This document shows positions 1 to 64,000 of a DNA stretch of 64,000 nucleotides, piece by piece (positions within the stretch are counted from its first letter, which is position 1; each line of letters starts with the position of its first letter). The stretch is from Octopus sinensis (taxonomy: Eukaryota): contig NC_043001.1 in the NCBI RefSeq assembly GCF_006345805.1, positions 124,682,001 to 124,746,000 of the forward strand, in the 5' to 3' direction. A model generated the notes under the pieces. It worked only from the letters and a program-made list of their open reading frames with translations. It ran no database searches and was not told where the DNA came from. Made by a program: the position numbers and the translations under genes.

Positions 1-175
1 GTTTGTGTGTCTGTGTTTACGTCCCCGTCACTTAGCGGTTCGGCAAAAGAGACCGATAGAATAAGTACTGCGCTTACAAAGAATAAGTCCCGGGGTCGAT
101 TTGCTCGACTAAAGGCGGCGCTCCAGCATGGCCGCAGTCAAATGACTGAAACAAGTAAAAGAGTAAAAGAGAGAG
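1..175 (+). mobile_element. SINE family A, 3' half (cut by window edge)
   Basis: Matches the 3' part of the full copies at 6837 and 26813 (GTTTACGTCCCCGTCACTTAGCGGTTCGGCAAAAGAGACCGATAG...CTGAAACAAGTAAAAGAGTAAAAGAG). Confidence 0.9.
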
Positions 176-1109
176 TTGTATTTCGATTCCCGGAACGGAC
201 AGTACGTTTTGTTCTTAAGCAAAACACTTCATTCCACGTTGCTCCAATCAACTCAACTGGCAAAAATGAGTAAACCTGCGACTGACCGCTGTCCCATCCA
301 AGTGCGTAATATATACGCCAAAGAAACCGGAAAACCGGTTTTATGAATCTGTATGAGGATCTGTGTCCTTTTTGTATTTTTTTTCGTTTTTATTCAGCTA
401 TTTAAAGGGTATTGTTTAGTCGATTTCATCAACCTCAGTGCTCAACTGGTACTTATTTTATCGACCTCGAAAGGATGAAAGGTAACATGCACGGGATTTG
501 CATCCATATACGCAAATAAATAATAATAATAATAATAATATTTAAAAATGCAAGGCGAAAGATTTAACCATGAACGTTATTATCAATAACACAGGCAATA
601 CTCTCACACAATTTTTTCTTTCATTCGTTCTATTATAAATAATCGTAACTTGTAAATTTGTGGTGGATTTCATAATATTATTGCATAACAAAGAAAAATC
701 AGCGAAATTTAGAACTCGGTTGAGCCTAAAAGAAAATTTCACATCTTTAGACGTTACATTTTGTAGTGTTAGCCATGGATCTTTTGATTTAAATTGTAAA
801 TAATTGAGCATGCCAAGGAGACGTGTAGCTTACCGTTATTGTCAAGCAGAATCAGTGTAATACAATGTGTGGCAAGGCTGTAGCTTTTAGGTACAATCTC
901 TACACAACAGTCTTCCCCACCAAATTCACTCACAAGTCGACTCGAAAATCGTATGTTTTGAGGGTTACTTCTGGCTGCCGATAGTATTCTTTCTTTATTC
1001 TGCACAACGTGGTTTTTTAGACCCAATATCGCAGCATTAGCAGTTTCTCCTGCGTTCAGTAATTTTCTGCCACCTAGGTTAGTAGAGTCGGTCGGTATTA
1101 CTTTTAGGG

Positions 1110-1506
1110 GCGAGCTGGCAGAAACGTTAGCACGCCGGTCGAAATGCTTAGCGGTATTTCGTCTGCCGTTACGTTCTGAGTTCAAATTCCGCCGAGGTCG
1201 ACTTTGCCTTTCATCCTTTCGGGGTCGATAAAGTACCAGTTACGCACTGGGGTCGATGTAATCGACTTAATACCTATGTCTGTCCCCTCTGTGTTTAGCC
1301 CCTTGTGGGTAATAAAGAAATAGGTATTTCGTCTGCCGTTACGTTGTGAGTTTAAATTCCGCCGAGGTCGACTTTGCCTTTCATCCTTTCGGAGTCGATA
1401 AATTAAGTACCAGTTACGCACTGGGTTCGATGTAATCAACTTAATACCTATGTCTGTCCTTGTTTGTCCCCTCTGTATTTAGCCCCTTGTGGGTAATAAA
1501 GAAATA
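1110..1506 (+). mobile_element. SINE family B tandem dimer with 16-bp target-site duplication
   Basis: tRNA-like head (A box TGGCAGAAACGTT, B box GAGTTCAAATTCC) and central GCCTTTCATCCTTTCGGGGTCGATAAA..AGTACCAG (Meta-domain-like). The second unit is headless. GGTATTACTTTTAGGG is repeated at 1094-1109 and 1507-1522. Confidence 0.9.
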
Positions 1507-1760
1507 GGTATTACTTTTAGGGTGGAGTGTGCTGGGCATTCTGAGCAGCTTTCTAGTTCTTTTATCCAAGTTCTTTTCCTCGGCCTTTGTTCATTTCAGG
1601 GAGAGAGCAGAGTATCTCAATAGGAGCATAGCCTATATATTTATGGCTTTAATGATGTTCACGTCATTTAATTTTGTTTTCAGCACCTTCCTAATTCTCT
1701 TTAGCACCTTCCTTATACTCTTTAGTGACTCCATCTCTCATTCTTCCTTCTATTATCCTA

Positions 1761-1985
1761 GGCGGTGAGCTGGCAGAAACGTTAGCATGTCGGGCGAAAT
1801 GCGTAGCCGCATTTCGTCTGCTGTTACGTTGTGAGTTCAAATTCCGCCAAGGTCGACTTTGCCTTTGATCCTTTCGGGGTCGATAAATTAAGTACCGGTT
1901 ACGAACTGGGGTCGATGTAATTGACTTAATCCCTTTGTCTGTCCCCTCTATGTTTAGCCCCTTGTGGGCAATAAAGAAAGAAATA
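1761..1985 (+). mobile_element. SINE family B
   Basis: Full head, central domain and TAGCCCCTTGTGGG..AAAGAAA tail. Confidence 0.9.
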
Positions 1986-3559
1986 TATCCAAACGTTTTG
2001 CAGCACTCCTAGATATCTGTACCTCTCAATATTCCACAGTTATCTAATGATGCCTTGTAGTAATTTTATGCCATCAGAGTTTACCTTCCGGCCTCTCTTC
2101 ATAATCAGTATTGCATACTTATTTATCCCAAGCTGTATTCCAGCATCTTTACTGAATATTTTGTTTGGATCAAAGAGTCTAAGTTTGTCTCATTTATGGT
2201 ATACAACTTGAGGCCATCCTTTGATTTTAGTCTGGTCTTATAAAGTCACTGTAATTTTGAGGAGGCACTACAAGTCGGATGCAAGGACTAAAACCTCTTA
2301 ACTAATTTAGACGCTTTAATTCAATATTATTTCACATTTCAGCACACAATCCAACATTAAATGTTGGGTCTTTTAGATTTATCGTGGTAACTTAATTGTA
2401 GCTAATGATATCACTACATGTACATCGCCTGGTATTATCATTTGAACGTAATTATATCGCTAGTAAATGATGGGATACTTTTTAACCACAGTATACATAC
2501 GTCACAGAACGTTACTTAAATTCTTTTATCCTCAGTGTAAATACTAAATATTTAAAATCGTTTATTCGCAGTGTAAATACGTCGCGTTTCTCAAACAATG
2601 AAAATGAATTTCGAAGACAGAATTCATTTATATAAAATTTACTTAATATTTTGCATGAAAAAAGTAATCAAAATTACTTAAAGTCAGAAAAAAATATATA
2701 CAGTAAAAAGATAGCGCCATTTTAACTGAAAGAAGAAAGAAACATTGTAAACGAACAAATTCTGAACAATGTTTCTTAGTCCGGTCTCTCATGATTTTGA
2801 GATTCATGACGACGCTTTGAATTCTCTCTGCACAATCTATATATTCTTTTCGCAATGCAGAATTTCTACCGTGGCAATATACTTACTGTTCGATAATTAC
2901 TTTATTCTTGATTGTTCCTTTTTCAAGATTTTAGAAAAATTCAAAGAACGGGAAATTTTGGTTTTAAATATCCATTTTTTCTCTCTTTGTTATCGAAATG
3001 CGGCGCATACTTACTCAGCAATTAAAAAGGAATTCGATAATGTTTAGTGATGTATTTACTCAGCGGATAGAATAATATGATGAATTTACAGACGTATTGT
3101 CTCGTGATCTAATCACCTAGTGATGAAACTAACAGATGAAATCATTATTAACCGCTATGTGCTTACCTAAGAAGAATTTACAGTGAACCATTATATGGTT
3201 TTGTGGTTTGACTTAGTATGCAATTTGTCTTTCTACGTATGAGCTCTACTGTTGCTTTCACCTGTAATCAAGCAGTCCTGTATCAGGCTGATAGTTGACT
3301 GAGCGACTATGTGAAACTCCTAGATCAGTTGTTATGCCGTAATTTTGTCAAGCAGAGAACAACCATGTAGTCACCGATGTGCAGCAAATAATCGTAAAGA
3401 AGAAAGCAGGACAGTTCATTTTATTTCTATACGCCTGTAGATTTTACTGGACACAGTGGGAACAGGCAAGGTGGATTCCAGCCGAACGCGACAGGTGCTA
3501 CCCCTCTACACTTATTATGACTCGTGTACATGCCAGTACAATGTTGGAAGCAATTTAGG

Positions 3560-4657
3560 TAATTCACATCACAGTTAATTCGATATGTAAGTGTTTTGTT
3601 TCCCTTGGCAAGGTGGAATGGATAGTGGTTTACGGATAGTGTTGTAATAAAGTAATTTTGTCGTAATTTCACTTTGTATTGAGTGAAGGTTTCAGGAAAG
3701 AGGAATGTGTCTGCTTTCAGCTCTTTTCGTTTCGTGCACCACACAGCCTTTTTCGCTAAGCCAGCAGACAAAGACCACTTGTTCTTCTTGGCCGAAGGAA
3801 AGTGGCAGAACAACAACCTTCACGATGGATCCAGCTCTTAACCGTATCCGTCCTTTATGTGTTTGCAGCTGTCCAACAACTGAAGTAGTCAGCTATGACC
3901 AGGCATTTCACGAGTGCATGCATTACGGTTTCGTTACCTTGAGTGCATCTCAGACAGGTTCTACTAACGGCACACACATCTCCGTAGAGTTTATCGCGAA
4001 TTGGTAATTGCCCCCAGTAGAACAGCCGGGCTTGGTAATTTGGGAAATTAGCTATTTGATCCGGCCCCAAATTCCCTCGGAACAGATCGTCCAGTTAATT
4101 CTCCTCAGCGCCCAGAGATTCTCCGTGAATATTGTGATATTTGTTAGTGAAGCTTCCACTTACCCCAATGCAGACTGGTAGCAGGATGCGAGCAATTGAC
4201 GGCACTTTAGGCACCAGGCACCCTACCTCGGTATATGCTTAATCAGGACTGAATCTCTGTCAAAGAGACAACCAGGGAAAATCGCGTCTAACAATCGCTT
4301 ATTACAGGTGGTTATTACAATCGGCTATTGCCTTAAAAATCACTAAATGTATTACAGCCTTAGCACACGCCTGTGTATCATTATCCATGGCATGCCCAAC
4401 CCCCTACACAGCAGATTCTGACAGCGAATGGAGTGCCTGACCCGTAGTACGTGTCCCTTTCACAAAAAGTGTAAGAGCAGACCCTCCACTCTAGTCAGAC
4501 TCTAACTGGAGCAAGGCACAATTGTCGAGGGTTCGTAATCCCTACCCTACTTTTCAGGGATAGTTTCATCTAGGCCTATTTCTTGGTGAGACTAACCACC
4601 CTACTCGCCACATCGCTCCATATCATCTCACCTGGAGACTTAAACTAAACCAGGCAC
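3560..4657 (-). mobile_element. Tx1/L1-clade LINE ORF2 3' piece (post-RT region and C-terminal zinc knuckle)
   Basis: Translation gives AWFSLSLQV..IWSDVASRVVSLT, LPIRDKLYG..TCLRCTQGNETVMHALVKC (CCHC-type zf-RVT motif) and LAKKAVWC; many stops. Confidence 0.8.
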
Positions 4658-4679
4658 ATGCATCACAACCATATATGCG

Positions 4680-5010
4680 CGACATGGTGATCTCATCTCA
4701 AGACAAACAGCGTATGACCTTGCTGGTTAGAATGTTCTTCAGGTCGAGTAGTCCATCCCGCTCAAAAGGTCCCCGAATAAGGGTTGTTTAAGGATGTAGA
4801 ACGAAACACCCATGTTTCCAGATTTGAAATATTCAAACACAAAAGAATTCCTCTCAATACATGGCTCTATGCTCCCACACTACTTCTGCTCGTGATCAGA
4901 GATACACATATCGTCAGCCAACAAGGGGCATGCTCAACTGGTTATGGTGAAGCAACTGGCAAGTAAATCTGTGCTATTGAGCAGAATATTTGCTGTAACC
5001 CATCTTTCAT
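4680..5010. mobile_element. Interspersed repeat (probable SINE/LINE-tail fragment)
   Basis: Higher-GC block (GATCAGAGATACACATATCGTCAGCC...GAGCAGAATATTTGCTGTAACCCATC) resembling a common octopus repeat from memory; single copy in this window. Confidence 0.4.
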
Positions 5011-5014
5011 ACCT

Positions 5015-5166
5015 ACCAGTGCGTAACTGGTACTTAATTTATCGACCCCGAAAGGATGAAAGGCAAAGTCGATCTCGGCAGAATTAGAACTCGGAACGTA
5101 ACGACAGACGAAATACCGCAAAGCATTTCGCCCGGCGTGCTAACGATTCTGCCAGCTCGCCGCCTT
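5015..5166 (-). mobile_element. SINE family B
   Basis: Reverse complement of the head plus central domain. Confidence 0.85.
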
Positions 5167-5239
5167 TGAAACTTCCAATCAGTTAAGATCAGAAGCCATA
5201 AGATCCAGTGCCTGGCACTGCATCAGGTCATTTATTATT

Positions 5240-5719
5240 ATTATTATTATTATCATTATTATTATTATTATTATTGATGGTTTCTTTTCATTATAACTTT
5301 ATTTCAGCTGCCTTAGTACCGGGCACCCTCTGGAGGCCAAGAATAGCAAGGGCATTTTTGTTTTGCTATGCATGCTAAAATTATCACCACATTTATTCCA
5401 CTATTGTTATTGTTGCTGTTGCTGTTGTTTTTGTGGTTGTTGTTGTTGTTCTTATTATTCTTCTTCTTATTATTATATTATTATTATTATTATCATTATT
5501 ATTATTATTATTATTGATGGTTTCTTTTCATTATAACTTTATTTCAGCTGCCTTAGTACCGGGCACCCTCTGGAGGCCAAGAATAGCAAGGGCATTTTTG
5601 TTTTGCTATGCATGCTAAAATTATCACCACATTTATTCCACTATTGTTATTGTTGCTGTTGCTGTTGTTTTTGTGGTTGTTGTTGTTGTTCTTATTATTC
5701 TTCTTCTTATTATTATTAT
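5240..5719. repeat. 240-bp tandem duplication bounded by (ATT)n/(GTT)n
   Basis: The lines starting 5281/5521, 5341/5581 and 5401/5641 are identical. Confidence 0.9.
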
Positions 5720-5732
5720 TATTACTATTATT

Positions 5733-5783
<51 letters not shown>

Positions 5784-5829
5784 ATTATTATTATTCATGG
5801 TGTGCATGAATGTTTTACTTTCGGTTCAT

Positions 5830-6732
5830 TTTTGGCCAAGGTGTAAGCAAAGTGGTTGGTGCTTGTCGTTGACAGACTAGTGGGTGATGCACAGACTTGC
5901 GGTATCCCCAGCAGAACTATACATAACAACCTCCACGTCATGCGATACACCATAGAGAGGTTTGGTAAAGAACTTGACATGGAGCCCTGATCCATTTGAA
6001 TCAATCGAAAGCTTTTGATAGGGTCGACCATCTATACCTGTAGGCAGTTCACAAGGCGACTTGTTTTAGTCTCGTTTTCAGAGGCTGGATCGCTGCAATG
6101 TACAGCGACATCTGTTCGGTGATCAAAGTAAATGGCCACCTCTCGGAATCGTTTAGCATCTCACGTTCGGTCGGTCAAGGATGCCCATTTTTGCCCCTTC
6201 TCTACGTACTGGCACTCGAGCTATTACTACGGAAGCTGAAGGTTTCGAGTAGCATCCTGCGTGAACTGGCATGCAGAAGTTTAGGCGACGAGCTGGCAGA
6301 ACCGTTAGCACGCCGGGCGAAAAATCATAGCTGTATTTCGTTTGCCGTTATGTTCTGAGTTCAAATTCCGCCGAGGTCGACTTTGATTTTTCATCCTTTC
6401 GGGGTCGATAAATTAAGTACCAGTTACGCACTGGGGTCGATATAATCGACTTAACCTGTCTGTCCTTGTTTGTCCTCTCTGTATTTAGCCCCTTGTGGGT
6501 AGTAAAGAAATAAGAAGTTTAGTGTCAGCGTATACGGACTACGTCGCTGTGATAGTCTCGGCCATCTCGTCAATCAAGATGGTCGGCACTACCCTAAGAG
6601 AATACGAAGCGGTGACAGGAGTAATGATCAATCAGAAGTCAGTGGGCCTGTAGCTCGGCACCTGGAGAGGCAGGCCCATGTCAACCAACAGCGTAGTGGG
6701 GTGGTGGACAGAAGGACCTGTTAAGTTGCTGG
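5830..6732 (+). mobile_element. Tx1/L1-clade LINE reverse-transcriptase fragment (contains a SINE B at 6285-6512)
   Basis: LVGDAQTCGIPSRTIHNNL, LNQSKAFDRVDHLYL, VNGHLSESFSISRSVGQGCPFLPLLYVLALE, VSAYTDY (decayed YADD), LGTWRGRP..EGPVKLL. Confidence 0.85.
6285..6512 (+). mobile_element. SINE family B with 10-bp TSD
   Basis: AGAAGTTTAG at 6275-6284 and 6513-6522; removing the SINE makes the Tx1 RT sequence on either side contiguous. Confidence 0.92.
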
Positions 6733-6836
6733 ATAAGAAATGGGGCGAGGTGATAGACAGCGTGGCCATCATCATCATCATCATCATCATCATCATTATC
6801 ATAATTGTCATGAAGAATCTATAAATAGTGTATATA

Positions 6837-7029
6837 GGCGCATGAGTGGCTGTGTGTTAAGTAGCTTGCTAACCAACCACATGGTTCCGGGTTCAGTTCC
6901 ACTGCGTGGCATCTTGGGGAAATGTCTTCTGCTATAGCCCCGAGCCGACCAATGCCTTGTGAGTGGATTTGGTAGACGGAAACTGAAAGAAGCCTGTCGT
7001 ATATATGTATATATGTGTATATATGTGTA

Positions 7030-7061
<32 letters not shown>

Positions 7062-7257
7062 TGTCCCCCTATCATTGCTTGACAACCGATGCTGGTGTGT
7101 TTACGTCCCCGTCACTTAGCGGTTCGGCAAAAGAGACCGATAGAATAAGTACTGCGCTTACAAAATAATAAATCCCGGGGTCGATTTGCTCGACCAAAGG
7201 CGGTGCTCCAGCATGGCCGCAGTCAAATGACTGAAACAAGTAAAAGAGTAAAAGAGT
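6837..7257 (+). mobile_element. SINE family A, full length
   Basis: tRNA-like head (TGGCTGTGT.., GGTTCAGTTCC), CORE-like TTGGG.AA.TGTCTTC, internal (TA)/(TG) microsatellite, GAGTAAAA tail repeats. Confidence 0.92.
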
Positions 7258-7704
7258 GTTAGAACATTCGTACACAGCATTTTTAAGTTTTCTAAGTTGC
7301 ACCGAAATTCTCTCAATTTAAAAATAAAACAAAAAACCAACTCTGAAGTTGTATAACGCGCAAATCTAGATTCTATTTTGACATGAAGCTAATAATTTGA
7401 CTAAATTATCACTATTAGTAACACTACCTAGTACCACTTCAGCAACTACTACTTCTACTGCTACAAATACCAAATATTATCACTACTACTACTGCTGCTA
7501 CTTCAACCACCATTATGCCTATTGTTGCCGCGTAAACGTGATTTTTCGAGAGGTCTTTAAATTTTCCATTGCCAAAACATGAACGTCTTATTCCCCCTTT
7601 TCTCGTTTCCTTTCCTGACCATTTCATTTCCTAATTTCGTCCTTTTATTTATTATTATTTGCAAGTGTACAAACATCTGTGGAACATAGCCATGGTAATG
7701 ATAT

Positions 7705-7777
7705 TTAACAGTAACTGTAGTAGTAGTAGGAGGAGGAGGAGGAGGAGGAGTGGTGATGGTGCTGGTGGTGGTGGTGT

Positions 7778-7811
<34 letters not shown>

Positions 7812-7812
7812 T

Positions 7813-7862
<50 letters not shown>

Positions 7863-7906
7863 GGTGGTGGTCGTCGTCGTGGTAGTAAGTAGTGGTGGTG
7901 GTAGTG

Positions 7907-7941
<35 letters not shown>

Positions 7942-8059
7942 GGTGGTAGTAGTAGTAATGGTGGTGGTGGTGTTGGTGGCGGTACAGGTAGTAGTAGTGG
8001 TGGTGGTGGTGGTACAGGTAGTAGTAGTAGTAGTGGTGGTGGTGGTGATGGTGGTACAG

Positions 8060-8098
<39 letters not shown>

Positions 8099-8135
8099 AC
8101 AGCAGCAGCAACAGCAATAGTAGTAGTAGTAATTG
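7705..8135. repeat. Compound trinucleotide microsatellite (GTA/GGA/GGT)
   Basis: Directly visible; source of the poly-V/S/G/H ORFs in the track. Confidence 0.95.
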
Positions 8136-8600
8136 TAGTTCAACGTGGTTATTGTTCAGGCAATTGTTGTTGCTGGTGTTGTTTTTGTTGTTATAGTCAT
8201 TGTTTCCTTTCTCCTACTCGAAAAAGTGGTGGTAGGAGGAAGCGGCGGCGGGTGGGGGGGGTGAGGGTCTCTCCTTCATTCAGTGGTATGGCGACAGTCT
8301 TCATTACTGAACTCTATTGAAACCTAAAACAATTAATATGAATACGAGCAAGTAGCTTCGGGAGGAGAGGGAGTGAGGAAGGTATAACAGAATGGTAGAA
8401 TAGCTAGTGTAACGGTAACTAAGTAATCCGTAAACGAATTCCGATGTTATCGCTAACCTTAACTACTTAATGGTGTTGTAAGCACAATATCTCAATATGG
8501 TTTAGCAGAATGAATCCAACCAATTCACTGGATAATTTGAATAGAAGCTATTGTTGCAACACACAAAGAATGCTTCACTAAAGAATACTGCGCGCACCAA

Positions 8601-8651
<51 letters not shown>

Positions 8652-8763
8652 GTACACGCAAGAGCCTTTATAAGCACAGACACACACATATTTATGCACA
8701 TACAAAAACACGTGCAAATACGTATTAGTCACACACACTCACACACACACACACATACACACA

Positions 8764-8794
<31 letters not shown>

Positions 8795-8796
8795 CC

Positions 8797-8930
8797 GGTG
8801 CCCTCCGCAGGAGCCAGCTCGATGCCGCCCGAAGAGCAGCATCAAGTCTAATACACACACAGACACACCCACACATCAGTGTGTGTGTGTGTCTTCAGGC
8901 GGCATCAAGCTGGCTCCTGCGGAGGGCACC
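8797..8930. repeat. 39-bp inverted repeat around a (CA)n/(TG)n spacer
   Basis: GGTGCCCTCCGCAGGAGCCAGCTCGATGCCGCCCGAAGA (8797-8835) versus the reverse complement of 8892-8930; 2 mismatches. Confidence 0.9.
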
Positions 8931-9027
8931 TTTCAGGCCTCCGGATCCACTATCTGGACGCTTCGCGGCCCTCTACCTTTGTGTGATGTAATGGACTCGG
9001 ACACATTCATTGTATATGCATCTCATG

Positions 9028-9425
9028 GCGGCGAACTGGCAGAAACGTTAGCACGCAGGGTGAAATGCTTAGCGGTATTTCGTCTGTCGTTACGTTGTGA
9101 GTTCAAATTCCGCCGAGGTCCACTTTGCCTTTCATCCTCTCGGGGTCGATAAATTAAGTACCAGTTACGTACTGGGGTCGATGTAATCGACTTAATACCT
9201 ATGTCTGTCCTTGTTTGTCCTCTCTGTGTTTAGCCCCTTGTGGGTAGTAAAGGAATAGGTATTTCGTCTGTCTTTACGTTCTGAGTTCAAATTCCGCCGA
9301 GGTCGACTTTGCCTTTCATTCTTTCGGGGTCGATAAGTTAAGTACCAGTTGCGTACTGGAGTCGATCTAATCGACTGGCCCCCTCCCCCAAAAATTTCGG
9401 GCCTTGTGCCTAGTGTAGAAAAGAC
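9028..9425 (+). mobile_element. SINE family B tandem dimer
   Basis: Full unit, then a headless unit joined at GAATA|GGTATTTCG (9257/9258); the second unit has a variant tail. Confidence 0.85.
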
Positions 9426-10185
9426 AGTATATGTATCTTCTGGTATTAATTATCTCGCTTCCTCGCTCTCTCTCATTCTTTCTCTTCCTCTCTTTCACAT
9501 ATGCAAACACTCACACTATCTCTCTCTATTTCTTTCTCTATATCTATCAATGTATGTATCTATCTATCCATCTATTTATCTATCTGTCTATCTATGTATC
9601 TCATTGTGATGAGCCCCTTTTCGTCACTTGCCAATACTCTCATTTCTGTACCCAAGCTATGGTATGTAAACATTTAGTTCCGTCCTCTATCTTGAATGTT
9701 AACCACTTTTTCCTTAGAGTAGTTAAATAATGATTTCTTAGATGGAAATGAAGTCAGCAATGTACAGGGAATGTGGTTTAGTATATTATAATGATTATGT
9801 TTTTAACGGAATCGAGCAAAATTAAGAACATTGCATCATTTTGTTTGAAAACTAAATCCCACAAGACATAACTCGCTAATTTTATACATAATAACGTTTA
9901 TTTTCGTACACAAAACCTCAGTACAGGAGCAAACTGTAAAAGCTATTGCAAAGAGAGATCACTACTAAAGTTTCGGTATTCGGTTAACGTTAAATTATGC
10001 CTTTGGGAGAAATGGACAAACATTCGCAGTATCCATTTCGTAACTTCTAGAAAAAATTAATAGGTTTTTTTGTGTGCTTACACACAAAAGAAACCAATAT
10101 TTATGAACTGCAGACATTACTGAAACTTCCGACAAATATTGTTATGAAATAATTAACTCATTGATTTATGAAATGTATATATATA

Positions 10186-10255
<70 letters not shown>

Positions 10256-10667
10256 TGTGTGTGTGTGTGTGTGTGTGTTTGTGTGTGTGTCTGTGTGTGT
10301 GTGTGTATTACACATTACTATACAAACATATATATATATATATTTATATTAATATATATACATACATACATATATTTATATATATATCTAAATATATATC
10401 CATGTATATATTGTATTATATATATATAATATATATAGATACACACAAATGTATCTATATATATACAGTATATACATATAAGTGTATGTATATATACACA
10501 CACATATATATATATACATATGAACATATATATATTATATATTATATATTACATATATATATATATATATATTAATAAAGTTATCTATCTGTATGTAATC
10601 TGTGATAATGTATATGTTTATACATTCTTCAGTTATATATAAATATATTTATATATATACGCATATT

Positions 10668-10981
10668 GTGGCACTCCGTCTGTTACGACGACGAGGGTTC
10701 CCGTTGATACGATCAACAAAACAGCCTGATCGTGAAATTAACGTGCAAGTTAAGTGCAGACACGTATACCTTTAACGTAGTTCTCGGTGAGATTCAGCGT
10801 GACACAAACTGTTTCAAAGTTGGCCCTTCGAAATACAGGTACAACACATACAGGAAGGAACTGAGGGAATACAGAAGAGTTCGCCACCCTAGCCCCCTCC
10901 CGAAACATTCTGGAGCTTTAGGTCTTTTCGCTCAATAAGCACTCGAATCGGCCGCCCTAACCACTGAGCCATTGCACCTCC
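10668..10981 (-). mobile_element. tRNA-derived SINE family D
   Basis: Homologous to 54303-54688; minus-strand head GGAGGTGCAATGGCTCAGTGGTTAGGGCGG. Confidence 0.8.
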
Positions 10982-11002
10982 AGAAATATTTGTGTGTATA
11001 TA

Positions 11003-11160
11003 CAGTTGCGGCCAAAATGTTCAGAACGGCTTTGGTTTCGTCAGAAAAGTAGGTATAATTTTTTATCGAAGTTGTTTTATATTCTATAATTTTCACAGAC
11101 AATAAATACGATATTATTTGTTATCGTCTGGGATTTTGGTGTAATTTGAGAGGACAATAC
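11003..11160 (+). mobile_element. Tc1-like left terminus
   Basis: TA followed by CAGTTGCGGCCAAAA, typical of a Tc1 TIR start; no partner TIR seen. Confidence 0.35.
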
Positions 11161-11904
11161 AAAAGTTATGGATGATTTAGTGATTTACTGCAAAACTCAG
11201 GTGAAATACTGCTAAGCATTTCGCCTGGCGCGATAACATCTATGCCAGCTCACCAATCTTTACATATACCATCCGATACCTTAGTATTCAAGTATATAAT
11301 ATGTATAAATATTAAACTATTTCTAGATAATTTCTTTTCCTCCCTCTTTTGTGGTAAAAGTTTGGTATATACTCAAAAGTATTCAAAAAAAATTTATCCT
11401 TTTGTTATAATATCCTTAATAATCTTCTGAATAATCCTAAAATTTAACTTTATACAATATGACAATATTCTTTAAAATATTTTACTATAGTACCACATTT
11501 CATTATCAATGGTCTACTACTGTTTCATTATCAATAATCTACTATTGGCTTGCCAATTTAAGTGTCAGCTAACATCTTGATTTAAGATTTCCTTTAGCAA
11601 AGCTCATTATATTGCTTCAAAGAAATATTGATAGCTTTTATGACTATACCTACTATAATTTCTGTCGACTCCCTCAGCCCCCTTCCTAGCAGGCTCTACT
11701 CCTTATTCTTTTGGCCTTAGATATACAAAGATTTGATAAACTAGTCTATAAAGTAAAACTGACCCCATTAAAGAGTGACAAGCAAAATCTGCAACAAGTC
11801 TTTCTTCATGATACTTTAGTAGCTTCTCAGCTGAAGTGAAGACAGTATGTTCTTTGTCTATTTCCTTACCTTTTTGGAGATTTTAGGTAAAATTATCCTA
11901 ATGG

Positions 11905-12069
11905 GTCCATCTGTTTTAATTTAATTTAATTTAATTCTATGTCTTTCTGCTGCCGAGGATTGTTCTGGATTTAAACTGATGTAATGATTGCATTGTTCAA
12001 TTAAATGGAGTTGCTTGTGAAAACGATCGTACTGCATTACCTCTGGATATCCTTTTTCCTTATTTTGAT
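11905..12069 (+). mobile_element. Half copy of the foldback element at 41592-41903, with a degenerate hammerhead motif
   Basis: Shares GTCCATCTGTT, TAATGATTGCATTGTTCAATTAAATGGAG and AAACGATCGTACTGCATTACCTC with the right arm of the foldback. Confidence 0.75.
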
Positions 12070-12086
12070 ATATAAATATGTATTAT

Positions 12087-12142
<56 letters not shown>

Positions 12143-12250
12143 CATTTATACATACATGTATATATTTATATATATACATATTTATACATACATGTATATA
12201 TATTTATATATTACATATTTATACATACATGTAATATATTCTATATATAC

Positions 12251-12291
<41 letters not shown>

Positions 12292-12323
12292 TATATATTA
12301 TATATATATATATATAATATATT

Positions 12324-12472
12324 TAGTGAAGGGTAGAAATGGAGCTGAACGAAGATTCTACAGAATTCCTTATTATTTTCTTAACATGTTTCAAAGGCCG
12401 CAAAACATGTGTAGAAGAAAATAATAAAAGGTTCTGTAGAATCTTCGTTCAGCTCCATTTCTTCCTTCACTA
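12324..12472. repeat. ~150-bp palindrome (arms ~57 bp) in TA-rich sequence
   Basis: TAGTGAAGGGTAGAAATGGAGCTGAACGAAGATTCTACAGAA.. pairs with ..TTCTGTAGAATCTTCGTTCAGCTCCATTTCTTCCTTCACTA. Confidence 0.9.
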
Positions 12473-12618
12473 TATATTAAACTTCAATTATCCGCGCTAA
12501 GGCACGGTTGCGACACCCAGGTCGTAACTTCAACCGTGTTTTTTCTGTGTGATTTTTTGCTACCCAGGATCGGTTTAAATTTTGAATAATCCTTAACAGA
12601 TAATTCATTTATCCATTT

Positions 12619-12660
<42 letters not shown>

Positions 12661-13072
12661 ATATATATTATATATATATATATATATATACATATAATAT
12701 ACATATATTATATACTTATAATATATATACAAATGTATACATAAATATATATATATTATACATATATATAGACACATTTACATATACATATACGTAATTA
12801 TATAGTATATATATATACTAGGCGGTGCTCCAGCATGGCCGCAGTCAAATGACCGAAACAAGTACAAAAAAAAAAAATATATATATATGTATACATACAA
12901 TCGGGTGATTTCTACCAACGAAGTTTGAAAATATTGTTGAATGTTGGGAAGAAGTTGTAAACAACAAGGGTGAATACATTATTGATTAACTAGTTGTTTT
13001 TTTTATTAAAACCTCTTAAAAATATTTACATTTTAAAAAACTAAGGGAACTTTGGTTGCGAACCTAATATTG

Positions 13073-13172
<100 letters not shown>

Positions 13173-13869
13173 CTATATATATACATATATATGAATAAAT
13201 AAATGGAGTTTAACGCAGGTGTGAATGAAATATTTTTACTTTTTGACACATGTTTCTAAAATTCCATGATACTATTCAAAAAATAAATGGTATAAACAAT
13301 GCAATCTACTCTTCAGGAAAGTGAAAAAAACGAAACTCGTCAATAAGACATTTTAGCAAAAATTGATGGATTTGTATAGCCATTAACTGAACGCTATTAA
13401 TATTGTTTAAAAAAACGTTATATGATATAACGTCATAAGTTGCTTACAGAAAGAGTAGGGATATTAATAGTGAATGTTAGATATAATGGAAATTAAAGTT
13501 TAAATTATATATAATGATAGAGACTACTTATATGCACTAAATGTTTGTTTTTGCCAATGTTTACATCTATATGCTCGCTCTATTACCGTGTTTACTAGGG
13601 GATTTTTAGAAAAAATAATGAAAAATAGCTCAGAATTGCAGAGAAGACAGAATTCCTTGCCTTTGTCATAAGGTATCGAGATTGAGAGAATCAACCATTC
13701 TAAATGAAATTGTTCATTGTGGTCTTTTAGATCCCAATTCAGTTTGCCGAGACTGGTACTATTACGTTTATTTCTATCCCTAAATGTTGTGTAATGGATA
13801 GAAATTCTTTTAGATAACTCTAACGATGTGCTTCCAATGTAAAATCGTACTTTATTACGAGTACTGATT

Positions 13870-15254
13870 ATACACTGATATATTTAATCCTAGAGTTACT
13901 TGACATAAATTTAATTCTATTGGAATTGACTTCAGATACAATAACCTTGTTATTAATATTTCTAGAGGGTTGGATGGTATTAGCTAAATTAATGTTAGTA
14001 TTAGTAAATGTATTAATATTTAACAGTTTGTTATTATGTGAAGAGATAATTTGTAAGAGATTTTTTGTGTTTGAAAAACCGATCCTAACCGTATGTGAAT
14101 TGATAATAGAGTAATACTCTCTTTACTCTTTTACTCTTTTACTTGTTTCAGTCATTTGACTGCGGCCATGCTGGAGCACCGCATTTAGTCGAGCAACTCG
14201 ACCCCGGGACTTATTCTTTGTAAGCCCAGTACTTATTCTATCGGCCTCTTTTGCCGAACCGCTAAGTGACGGGGACGTAAACACACCAGCATCGGTTGTC
14301 GAGCAATGATAGGGGGACAAACACACACACACACAAACACACACATATATATATACATATATACGACAGGCTTCTTTCAGTTTCCGTCTACCAAATCCAC
14401 TCACAAGGCATTGGTCGGCCCGGGGCTATAGCAGAAGACACTTGCCCAAGATGCCACGCAGCGGGACTGAACCCGGAACCATGTGGTTGGTTAGCCACTC
14501 CTGCGCCTATGAATTTTTTGGAAAATTCCTAACTATAGCTTGACGAAACAGCAGTGGGAGATTAGATTTAATTTGTCTCCCGTAAGGAATTATTAACCAA
14601 ATATTTTTACTACTAATCATAGCGTAATTATTTTTGAAGGTGTTATATTTACTTTTAGAACGATAATAGGGGATTAAATAAAGGTTATCTGCCTTCATTC
14701 ACTTTGTATCGGTGCGTAAGTTATGTTTGTTATCAATAATTCTTTTACGACTAGAAATCTTATCTACATTATTGAATTTACAATTAGACTGAGTAGAATC
14801 AATGTAGAAAATTTTCTCTGTATAACCTGCTTCAATTAAGGCAGAGTTATAGAATTCAGCGTTATCATTGAAAATATCAACTTTAGCAGATAATTTAGAT
14901 AATCTAAATGAAATATTCTTAACTAAGTTCTTAGTAATTGCTCTAGGATGATTACTAAATTTGCTAATGTACTTAAGATTGGTCAACGGTTTACGATATG
15001 GGAAGTAAGAGTACTGTGTAAATTAAGCGTAATATCTAAAAAGTTGGCCTTCGTCATATCGTCATCAAAAACGATTTTTAAGCCCATTCTACTGAAAAAA
15101 TTAACTAAACTATTCTTAACTTTTTGTACCTTTTGGTTGGAAACACTTTGGAGGTAAAGTAAACAATCATCAGACCTAAACACATCCAGTATACGCTCTT
15201 ATTCTGAAAGGAGGAATGTCCAATAGAAGGGAAGGCAAAGGAAGGAAATCAGTT
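13870..15254 (-). mobile_element. Penelope-like element RT fragment (contains a SINE A at 14116-14507)
   Basis: VFRSDD..NFLDITLNL, YISKFSNHPRAITKNL..ISFRLSKLS..FYNSALIEAGY, SRKRII, IWLIIPY..IVRNFPKN, then after the SINE NSHTVRIGFSNTKNLLQIISSHN. These are Penelope RT/linker motifs. Confidence 0.8.
14116..14507 (-). mobile_element. SINE family A
   Basis: Reverse complement of the family A consensus with a short deletion in the head. Confidence 0.9.
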
Positions 15255-15265
15255 GTATATATATA

Positions 15266-15307
<42 letters not shown>

Positions 15308-15337
15308 TATATTATATAATATATATATATATATATC

Positions 15338-15371
<34 letters not shown>

Positions 15372-15381
15372 ATATATATTA

Positions 15382-16582
15382 TGGCTGCCCCCTCGTTATC
15401 GAGTATGGCCATTGCACGAAGCTTAACTGTTACTGGTGCTGTGATCGAATGTGACTTTTTAGCCCAGCTAAAGATCTACAATATCTTGTACAAAATTGGC
15501 AACTAAGACCTTTACTGGTAATAGCCGGCTGTAGTTGTAACTGGGCTTCATGTACCTTTGCATGTCGTTTAAGTCCTCCTGCCGAATTACACTCTCTTCC
15601 ACATGCCCGATAGATATGATTAGTATGGTGTGTTACACCACCACCAGTGGCCAGGTTGTCACTTATCTGTCTCGTTTTATGACAACGAAGATGACTCATG
15701 AGTCCAGCTTTACTGAGGCAGGGTCTTGAACAGACATTGCATGTCAGAATCAAAGGAAGACCCTTCCCTTCTGGAAGTGTAACAGCGATGCCCTTCCTGA
15801 CATCCCTCCTTACTTTCTCATGTGCAACTCGAGATTTTTCAAACGTGGCGGTCCCCTCATACACAATCCTTCTCCACCTGCTACGATCAATAGCTATGCC
15901 TTCCCATGTGTCAGGAGAGATGCAAGCATCTCTTAAGGAAGCCTTCAGCAAGTCCTTATACCACTTTTTTGGTTTATGTGGAGGTCGTTCTCCTTCAGCT
16001 AACTCTCCATAAAAGAGTTGTTTTGGCATCCTTGAATCCTTCATTCTGACCAGATGACCACTCCATCTGAGCCTTTGCTTTAACACAAGAGCTTCTATAC
16101 TTACACACCGAGAGCCTTCGAGTATTTCAAGATCACTGATGCGGTCCTTCCACTTAATGCTATAGATCCGTCTGAGGCACGTCTGATGGAAACGTTCCAG
16201 ATGTTTAAGGTGATATCGATATGTGACCCACGTCTCGCAGGCATAGAGAAGAGAAGGGAGCACACATGCCTTGTACACCTTTATCTTTGTCTTTCTGCAT
16301 GTCTGGCCGACTCCAGAGGCGCTTTTCTAGCCTTCCGAAAGCAACACTTGCTTTTCTAATTCTATATGGAACTTCATCATCCACATTGCCATATCTATTA
16401 ATAGTGCTTCCCAGATAGACAAACTGATCGACTACGTCAAGTCGTTTACCATTCACATAGATATTTGGTACACTATACTGCATACCAGCGGCACTATACT
16501 GCTTACCAGGGCAGGTTGATACATGACAACAGTTTTCTTGAGATTGACTGTCAATCCTAAGGCAGTGCAAGCATCAGAGAAT
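15382..16582 (-). mobile_element. 5'-truncated RTE-clade LINE with C-terminal C2H2 zinc fingers
   Basis: [38 protein letters not shown], one frameshift near 16290, [49 protein letters not shown], three CxxC..HxxxH-type repeats, stop at 15430, short 3' UTR. Confidence 0.92.
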
Positions 16583-16811
16583 GCGTAATATCTAAAAAGT
16601 TGGCCTTCGTCATATCGTCGTCAAAAACGATTTTTAAGCCCATTCTACTGAAAAAATTAACTAAACTATTCTAAACTTTTTGTACCTTTTGGTTGGAAAC
16701 ATTTTCGAGGTAAAGTAAACAACCATCAGACCTAAACACATCCAGTAGACGCTCTTCTTCTGAAAGGGAGGAATGTCCAATAGAAGGGAAGGCAAAGGAA
16801 GGAAATCGGTT
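16583..16811. repeat. Direct repeat of 15027-15254 (Penelope segment duplicated on both sides of the RTE)
   Basis: Both copies run from GCGTAATATCTAAAAAGTTGGCC to GGAAGGAAATC; about 9 differences counted by eye. Confidence 0.92.
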
Positions 16812-16836
16812 ATATATATATATATATATATATATA

Positions 16837-16917
<81 letters not shown>

Positions 16918-17025
16918 ATACATACATATATATATAGATAGATATATATATATACACATACACACACATACACACACCCATATATTTATACATATATAAA
17001 TATATATATATATATATATATGCAC

Positions 17026-17058
<33 letters not shown>

Positions 17059-17071
17059 TATGTGTGGTGTG

Positions 17072-17102
<31 letters not shown>

Positions 17103-17151
17103 TGCATACATATATATATATATTAAACCTCGCCAAGTTAAATATGTAAAC

Positions 17152-17215
17152 CACCTGAAGAATGACTGTAACTCGAAAATTTTAAGAATTGAACAGCCAT
17201 GAAACGATCGTAGTG
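17152..17215 (+). ncRNA. Minimal type I hammerhead ribozyme motif
   Basis: CAC-CTGAAGA-(stem II ATGACTGT..ACAGCCAT)-GAAAC-GATC-GTA-GTG: canonical core, palindromic stem III ACGATCGT, 3-bp stem I. Confidence 0.7.
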
Positions 17216-17338
17216 TTATATTAATTATCTTTTTAATAATTTTGATATATATTTAAATAATATAAATTAATTAATCTTATGTATTGGCTTAAGTTTTTCA
17301 TTGTATGATTGCCTAATAGTGGTTTTATCTCTAATTTA

Positions 17339-17393
<55 letters not shown>

Positions 17394-17993
17394 TACATAT
17401 ATATATACACATATATGCATATATATTTATACATACAATTTTACGATCTTGTTAAATAGATATCATGCCGGGTACCTGGGTACGCGACATATTGCACAAA
17501 TGTAAATAGGCTAATGTTTCTGCATACTTAAATATTTCATTTCTTTCTATTTCACAATCTTGCATTATTCTACGAAGAATCTGATTCATAACGTCTAATT
17601 ATTCGAATCATCCCTAATTACAACTTGTAGTTGATAAATTCTCAGATTATACCCCAGCTTATGTGTGAAAGCATTGATTTGAGTTACCATACATACATAT
17701 ATACGTAAATATATACATACATACGTATATACATACATATATACATACATATAAATGTATATGAGTGTCCATATGTGCACGATTGCGCAATATGTGTGCA
17801 TATGTGTGTCTGTGAGTCTCTGCGTGTATTCGTATGTATATGCATGTTTATATGTGTATAAAAATATATACATACTTAACCCATACTCAAATTTATTCAC
17901 ACACATAAAATATATATATATACATATCTCTATACATATACGTATAATACAAATATATATATGTAGATACTTGTATACATATGCATATATTTA

Positions 17994-18040
<47 letters not shown>

Positions 18041-18086
18041 ACGCAAATATATGAATGTATATATCTATACATATATTCATTTACGC

Positions 18087-18163
<77 letters not shown>

Positions 18164-18251
18164 GGGGGATTCGCGAAAAATGAAAAGAGGAAGACAGGTG
18201 GTGTAGAAAACAAACAGATGTATTAGTATAACGCTCAGGAATTGAAAAAGT

Positions 18252-18287
18252 CTTTTACGTTTCGAGCCTACGCTCCTCCACCGAAAG
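18252..18287 (-). ncRNA. Degenerate minimal hammerhead-like motif
   Basis: CTTT-CGGTGGAG-GAGC GTAG GCTC-GAAAC-GTA-AAAG: the stems and GAAAC/GUA fit, but the CUGANGA core is not canonical. Confidence 0.4.
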
Positions 18288-18383
18288 GAACACAGAAAGA
18301 AACAATGAGAGAAAAGTATATGAATATATATCTATAACTATATATATAGTATCTCATATGTATATGTAACTGTATATACCTAT

Positions 18384-18441
<58 letters not shown>

Positions 18442-18659
18442 GTGCATATAGATATAGATATATATATATATAATATATATATACATATATATATATTTAC
18501 AAATATATATATATACATATATGCATATATAATAATTGCATATATGTATGCATGTAAATATATGTACATACTTATATATTATGCACATATGTATACAAAT
18601 GCATATATATTTTCATGTGCATATACATATGTATATATATACATGCACATACATATACA

Positions 18660-18723
<64 letters not shown>

Positions 18724-18841
18724 TATATATATATATAGATATATATATATATATATATGTATATACACTTGCACATGTACATATAATTGTTTACATATTC
18801 ATATACATATACATATATATACATATACATATACACACACA

Positions 18842-18925
<84 letters not shown>

Positions 18926-19314
18926 CTATAATTACAGATGCTCGTGTCAATATTTCATAAGTTTGAAACTTTCATCTGAAATATTATTCATGACTAATAA
19001 TTACGCTTTGGAAATTTTACTATTTCATATATAAAATTGTAGAATTTATAATTTATACCCATAAATATCAAAGTAATTAATAATAATTAATCAACCTAAT
19101 TAAAAAATTATCCTCTTCCCATACGTTAATTTCACACCATTTTCCATTTCAGAGCTTTTGTTCATTTAATTTTATGTAGTCACCTAGTTATTAAAAATTT
19201 AATAGCTTTACATTCCTAGTTAAACAGGAACCTAGCAATTAGAATAAAACGGGTGGAATGCATTGTACGAGTGCGTGCGTTTGTGAATACATACATATAT
19301 AGATACGTACATAC

Positions 19315-19389
<75 letters not shown>

Positions 19390-19627
19390 TGTACATATAT
19401 ATGACTTTACGTTCTCGTAGTCCGAGAAAGAAGGCTTAGCAATTTCTTGCCGAACAGATGATAGATATTACACACATCAAATGTAAATGTGATCGTAGGG
19501 TAAAGTAAGGTGAAGTGTTGATCAAGGACATGATACACCTCCGAATCCGTTAGAAATTCCTATCTCACGATGGCCGGTGCAACGCCTAGCTCTGCCACAT
19601 GCCCTCATCACCCACCACCAGATGCAC

Positions 19628-19670
<43 letters not shown>

Positions 19671-19679
19671 TATATAGAC

Positions 19680-20830
19680 ATTCTCGTAGCTGTTAAGAAT
19701 CACCATTATTGTATTAAGAATACCCGGAAGTGTTTGTTCGACTAAGCGCTGCTGGCTTAATTACGCCCGAATTTTGCTTAATAGTTTAGCGCTAAATAGT
19801 TCATTCTGCTGTTTGTATTGGCAGTTTGGATCATTACTGTGACAAACAATAGATACTTAATTAAATACCAATATTAAATGTTTGAACTACCGTGGGTCTT
19901 TACTAGGGTTTAAATTTGAAGTTATGTCATATGCTGAAGAGCATGGTAATTGGGCCGCCGGAAGAAAATTTGATGTTGACGAAAGTAATGTCAGGTTATG
20001 GAGAAGAAATAAAAATGAAATTAGATAGATATCAAAGATAAAGGAGGCAAGAAGTGGGTAAAAAACCAAACATCCTGAGCTTGAAAACATTTTGCTTGAA
20101 TGGGTAGAGGAAAGAAGTGTTGGTGGAATACCATTAATACAGTACATCTGAAGCTAGAGTCAAAACACATTGCTAAAAAGATTAAACTTAATGAGTCAGA
20201 ATTTAAAGCATTACGTGGCTGGGCCAGTAACTTTATGTCAAGGCATAAAGTCGTTCACTAACGGTGGAAGGGTTCGCGCCCCCGACCCGACTTCGATATG
20301 CAAATGGATCGTGTATGCATGGAATGAACTTGATCCCGAGATTATTGAGAAAGGTTTTATCAAATGTTGTGTATCGTCTGCACTTGGATGGTACTCAGGA
20401 TGACGTTGTATAGAAAGATGAAATACATAAAAGTGAATCATCTGATGTTGACTATGAATCAGACGATGACGGAGAGTTACACTATAATGATGCTGACATG
20501 TTTACGGAGGAACAAATGGAACAGTGTTTGATGCTGAAAGTGACGTTGAATTTGAAGGATTTAATAAATGTTTTTGCTTTTGCTTTTGTAACTAATAGTG
20601 ATAAACATGTAAAGGCAATTTACTTAATATTTATTTTTCACTGACGTTATTACTGTTATTTCTTTACTTTCTGCAAACAAAATGCACAAAAATGTTACAC
20701 GTTTGCATTACGTTATAGGACGTTACCTTATACATTTTTACAAACTAAGGACGTTATAAAGACCTCATTGACCCAAGTTAAAGAAGGGGTGCGTATTATA
20801 CACAAGGGCGGAATATACTCGATGATTTAC

Positions 20831-20832
<2 letters not shown>
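19680..20832 (+). mobile_element. pogo-family (POGK-like) DNA transposon, internally deleted
   Basis: FKFEVMSYAEEHGNWAAGRKFDVDESNVRLWRRNK (Brinker-type DBD) and KHPELENILLEWVEER (CENP-B HTH), then a jump to SFTNGG..ICKWIVYAWNELDPEIIEKGFIKCCVSSALDGTQDD. The right terminus ..GAATATACTCGATGATTTACGG is followed by TA. Confidence 0.8.
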
Positions 20833-20911
<79 letters not shown>

Positions 20912-20981
20912 ATATATACATACATACATACGTACATATATATATATACATATACATATATACATACATGTATATATACAT

Positions 20982-21056
20982 ATCACGTGATCACGTGACC
21001 GACCAGACCATCAGATGTTGTTACACACCGCTGGTCACAATGCGTTCGCATTGTTT
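20982..21056 (+). mobile_element. Short TA-embedded repeat, family C (partial)
   Basis: ATCACGTGATCACGTGACCGACCAGACCATCAGATG.. shared with 49633-49750 and 39298-39397. Confidence 0.8.
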
Positions 21057-21604
21057 CTTCGTGTTCGCCACCACAACCTCGCTTAGGCTTAGCAGCCCTT
21101 CCGGTTTGTTTTCACTGTCCTGTTTTTGTCCCCATTTTGACCCTCCACAAGATCTCAAATTTTATTCAATTTGCTATGTGGGAGCAACTGCTTTATCGAA
21201 GGTGCATCTTGTCGAGAATTGCTCGAAATGCGGACAAGAAAAACAGCCGACAACAGATGAAGGGTCGTTCCTTGTGTTGCTTGTCTTGTATTCCATTTGT
21301 TTCTTTCCTTACTTGCAAAACAACCCCTTATTCCCTGTCCACGTACTTCGTATTATTTGTCGTTTATGTTTTGTGACGTCCTGTACCCACATATGGATAA
21401 TATATATATTATTTATTTATAATATTTTGTGATTGAACGCCACGCATCCTTTTCAAAGTAAATTTTATCTTATATACAAATATATACATACACACATGGA
21501 TGTATGTAATTATATACATACATATATGTATGTATACATACATATATATATATATAGATGTACATGCATATATATACGTATATATACAAACATATATGTA
21601 TATA

Positions 21605-21656
<52 letters not shown>

Positions 21657-21664
21657 GATGTATG

Positions 21665-21708
<44 letters not shown>

Positions 21709-21861
21709 ATATATATATAATGTATATATATATATATAATATATATATATATAATATATATATATACATATATATATACATACATACATATATATATATA
21801 TATGATCAATTTGAATTGAAAAATTAAATTCTCTAAATACAAATCCCCCTTTCAAAAAAAG

Positions 21862-21908
<47 letters not shown>

Positions 21909-21919
21909 TATTTACATAA

Positions 21920-22080
21920 GATGCAAGTACATCTGTGTTTGGGGAAAAAAGAACTCCATTTAATTTTTTTAATGTAATGAAAGCATTTTTGGTGGAATTG
22001 TTCTAAAAATTTAAAATGCTTTTCATAATAAGTAGTCTCAACTGTTGGCGAAAAGTGTATAGGTTTTAGTTGCAACATAA
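21920..22080 (-). mobile_element. RTE LINE remnant
   Basis: VETTYYEKHFKFLEQFHQKCFHYIKKIKW matches the ETW..LERFHQ.CL..I..IKW motif. Confidence 0.55.
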
Positions 22081-22494
22081 TTTCAAATCCTTTGATGTTA
22101 TATACTATTTCATAACTTCAAACATTTTGTATTGTGTATGATCTAGAAATTACGCTAGTTTAAATAGATAAAGTTTTTGAAAGTACGTTTATACTCGTGA
22201 GAGCAGTCAACTGGGTGAATAAAATAGCGAGATTGTAATATTTGGATAAGGGAAGCAGTGTCGATTTAGATGCTATTTAGGCTGGATAAAGATAATATAA
22301 TATTAGGCGTCGTAAAATAAGAATTCTTTTTTTTTTTTTTCCTTAGAATATTCGTTTAATATTTTGTGATATTTTGTGTACGTAAATGTTTTAAAATAAA
22401 GTTTAAGAAAATTTTTGTTATAGGTATGAAAACTATTTTACGAAGGACTAACTCCAACGACATCTTTTTTCTGTTTTCACGCGGCTATGAATTG

Positions 22495-22528
<34 letters not shown>

Positions 22529-23332
22529 TATTTCTGAAAGTGTCTATGAAGGTAAAATGTTTGGAAGAGAGACCATATAAGTGTAAGAAAATATTCTTAA
22601 ATAAATGTTTTTGATATTTTATAGTTGATTAGAAAATTGAAGTATGTAGGAGTATAATTCTCATGGGGACAAGTAGAATTAACAGGGCTGTCTGGAAAAT
22701 TGTCAATATTGAATGCAGAATTGGATTTAAAGCTAAAAGCAACCCCTTCCTTTCCCTTTTCAGAGCTTTTTCTCCTATTATTTACTCTTTCTTTCCTTTT
22801 TCACTCGTTTAAGTAACAACATAAAAAAGATATATTTAAAACGTTTGTCATTATAATTTCCTAATTCGAAAGACAGAGTTACAGTAATAGAGAATATTTT
22901 CAATCTCATAACCTTTTTCTCTCTGTGCGTGTGTGTGTGTCTGTTTGTCTTTCTGTCTGTCTGTCAGTGTGTGTGAATCTTTTATGAGGTTTGAAAATAT
23001 TCTTAATTAACATAATTTTATTTTTACCTTTACTTTTAAATGTATACATACAAATATGTGTGTTTATGTATTTATAAACAAGTATTCTCACATTACGACT
23101 ATCTCAGATTACGAGATATCGCGCTTTCGTAAATTGTAAATTTCAGAACACGTTCTGTAATTTCGCCATTACGGAAACTTGCATAAAATTAACAATATAT
23201 AACTTACACTTCCTTCTTAGCCAAAAGATTGTCGCTTTTCCGCATTTTAACCTAATTTCAACTCTAGCTAAAATTTTGAAAAAATATGTATTTATCTATC
23301 AATGTGTGTGTGTGTGTGTGTGTGTACAGACA

Positions 23333-23376
<44 letters not shown>

Positions 23377-23399
23377 TATACATACATGCGCGCGAAGAA

Positions 23400-23730
23400 A
23401 CACACACATACACACACATACATACAAGCATACATACATACATACATGCATGCATGCATACATACATACGTACATACATACATGCATGCATGCATGCATG
23501 CATGCATACATAGATACATACATACATACATACATACATACATACATACATACAAGCATACATACATACAAGCATACATACATACATACATACATACATA
23601 CATACATGCATGCATGCATACATACATACATGCATACATACGTACATGCATGCATGCATGCATGCATACATACATACATACATACATACATACATACATA
23701 CATACATACATACATACATGCATAAATACA
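23400..23730. repeat. (CATA)n/(CATG)n microsatellite
   Basis: Directly visible. Confidence 0.95.
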
Positions 23731-24189
23731 TACACGAACACCTCAGGTTCCGAGAGTATGCCTGAAAAAACTGATCGTAACGCGAAATCCCAAACTTAAC
23801 TTTCTCTTTGGTTTTTATGTTATAAATAGAGAATGCGTTTCGACGGATTTCTTTCTTCCCTTTCTTTTTTTATCGCAAAGCGAAAGCAACAACAAAAACA
23901 AGCAATTGGACCACTTTTGTGCATAAAAATTACAATTATGAACTATACGCAGTAAAATATTTATATGTAAAGGTAAAGTAAAGTTACCTTCTAGAGTCAT
24001 GTAGACTCATAAGGGCCGGTTTTCCGGTTTCATGGCGTATAAAATCGCCTCCTGAACGGTACGCCGGTCTGTCGAAGAATTAGTCATTTTTGCCAGCTGA
24101 GTGGAATAAAAGCATTTGAAGAGAAATATGTTAAAAATAAGGGTTGTAATATTGTAGTGCTAGAAGGCTCTTATCGCAAAAGATGTTGA

Positions 24190-25440
24190 CTACTACACAG
24201 AGTGAGATTGGGAGAAATTTACACCATTATTGTTGAAACTACAACTGTTAGATATTTTCTTTCGAATAATATTATTTTTAGTCCCAATTTAAGTTTAGAG
24301 ATGTTATCAGCTGTGTTAGGCGTTCTGGAGTATAAGAGTAAAGTTATCGAAAATTTAGTGATACTGAACAGTGAAACAGTTGAGATTCTATTGGCCAGAA
24401 AGGGTGTTTTTTTTTCAAATCATTTCATGTGATGTTTTAGCTCTGTTAGTTTTTTTTCTTTTTTTTTTTACAAGAGAATCATTGAGTATTATACCATGCG
24501 ATATTTCGTTTACTACTTTTTCTTCCGTTAATTTTAAATTTGAGGATGAGATGTAAAATATCCTTTTTCGGATTAGAAACTACGCTAGGGTCGGTGGCAT
24601 TATCGGAATGACAACGAGAAATATCTCTGCGAAAAGATCCTTTAAATCCGAAGCCGTTAGTTATTATTGTTATCATTATTGGTATTATTATTATTTGAAT
24701 TGTAATTACTGCTTCGTGTGCTATTGCTAGTATGACTATTAATTATATCTCTAGCATTGCTAGTAATTTTATGTGCAACATTTAATTGGGGCTTACGCTA
24801 ATACTTTCAATTATCTTTCTATTGCTAATAGTTATAGGTCCATGTTTAATTCTGATTTTGTCATTACCATCTTTCATCACACTATCATCATGCTTTTGAG
24901 TTAGCGTTTCTAAGGAATTCAATAAAATTATGTCCATTTATCTTTGCTTGTCTTCTTATTATACTTCTTTGGGGTATCGTTATTTGGAGAATTAGTCCTA
25001 TGTTTAACGTTATTTAAATGTTCCATGTTATAATCTGTCTTCGAGTGTTCACTATTTGAAGATAAAGTGTTATTAGTATTTAGTTCCCTAGGTTTATTTA
25101 TCCTCAGAGTTAGGTTTAAATATTTGATGTCAGATGTACACGTAGGCTATTTTTCTTTGAATCAACTGCACATCTTTTTTAGTGGTCCATTATGATAGTT
25201 GATATTATTTTGGAATATTTTGCCATTAGCTGACAGTTTAAAGATTTTAATGAAAATATTTCTAATTAGATTATTGATAATATATTTAGGAAGATTAGAT
25301 GATTTGTGAATGCAGTGTAGGTGTTTTAAAATTTGTACTATGGGTAGTATAAGCTGATATTAATGACGAGAATTACATCTAGAACAGTTACACTTTTAGT
25401 GATCATTTCCAAAGAATTAAATTAAACTTTTTGAAAACTT
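24190..25440 (-). mobile_element. Highly decayed Penelope-like RT fragment
   Basis: KSSKRNIAWYN (RKRNIIWFNPP motif) and VLDVIL..FTNHL (FLDVTL..SNHP motif) on the minus strand. Confidence 0.5.
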
Positions 25441-26812
25441 CATAAAGACCCTTGCAAAACCGTTCCAAGGCTGAAGAGTTAGAGTTAGTTACAGCATAAA
25501 GAACGCTATCTTGGTACAATCCTCCACCATCTTCTCGGAATGCACCCTTTAATTGGTGCCATAGAAATAACCCAACGAATTCTCTGGCTTGGTTGGAATC
25601 GGAAGATTACTTCAATGTACTTCATTTTCGAGATTGGGCACAAAATTTAACTCTTCTTATCTGAAAGCTACATATTAATACTACAGTACCTTCCTACCTA
25701 CAATTTGTGTTGTGCTAGAGGAAGTAACTCAAATAGAGTAAAAGAGACACTATTGATAGTTACGGTACTGGTGGCGATGGATGCACTAGTGGTGAGGTTG
25801 TTAATAAGAGTTAATGTAATAAGACAGACAGACAGAAGAAAAGTTTGTATTCAAATAAGGGAGACAGAAAAAGCATAAAAGAAAAAGAGAGAAAGTATTC
25901 CAGAGAAAAGAGTATAGAAATGATAATGGCAAACGGTTGTGGTGGCAGTGGTAACGATGTTTATTTGTTGTTTGTGTAAGCCACATTTTTTGGTAGTCGT
26001 GGTAATGGAGTCGACGATATTGCTTTACAAGGCGACGGTTTGTATAAACTGATTGAGTAAACTGGTCGGCATTTGAATATTGCTTTATAGAATGCCTATT
26101 GGAAGATTGCTGAAACAGCATCGAATCATTCCAACTTGTTCTTCATCATTTTAAAATCCCTTAGCCACCCACACCTGCCTATATTTCCCTCTGTCATGTT
26201 GCTTTGCATCGTAAACAACAACAAATTTTTTAGTTAAACACAGCCTGTCTACTGGAGATTTAACAATCAAGTTGCCTAACTCAAATAACACTACATCTCC
26301 GCGTAACGCACATATACACACTGAGAAATACCATTCTGTTCACGTTAGCACCACCCCATCTCCAAAACACAAACTGCTCATCAACCAAATCCACTCATAT
26401 ATTAATGTGAGTGTGCGTATGTAATAAAATTGCGTGTATGTGGTAAATGCAACATACAGAATCCATAATATCTACTACCATTTTTTAAGCATTGATCTGT
26501 TTTTCTGTAAATAACACCGCTTTTCACGTAATTTTTTTCCTCTTGCCTTTTTCTTTAATGTTCTTCACAGCAGGCCACTGTCTGAAATGTTGAAGCTTTA
26601 TTTCCCTCTCACGATGTAATTCTATACACTATGCACTTGGTTATTGATTGTTTGTTTGTTTTTTGTATTGTTGGGTCTGTCGCGAGACAGTTCTGGAGAT
26701 CCTATCATATGCTGATCCAGAACAATCAGATTTTCACAAGTTTCATACAAAAAATATTATAATTCTCATGGGTTTAGTACGAATTAAAGATTTGTCATTG
26801 AATACAATATAA

Positions 26813-27226
26813 GGCGCAGGAGTGGCTGTTTGGTAAGTAGCTTGCTAACCAACCACATGGTTCCGGGTTCAGTCCCACTGCGTGGCATCTTGGGCACGTG
26901 TCTTCTGCTATAGCCCCGGGCCGACCAATGCCTTGTGAGTGGATTTGGTAGACGGAAACTGAAAGAAGCCTGTCGTATATATGTATATATATATAAGTGT
27001 GTGTGAATATGTCTGTGTGTCTGTGTTTGTTCCCCTAGCATTGCTTGACAACCGATGCTGGTTTGTTTACGTCTCCGTCACTTAGCGGTTCGGCAAAAGA
27101 GACCGATAGAATAGGTACTGGGCTTACAAAGAATAAGTCCCGGGGTCGATTTGCTCGACTAAAGGCGGTGCTCCAGCATGGCCGCAGTCAAATGACTGAA
27201 ACAAGTAAAAAGAGTAAGAAAAGAGT
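26813..27226 (+). mobile_element. SINE family A, full length
   Basis: As 6837-7257; ends about 32 bp before the exon acceptor at 27258. Confidence 0.92.
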
Positions 27227-27258
27227 ATAACTACATTACTTCCGTTTTCTATTAATAG

Positions 27259-27392
27259 GACCAACATTAACGAAACCTCAGGTCCAATGACAGATCGTAA
27301 GAAAGCAGACGCAGCAGAAGATAAGCGTAATTACACTCGTCCGAAGTCCTTTATATACGATTTATGTATTCTTGGTCCTATTGATGTCGTAG
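27259..27392 (+). CDS. Internal coding exon of a cyclic-nucleotide-binding-domain protein (phase 2 in, phase 1 out)
   Basis: Acceptor TTCCGTTTTCTATTAATAG, donor G|GTGAGT. Open frame TNINETSGPMTDRKKADAAEDKRNYTRPKSFIYDLCILGPIDVV; its last G plus GA of the 40439 exon gives G in ..LCILGPIDVV-G-DIEVL, the CNBD LGxGDxFGE pattern. Confidence 0.75.
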
Positions 27393-27774
27393 GTGAGTTG
27401 TCCTTTTAAATTGTATTTGTAGGGAGAGTTATATATACACATGTAGTTACCATAATAGTTTTGTTCATGTGTTTGCATAAGCTTGTGTTGAATCAGTAAC
27501 TCTACAAATGAGACGTTGATGAAGGTGTCTTAGGCCAGGACAAGATTCAACGGAGTAATATCTTTCATCAGCGCGACTGTATAGCTTAATTCATTTTATT
27601 TAAGCTATTAATCTTCCTGAGATAATCGTGAATCTGAGACGATCTCATACTTCTTTGCTTGTGACTAAATTAGAAATCGATATGAATTAGTATCAAAATT
27701 ATTTGATCAAAACATTTAACATAAAATTATGATGTAACAGAGAGCTTGTGATTTGTTTGACATATGCTTCAATA

Positions 27775-27992
27775 CTGGTGGTCTTCCGGGTGGTCTTCCG
27801 GGTGGTCTTTTCCGCTCGGTATCTCGTCGAGAGAGCACATAAATAGCAACATCATCAGAAAGAAGTCCGGCGTGAGAGATATCATCGCAGAGTATACTCG
27901 CAGCATGTATAGATGGGCTGGACACGTCGTCCGGCTCACCGATAATCGGTGGACGCACGCAGCTGTCGAGTGGTACCCGCGTGAGCGGAAAA
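27775..27992. mobile_element. RTE LINE 3' fragment with internal inversion
   Basis: Plus strand: IIRKKSGVRDII..YRWAGHVVRLTDNRWTHAAVEWYPRERK. The continuation ERKRPPGRPP lies on the minus strand at 27817-27775. Confidence 0.75.
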
Positions 27993-27999
27993 ATATCAA

Positions 28000-28600
28000 T
28001 GTTATATCACTAAATATTTAATATGGTAACCTTTATACTGCAGAATTCGGTCATGCATACTTTTGACCAAATTTTTGCTGTAATTTCCGAAATTGTAATC
28101 CGAAATTGATGAAGTATAATAAGCAGTAGTTTTCTTTTCTATATAATTGCATGTATTTACGATAGTATTTAGTTTAAATGATCCTGTGTATTTACTCAAT
28201 ATAGTAACATCATCAGCTACTTTCGTGCATTTTGCAGAATAACAATGTATACCGTCCTGGAAGAATATAATGCAATTATGGATGGTCATATAAGTAGAAA
28301 CACTTTTCTTCAGAGTACCTAGATAATATTTTGAGTTAATGGAGACATTATCCAAAAACAAACTCTTCCAATTGCAGAAATGCCCCACCCCATTTTCTAA
28401 TAGTTAGGCATCACTTGATTCCTGAAAATGTGTACATGGGATGTAGCATGAGACAAAATTACTTACTGGCGGTTTCGTCATTCAACATTGCTTTAAGCCA
28501 ATCCCTCTTAGTTCAATTTTTACGATCTCAGATAAATTGCAGTTGATCCTGGATGTCGTTCAATGATAAGCCTGTTATATTTTCACGTTGAACGTTTTTC
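28000..28600 (-). mobile_element. Decayed Tc1-like transposase
   Basis: KEDWLKAMLNDET (W..V.FSDE) and INSKYYLGTLKK..CIIFFQDG.HCYSAK. Confidence 0.55.
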
Positions 28601-29704
28601 TGCTACAAAACTAAGTCTTGTTACAAATGATGTCTTATTGTCTAAATATTGCATTTTGTTGAAGCCGGCAGAGTTATTGTAGATGTAAAAAGAGGTATTG
28701 TAGATGTAACAAGACAATAAATCGTATGATCAAATTTGAAGAGTTGTGGCTCGAGGGCTTTCTAATTTGCTAAATGATTTGTATCCACCTATCAGACAAA
28801 ATAGAGACCAAACTATCAAGATCCACCAAGAAATATATTCAGCTGGATTGATATCTGCCTAACACGAATTCATTGTTATGTAAAACAAAATTACAGTCCC
28901 TTTACTCAGATGACAATTCTATAGACCTATAAAATATAGCAGTACCCTGTAGTATTTCATATGAAACAATAATTCATGATTCGTATTTCATACTGCCTAA
29001 ATTAAATCATTTACAAATATCAAGTAGTTATATAGTTTTTATTTTATATATGACACATTTAGTAAAATACTTTTATTCAGGCTTTTGACCAGGACAGATA
29101 CAGTTTATACAAGGATAACAATCAGTACATGATGTTAGTGATGACAGCATTAAGATTCTTTAATACATAGGTGTTTGAGTGTTGTTTCGTCTAGAATACC
29201 TTTCCTTACATATATATTCATAGTTTTCCGGTTTGTAATAACCTAACATTTATCTTTATACTGATTAGTCATTAAATAATAAATAACTTTATTAACCAGA
29301 TGTTTCAATTTATATTCAATCATTCAAAGCACACTTTTAGAGAGATTTTTATTTGTGTTCATTGTATTAATACACGATGTGTTATGACATCTGCAGCTGT
29401 TATACAGTCTTGAAAATTTGTATACAACATTGTTCTTTGTTTTAGTATTAAAATTAGTCTTCTTAAAATTTGCAATATTTTTAGTAGTTGCTTGTCTGAA
29501 CTAAAAGAAACTTACACTTCATGATCACCTACAGCCATAAATTTGATACGAAGTATACTAATAATAACAATGATAATAATAATAAAAATAATTATTGAGT
29601 TTGGTTTAATGGCCTACCAATATACACTATGAGTTTCTTTGCCCTAGGAGTCGGGAAGACACTCGGCAAGAAATGGAAGAAAATTTGAAAGAAGAAAAAA
29701 AAAA

Positions 29705-29788
<84 letters not shown>

Positions 29789-29818
29789 GTAATAATAATA
29801 ATAATAATAGTAGTAGTA

Positions 29819-29883
<65 letters not shown>
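29705..29883. repeat. (TAA)n microsatellite
   Basis: Directly visible. Confidence 0.95.
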
Positions 29884-29884
<1 letters not shown>

Positions 29885-30454
29885 TATTTTTTCTTTATTG
29901 ACCACAGGGGCCCAAATATATTGTGCAAAGTATATGATATTAAAAGTGTTACAAAAAGGGGGAAGTACGAATATAATAAATGGAATATTTAGGAAAATCA
30001 TAATACAATTTATTAAAACAGGTTAAAAATTTAATGCACAATACATAAAGAGAATAGAAGAAGCCACCCAGGGAATATTAACACACCCAACGACTCTCAA
30101 TACTTATCTTTACGACCACTTCCTACGGCTTGCTACATTCATAATTGACCATTTTGGCTAAAATGCAAAAGTCACATCTTTCACCTATTGATAGATTATA
30201 GGTGTGTTTTCCATAATTTCTATCGTAACATATCGAGGTTATTCTTACCGTCAATCAGCATAGTAATTTTCTTGCTCTGCTTCGTATCTTTCAGCAAAAT
30301 TCATTCCAATTTTGTAACTGATTTGGATAACAGTAAAGCTGGTGTGCCCCGAGGGGACAGGCATGTTCTACATTCTGCTTACTTTTAGTCCGAGGTCATT
30401 CATAATTTTATTCTGCCTTCTTTCTGTTCTTTCTATTTCAAGTGGTATCTCCCT

Positions 30455-30784
30455 GAGACCCTCGGGGACCCCCTTCAGTCATGAATGACCATGGGATTGC
30501 ACCTAGAAAGTTACCCTCCTAGACACAAGTCCGGGCAAGGTTGTTTATGGAAGGCCAGCAGTCGCCCATGCATACCGGCCTACCCTCTCCACGCCACCAG
30601 TGTTATCCAAGGGAAAGACAGCTTGGTACCAGTGACGTCGCAACTCATTTCTACAGCTGAGTAAACTGAAGCAACGTGAAATAAAGTGTCTTCCTCAAGA
30701 ACACAACACGCTGCCCGGTCCGGGAATCGAACTCACAACCTCACGATCGTAAGCTCGACGCTCTGACCACTGAGCCATGCGCCC
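30455..30784 (-). mobile_element. tRNA-derived CORE-type SINE
   Basis: Minus-strand head GGGCGCATGGCTCAGTGGTCAGAGCGTCG..GAGTTCGATTCCC, CORE-like GTGTTCTTGAGGAAGACACTTTATTTCACGTTGC, LINE-like tail. Confidence 0.8.
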
Positions 30785-31184
30785 TGAGCTTCTAGTAGTA
30801 AACATAAAACAGTTTTATAGCTGCGTATAACTTCTATGTTCTAAAGAATCGAAACGAATCACTTTATCTATTTTATCATTTCCGTCTTTCTTGCAATCAG
30901 TTTAAAAAGTCTATAAATTGGTAATTTGCTATTCGAAATATAGTGACTGGCTCCTCTTCCTACGTTTTAGTCTGTTATTATTTTATGTATTTTTTCTTCT
31001 GAAACCTTTTTTATATTTCTTCACTGTCTTCTGGAGTTTTTCCTTTGCGTTTTCTGTCCTTCAAATTGACGTCTGACGATGGCGGTTTGGCACTTGCTAG
31101 TATCCGAGAGAGCTCAAACAGATTCCTTTTTTTTCTTTTCCTTTTTGTTACTGGGACAGAAGACAAAAGTGGTTGTGGTTTTTT

Positions 31185-31330
31185 TTTTTTGTCTTTTACA
31201 ACAATATCCGGCTTATTAGCTTTGATGATTCTGTCTGTAAGTACAAGAAAGTCCCAAAGAGTCGTTACACTTTTCCCCTCAGCTACAGTCTCACGGTGGT
31301 GCTTATACCACTTGTCAACAGTTTTGATTT
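31185..31330 (-). mobile_element. R4/Dong-like LINE restriction-like endonuclease fragment
   Basis: DKWYKHHRETVAEGKSVTTLWDFLVLTDRIIKANKPDIVVKDK matches the KWY.H..LWDF...TDR.I.A..PDIV motif. Confidence 0.65.
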
Positions 31331-31795
31331 TTATAATGCTAACATATTAACCAGTGTAGATACTGGTCAACTGTCATATTTTGATTGTGCCAAAACTTTA
31401 ATTTCAGATATTAAGTCGTCCACTGTTTCAATCTCTTCCGGCACTTTGGATCTACTTCATTTTAGTTCTGGGTCAATAAGCTTTCATCTCGAGCAGCTAC
31501 GATGAAGTTTTTACTCTCTACCTTTAGCTCTGGGCTTCGTAATGGTCAACATCAGCTTGTTTGCCACGGGCCACACATTTACCATACAGAGGTTTCTGCC
31601 CCGCCAAATTGCCAACTGTCCATGCAATTTTTTCTTTGCCATTAATTTTACTTTCCTTACAACAACAGTTGTCACATTATACTTGTCACATTAGGTATAC
31701 ACATTATACCTAATTTTATCAGGTGGTGCTATTAAGTTAGACTATCTTTGGTGGAAACATATCTAAATTTTATTAAAGTTTTATATAGATATATA

Positions 31796-31841
<46 letters not shown>

Positions 31842-31913
31842 CATATATATGTGTATATATATATATACATATATATTATCTATATATATATATATATATA
31901 ACGTATATAATAC

Positions 31914-31961
<48 letters not shown>

Positions 31962-32144
31962 ATATATATTATATATGTAATATATATATATATATATATG
32001 TAAATATAATGTATAGATATATATAGAGAGAGAGAGACATTATATATGTATACATATATATAAAGATATATATTATATATATAAAGATTATATATTTATG
32101 GATATTTAACATATATAATTTTATATATATAAATATGTATAATA

Positions 32145-32182
<38 letters not shown>

Positions 32183-32949
32183 TATAATAAATATTATAAA
32201 TATATATAAATATATTATAGAGAGAGAGAGATATAGAGAGAGAAAGATATATAGAGAGAGAGGGGAGAGACAGAAACAGAGACAGGGAAGAATGATTATT
32301 TAAGTAAATAACTTATGGCTTTCGCAGATCAATCATAAGTAAACATATCGGCAGAATCGATTGATTTGTGTCTAGAACTGAAAAGGGACCCAAAGAAAGA
32401 CGACACTTCACCATTTATTTAAACTATGCTTATGATTGGCCTGTATCAAATTTCTGTTAGTAGCTGGATATTTACTTAGTTGTTTATGCCCTACAGGTCA
32501 ACCTTAATGCTAGATTTAAATCAAAGCTGCTCCAACCATGACCATCCCGGTTACATCATCTCACGTGCAATTGCTTTCTTATTTAAATAGTAGAGTTTGA
32601 TTAGATAAGAAAGCAATGGTGTTTAAATGATAGAGTGTATGTAAAATTTGGTTCTATTTTAATCAAGAAGAGAAGCTTAGTTGGCGACTCCGGATTTTTT
32701 TTTTTTGCTTCTATTTTTTGAAACTGAGCAGTAAATGGATTTACAAAAAACAAGATTTTAAAATCAGTTTAACTATGAAACCACTTAATCTAGATTAATA
32801 TTTTTTTAAATCATTTAAATTAGCAGCAAAAATAAATTCGAACTTCACGTGATTGTTTAAAGGGAAGAAATATAAACTGTCACAAATCCTGAATTGATTT
32901 TACTAAAGTTTGGTTCCAAGACATTTGATGGTATTTTCCAGTTCACAGA

Positions 32950-34543
32950 TTAACTAATTCTCCCTTTTCAATTTTAGATTAGGGTAATTTGAATGAATGG
33001 GTGGTTATATTCAAGAGAAACACGAAACCGCTAATCCAACTATTTTCTCTAGTTGAGTTGCTTAATTTATCATCCATTTCCATAAAGTTGTATATCTCTT
33101 GTTCAAAAAATCTAAAAAACATTGATAATATTCACTCCTTACTTAGTCAAGGAACTTCCCAACAATAATAAACCAGACTTCTAGACTCAGATTCAAGCCC
33201 TATACAAAATTGTTGAACTTTTGATGGTTAAGTGTCTTGGTCTTATTAAAACAATGCTGAAATTTCAACAGGATTTTCTAATTTTAGTACTTTGGTACGA
33301 ATTTTCCGTATAATCAGATGCAATAAACCGATCCTTTTATGCAATGAACAATTTAAAATACTTTTCTACAAACTTTAGAGCTGCTAATTCTGATTTTAAG
33401 AAAAGGAATAGCGATCTAAGGTTATGATATTGTAGAGGTTACATCTCTTGATATGCTCATGAAACAGTTCAAAAGAGATACTGAGCTTTATTCATGTGGC
33501 TTATTTCTTTATAGATATATTCTTTAATAGAATGAAAACAAATTCTTCAGTAAAATTAAGGTTCTCGAATATGAATTGCAAATTTAGCTGAATCTGGATC
33601 ATCTGTAGTTTCGTCGGTGACCAGTGAAAACTAACTGAATTTAGATAATTTTCTGCCGACTTAACTATCATATCGGCAACAATTTCTTTTACAAGAGAGC
33701 ATCCTTCGTCGAATTTATCAAAATTGCCTTTGGATTGTTTAACAACTTTTTTCGCTTACTATATAACTAGGGTGCACAATATTTTTGAATCTCTATGCCT
33801 TGTAGCAAAAGCTTATTCATGTTTCTTAAGTGTTTCAATTTTAATTTTTCTAATACTTCGCTTAAAACTCATAACAGCCAAAACGTTTGGCCGTGTAAAG
33901 CTGTTCAACGTGAATTTTCTTAAATGCTAAGAGGAACTCGGAAACTATTAAAAGCACTTGTCTGTTCTTTTTTTCACTTCAGCAATGAAGTAATCATACA
34001 CCCACTTATACTGGAATTTTCTTCTTCCTTCGGAAAGTTTTCTCTTTTTTTTTTTTGATGAAGCTATTTAGAGAGTTTATTCATAATTAAAATGAAAAAT
34101 TTACAGAACTTAACGAACTTTGTAAGAATGCTCTCAATTTACCCAAAGACTATCATTCTTAAATTACAAATTATTGAATATCAATGCAGCGTAAAGATTT
34201 GCTTGAATCGAAAAACTAAGTTACCTGAAATGGTTATATGCATATTTGTATTTTTCATTTGTTGATAATTCGGAGAATCAACTATCTCCATGTAAAAGAG
34301 GGTGTTAGTGAACGAAAGAAAGAAAATTATTCAAAATTAACAGAATTGGACCTAAAGATTGCGCTACAGAATTTTAATAAAATCTTTTAACACGTATCAC
34401 ACTAAATGTCATAAACGGGTTACATTTGGTCCGACTGTTACAGGTTGCCTAAGTCTGCTCTTACAAAAGCATTAGCCAAATCTTCTGCTCGTCTTGAAAT
34501 CATCACTGACAGTGATGATGAACTGTCACGTTGGTCTTTCTAG
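32950..34543 (+). pseudogene. Unidentified decayed intronless reading frame
   Basis: Protein-like translation through stops and frameshifts (IQALYKIVELLMVKCLGLIKTMLKFQQDF, FLLQESILRRIYQNCLWIV, NEKFTELNELCKNALNLPKDY, LPKSALTKALAKSSARLEIITDSDDELSRWSF*); family not recognised. Confidence 0.35.
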
Positions 34544-35038
34544 TCCGGGATACAGGTCTGAAAATGAGTAGAAAGTTATGGCTTATAATTCAAAGGAACA
34601 GCTTTGTTATATGCTGTACAATGCTTATTTTACGTTATGTGTACACGTGTCTCTGGAATACCCTGCCGCTTACTCGTTAACTCAAGGAGCAGTTAATTCA
34701 GTCGTCCGAAACGCTGAATACTTATCGACGAAACCGATGGAGATCTATTCATCCGTATCACAAATTAAACATGTGAATCTAACCTGCGTTCGTTTTTCTG
34801 AGCTTTCCTTCTATTTTTTATTTTCTTTCTTCTCTTTCCAGTCTCTCCTGTACTACCTCCAGTGTCCGACAAAGGACTATGTTTGAAAAGTCATACTCTA
34901 ACTCCATAAATATTTTCCTTCTTTGAGTTTCAACCGAATAATATTAACTATGAGACTCCTTTGAACTTTTGGTGTTTTTAATAATTTGCATTTGCTTTGC
35001 TACATACATACACACATACATACAGACAGACAGACATA

Positions 35039-35548
35039 TTGAGTCATCCCATAAATAATGCGGTATTTTTTTATATATTCCCTTTCATTTTCTACAATGC
35101 TCTTCCTTCTATCTGGTAGACTTGCAAGGCTGCTCTTCCAAAATTCACTTGTCCGTAACGAAAAATATTCCTCCAGTACTGTTCTGACCTCGTCTACAGA
35201 ATTCATATTTTTTTCCGTCTAAATGATTTTAAAGAGAGCGGAATAAATGATAATCAGATGGGGCAATGTCCGGTGAATATGGTGAGTGTGGCATCGTTTC
35301 CCATTCAAACTGCTCCAGCCTTTGGAATGTCATCCTCGCTGTATGTGGCCGAGCATTGTCCTGATGGAAGAATATCTTTCGTCTTGAGACCAAAGATGAT
35401 CGTTTTCTTCTAGCGCTGACTTGAATGACTGGTTAAATGACCAAATTCAAGCTTCTCTGCTAGTTCCTCAGCAGTTACGATGGGATTTTGTTCCACCAGG
35501 GTTAGCAGTACGTTCTCGTCGAGCTCTACAGAACGTCAGAACGTTATA
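35039..35548 (-). mobile_element. DD34D mariner, internally deleted and 5'-truncated
   Basis: [29 protein letters not shown], then FHQDNARPHTARMTFQRLEQFEWETMPHSPYSPDIAPSDYHLFRSL (34 residues between the Asp residues). TIR TTGAGTCATCCCATAAATAATGCGG after TA at 35037-35038. Confidence 0.88.
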
Positions 35549-35563
35549 TAAATATATACACAC

Positions 35564-35702
<139 letters not shown>

Positions 35703-36182
35703 TTCAACTTACGTTGAATGTCAACCAACAAAGTTTGCTTTTGAAGCGTTGAGATGTATTGAAATATATAGATAAGGAAATAATTTTAATATCAAACGCA
35801 GCATAATGATATTAATATAGCATGAACAGAATAAACTATCCATCTCGGAAGTTCAGAAGTTCGAGGAATATGGAATTATTCCTGTTCCGGAGTTGTAGTA
35901 CTTGTCAAAGAATCCGAAGATTATTTTATGGCTCAGTTCTACAGAGCAGTGGGGTGATATCCTAGCGAATAATAGGTCCTGTAACTCATGGGTAAGATCG
36001 GGTTAAGTCACTCCAGAAATGTCATAAAACTATAGAATCCATGACCAACAACACATATAAGCATTACATGGGTATGTGTTCAGGCGTGTGTGTGTGTATG
36101 GGAACGTGTTGGCATTAATGAAAATTTGCATACATAGGCACATGCGCGCACATACATATATATATATATACCTATATGCATA

Positions 36183-36335
36183 TACTCTTTTACTTGTTTC
36201 AGTCATTCGACCCCAGGACTTATTCTTTGTAAGCCTAGTACTTATTCTATCGGTCTCTTTTGCCGACTGCTAAGTGACGGGGGCGTAAACTCACCACCAT
36301 CGGTTGTTAAGCGATGTTAGGGGGACAAACACAAA
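36183..36335 (-). mobile_element. SINE family A, 3' half
   Basis: Homology to the family A 3' half. Confidence 0.75.
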
Positions 36336-36485
36336 CACACAAATATATACACACACACATATATACTTATATGTACTTATAAGTATATATAAGTATATAT
36401 ACTTATATATAATATATATATATATATATATACTCGCACATATACACACACGTGCATGCACATACAGAACACCACACACACACAC

Positions 36486-36529
<44 letters not shown>

Positions 36530-36533
36530 TATA

Positions 36534-36765
36534 GGCGAGCTGGCAGAAGAAACGTTAGCACGCCGGGCGAAATGCGTTGCCGTATTTCGTCTGCCGTTAC
36601 GTTCCGAGTTCAAATTCTGCCGAGATGGACTTGCCTTTCATCCTTCCGGGTTCAATAAATTAAGTAGCAGTTACGCACTGGGGTCGATGTAATCGACTTA
36701 ATCCCTTTGTCTGTCCTTGTTTGTCTCCTCTGTGTTAGCCCCTTGTGGGGTAAAGTAAAGAAATA
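36534..36765 (+). mobile_element. SINE family B
   Basis: Head, central domain and tail present. Confidence 0.88.
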
Positions 36766-36799
36766 TATATATATATATATATATAATATATATATATAA

Positions 36800-36990
36800 G
36801 GCGCATGGCTCAGTGGTTAAGGTGTTGCACTCACGATTGTGAGATCGTGGGTCGATTGCCAGACCAGGCGTTGCCTTGTGTTCTTGAGCAAAGCAATTCA
36901 TTTCACGTTTCTCTGCGATCATTTCGTCATCTGACAAGTGGCACCCGTTGCACCTGTACAGGTAATGTCAATTTGATGGTGGGAGTGAGC
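36800..36990 (+). mobile_element. CORE-type SINE, degenerate
   Basis: GGCGCATGGCTCAGTGGTTAAGG head; TGTGTTCTTGAGCAAAGC CORE-like segment. Confidence 0.65.
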
Positions 36991-37124
36991 ATATGTGTAC
37001 ACAAACATTTGGTCACTATAAAAAAAAATCATTGGTGTGGTTGTTTGGTAAGAAATTGTCGAACACCCTCATACGTCGTCTAACGACGGGAAAGTCCATC
37101 ATATATGTGTGCGTATGTGTGTGT

Positions 37125-37174
<50 letters not shown>

Positions 37175-38049
37175 ATCTGTGTGTGTGTGTTTGCATATAG
37201 TGGGAGTGGGTGGGTTACAAGAGAAGAAGAGAGTTTACTGAAGCTGGAAAAATTCAGAAACTGTTACTCTGAGTTTCACCTTACCAATCATCAGAAAGTA
37301 GTGACTTTTCGGGGCAATAAAATGATGCTTAATAGTTCGTAGATAATTAGTTGCCAGATTATCAAACAAAAAACTAATGCTCATTTCACGAGATTTGGTT
37401 ATTTGATGTCTGTGTTTATGTGTATGGCTACAAGAATGGCTGCTGCGATTAGATAAAACCATAAATTTTTGGCTCAGTCCCACTGTACAGTAACTCGTTG
37501 TGTAAATATGTATAGGCGCAGGTGCGGCTGTTTTTGGTAGGAATTTTGCTTCCCAACCTGTGGTTCAGTTCTATTGCGTCACAAGTGTCTTCTAATATAG
37601 TCTACGGGTGGCCAAAGCCTTGTGAGTGAATTTGTTTAAATAACGATCTTATACTTATTTATATAAAGTTATATATTTATTTCGTCATTATATTCTCTGC
37701 GGTGATATATTTGACCATATCGCACGAGGAGCTTAGGCGGGCAATTTAAGCTGGTCGGGTGCATACGTGCATATATATGTATGTATACGATCGTATATGT
37801 AAGTATTCGTGTGTTGTATATATATATTTTTGTATTTATGTACTGTGTATATTCCACTGAAGAGGCAAAGCATTTTTTATGCAGAGTCAGAAATCCGAGA
37901 TCTAGAATTAACCAGTAATATTTTTTACTAGTTTATTTTGTCTTTTTGTCTTCTCTCCTGGTGCTGTATGACTTTTGATGTGGTTTTAGAGTCAAGTTTT
38001 GGCTGCTATTTCAAGCGTGGTGGTGGTAGCACTTAGATCCCCTAAGTTT

Positions 38050-38081
<32 letters not shown>

Positions 38082-38842
38082 TATATATATATATATGTGT
38101 GTATTATATATACATATACATATATATACATACATTTTACACCTACATATACATACGTACACACAAATATGCATACGCAAACACACATACATATACACAT
38201 TCATACACGTTTATATGCGTGTATATGGTCGGATGTATTACCGAGAGAAGATGGAAGAGCCTAAATGAAGTTTAAACTTGTCCTCACACACATTTACTCT
38301 CTCACTCTCTCTTTCTCTCTCTATCTCCCTCTCTCTTTCTCTCTCTCTCTCTCTCCCTCCATCCCTCCTTCCTCTGCTCTTTCTCCATCTTTATTTATAA
38401 CTCACTCTCCAAAAGCAATATGTTTATATATATATATATACTGAACCGTCATATTTCAAACTAGAAATTATGCTGTATAACACTACAATCATTCGTTCAC
38501 GCTTCCACTTTTTCCAGCCTTGTCATGTCTACATATATAACATGAACATCCTAGCTGTATTAGTTATACTGATACTGTATCATTACAACGGTTCTTGGCC
38601 AGATATCTACATTTTCACACAGTCTATCAATTAGCAGTCATTTTCTTCAGCTTGCTATTCCAGATACAGCTGACTGAAATAAAGCATATGAATATTTTCT
38701 TCCTATTTATATCATTTCTTTGCCAAAACACCATTTATTCCGGTAATTTTCTTGTTAGTAGAAGCAAAAGCAGCTGCCCAGTATCCTAGACAGTTTAACG
38801 TATATGTATGTTCATATATAGGTGTGCAAACACAAATATTAT

Positions 38843-38909
<67 letters not shown>

Positions 38910-39297
38910 CAGCATATACAGGCATACATGTATGTAGATGTATGTATGTATTGTATGTATGTGCATGTATGTATATATATATATATATGCGCACATAAGC
39001 ATTCATACAATTTTACGCTCACATACACACACATGCATACATACACACACATAAAATACTATATAGATATATATGTATATACATATGTATATAGATACAC
39101 ATATATACTTATACATATATATGCACACATATAGAAAAAATATAGATTATATATATAATATATATATATACATATATATATATACATATATATATACTTA
39201 TATATATGTATGTATATATATATATATATAGAATATATATATATATATATATATAGTATATATATATATATATTATATATATATATATAATATATAT

Positions 39298-39397
39298 GGC
39301 CTGCTCGCTTAGCCAGCGGGGGTGGCGTTCATTCGAAGGCTAAAACAATGCGAACGCATGGTGACCAGCGATGTGTAGCAACATCTGATGGTCTGGT
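39298..39397 (-). mobile_element. Family C repeat, partial
   Basis: Reverse complement of 49650-49750, flanked by (TA)n. Confidence 0.8.
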
Positions 39398-39869
39398 ATA
39401 TACACATATATATACATATACGTACATCAAGTTATTCCAACCCATAATAGCACGAGGATGATGATGATAATAAATCCAGACAATTCTTTTTTAAATAACT
39501 TTTATTAACCAACTTTTCATCTTGTATTGAAAGAACTAAACAGTTGTATAGATGTAAACAGTTTTTTCTTCTTTCTTTCTTCCTTCTTTCTTTCCTTCTC
39601 TTTTCCATTGACACACCTTTCAGATACACAGGCACACACACAAACACACACATACACACACACAAAAGAAAACTCTCTCTCTCTCTCACTGGACAATGAT
39701 GATGAGGATGATAATAAGTCCAATTTTTTACAAGCAATGTAAGATTCTCTTAAACTTAGTCATTCCCAGTCGGGAATTTATATAGAGTGTAGCAGATTCA
39801 AGGTTTGTATTTTACTCTCTATTTGTATCACATCGAAACTAACTATGACTTAATTTTTCCTCTCACACC

Positions 39870-39921
39870 GTCTCCGATGAAGGGATATTATTAATTAATA
39901 TCCTAGAAACAGCTGTAAGAC
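39870..39921 (+). ncRNA. Hammerhead-like motif with U4-to-C core change
   Basis: GTCT-CCGATGA-A-(GGGATATT..AATATCCT)-A-GAAAC-AGCT-GTA-AGAC: stem I GTCT/AGAC, palindromic stem III. Confidence 0.55.
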
Positions 39922-40177
39922 CTTCTATCTATAAATGGTCTAACATCTATACAGCCTTGGTTTTTTTATCTCATTACGCAAAAAATTCTTATATACATAC
40001 GCTGACATAGAACCAGCGTTGACACCTTTATTCGCAATATTACCGAATCTGAAACGTAACTATGGTCAGTCTATAGCACTTATTCAGTATTACCTGACAC
40101 CTTTGGGTCTGAATGACACCATTATCTCTTATAACCTCAACTTCACGCTATATATATATATATATATATATTATATC

Positions 40178-40216
<39 letters not shown>

Positions 40217-40225
40217 TTATATATG

Positions 40226-40286
<61 letters not shown>

Positions 40287-40438
40287 ATATGAGATTAAAG
40301 TGGCTAAAACTTAACACCAAAGATATAGAGCATTGCCTTGAATGTTCTTCTATGGGTTTCTTTCTCTTTCTCTCTCTATCTCTCCCTCCAGTTGTAATTT
40401 CAAGTTTGAAACATTTTTCTTTATGTACTTTTTCACAG

Positions 40439-40884
40439 GAGACATTGAAGTTCTCATGGACTTAGACAAGTTCTTTTATACTGCGACATGTGCCGAAAAC
40501 TGCGAACTTTTACATTTAGAATATGGAGCTTTTGACTCCTTCTTTAACAGACGTCATCGTGATAGCCGACAGCGCTTGTGTGACCGCACTAAGTTAAAGA
40601 TTGAACAGCAATTGCGCCGTATGCCACCCGGCGCCGTTCCACTAATGACGAGTGTAAGACTGCGTCTCGAGAAAACCAAGTCACAACTTATGCAGGCCAA
40701 GAGAAGACTCAAAGGCAAAGATTTGGTACCTGTCAGGAAAATTGTCGATTTACCTCGGGGTCCAATCATTAATAATTATGGGCCGGGAGGACTTTTCTAC
40801 ATCATAGCTTTACAGAACAGACATGTTTGGGAGGCAGCAGCCGAAAGGGAAATGGCTCAAAGACACGAAGCATCTTACAAACAG
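40439..40884 (+). CDS. Coding exon: C-terminal half of a cyclic-nucleotide-binding domain plus helical tail (CNBD2-like protein)
   Basis: Acceptor TTTTCTTTATGTACTTTTTCACAG, donor CAG|GTATCA (phase 0). GDIEVLMDLDKFFYTATCAENCELLHLEYGAFDSFF fits the GE.ALL..ATV.A..DCELLVL...F..LL CNBD pattern; 446 nt with no stops. Confidence 0.8.
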
Positions 40885-41436
40885 GTATCACTTCAGGTCA
40901 GGTTTAACTTTCTAAGTAATCGTTGTTTCAGATATGTATTTATATTTCAGACCGCGCGAATTTTCAAACCAATGATATGAATTGTGGATTTTGATTTTCA
41001 TATATTCTCAGGAAATCGACTAACAACACTTGAACCGTTGGTTCAATAGATATATATATTCTCAAATATATATACAGATTTATACAATGCAAACACAATA
41101 AGACAGCTTTCAGGAAGCTTGCTAAGGCTATAGCTAATCACTACCTCAAGTTTACAACGCAAAACACACATGCACACATCCATCATAGATAGATAATGAA
41201 ATATCGCCCATAGGTTAACGTATACGCAAATACCAAGAAATATATAGTATTATATGTATGAGAAACATTGCTATAAATTTTAAATCTATGTCTATCTAAC
41301 GCTATTATAGGTCTGCAACCACTTATATTGTTGTTGTTACTGTCAGCTATCCATATTACCGCGGATAATAATAACAATGATAATTCCAATATAAATATTC
41401 ACTCCTGAATATTTGCCCTCTCTCTCTCTCTCTCCT

Positions 41437-41495
<59 letters not shown>

Positions 41496-41591
41496 ATTTG
41501 TGTGTCTGTGTGTGTATGTGTGTATGTGTATGTATGTATGTATGTATATAAATATCTCTATCTATAAATATATATATATGTAAATATATAT

Positions 41592-41903
41592 AATCAAAAT
41601 ATGCAACAAGGATATCCAGATGTAATGCAGTACGATTGTTTCATGCAACTCCATTTAATTAAACAATGCAATCATTATATCAATTTAAAATTTAGAGTAA
41701 TCCTTAGCTGCATAAAGACATAGAATTTAATTTAATTAAATGTGTCCATCTGTTCTAATTTAATTAAATTCTAATGTTTTTGTGCAGCTGAAGATTGCTC
41801 TACATTTTAAATTGATATAATGATTGCATTGTTCAATTAAATGGAGCTGCATGAAACGATCGTACTGCATTACCTCTCGATATCCCTGTTGCTTATTTTG
41901 ATT
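41592..41903. mobile_element. ~310-bp foldback element (arms ~145 bp), probably Penelope-derived
   Basis: Left arm 41592-~41740 is the reverse complement of ~41755-41903 with scattered mismatches; a related half copy lies at 11905-12069. Confidence 0.85.
41783..41869 (+). ncRNA. Minimal type I hammerhead ribozyme motif in the right arm of the foldback
   Basis: TGCAG-CTGAAGA-(58-nt extended stem II)-GAAAC-GATC-GTA-CTGCA: canonical core, 5-bp stem I; the first stem II pair is U/U. Confidence 0.7.
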
Positions 41904-42049
41904 TTAATCACCTTACTTTCAAATTCTATGGATGATATCATACCAAATTCTAGTGCTTCAACATAAGTACCATATTTATTTGAATGTAATATAGATAGAT
42001 AGATGATAGATAGATAGATAGATAGATATAGATAGATAGAGATAGATAG

Positions 42050-42149
42050 NNNNNNNNNNNNNNNNNNNNNNNNNNNNNNNNNNNNNNNNNNNNNNNNNNN
42101 NNNNNNNNNNNNNNNNNNNNNNNNNNNNNNNNNNNNNNNNNNNNNNNNN
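42050..42149. other. Assembly gap (100 N)
   Basis: Run of N between (GATA)n and (GT)n. Confidence 0.99.
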
Positions 42150-42624
42150 TGTGTGTGTGTGAGAGAGTATAAGTGCGTATGCGGGGTCTGGATGTGTGTA
42201 TGTATAGGGTTGGTGTAAGTATTAGTATGTACTAGTATGTATTAGTACGTATTAGTATGTATGGTATATTTAATATGGATATGTATATATGATATGATAT
42301 ATAGTATGTATATGTATATATAATATATATATGTATATATATATATGTATATATATATGTAAGTATATGTATATATATATGTATATATATATATGTATAT
42401 GTATATATATATATGTATATATATAATATGTATGTATATATATATTATATATTATATATGTATATATGTATATAATATATATATGTATATATATATAGTT
42501 ATATAATATGATATATATAATGTATATATATATAATGTTATATATATATGTATGTATATATATATATATATGTATATATTATATATACAATATATATATG
42601 TATATGTGTATATATATATGTATA

Positions 42625-42665
<41 letters not shown>

Positions 42666-42793
42666 AGATATTATATATATATATATATGTATATATAATG
42701 TATAATATATATATATATGTATATATATATATGTATATATATATGTATATATATATATGTATATTATATATATGTATATATATATATGGTATG

Positions 42794-42825
<32 letters not shown>

Positions 42826-43087
42826 GACTATATATATGTATATGTATATATATATATGTATAGTGTGTGTATATATGTATATATATATATATATTATGTA
42901 TATATATATATATATATTTATATATGTATATGTACATATATATATATTATATTTAATATATGTAATATGTATATATATATATATATATATTTATATATAA
43001 TATATTTTATATATGTATGTATATATATATATATACATATATACATAATATATATATTAATCGTTATTAATATTTAATACGAAGTAG

Positions 43088-43950
43088 GTGGCGAGCTGGT
43101 TGAATCGCTGGAACTTTGGGCAAAACGTTCAACGGCATTTCTTTCGGTGTTCAAATGCTGCCGAGTTTGAATTTGCTTTTCATCTTTCCGGGCTCGATAA
43201 AATAAGTACCAGTTGAATGCTGGTGTCAACGGAATCGACTTACCCCATCACCCCAAATTACAGGCCTTGTGCCAAAATTTCAAATCAATATTTAGTATGG
43301 AGCAGACAGCAATCTGGCAGAATCGTTAACACGTCAGACAAAATGCTTAGCAGCTTTTCGTCCGTGTTCACAATCAGAATCCAAATGCCACCGAGGTCAA
43401 CTTTGCCTTTCATCCTTTCGGAGTCGATAAAATAAGTACCTATTTCTTTACTACCCACAAGGGGCTAAACACAGAGAGGACAAACAAGGATAGACAAACG
43501 GATTAAGTCGATTATATCGACCCCAGTGAGTAACTGGTACTTATTTAATCGATCCCGAAAGGATGAAAGGCAAAGTCGACCTCGGTGGAATTTGAAATCA
43601 GAACGTAGCGGCAGGCGAAATACCTATTTCTTTACTACCAACAGGGGGCTAAACACAGAGGAGACGAACAAGGGCAGACAAATGGATTAAGTCGATTATA
43701 TCGACCCCAGTGCGAAACTGGTACTTAATTTATCCACCCCGAAAGGATGAAAGGCAAAAATCGACCTTGGCGGAATTTAAACTCAGAAAGTAACGGCAGA
43801 CGAAATACTGCTACGCATTTCGCCCGGCGTGCTAACGATTCTGCCAGCTCGCCACCTTTCGATGAAATAAGTACCAGTTGAAAACTGGGGGTGATGTAAT
43901 CGACTTCACTCCTCTCCTGGTATTGCTAGCCTTGTGCCAAAATTTGAAAT
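43088..43950. mobile_element. Cluster of SINE B copies, including a minus-strand dimer at 43441-43857
   Basis: Repeated heads and central domains on both strands; dimer junction at 43625/43624. Confidence 0.85.
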
Positions 43951-44684
43951 CAATAAATAATACGGAGCTATATTTTGATAATCATCTTCATTTCAGGCCT
44001 CCCCAATTCTGGATGTAGGAACAGACAGAAGAAAGAAATGTAAAGGAAACGGAAGAATTTCTATGGCAACTTCAATTCTGCAAAACTTCTCAAAGGAAAT
44101 AAAATTTGCATTTTTGAAATTAATCAAATTCCTTATTTAAATTTTTTCTACGTTTTCTCTTTAAATCGCATATATATAAAAGCATGTTTCATTTATCTGT
44201 GAATGAATGTAATATTAGTTGATCAGACACACACACACATACACACACATGTATATAGACACGCGCATATACAAAAACATACACATAAGAAGTCCGATTG
44301 GCAGAGGCTTTACTGATTTGAATAAATTGCCTTACAGTAATGGTTCCGGCTCGCTACACTGCAAGTTCAAATCCCACTATCAACTATAGTCGAATCTTCT
44401 CTCTTCCGGCATGAATTTCTTTCTTCTGGAAGGAATCTGATATTGTCGGACGTGGAAATGAATGGGCTGTATCAGATCCCAGAATGCTAAAGATACGCAC
44501 GTGTCACGTTGGCGCCCCTACAACAATTAGATGGTCCAAGTTATTTTCATATATATTTAATCGAATTTTTTTGTTAAAATTTTTCTAAGTGAACTTAATC
44601 ATTGGTACAGATCGTCTTATAATTGCTTGGTAGAACAGAGCTGACATGTTGAGTTATATTGCCAATAGCTAAAATTCAACAAGG

Positions 44685-44900
44685 CGGCGTGCTGGCAGAA
44701 ACGTTAGCACGCCGGGCGAAATGCTTTGCGGTATTTCGTCTGCCGTTACGTCGTTCTGATTTAAAATTTCGCAGAGATCGACTTTTCCTTTCGTCCCTTT
44801 CAGTGTCGATAAAATAAAGTACCAGTTGGTACAGGGGTTGATGCAATTCACTTACCCTCTCCCCCGAAGTTACTGGCCTTGTGTCAAATTTGAAACCAAT
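44685..44900 (+). mobile_element. SINE family B, variant tail
   Basis: Head and central domain recognisable. Confidence 0.8.
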
Positions 44901-45474
44901 AGTTAAAGTTTAACAACCGGCGAAATAATAACTTCTCATGTCGACTATATGTAGTTTTTCTCAAATTTCAGTTGACAGAGAATTGTGACAGAAGTGTTTG
45001 CGTTTAATTAGGCTAAAGAGCATGCATTTGTAAGGTGTCTCACAGAATCAATTGACTTTCCTGGTGAATCTAAACAGGATAGTGAACTATCTTAACGGAA
45101 GCCAGTCTCCAACATCATATTAATATCAAAACAAATGCAAATAAAAAAAAAAAACGAGAATTTTGGTTGACATTTTCAAACTAAAATTTTATTCGTTTAT
45201 AAAGCAATGTTTGGTTTCCTTTCCCTAATAAAATGACATGTCCATTTATAAATCAACGATAGACATTGTATAAACACAAATAGGTAACAGACTAGTTTTC
45301 TCTAAAATATACCAACCTAAGGTAATAAAAATCAATAATTTTAGATTTTATACAGGCATAGTTTCATTCACCATGAACACGTTTTTACTAGTTCCGTAAA
45401 CAAATGAGGTGGTATTTTTGGCATAAATCCCAGATACTTTCTTTTTCACGATATTGGCACTACTAATATTAGTT

Positions 45475-45800
45475 TCAAGTTTTGGCACAAGGCCAGCAAT
45501 TTCGGGGGAAAAAGTAGGTCGATTACATCGACTCCAGTATTCAACTGGTACTTATATTATCGGCCCCAAAAGGATGAAAAGTAAAGCTGACCTCGGCGGA
45601 ATTTGAACACAGAACAAAGACGGACAAAATGCCACTAAGCATTATTACCTTTTTCTCCCCTAGGTCGTCAAGCTGGCAGAATTGTTAGCACGCTTAGCGG
45701 CATTTTGTCTGTCTGTACGTTCCAAGTTCAAAACTCGCCGAGGTCAACTTTGCCTTACATTTTTTTCGAGATTGCCGGCCTTGTACCAAAATTTGAAATC
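45475..45800. mobile_element. Two degenerate SINE B copies in opposite orientation
   Basis: Minus copy ~45475-45640, plus copy ~45668-45800. Confidence 0.7.
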
Positions 45801-46062
45801 AATATTACTTTGGTTTTTGTAGGAGTTTTGCAAGTTTTTCGTGTGTGAAATCGCGTATTAAAGTAGATTCTGTGTATTGGGAAGAACATTTTGTCAGTGC
45901 GTGTGTTTCTCATTGGCAAAATGATCCTGTCAAGATACACAGATATTACTATAATTCAGCAGATCAATATTACTAATATTGTTTGATTAATCAGGAAAAT
46001 AACTAAACAAAATGATATAACAGAAGCTTTAAACAAAAAAGTTAACATTGATTCAGATATGT

Positions 46063-48270
46063 TCAATTGTTCAGTTCTTTATCATTATTATTGAAACTAT
46101 CCAAAAATAACATAGCATCATGGATTTCTTGGACAACCTTAATTTGTTTGATCGCCACATTGCAGTAGTCTGAGTAGGTTTTAGACTGGTCTTGACATTT
46201 GTAAGGCGTAAACCAGGTGTCATGAAATGACTGCATCTGCATTTCTTTCGCAGATTGCAAATAAATCTCAGCTCTATCCAAAATTCCCATTAAATCTTCA
46301 AGGGAATTTTGAAAGTCTTTTATAAACATTTTCTCCGAATGATTTCCTGCAATATTCTGGGAGACTGCTTCAGAAGAAGTTCTAAATACTTTACGCAATG
46401 ACGCTTTCAAATTCGGAAGTAGGTTCTGAAATTTTTTAATAAAATTATTATCAGAAACAGGTGGTGATCTTGCGTTTATAGGATTCTTTATTTCGTTACA
46501 TGGTTTTACATGTGAAGCATTTGAGTCCTGAGTGTTTTGGCTATAGTGACATGACGGTAGTTGACACTCAAATATCTGTTTTCTATGCAGCTCTTGCAGT
46601 TGCTGCCATAATATTTGGTTTCGAAATTGTATCAAATTATTCTCTCCATTACCGTGACTAAAATTATCGGTTTGATTCGCTTGCTTACAAACACATTGGA
46701 ACGCATTTGGACGACTTACCAAGCACGGAATCTGTTGATCTGCTTTAGCCATAGTTACATAGTTTTGTACTGGCTTCATTTGTATTTGTCTCGTGTGTTC
46801 TTGTATTAACTGAGAATGCATTTCTTTCCAAGGAAAATTTAACCCTTGAGATAAATTATCTGGTTGCGGCAAAATACAGTTACTCATGACAGCTTTATTC
46901 TCTTGGCTTAAAACCCGAGACGTAACCAGGTTTGGTCTTAATGCTAAATTTCCAGAAATACCTGGGTTTTTGCCAATTTGCGGAGCGGTGAAATTGCCCG
47001 ATGCCACCGACTGATATCCAACTGTAGTGCATTCCATAGACTCTTTGACAACAATAGCTTCTTTATTAGTTACTGAAACGGCAGCTTTCTTCGTTACTGG
47101 TTCGATTGACAAATTAATGTTTGGTAACACACGTTTGAAAGGTGTGCGAGCTGGATAAGGTACACAGACACTAAACTGATCTTTAACCATTTGACGTGGT
47201 TTTTTATTGATAGGAACTTGCTCTAACTCTTGATCATCTTGCTTTGCAACTAAATCAGGCTGCCAGAAATTAGACGAACCAGCATTGTCCCCTCTACTAT
47301 TAGTAGATGAAGAATTCATAAATACGGGAGGCATATTAAAGGACGTCTTATTTCCATATTCAACTTCGGGTTTTAAATCACCGTTGAATTTTTTCTCATT
47401 ATCCTCACTTCTTTGAAAATTATTGTTGCTATTGTTATTGTGTTCGATATTTTTTACACATTTTCCGGATCTAATGAATTGCTCGTTCTGATCTTTTGAC
47501 ACATTATTTAACTTTCCGATCGATTGTGAGTCTGATTTGTGTTCTAACAAATTTGGAACAGCTGTCGTAAGACTGCTAAAATCTTTCATCTCTCTCTTTT
47601 TCTGATACGTGTTAGGATTAGACACATCCAGTAGGACTACATGAAGTGTTTGACTGCTTTCAGGATCATCTGACGGGAAAAGTTTCGACTCGGCTAACCC
47701 AACATCAGGTAAGGCTGCAGCTTTATTGGCCAAAGTGTTTTGTAATATATTAGGAGCAAAATGCTGATTGATTGACTGCATTTCTTCCTTTGTGTTTGCA
47801 TTTAAGAGAGATATTTCTGTTCGCGAATTATCGATATTCAAACGATCTGGCCGATTTGTTTGCTCTACTGAAGGTTCAATCCTATGTTCACAGATACGTT
47901 TAGTAGTTATCTCTGATTGTTTTGACTCTATCGCTGTTGGGATCGAAGGATTTTTGTCGACATATGCTTTCCCATACAATGTTCTCGAGTTTGTTGAAAC
48001 ATAGTTGCTGCTTCTGTCAGTAACCCTGGAATTGTTTAGTGGCTCAGCGATGCTTCCTTGACAATTTTCCGAAATGGTTTCGTTAATTCGTTCACCAATT
48101 GTAGGACTACGAAACCGATCACCAACGGAGCCATCGCTTCCATTATCCTGTTCAAAGCTGTCATTGTTTCTGTTATTTAATTTAGGAACACAGCCAAGAG
48201 TCGATTTACTTAGTTGACAAGATGCGTCCGGGTTTTGCTGTTTATAAACATTCAGTAGCGGCTTCGACAT
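46063..48270 (-). CDS. MED29: 735-aa uninterrupted ORF: long low-complexity N-terminus plus C-terminal MED29/Intersex-like domain (aa ~607-721, nt 46452-46108)
   Basis: 2208 nt without a stop in AT-rich DNA; ATG has A at -3 and an in-frame TAG two codons upstream. The C-terminus FIKKFQNLLPNLKASLRKVF..QN..FQNSLEDLMGILDRAEIYLQSAKE..QS..P..YSDYCNVAIKQIKVVQEIHDAML aligns by eye with human MED29 as recalled from memory (RYKMLIPQLKESLQTLM..QN..FDKCLEEFYALCDQLELCLRLAHE..QS..P..YPQYLAVIKAQISCAKDIHTALL). Probably a divergent paralogue rather than the orthologue. Confidence 0.8.
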   Translation of the reverse strand: MSKPLLNVYKQQNPDASCQLSKSTLGCVPKLNNRNNDSFEQDNGSDGSVGDRFRSPTIGERINETISENCQGSIAEPLNNSRVTDRSSNYVSTNSRTLYGKAYVDKNPSIPTAIESKQSEITTKRICEHRIEPSVEQTNRPDRLNIDNSRTEISLLNANTKEEMQSINQHFAPNILQNTLANKAAALPDVGLAESKLFPSDDPESSQTLHVVLLDVSNPNTYQKKREMKDFSSLTTAVPNLLEHKSDSQSIGKLNNVSKDQNEQFIRSGKCVKNIEHNNNSNNNFQRSEDNEKKFNGDLKPEVEYGNKTSFNMPPVFMNSSSTNSRGDNAGSSNFWQPDLVAKQDDQELEQVPINKKPRQMVKDQFSVCVPYPARTPFKRVLPNINLSIEPVTKKAAVSVTNKEAIVVKESMECTTVGYQSVASGNFTAPQIGKNPGISGNLALRPNLVTSRVLSQENKAVMSNCILPQPDNLSQGLNFPWKEMHSQLIQEHTRQIQMKPVQNYVTMAKADQQIPCLVSRPNAFQCVCKQANQTDNFSHGNGENNLIQFRNQILWQQLQELHRKQIFECQLPSCHYSQNTQDSNASHVKPCNEIKNPINARSPPVSDNNFIKKFQNLLPNLKASLRKVFRTSSEAVSQNIAGNHSEKMFIKDFQNSLEDLMGILDRAEIYLQSAKEMQMQSFHDTWFTPYKCQDQSKTYSDYCNVAIKQIKVVQEIHDAMLFLDSFNNNDKELNN

Positions 48271-48814
48271 TCTCTATCTGTGGGGGTGGAGTATCTGGTT
48301 AATTGATTTGTTTTGCATAAAAGTATTTTCTGAAACAAACACTCGACTTCGACAACAGTATTAACACCATCTCCGGAAACCCATCTTTGCAATCTTCTAT
48401 TTTGTACAACCAAAACAAAACAACTTGGTACTTACTAAATACATTTCCAATACCGAACCAGCTAGCAGTATTTTTCTTTTCCTCGAATTACCTTTTCATA
48501 CAAAAGGAGGCTTATTTTTAGCAACAAACAATGTCTGTATCTTTTTTGTTATAATTACATTAAAGGAATTGTCAAGCTGCTTCGTTTTTGTATTTCAATA
48601 TTACATAGGCCATTTTGTAAAATATTACTAAAATACAAAACCAGCAGAAAGATAGCTATATAAGTAGTGTTACCGGTGGCAATTCCATTATTTTAAGACA
48701 GATTAAACCATTTCTAAAATCAGGTAAAAAGGAAATATAAATAATGAGTTACTTATATAAGATGTTTGCTACAAAAAATATCTAAAGAACATGGTTCGCT
48801 TCGTTACTCTGCAG

Positions 48815-48916
48815 TTATCTACACAAGAAGTATTAGCCGTTCAAGAATTTGGACCTGGAGATCTCCATTTCCAGCGACTTCGAGGGCCACCTCCCAGTGG
48901 TGTCGGGCGTCAATGA
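48815..48916 (+). CDS. Candidate terminal coding exon of the CNBD gene
   Basis: Acceptor TTCGCTTCGTTACTCTGCAG. The phase-0 frame LSTQEVLAVQEFGPGDLHFQRLRGPPPSGVGRQ* matches the phase-0 donor at 40884. Locally GC-richer, with AATAAA about 210 nt downstream. Confidence 0.45.
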   Translation, partial: LSTQEVLAVQEFGPGDLHFQRLRGPPPSGVGRQ

Positions 48917-49123
48917 AGAGCCCTCGACTACAACAAGACGACCAAAGTTTTTTTTTCCCAAGGTCTGGGATCTCCCGCCTCTAAGCCCTAGACCATCACC
49001 TAATCACCCTTACCCGTCTTGTTGGCTTAACAACAACAACAATAAGAAGCATTATATAAGGATTCCCTTTCTTTTTAATTGTGGTAATAACCAATTATTG
49101 GAAGGAAGACGAATGTTGTACTG

Positions 49124-49129
49124 AATAAA
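49124..49129 (+). terminator. Candidate polyadenylation signal AATAAA
   Basis: Downstream of the candidate terminal exon, followed by T-rich sequence. Confidence 0.4.
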
Positions 49130-49603
49130 TTCTACTAATTTTTACTGTTAATATATTAGCCCAGCATGGATGAAAATCAAAGTGGTATTAACTAAAATCA
49201 GAGATCCGGAACTGGTCATACGTCAAGGTGTCGAAATCTTGTCACCTTGCATGTTTAAGATTTGAGATTACAAGACATCATTGGGCCACATTGCAAAAGC
49301 AGAAAAGAATTTTGACTGAGTAGAATGAAATAAGATCAAATGAAGTGCACAACGTGTTGTTTGGTTCTGAAATCGAACGCAATTTTTTTTGTAATCGTTA
49401 TTCCAACAACCTAACCACTACACCACACGCATCCACACCGAATTAGCAAAATATCTTACTGAGCTACCTTTCCACTGCAGCCAAGTAGGAACAAGGTCCT
49501 AAAATTATCGAAGAAGAACACCTAGTCCAGTGGTTCCCGACAGAGTTTCCAAACCTTTTATTTAAATGAGTTCTCCCACGGACCCCTTTTAATATGCCAC
49601 CCT

Positions 49604-49848
<245 letters not shown>

Positions 49849-51329
49849 TTTGAATTTAGTTCACGGTCCCAGTACTACCTTTGCGGACCCCAGGTTGGGA
49901 ACCACTGACCTAATCGATTACATTGACTTGTGCGCTGAAGTAATGCTTATTTTATCGATCCTAAAAGAATAATAGTTAAAGTCGACTTCGGAAGAATTTG
50001 AACTCGAAACAAACAACGAAAGCAATACCACTAAGCGTTTTGTACGACATGAATAATAATACTTTCAGGTTCTGGCACAAAACTAGCAATTTTATGAGAA
50101 TGGGTAAAAGCTGATTACATCATCCTCGGCGCTCAATGGTGCCTATTTTATCAACACATGAAAGGATGATAGGTAAAGTCGACCTCGGAAGAAATGCTTC
50201 TTAGCATTTTTTCCGACACGCTAAAGACTCTGCAAACACGCCGCCCTTATTCACTGTAATTTATCTCAAGGAAAAGTAGATGCACCGTGCAAGACCATAC
50301 ATTGTAGATGAGAGAGGGAATCGATTGCATTGATGATATATTTTATTAATTCGGGACACATTTTATCGGTTCCGGAATTTTATCCTGCTAATTTCGTGGT
50401 CCATTGTCTTTCACGCAAAATTTCATAATAATTTCTTAAAAACAGCACGTTATGAGATAGGGAGTTATCAGCCGCGAAGAAATTCAAATAGTTTAGTTAC
50501 TAAACTACATGTAGGGTTCTGCTGCTTCTTCTATAAACTCGTACATCATTAATTAAATTAAATTAAAAACACGTAAATTTCAAACAAATATTGAGACGAT
50601 TGTATAATGTAATGGATATGTCTCAACAACTGCAAGATCTTAAATTTATTCTGGATTAAATGAATTCACCGTAACTTCACTTAAAACACAAAAGCAAAGT
50701 AGAATGGAATTTATATTTTCAATGTTATTCACCCTGCCCACTCCTGACACAGACATACAGATGCCCCAAATTCCCGCCACCCCACCCCCAACAAGTGTTA
50801 CGCGTTAGTGAACAACAATGCAAACAGAAAACTGAAGAACTATTTAAAAAAGATAAAGAGCGTAACTGTGTCGGTGGTCGTGAAAGGAGAAGAGAGTTTG
50901 CCCCAAAACTCCAAATGCGTCGTGGTGAACGAAGAGAGGATCAGGCTAATTAGAAGGACTGGGACAGAAATTGTTGACAAACTTTGTAATGGACTCGAGT
51001 AAGTTGCCACCTACGGTGAACTGTAATGACCTTTATTTTAAGTATGTTTAAAAAGTGTAAATGAAGTGGCTCTGATTGAGGGTTCAGTGGCTTCGTTCCA
51101 TTTCATTATTCACTTTTCATCTTTCCCATTCGTTTTTCTTCTTTTGTCCCCACTTATACGTTTGTCTACACTTGTATCATTCCTCTATGTTTAGCCTCTT
51201 CTGGGCAACAAAGAAATCTATATTTTCAATTTTATTATTGTTAATTATTATTTGGTTTGATTGAGGTTCGTTCTTATTCGTGATTGGATTTATGTGGGTA
51301 GCGGGTACCTGTAACCTTAGGTATCCACA

Positions 51330-51955
51330 AATTTTCAGTAGTCTTTCAAGTACTTAGAACCTTCCTGATAAGCCTTGCTGTTCCTAAGAGGCAAACTTTC
51401 TGTGGAGCAACGTAAAGGGATGGCACTGTTGCGCGCTGTGTTCGGATGAACAGAAAGAAAAAATAACATGATATAAAAGCGGATATAGGTGTATTACCAC
51501 AGTATATGACATATGAGGAAGTGGTGGAAGAATTTGGAATAGATATTCTAGCGGGAACGAAGTTTAAAAGATATAAATGAAGCTACTATGAAGAGGGGCA
51601 GAGTGGCTTCATTCCATTTTTCATTTCACTTTTCATGTCATTTTTTTCATACGTTGGTTCTAACTTTTCTCCTGGATGGTGAACGGGTGTGGTCTCCGCT
51701 AGCCAGACAAATGTTCCTCACGCTATTGTCCAGTGTCCGGAGATATCTGAAATATGGATTTATGCTGAACACTTGTCCGGCGAAGGATGAGTACGGCTGT
51801 CGACAGAGCCAATTATAAAAATTGACCCACCAGAAGTTTTAACAAACGAAGGTAAGAATTATTTTCTCACGGTTGTAGCAATAGCGAAAGAGGCAGTGTG
51901 GAAGACTAGGATAAAAGGGATTAAGACAGGCAACTTTATCTCCGGCCACGATTTA
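51330..51955 (+). mobile_element. Tx1/L1-clade LINE ORF2 C-terminal remnant
   Basis: HAIVQCPEISEIWIYAEHL..FLTVVAIAKEAVWKTRIKG, homologous to the C-terminus at 3560-4000. Confidence 0.65.
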
Positions 51956-53388
51956 CGATCTTAGAAAGATGAAAGGCAAAGTCGTCCTCAGTGGAATTTA
52001 ATTAAATATCACAGAACTACTAATTTTATATCCTATCACTGATCTTACCATTCCACTGCAAAATTTAATCATTGCTTTACAAATATTTGCCAATTATTTA
52101 TATCACACATACACAGTCAAAATTTGTAGTGAGCCTCCACCGGTACTTATTTTATCAACTCCGGAAGAATGAAAGTCAAAGCGTATATTTCAGCGATATT
52201 TCAACTCAAAACTTAGATTTCAAATGTTGCCAAATGTTTCCTCCGACTCTCTGACGACTCTGCTAATTCGCCGCTCTTAATTTTTTCTAACATCGATAAA
52301 AGGCCAGAAACTTGTGGGAAAATGGTAATTCATTGAATTGACGAACGCCTGGTACTTAATCGATCCCGGTAAGATGAGATGCAAAGTCATCTTCAGTGGT
52401 ATTTAAACTCAGAACGCAAAGAGATATAACCAAATATTACAAAATTATTATTTTTCCGTCGTTCCGCCGATAATTCTGTTATTCCATTCCAATTGTAATT
52501 TCAGTAATACCATTTAGCTATAATTTGAATTCAGTTTGCCCTGGGCGGAGTTTCTTCTACAATATCGTTTGACTTACTAGAAGAAAGGGCCTAATGTTTC
52601 GCAAGTAGCAATTTCCCATTTCTTGACAAGGTGCACATAAATGCACATTCTAGACAGTGAGTGGTTCTCCATCGGTTCCGATGATGTAGTTGAGTTGTTC
52701 GATCAACTGAATTACCTACTTATTTAGATTTGTGTATTAGTGGCTGAATATTTCACAGGTAAAATACCTCTAACCTAATCCTCAAGCAAAATTTGGGTAA
52801 CATAATGTATTACAACTTGCATCTTTGAATCATAGAGACGACCCAGCTAAAGACTTCCCCGCTTGTTCCCATTCAGACCATTTCACTAAAACAGCTTGGT
52901 AAAAAAAACTGCATAAGATACCATTCAGTGGGACTGAATCCGACACCTCAAGATCATAACACTAAGTTCTTAACCATTCGGCCATCCTACGTCGTAAGTT
53001 TTAGCTAATAATATTCGGTCAGAGTATACAGCTTTGTCACACAACTGAGTTCATAGAGCACAAAACAAATAGCCACGATAATTGCATTGTTCTTTGTCAA
53101 GTATATTTCATTATCTTAAATGGCTCAGTCCACATAAACTTAAGTAGATGTTGTTGCAAAAGAACTCCCCAATTCTGTACGCAGCGATAACACTGCGAAA
53201 CCTTTGGATATTTTGTTGGTGTGCAGTGCTAGTTACAACTTGTCCTTTGAGAAGGATATACTTTATCAAGCAAGCATAACCTAACACACTTCATGCAGAG
53301 TAAGTATACACAAGTCGGAAATAAACTGCGTCAGTCTAGTTTAATCGAAAATAAACTATAACCAAGGTTAAGAAAAGCAATAATAATA

Positions 53389-53830
53389 CGAGGGTGTGCT
53401 GAAATGTTCCTGGCTTTGAGAAAGAGAAAATACAGGAGGATCAGTTGATTATGAGTTTATTCAACATATACTCCTTTCAGATTTATACACTTATTGCAGC
53501 GGCCGTTCAGTTTTTCTCAGCTCTATAAAAGAACACGAAAGGTTGAGCCTCCATTTTATGGTTGGTTGTTATTCGTCTTTTCACACTCAGCATTAACGGC
53601 GGAAGCAACCGAACAGGGGACAGAAGATTCGTAACTGATCCTGTCTGAACTAAACCCCTCGTGCAATAAAATTGCAGACGTAGCGGTACTTCGTTGTCGC
53701 AGAAGAGTGTAATGCACCAACCATCGCAACCAAAGGTCATCCGTCTGTTTGTGGATTAAAGAAGTTCAAATCTTGACTTGCGCTGAACTTGAAGTTGAAA
53801 AACTGAAACATTTCTAACAGTAACCACATA
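53389..53830. mobile_element. Mariner-like terminus/derivative
   Basis: TA then CGAGGGTGTGCTGAAATGTTCCTGGC resembles a mariner TIR; partner TIR not seen. Confidence 0.4.
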
Positions 53831-53892
53831 TTTAAGTAGACGGGAGGAAATAGAAATATGGTGATTGATCAAAATGCATATATATATATACA

Positions 53893-53928
<36 letters not shown>

Positions 53929-54302
53929 CAAAGCAGCTAGTTCTAAAATCTCTAAACGAGATATAAATTGTAACGGTATTAGACAGTAGTATTTTTTTGC
54001 CACTATAACGTGGCTGTTCGATACAGAACTATGTTGCTGTATTTTTACACCAGGAAAACATCTTTTAATATACATACATACACCCATGCATACAAACGCA
54101 CGTTACCATGCAGACATTATACATGGACATAGTAATGACATTCATAAGAAATGAAACCGGTATGTAATAATGTATTTTTAAAACAATTTGATTTTAATAA
54201 TGTATTTTGGAATAATTCAGTTAATTACCATAGAAAAAGAATTATTCATTTTTTCATCTTATAATTTTTTCTATATATTTTATTTTTTACATATGTTTGG
54301 GA

Positions 54303-54688
54303 TGGAAGCACTCCGTCGGTTACGACGACGAGGGTTCCGGTTGATCCGAATCAACGGAACAGCCTGCCCGTGAAAGTAACGTGTAAGTGGCTGAGCACTC
54401 CACAGACACGTGTACCCTTAACGTAGTTCTCGGGGATATTCAGCGTGACACAGAGAGTGACAAGGCTGGCCCTTTGAAATACAGGTACAACAGAAACAGG
54501 AAGCAAGAGTGAGAGAAAGTTGTGGTGAAAAAGTACAGCAGGGATCGCCACCATCCCCTGCCGGAGCCTCGTGGAGCTTTAGGTGTTTTCGCTCAATAAA
54601 CACTCACACTGCCCGGTCTGGGAATCGAAACCGCGATCCTATGACCGCGAGTCCGCTGCCCTAACCACTGGGCCATTGCGCCTCCACA
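54303..54688 (-). mobile_element. tRNA-derived SINE family D, full length
   Basis: Minus head GGAGGCGCAATGGCCCAGTGGTTAGGGCAGCGG..GGTTTCGATTCCC (A and B boxes). Confidence 0.88.
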
Positions 54689-55993
54689 CATATGTTTATA
54701 TTAACTACCAATGAGGGAGAGAAAATGAGTAAAAAGAATGAACAAATCTAAAAAGCAACTAATGAAAATATTCTAAAAGAACTGATGGCAGTTAGCTCGA
54801 AACTTGTCAATAGCCGAGAAAGATACACTACTTTGCTAGAGAAATTTATAAAGATGAAGAGAGAATAAATTTTAAGTATATTAGTGTGAATTTATGTCGT
54901 TTATGCAGAACTTTTGGGAATGTATTCATGAATCAAATATTTCAACAAAAACATAGGCAACCGTTATAAGAAATGAGATTATAACTCGGTCAACAATTAA
55001 AGCCATATTAGCCACGTTTAAAACAAGAACCTTCATTACTGCATATTTTCAGTTTGAAATAAGTGAAGATAGTTATAAAGCTGGCATATTCGAAAGATGG
55101 ATTAATTTAACACCGATAATTCTCGTTTGAAACTTATATATCAAACCAGTTTAAGACGAATCGGAGCATTTAAAGAGTAGCTCTAGAAACTTGCAGAATC
55201 GAATAGAGCTACTATTGACGGAGAAATGCTCATTGAAGTATCCAAGATAGTACAAAAGACACACTGTTGAAAATATCTGTGAAAAATGGAAAGAAGAATG
55301 TGAAAACGAGGAAATTATTTCGCTTCAATGATTAAAGTAAAGTGATAATCGGTTTTGGAGTTGCAAAAAGAACTTTCAAAAAGATAATTCTTCAGAAAAT
55401 ACATCTATGAAAAATTAAAAACTAAAATAGAATTTTATACAGAATTCGTAAAACAAACTCAAGATAAATCGAGCTTTAGACATTCATATGAAATACTGAA
55501 GTAATGCTCTACGGAAATGTGAAAGATGAATTTAACAGAAACGAATCTATGTACAGATTTACAAATCCCTCAAGGAAATAAAACCAATTGTTGTGAAGTA
55601 GAGAAACATCTAAATGGAGGATTAATCAGTTTTCACAACGAGCAAAGAACAATTACGAGAGAAACATGTTCGAAAATAATAATGGGAGAAAGGATTTAGA
55701 AATGATTAAAGGATAAATTATTTTGGAAATAATTACTAAAGGCTACGTGATTCTGGTGAACTCTATTTGAAATGCATTGCAAATCAATTGTGTAGATTAC
55801 AAAAATTTCCCATAAGCAAGACTATAAAATGATGTCGGTAAAGGATTGTTCCTTGTTTCTTTAAATGTTCTTCATACAAATGGTTTAAAATTAACACCAG
55901 TAGTGACAAGCCCACCATTTGAAACCCTTCGACAGAATCATTTTTAGGCATTTTATTGAAACCATATTTGCAATATATGTAGAGCAATATATA

Positions 55994-56159
55994 GGCGCAG
56001 GAGTGGCTGTATGGTAAGTAGCTTGTTTACCAACCACATGGTTCCGGGTTCAGTCCCACTGCGTGGCACCTTGGGCAAGTGTCTTCTACTATAGCCTCGG
56101 GCCGACCAAAGCCTTGTGAGTGGATTTGGTAGATGGAAACTGAAAAGAAGCCCGTCGTA

Positions 56160-56205
<46 letters not shown>

Positions 56206-56434
56206 TGTGTGTGTTTGTGTATCTGTGTTTGTCCCCCTAGCATTGCTTGACAACCGATGCTGGTGTGTTTATGTCCCCGTTACTTAGCGGTTCAGCAAAA
56301 GAGACCGATAGAATAAGTACTGGGCTTACAAAAGAATAAGTCCCGGGGTCGAGTTGCTCGATTAAAGGCGGTGCTCCAGCATGGCCGCAGTCAAATGACT
56401 GAAACAAGTAAAAGAGTAAAGAGTAAAGAGAGAG
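55994..56434 (+). mobile_element. SINE family A, full length
   Basis: As 6837-7257. Confidence 0.92.
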
Positions 56435-57085
56435 CTACGTAAGAGACATCCGTGTTAAATCATCTTCCATGTATAGCAAACGAAGAAACATTTATATCTG
56501 AATTTTTGAGGTTAACTTGTCTAAAAATATATCACTTTATATACAAATAAATACGATAAATGCTCATGCAGAGAAATTAGATTTTTTTTAAAGAGAGGTT
56601 ATACGTTTTAAATTTGATTTTTCAATTTTTTAAATTGTATTTCATGAATATATTCTATAGATATTTATAATATAATATTTATGTATTTATCGATAGAGAA
56701 AATTTTAGATTATAATTTAGATACTTATTTTTATGTATTTATTATTTCATAATTATTAGATGTGAACTTAAATCTAAAAATATTAATAGTGATTATTTGG
56801 TTAAATAGTTTAGTAATTAAAATTAAGTATAACTGAGTTAAAGATATTCGATAGTTTATGTTTTTTTAAGCCAAGTTATATTTTCAAAGATTAATATATA
56901 TTTCTATCTATTCTTTTACCTTAAAAATTAAATATTTAATATAATAAATGTGTTTTAGAAAATAATCCTGTTTTTAGTTTTCAAATTTAGCTAATGGAGT
57001 TTTTTCTATAAGAAAAAATATTTTATTTATTTTTTAAATAAATATTGTTTAACTCTATTTGCTTATTTATTTAACTATTATTATT

Positions 57086-57185
57086 AATCTGAAGATTGAC
57101 TATAATTTTAAATCGAATTTATTTCAATTGAATTTAAACATAATTGTAATTCGAATTTAATTGTTGCCATGAAACGTGCGTAGTT
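57086..57185 (+). ncRNA. Type I hammerhead motif with canonical core and weak stems
   Basis: AAT-CTGAAGA-(AT-rich 75 nt)-GAAAC-GTGC-GTA-GTT. Confidence 0.5.
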
Positions 57186-57371
57186 TTTTTACTTATCATA
57201 TATTGATCATTCATTTTTATACTTTTTGAGATCTAGTTATATGTTTTATAAAAATATATATTATTTGTTATTTATGTTTTGGTTTATGTCCATCACAGTT
57301 TGAGTTGCATAATAGTGGTTTTATCTCAAATTTATACTTTATATATATATATATCTATATATATATATTAT

Positions 57372-57745
57372 TTTATTCTTTTATTCTTTTATTGGTTTCA
57401 GACATTTGACTTCGGGCATGCTGGAGCAGCGCCTTTAATCGAACAAATCGATCCCAGTACTTATTTTTTGAAAGCCTAGTACTTATTCTATAGGTATCTT
57501 TTGCTGAACTGCTAACTTACGGGAACGTGAACACACCACAGACACATAAACATACTCACTCACATATATATACATATATATACGACGGGTTTCATTCAGT
57601 TTCCGTCTACCAAATCCACTCACCAGGCTTTGGTCGGCCCGAGGCAATAGCTGAAGACACTTGCCTAAGGTGCCACGCAGTGAGACTGAACCCGGAACTA
57701 TGTGGTTGATAACCAAGCTACTTACCACACAGCCACTCCTGCGCC
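57372..57745 (-). mobile_element. SINE family A, diverged
   Basis: Reverse complement of the family A consensus. Confidence 0.85.
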
Positions 57746-57917
57746 TATATAAATATATAAAAGGATAAACGTTTTTATTTTTCCTTTAGCTTTTAGAATT
57801 ACTACTATTTTTGCGGTTTGAGTTTTGGCTGCTCTTTCAAGTGAGTCGAATGACCTGTAAGGGTCTTTCCTTAATACTTTGTATATATATATATATATAC
57901 ATATGTGTATATATATA

Positions 57918-57971
<54 letters not shown>

Positions 57972-57975
<4 letters not shown>

Positions 57976-58995
57976 AATGAATATGAGCAAAACTATTACG
58001 AGGAAGTCTGGAAGTGGAAGAATCAACAGAAAACTTACCAAAGCTTTTATTATAGCTCTAAAATCCCAACTCCTAAACGATCCAACCAAATCCATGAGAA
58101 AAATGGCAATTGAACTTGTGGTAGACAACAAGACCATTAGAAATGCAGTAAAATATGATTTGAGGTTAAAATCTTACACAAGAACACTAAAACACTTGTT
58201 GACAACAGCTATGAGGGAAAAGAGATTGAAAAGGTGCAATAAAGTTGCTACATGGTTCGAGAAAAAGTCCTCCATCGTAACGATCTTTTCAAATCAAAAG
58301 ATCTTCACTGTCGATGCTGTTCTGAACCACAGGAATGACAGATTTATCACAAAATCGACAGCTGAGGTTAAGGGGACATTCAAAACAAAACATCCCGCTC
58401 AGTTTTGGCTTTTGGTGTTGTGGCTTCCAATGGAAAGAAAATGCCTATAAAATTCTACAAACTGATGAAAAGATCAATGTTCATACTTACTACAAGACTC
58501 TTAGATACCAGGTATTGCCTTGGCTTAAAGCAAACTACTCAGATGATAATTATGTATGGACACAGGATGGTGCTCCAACCCACACAGCTAGAAAAATACA
58601 AGATTTCTGCAAATTCAACTTTAGCAATTTTTTGGAATCATGTTTATGGCCGCCTTCTATCCCAGATCTAAACTCTCTGGATTATGCTATTTGGGGCACT
58701 TTAGAACATGCTACCACTAGAACATCACACAACAATGTCGACTCTCTTAACGATACTATTAAAGAAGAATGGGAGAAGTTGTCTCCTGAATATTTGAGGT
58801 ACACTTGTGCAAGATTCAGGAAGCGTGCGGAGGCCGTTATTGAGAAAGATGTAGGACACATAGAATAAAAACATTTTCTGTTATGTAAATTTTCTTGTGG
58901 CATATAAATTCTCATGATTTTCAATAAACTAATTGGTCATACACTGTCTTTCAATCCCTGCCTCAAAATATTGTAAATTTTGCTTCCCCACCCTG
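57972..58995 (+). mobile_element. DD37D (maT/Bmmar1-like) transposon, 5'-truncated, frameshifted transposase
   Basis: RKSGSGR..SMRKMAIEL..IFSNQKIF (FSDEK) and WTQDGAPTHTA..WPPSIPDLNSLDY with 37 residues between the Asp residues; stop at 58868. The right TIR ends CACCCTG followed by TA. Confidence 0.9.
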
Positions 58996-59017
58996 TATGT
59001 AAAAGTATGTATAAATA

Positions 59018-59055
<38 letters not shown>

Positions 59056-59462
59056 TGTATATATGTATGTATATATGTATATATATATATATGTAATTAT
59101 ATATATATGTATATATGTATGTATGTATATATATACATGTATATATGTATATGTATATTTTTGTATATATGTATGCATACATGAAGGTCACTAGCCCCCG
59201 TCCACACACTCATACATGCTCTCACATAAACACGCGCATCTTCATTTTGGGATCACCACTAATTTATTACCTCCCCTTCTTCATATATCTCTCCAGTGTT
59301 ACCCCTCTGTGCAGTATTCGCCATGATAGATCGCTGGCCACTAAACCTTTTTTATTTTCTCACTTCCCGACCGTTAAACTAATACATCTGTTTGTTGTTT
59401 ACACACACGTCTACTTCTTTTGTTAGTTGTAAATCTTTACTATATATAAGTATATATATATA

Positions 59463-59519
<57 letters not shown>

Positions 59520-59664
59520 CATATATATGAGTATATATATGTATTCCCATGCTAGCCACTTGATATTATCGGTATTTTAAATAACGATCTTATCCTTATT
59601 TATATAAATTATATATGTTTATATGTATATATATATGTATATATGTATATGTATATATATATAT

Positions 59665-59723
<59 letters not shown>

Positions 59724-60514
59724 ATATATATATATGTTTATATGTACATATATGTATGTTTATATATATTAGCCATTAAACCTTATTTTATTTTCTAGCC
59801 CCGTTTATTTCTCTGCTCCTTTCTGTCGAAGGGTCTAGGCTCTCATTTCCCGACCGTTAAACTAATACATCTGTTTATTGCTTACACACCCGTTTTCGTC
59901 TTTTTTTCTTGTAAAGTCTCACTATATATATATATATATATATAAATATAAATATATATATATATAATATATATATATATATAATTTATTGAGTTTTGTT
60001 TGTAATCTGCTGAAAATGATATTACTTTGGGTATGCTTTCTCACAGCGAAATGACGGAAATGATGGACTTATTTCAAACAATCACCTGTGGGATGGATGA
60101 TAATGCTTACATCTGACCAGTGTATCACACGTGTTAAAATGTGTCGAAACAATTGTAGTGATTTATCATCAATATAAATATCGTTTATTCCATTTTGCAT
60201 GATTTATCAGCTTGTGTGTGTGTTTGTGTGTGTCTGTGTCTGCGTGTGTATATTTAGACACACACACACACACATACGCATTTTTATATATGTATATATA
60301 ATATATATATATATCTTCGTCTCATTGAATTTTCGATATGGGAAAATTTATATCCTTCTATGCCAATAAAGCATTATTGTTCCTGAAAGTATCTTTCTAC
60401 CTTCTTTGGACTTCTCGAAGCTTACTACCGTCCTTCACCTGGATCCTTGGATCTTACTTTTACCTGGCAAGATTGTTATCAAGTCGAGCAAAATGCTTTG
60501 CACCATTTAGTTTT

Positions 60515-60631
60515 GGGGAAAATTTTCAAAAATTTTTCAGGAAATTTTTTTTAAACTCTTTCAAATATTTTTTAGGAAAATTTTCAAAAATTTTTTGGAA
60601 AAATTTTCAAAAATTTTTGGGAAAAACTTTT
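60515..60631. repeat. ~21-bp minisatellite GGAAAATTTTCAAAAATTTTT, about 5 units
   Basis: Directly visible. Confidence 0.8.
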
Positions 60632-60649
60632 GGTGTTCATAAAATAAAT

Positions 60650-60950
60650 AGCTGATTAGTGGGGTCGATGCGACCGACTTACCATCTCTCCCTAAATTGC
60701 TGGCCTTGTGCCAAAATTTGAAACCAGTATATAAGCCGATATTAAGGCAGCGAGATGGCAAAACCGTTAGTACGCCAGGGAAAATGCTTAGCGGCATTTC
60801 ATCCGTCTTTACGCTCTGAATTCAAATTCCGCAGAGGTCGACCTTACATCGCATCCTTTCGGGGTCGATAAGATAAGTATCATTTGAGCAGCGGTTAATC
60901 GGCTCACTTCTCCTCCGAACTTGCTGGCTTTGTGCCAAAATTTGAAATAT
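60650..60950 (+). mobile_element. Degenerate SINE B copies
   Basis: Head at ~60750 and central domain; tail fragment at 60650-60725. Confidence 0.7.
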
Positions 60951-61284
60951 TGATTTCAATACTTTTCTTCAACAGTGGATACAAGTATGTTTCTGTTAGT
61001 TAACTACTTTTTAAAGATAAGTGCTTCGGACGATTCGTTCGAGGCGTTGCCGCAGTCTAATAACTGTCTCAAAAAAAGATAAACGATAAGTACTGTCATC
61101 ATCACAGAACTATAGAAATGTAGTTGTTCAAAATATACTGCCGCTGACAGAACGCAGATCACATGATATTGTAAACTATGAAGAAGTGTAGTAGGTTTCG
61201 AGTCGAATAAACACGTATGCATTCGCACAAACATACCTGCATATATGTATATCTATATACATAGCTACATCTGTATGCACGCAC

Positions 61285-61306
61285 ATACACACACACACAC
61301 ACGCAT

Positions 61307-61358
<52 letters not shown>

Positions 61359-61375
61359 GTAGGTAGGTAGGTAGG

Positions 61376-61414
<39 letters not shown>

Positions 61415-61521
61415 GTAGGTAGGTAGGTAGGTAGGTAGGTAGGTAGGTAGGTAGGTAGGTGGATGGATGGACGGACAGACAGTCAGACGGACAGAGAGGT
61501 AGACAGACGGACAGACAGGTT

Positions 61522-61582
<61 letters not shown>
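61285..61582. repeat. (GATA)n/(GGTA)n/(GACA)n compound microsatellite
   Basis: Directly visible. Confidence 0.95.
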
Positions 61583-62569
61583 TGTAATCCATATATGTTG
61601 TCATATGTGTGTGTATGTGTACAGAGACAGAGAGAGACGGAAGGACATACATACATACATACAGACAGATAGACAGACAGACAGACAGACATCATATACA
61701 AGCTCTTTTTGTGTTTCATCTATTCTCTATCCATTTTTATGTTTGCTATTTTCTGTTTTCTCTTTTCTTCGTGTTACTTTACTCATTTATTAGATTTGTC
61801 AAAATGAAAAACAAAAAACAAAAAATGCTGACTACAAATAACCGTGTCTATAGGATTTATTTCAAATAGGTTCTTTTTTTTTAATGGAGGCCTATTCAGA
61901 AAAGCGATGATATGAATATAATCACTTTTGGCAGAGGGAAGAAAATTATATATAATCCATAACCAAATTACATTACATATATACTTTTCGTCCCCGCTTT
62001 TTCTTTTGCATTTTTCTATGTTGTTTTGTTGTTGATTTCTGTTCTACATTTTTCAATGGTTGTATCCTACCTATTATTCGTATTGATATCGGTCGTGAAA
62101 GCACCGTACTGAAATGCATTACTATTTTATTTTGGTATTTCTAGATTCTAGATTAGTTCGACTACTACCGGACGTTTACATTAACATTTGATTTCTGGGT
62201 GGGTTATGATGAGTGTGAACCTAGCAGGGTGAGAGAAATCAAAGGTATTGCGAAACTGATGAATGTTTCTATAATACTCGGGGCTCAGCTCCATTCTTCT
62301 AACTGGACATTGACTTCAGCGGATTCGAGTCAATGGCGAATTGTTTCATTTAACAGCAAAATCTTCTTCAAACACATAATTTTTCATCTTTTATCTTTTA
62401 TTCGTTTCAGTCATTTGACTGCAACCATTCTGGGGCATTGCTTTGAAAACTTTTAGTCGAACAAATCGACTCCAGGCCTTATTTTTTCTTATCCTAGCAC
62501 TTATCCTATCGGGTGACGTGAACACACCATCAACACAAGTTGTCAAGCAGTGTTCAGGACACACACACA

Positions 62570-62645
<76 letters not shown>

Positions 62646-63804
62646 CAGGATGTGTGTGTGTACGTGAATGTAATTTATGCATGTCCACAAACTAGCACGC
62701 ATATCGCTCCGATTTTAGGAGGACATTGGTCACGACAATGGCTGTGCTTTTGTCAACTTATTTTTCCCGAGGCACACCCGGATAGCGGTAAAAATCGATT
62801 TTCACCATAACGTTTACCAATTTACACGTCAGTGAAATCCGTATGGTTCCTAACATGAGTTAAGTCCCCTGTCTTGCATATAGATTAATTCACCCTACTA
62901 CAATGCCTCCGAAAGAAATTAGATTTGGAATACCTAAGCAATCTCAGCGTAGGAAAAGAGAAAGAGCTGAAGAGACTAACTATCAGCGGACCCATTAGTA
63001 AAATATAACTTTTTGGGCCGAAGCCTGGCAATAAGAGCTTGCAGATATTCCGCTACAAAACATTCAATAATATCGAAGCAGTAACTTTCATAAATCAGGG
63101 TGTAATTTTTTAAGACACTTTCTGAACCCAGTCGACGACGGGTATTTCTGCTAGTATATATATAAATAACGGGCATTTTTTAGTTACTGTCAACCAGATC
63201 CACTTACAAGGCTTTGATCAGCCCACCCAAGGTGCTACGCAGTGGGACTGAACCCAGAACCATATGGTTGAGAAGGAAGCTTCTTAGTACAAAGCTACAC
63301 CTGCGCCTTTTCAAGTATTTTTTACGTAATTTGAAACAAAATTATTTCGATGCATTTAGTGCATAAATTCAAAACCTTTTTTATATTTTATCCTATAAAG
63401 ATAAGGGTCGTCTGTCAGTCATCAATGATTACCATCTCAACAACTATGTTTAAGCTGGAAAAGATTTTATGAAGAAATCTAGCAATTTAATTATTCATCA
63501 AGTCTCCTCTCTCCACAATACCAATGTTTATTCACGGAAAAGGCTACCATTTAAGGTCGAGACAAGTTAACAGAGGTGTCGTTACAAAGTTTGCTATCAT
63601 TATGCAAAAAAACTGGAAGTAATATTGCACAACATATCCGACCTCTAGCAGTTCTGCTAATGTATTATCACTCTTTTATTGACCCCGTAACAATAAAAAT
63701 CAAAGTTGACCCCGATAGGATTTGAACTTCGAGCCCAAAGAACGTGTACAAATACTGTAGGCTATTCGTAATAAAAGCTCCAACAATTTGCTGCCTATAG
63801 TTTT

Positions 63805-64000
63805 AAATCTTTCTCTTTTATTTGTTTCAATCATTTGGCTGCCCCCATGCTGGAGCACCACTTTGAAAGGTTTTAGTCGAACAAATCAACCCCAGGACTC
63901 ATTTTTTTAAAGCCTTGTACTTATTCTATCGGTCTGTTTTGCCGAACCGATACTTTACGGGAACGTAAACACACCAACGCCGGTTGCCAAGTGGTGATGG
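63805..64000 (-). mobile_element. SINE family A 3' half, diverged
   Basis: Homology to the family A tail; further fragments at ~62385-62560 and 63187-63307. Confidence 0.7.

What the first reader, a model, noticed from the sequence alone, without database searches (positions are those of the whole stretch)
46063..48270. Intronless, greatly extended MED29/Intersex-like gene (735 aa)
Seen: a 2208-nt stop-free ORF whose last ~115 residues carry the helical pattern of MED29 (KF..L.P.LK.SL, F...LE....D..E..L..A.E...QS, Y..Y..V...QI....IH.A.L). Established: MED29 is a ~200-aa Mediator subunit, and its Drosophila orthologue Intersex is the cofactor of female Doublesex. Inference: a single-exon CDS, strong divergence and a ~600-aa novel N-terminus suggest a retro-duplicated paralogue kept under selection. 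It could act as a tissue-specific (e.g. germline) Mediator variant or a DM-domain cofactor in cephalopods. The human sequence used for comparison was recalled from memory.
Basis: partly seen in the sequence, partly recalled or inferred. Interest (0 to 1): 0.85.

Follow-up and report, generated by a model that had tools for sequence, protein, structure and literature searches.

The report
Octopod long MED29 paralogue gene
Octopuses and the argonaut carry, besides their normal 160-residue Mediator subunit MED29, a second fast-evolving copy with about 600 extra, probably unstructured residues in front, which may be an alternative Mediator tail subunit but has not been studied.

Summary
Window 46063-48270 (minus strand) is an intact 735-codon ORF. 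Its last ~115 residues match Pfam Med29 above the curated cut-off, match canonical MED29s profile-to-profile (99.3%), and fold into the MED29 three-helix shape.

It is a paralogue, not an extended orthologue. O. bimaculoides, O. vulgaris and Argonauta hians each also encode a canonical 159-161 aa MED29 elsewhere in the genome; O. sinensis has one too.

The long form is kept full-length in O. vulgaris, O. bimaculoides, an unnamed octopod and, shortened at the N-terminus, Argonauta. Selection is weak but significant (dN/dS about 0.5, against 0.03-0.05 for the canonical copy). The N-terminal ~600 residues have no detectable relatives and are predicted unstructured.

The retro-duplication inference is not supported as argued. 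All cephalopod canonical MED29 coding sequences examined are also single-exon, while the limpet Lottia has three introns in the domain, so intronlessness does not discriminate.

The gene may have a short 5'UTR intron behind a highly conserved upstream block. No squid counterpart was found. Germline or Doublesex-cofactor roles remain untested speculation.

Best reading: an octopod-restricted alternative or competing Mediator upper-tail subunit. Gene models already exist in public databases, but I found no published description. Interest is moderate.

The parts
46063..48270 (-). Complete single-exon coding sequence of the long MED29 paralogue (735 aa plus stop)
   Evidence: ORF listing. Colinear full-length orthologues: O. 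vulgaris 99%, O. bimaculoides 86-87%, unnamed octopod 63-71%, Argonauta 36%. All indels between species are in frame. dN/dS is about 0.5 and significantly below 1.
46108..46452 (-). Med29 domain (aa 607-721): two-helix coiled coil plus a third helix
   Evidence: Pfam PF11568 at 35-44 bits against a gathering score of 25.2. hhalign against canonical MED29s gives 99.3%, E 2.8e-20. AF2 predicts three helices, and the top two Foldseek PDB hits are the MED29 chains 6w1s_X and 7emf_2. The long form keeps 15 of 22 positions that are invariant in short MED29s.
46453..48270 (-). N-terminal extension (aa 1-606), rich in N/S/Q/K/P and predicted unstructured
   Evidence: No Pfam family above cut-off. No PDB sequence relatives. 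No homologues outside the octopod long forms. AF2 pLDDT is below 50 for aa 1-610, with only a 4-sequence alignment. Composition. dN/dS is about 0.5.
47536..47829 (-). Best-conserved block of the extension (aa 148-245), including the motif QTLHVVLL(D/N)VS.P that is invariant from Octopus to Argonauta
   Evidence: Alignment A2. Identity to Argonauta is 40-46% here, against 20-30% in the rest of the extension. The lowest dN/dS of the N-terminal part, 0.16-0.29, falls in codons 151-300.
48656..48835 (-). Conserved non-coding block upstream of the ORF, ending in TATATAG (48656-48662); putative promoter or first non-coding exon
   Evidence: This is the most conserved stretch of the locus: 89-91% identity to the distant octopod against about 80% for the CDS. 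A core of about 55 nt is nearly invariant even in Argonauta, where synonymous sites are saturated. Function is inferred.
48330..48435 (-). Putative 106-nt 5'UTR intron (TTTA|GTAAGTACC ... GTTTGTTTCAG|AAAATAC), 60 nt before the ATG
   Evidence: The donor consensus is conserved in all four species, and an acceptor-like pyrimidine tract plus AG is present in all. This is inference from sequence only, with no transcript data.

Best explanation
This is a protein-coding, octopod-restricted paralogue of the Mediator tail subunit MED29 (call it MED29-long). It arose by duplication of a MED29 gene that probably already lacked coding-sequence introns, before Octopus and Argonauta split. It gained, or was fused to, about 600 residues of low-complexity, probably disordered sequence in front of the Med29 helices.

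Shown: the domain identity, the paralogy, the conservation of the open frame, the weak purifying selection and the roughly six-fold faster protein evolution than the canonical copy.

Inferred: because it keeps the three-helix Med29 module and most family-invariant core residues, it most likely still pairs with MED27 in the Mediator upper tail. There it would act as an alternative to canonical MED29 and present its long disordered arm as an extra docking surface for transcription factors. It could also exist partly as a free pool that competes for MED29 partners, as the Candida Tlo/Med2 paralogues do.
For: Domain.

Paralogy: canonical MED29 is XP_014784275.1 on CM046609.1, while the long form XP_052823923.1 is on CM046605.1 in O. 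bimaculoides. Both forms are also present in O. vulgaris and Argonauta hians.

Selection: dN/dS is 0.48-0.52 overall (Fisher p 1.5e-8 and 3e-4), with all indels in frame. For the same species pair, O. bimaculoides-Argonauta, the canonical copy has dN 0.07-0.08 and omega 0.03-0.05. The long copy has dN 0.40 and omega 0.27 in the domain, and dN 0.67 and omega 0.52 in the N-terminal part.

Phylogeny: the long forms form one clade at 100% bootstrap. They share LEDL and FTP states with cephalopod canonical MED29s, where gastropods and human have LEEF and (Y/H/N)(T/S)P.

Regulation: a conserved upstream non-coding block suggests a maintained promoter.

Structure: in mammalian Mediator, MED29 is a two-helix coiled coil plus a third helix that pairs with MED27 (PMC7921410). 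Lineage-specific paralogues of the Med2/Med29 subunit are known (PMC2475620; PMC5908203).
Against: No transcript or protein evidence could be examined, so expression, tissue pattern and the 5'UTR intron are unverified.

The Med29 score is low: 35-44 bits against 130 bits for the canonical octopus protein, and only 14.8 bits, below cut-off, for the Argonauta long form. Two inter-helix loops are shortened, and 7 of 22 family-invariant positions are changed or deleted. Binding to MED27 and its partners may therefore be altered or lost.

An omega of about 0.5 is weak constraint. The five substitutions between the window and O. vulgaris are all non-synonymous, which is not significant (P about 0.3).

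The disorder call rests on a 4-sequence alignment.
Confidence: 0.6

Rival explanations
1. Retrogene: the long copy arose by reverse transcription of a spliced MED29 mRNA, inserted elsewhere, and recruited upstream sequence as new coding N-terminus and promoter.
For: The CDS is a single exon in all species. It lies on a different chromosome from the canonical gene. Lottia MED29 has three introns inside the domain, so at least one complete intron loss or retroposition happened on the cephalopod line.
Against: The canonical cephalopod MED29 CDSs are also single-exon: Octopus, Argonauta and an unnamed presumed cephalopod. Lack of introns therefore does not distinguish RNA-based from DNA-based duplication. 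No poly(A) remnant is visible in the 360 nt after the stop codon, and none would be expected after saturation of silent sites. The locus may itself contain a 5'UTR intron.
Confidence: 0.3
2. Free decoy or adaptor outside Mediator: the diverged Med29 helices no longer assemble into the tail. Instead they titrate MED27/MED15-type partners or other helical-bundle proteins, or the protein works mainly through its disordered N-terminal region.
For: The domain evolves fast, and in Argonauta it falls below the family cut-off. Loops are shortened and invariant Q/A/K positions replaced. The best-conserved N-terminal motif (QTLHVVLLDVS) is as well kept as the domain. A free pool is described for Candida Tlo/Med2 paralogues; that detail is from my own knowledge, and the family itself is cited.
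Against: The core hydrophobic and signature positions of all three helices are kept across Octopus and Argonauta. The domain has the lowest omega of the protein in two of three comparisons.
Confidence: 0.25
3. Extended orthologue: this is the only MED29 of octopods, simply lengthened.
For: UniRef automatically names the O. vulgaris protein 'Mediator of RNA polymerase II transcription subunit 29'.
Against: Canonical 159-161 aa MED29 genes scoring 130 bits against Pfam exist in the same genomes.
Confidence: 0.02
4. Decaying pseudogene or chance ORF with no function.
For: High dN/dS (about 0.5). All five window-versus-O. vulgaris differences are non-synonymous. The first ~147 aa are lost in Argonauta through a frameshift at the old start.
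Against: P about 2e-24 for a chance ORF. The frame is open over 2.0-2.2 kb in four lineages whose silent sites are saturated. Synonymous change exceeds non-synonymous change with p 1.5e-8. The upstream block is conserved.
Confidence: 0.04

Closest known systems
Canonical metazoan MED29 / Drosophila Intersex (Pfam PF11568; human MED29 in PDB 7EMF, mouse in 6W1S)
   Same: Homologous C-terminal module. It has the same three-helix layout: a two-helix coiled coil, a loop and a third helix. It keeps signature positions (LP.LK.SL, F..LE....D..E..L, Y..Y....QI).
   Different: It is 735 aa against 160-240 aa, with a ~600-aa unrelated N-terminal extension. Both inter-helix loops are shorter. Protein evolution is about six times faster and omega about ten times higher than in the canonical octopod copy. 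It coexists with a canonical copy. Mediator incorporation and any Doublesex link are untested.
Candida albicans TLO family (10-15 paralogues of Med2, the fungal homologue of MED29)
   Same: A lineage-specific duplication of the Med2/Med29 tail subunit. A conserved Mediator-anchoring domain is joined to a variable region, with functional diversification proposed (PMC2475620; PMC5908203 and PMC4214616).
   Different: Here there is one extra copy, not a subtelomeric family. The variable region is N-terminal and far longer. The lineage is animal. This is an analogy of mechanism only, not shared descent of the duplication.
Vertebrate Mediator paralogue pairs (MED12/MED12L, MED13/MED13L, CDK8/CDK19) and nematode Med1/Med27 or fish Med30 duplicates
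   Same: Alternative, presumably mutually exclusive, versions of one Mediator subunit within a lineage (PMC2475620).
   Different: Those pairs keep similar length and architecture and mostly lie in the kinase module. Here the copy is highly diverged, with a large added disordered region in an upper-tail subunit.

Membership tests
Med29 family (Pfam PF11568) | Profile match at or above the curated gathering score | tested here: met
   35.3 bits for the full protein and 44 bits for the last 155 aa, against 25.2. The unnamed octopod scores 37.5 bits. The Argonauta long form scores only 14.8 bits, so that orthologue alone would fail. hhalign against canonical MED29s gives 99.3%.
Med29 family (Pfam PF11568) | Fold: N-terminal two-helix coiled coil, short loop, third helix (PMC7921410) | tested here: met
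   AF2 model with helices 30-61, 66-107 and 119-153 of the 155-aa segment, mean pLDDT 73. The top two Foldseek PDB hits are MED29 chains, but with weak E-values of 0.012-0.017 and TM 0.45-0.61.
Med29 family (Pfam PF11568) | Retention of residues invariant in short MED29s | tested here: inconclusive
   15 of 22 are kept, 2 lie in deleted loops and 5 are substituted. Which of them contact MED27/MED28/MED30/MED15 was not examined.
Med29 family (Pfam PF11568) | Being a stoichiometric subunit of Mediator, paired with MED27 | not testable with these tools
   Needs purification, co-IP or multimer modelling with octopus MED27.
Med29 family (Pfam PF11568) | Typical size of about 130-240 aa with a short Q/P-rich N-terminus | tested here: not met
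   735 aa, against 129-240 aa for the canonical cephalopod, gastropod and other short MED29s found here.
Retrogene (processed retrocopy) | Lacks introns that the parental gene has | tested here: inconclusive
   The long CDS has none. Canonical cephalopod CDSs have none either. Lottia has three.
Retrogene (processed retrocopy) | Poly(A) remnant and target-site duplications | tested here: inconclusive
   None is seen in the 360 nt after the stop codon, and they would be expected to be erased at this age (dS above 1.3 to Argonauta).
Retrogene (processed retrocopy) | Located away from the parental locus | tested here: met
   O. bimaculoides CM046605.1 against CM046609.1. O. vulgaris OX597818.1 (147.5 Mb) against a 119.3-Mb record. 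Argonauta contigs BAAFZT010000040.1 against BAAFZT010000018.1.
Intersex-type Doublesex cofactor | Binding to a sex-specific DM-domain protein isoform | not testable with these tools
   No data. Z-linkage was not tested: O. bimaculoides chromosome 17 is the Z (PMC10925132), and the mapping of CM046605.1 to a chromosome number was not verified.

The most novel reading that the evidence does not exclude
Octopods evolved a second, architecturally new Mediator upper-tail subunit. Its MED29 anchoring module carries a ~600-residue disordered arm with its own conserved short motifs (for example QTLHVVLLDVS). This would give a tissue- or stage-specific Mediator variant that recruits a distinct set of transcription factors, a lineage-specific rewiring of the general transcription machinery in the clade known for other regulatory innovations.
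Probability: 0.3. Interest if true: 0.6.

Novelty: new variant of a known kind. Interest (0 to 1): 0.4.

Why it matters
Mediator tail subunits are where gene-specific activators dock. Extra paralogues of them (Candida TLO/Med2, plant MED15s, vertebrate kinase-module pairs) are a recognised way to diversify transcriptional control.

Among the animal examples in the one comparative survey I consulted (PMC2475620), duplicated subunits are Med1, Med12, Med13, Cdk8, Med27 and Med30, not MED29. My literature searches also found no description of a cephalopod MED29 paralogue.

If the long form really enters Mediator, it offers a natural experiment: what a large disordered arm on the MED27-MED29 pair does. 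It would also be a candidate contributor to octopod-specific gene regulation. If it does not, it is one more fast-evolving lineage-restricted gene with a borrowed helical domain.

It also corrects database naming. UniRef labels the O. vulgaris long protein simply as MED29, although the true orthologue is the 160-aa protein.

Tried and rejected
1. Searches for relatives of the whole protein and of a four-species alignment returned only octopod long forms. The word index even missed Argonauta's own protein, so absence from squids is not proven.

2. An exhaustive phmmer of the domain against 1.84 billion representatives gave only 6 hits: long forms plus short MED29s.

3. I tried to find transcript-like contigs. 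The window's exact protein is not on record. The Logan contigs for the unnamed octopod are genomic: they align to the window's flanks, include the putative intron and end in repeats.

4. The neighbour-joining tree could not place the long clade relative to cephalopod canonical MED29s (31% bootstrap), so the duplication date is bounded only by presence in Octopus and Argonauta.

5. Synteny between the Octopus and Argonauta loci: no shared flanking genes within +-10 kb, only repeats.

6. Origin of the N-terminal extension: Pfam gave only a sub-threshold tRNA_synthFbeta CLM hit at aa 144-244, seen in two orthologues but not Argonauta and judged spurious. There were no PDB relatives and no tandem repeats. 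The extension is not built from the window's dispersed repeats.

7. The full-length AF2 model is too poor for a fold search, so none was run on it.

8. Rfam and tRNA scans of the window were empty.

9. Literature searches for a described cephalopod MED29 paralogue found nothing. The C. elegans MDT-29 paper gave no data on protein architecture.
Full report
**Observation**

The window holds an ATG-initiated ORF of 735 codons at 46063..48270 on the minus strand. It is 2.6 times longer than any other ORF in the 64 kb. At the window's composition (34% G+C), stops are expected at 7.2% of codons, so a run of 735 open codons has a probability of about 2e-24. A TAG two codons upstream closes the frame. 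The feature is real and sits exactly at the stated coordinates.

**Domain identity**

- Pfam Med29 (PF11568) matches aa 611-721 at 35.3 bits, or 44 bits when only the last 155 aa are scanned. The gathering score is 25.2.
- The only PDB sequence hits are human and mouse MED29, at E about 4e-4, aligned over aa 607-721.
- A profile of the four long-form C-termini aligns to a profile of eight short MED29s with 99.3% probability (E 2.8e-20, 120 columns).
- An AlphaFold2 model of the last 155 aa, built on a 12-sequence alignment with mean pLDDT 73, has three long helices.
- Its two best Foldseek matches in the PDB are the MED29 chains of mouse (6w1s_X) and human (7emf_2) Mediator. The E-values are weak (0.012-0.017), as is usual for all-helical folds.
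- This layout is the one described for MED29 in the mammalian complex: a two-helix coiled coil, a loop and a third helix, paired with MED27 (PMC7921410).
- Of 22 positions invariant in nine short MED29s, the long form keeps 15. Two lie in loops that are deleted and five are substituted.

**Relatives of the whole protein**

Full-length, colinear relatives exist only in octopods:

| Species | Accession | Length | Identity to window |
|---|---|---|---|
| O. vulgaris | CAI9723474.1 | 734 aa | 99% |
| O. bimaculoides | XP_052823923.1 | 736 aa | 86-87% |
| Unnamed octopod (run SRR11869385) | none | 669 aa | 63-71% |
| Argonauta hians | GAB1604838.1 | 675 aa | 36% overall, 44-48% in the domain |

- In all of them the coding sequence is one uninterrupted stretch of DNA.
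- The window is 99.2% identical to the O. vulgaris assembly over 8 kb. It therefore comes from O. vulgaris or a very close relative. The exact 735-aa protein is not in the collections.
- Argonauta lacks the first ~147 residues. A remnant of the Octopus start codon region is still recognisable but frameshifted, and its protein carries an extra N/D-rich C-terminal tail.

**Paralogue or orthologue**

The decisive result is that the same genomes also encode a canonical MED29:

| Species | Canonical MED29 | Length |
|---|---|---|
| O. bimaculoides | XP_014784275.1 (on CM046609.1; the long gene is on CM046605.1) | 159 aa |
| O. sinensis | XP_029641831.1 | 159 aa |
| O. vulgaris | CAI9727648.1 | 160 aa |
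| Argonauta hians | GAB1600979.1 | 161 aa |

- The canonical octopus protein scores 130 bits against Pfam Med29.
- The window's gene is therefore a second, diverged copy that already existed before Octopus and Argonauta separated.
- In a neighbour-joining tree of 125 domain columns, the long forms are one clade (100%) and the cephalopod canonical forms another (100%). Their mutual position is unresolved (31%).
- Two states are shared by long and cephalopod canonical forms: LEDL instead of LEEF, and FTP instead of (Y/H/N)(T/S)P. They hint at an origin within cephalopods.
- No long form was found outside octopods. The searches cannot prove absence, because one search failed to return even the Argonauta protein.

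**Selection**

- Between the window and the distant octopod, dN is 0.16 and dS 0.33 (omega 0.48).
- Between the window and O. bimaculoides, dN is 0.058 and dS 0.114 (omega 0.51).
- Synonymous change exceeds non-synonymous change with p = 1.5e-8 and 3e-4 respectively. All length differences are in frame.
- For the same species pair (O. bimaculoides-Argonauta), the canonical gene has dN 0.07-0.08 and omega 0.03-0.05.
- The long gene has dN 0.40 and omega 0.27 in the domain, and dN 0.67 and omega 0.52 in the N-terminal part.
- The long copy is thus constrained, but far more weakly, and its protein evolves about six times faster.

**The N-terminal 600 residues**

- They have no Pfam family above cut-off, no PDB sequence relatives and no tandem repeats.
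- They are rich in N, S, Q, K and P.
- In a full-length AlphaFold2 model, pLDDT is below 50 throughout aa 1-610. The alignment had only four sequences, which weakens this.
- Conservation is uneven. Residues 148-245 are 40-46% identical to Argonauta and include the invariant QTLHVVLL(D/N)VS.P. Codons 151-300 have the lowest omega of the extension, 0.16-0.29.
- I read the extension as an intrinsically disordered region carrying a few short conserved motifs. That is an inference.

**Gene structure and the retrogene idea**

- Lottia gigantea MED29 is spliced, with four coding exons and three introns inside the domain.
- Every cephalopod canonical MED29 coding sequence examined is a single exon: O. 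bimaculoides, Argonauta and an unnamed ENA contig that is 67% identical and presumably another cephalopod.
- Intron loss therefore characterises cephalopod MED29 in general. It cannot show that the long copy in particular arose by retroposition. Duplication of an already intronless gene, by DNA or by RNA, fits equally well.
- The long gene may also not be intronless. The most conserved part of the whole locus is a non-coding block at 48835-48656, at 89-91% identity to the distant octopod against about 80% for the coding sequence. A core of about 55 nt is nearly invariant even in Argonauta. The block ends in TATATAG.
- About 220 nt further on there is a perfect donor consensus (TTTA|GTAAGTACC, GT at 48435) conserved in all four species. 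It is followed by a pyrimidine tract and CAG (AG at 48330), 60 nt before the ATG.
- This suggests a promoter, a short non-coding first exon and a 106-nt 5'UTR intron. No transcript data could be examined.

**Mechanism**

Shown: a conserved, selected, octopod-restricted MED29 paralogue with an intact Med29 module and a long, unique N-terminal region.

Inferred, as the most likely mechanism: the Med29 helices still pair with MED27 and pack with MED28/MED30/MED15 in the upper tail (PMC7921410). The protein would then replace canonical MED29 in a subset of Mediator complexes and add a long flexible arm for factor recruitment.

The main rival is that the diverged module no longer assembles and the protein acts as a free competitor or adaptor. 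The Argonauta orthologue, whose domain has dropped below the Pfam cut-off, keeps this rival alive.

Lineage-specific paralogues of this very subunit family are known. Candida albicans has 10-15 TLO/Med2 genes and Trichomonas has three Med29/Med2 copies (PMC2475620; PMC5908203, PMC4214616). Among the animals in that one survey, duplicates were reported for Med1, Med12, Med13, Cdk8, Med27 and Med30, not Med29.

**Novelty and verdict**

- Gene models for the long form already sit in NCBI and UniProt. They are labelled 'uncharacterized', 'hypothetical' or, misleadingly, simply 'MED29'. I found no paper describing them.
- The feature is a new variant of a known kind: a Med29-family member by profile and fold, with a new architecture and paralogue status.
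Its paralogue and selection inferences are supported. Its retro-duplication argument does not hold as stated. Its functional suggestions (germline variant, Doublesex cofactor) remain untested.
- Interest is moderate (0.4).

Noticed in passing
window 48656-48835 (minus strand); L004 9299-9367: This non-coding block upstream of the ORF is more conserved than the coding sequence. It is 89-91% identical to the distant octopod and has a ~55-nt core nearly invariant in Argonauta. It ends in TATATAG and is probably the promoter or first exon of the long MED29 gene.
   Followed up: partly
window 48045-48270 (codons 1-75): Synonymous divergence in the first 75 codons is about five times lower than in the rest of the gene (dS 0.07 against about 0.33 to the distant octopod). 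Argonauta keeps a recognisable, frameshifted remnant of this start that now forms a 10-codon upstream ORF. This suggests constraint at the nucleotide level.
   Followed up: partly
window 48836-49041: A G+C-rich insertion of about 200 bp is present in the window and in O. vulgaris but absent from O. bimaculoides and the distant octopod. It is unique within the window and carries a 91-aa ORF on the plus strand.
   Followed up: partly
window 6874-7012, 14351-14489, 26850-26988, 56031-56170, 57568-57708 (also 63155-63270); L004 5288-5394 and 12903-13013: A dispersed repeat of about 140 bp, with copies 90-94% alike in the window. Its ~110-bp core is 82-90% identical to copies in Argonauta although silent sites between the two genera are saturated. 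It is SINE-like, with no tRNA or Rfam match.
   Followed up: partly
window 1153-1510, 5016-5117, 6333-6512, 9074-9376, 36582-36765, 43150-43808, 44730-44854, 45515-45615, 60810-60885: A second dispersed or tandemly clustered repeat family of about 190 bp, at 78-90% identity. It is also present around the O. bimaculoides and Argonauta loci, and it flanks the long MED29 gene on its 3' side.
   Followed up: no
window 40342-40980 (+), conserved block 40359-41398: A 212-aa ORF in a block 92% identical to O. bimaculoides. It is apparently an exon of the convergent neighbour gene, a 547-aa product with only a faint cNMP_binding hit in O. bimaculoides. The ORF itself has no Pfam or PDB match.
   Followed up: partly
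window 57905-58868 (+): Two overlapping ORFs have weak, sub-threshold hits to the Tc3 transposase HTH and the DDE_3 endonuclease. This is probably a decayed Tc1/mariner-type transposon.
   Followed up: no
window 15430-16278 (-): A 282-aa ORF ends in a weak C2H2 / SUZ12-like zinc-finger match below the Pfam cut-offs.
   Followed up: no
L003, L006, L007 (canonical MED29 loci) against L005 (Lottia): The canonical MED29 coding sequence is a single exon in the cephalopods examined, whereas the limpet gene has three introns within the domain. This implies complete intron loss, or replacement by a retrocopy, of an essential Mediator gene on the cephalopod stem.
   Followed up: partly
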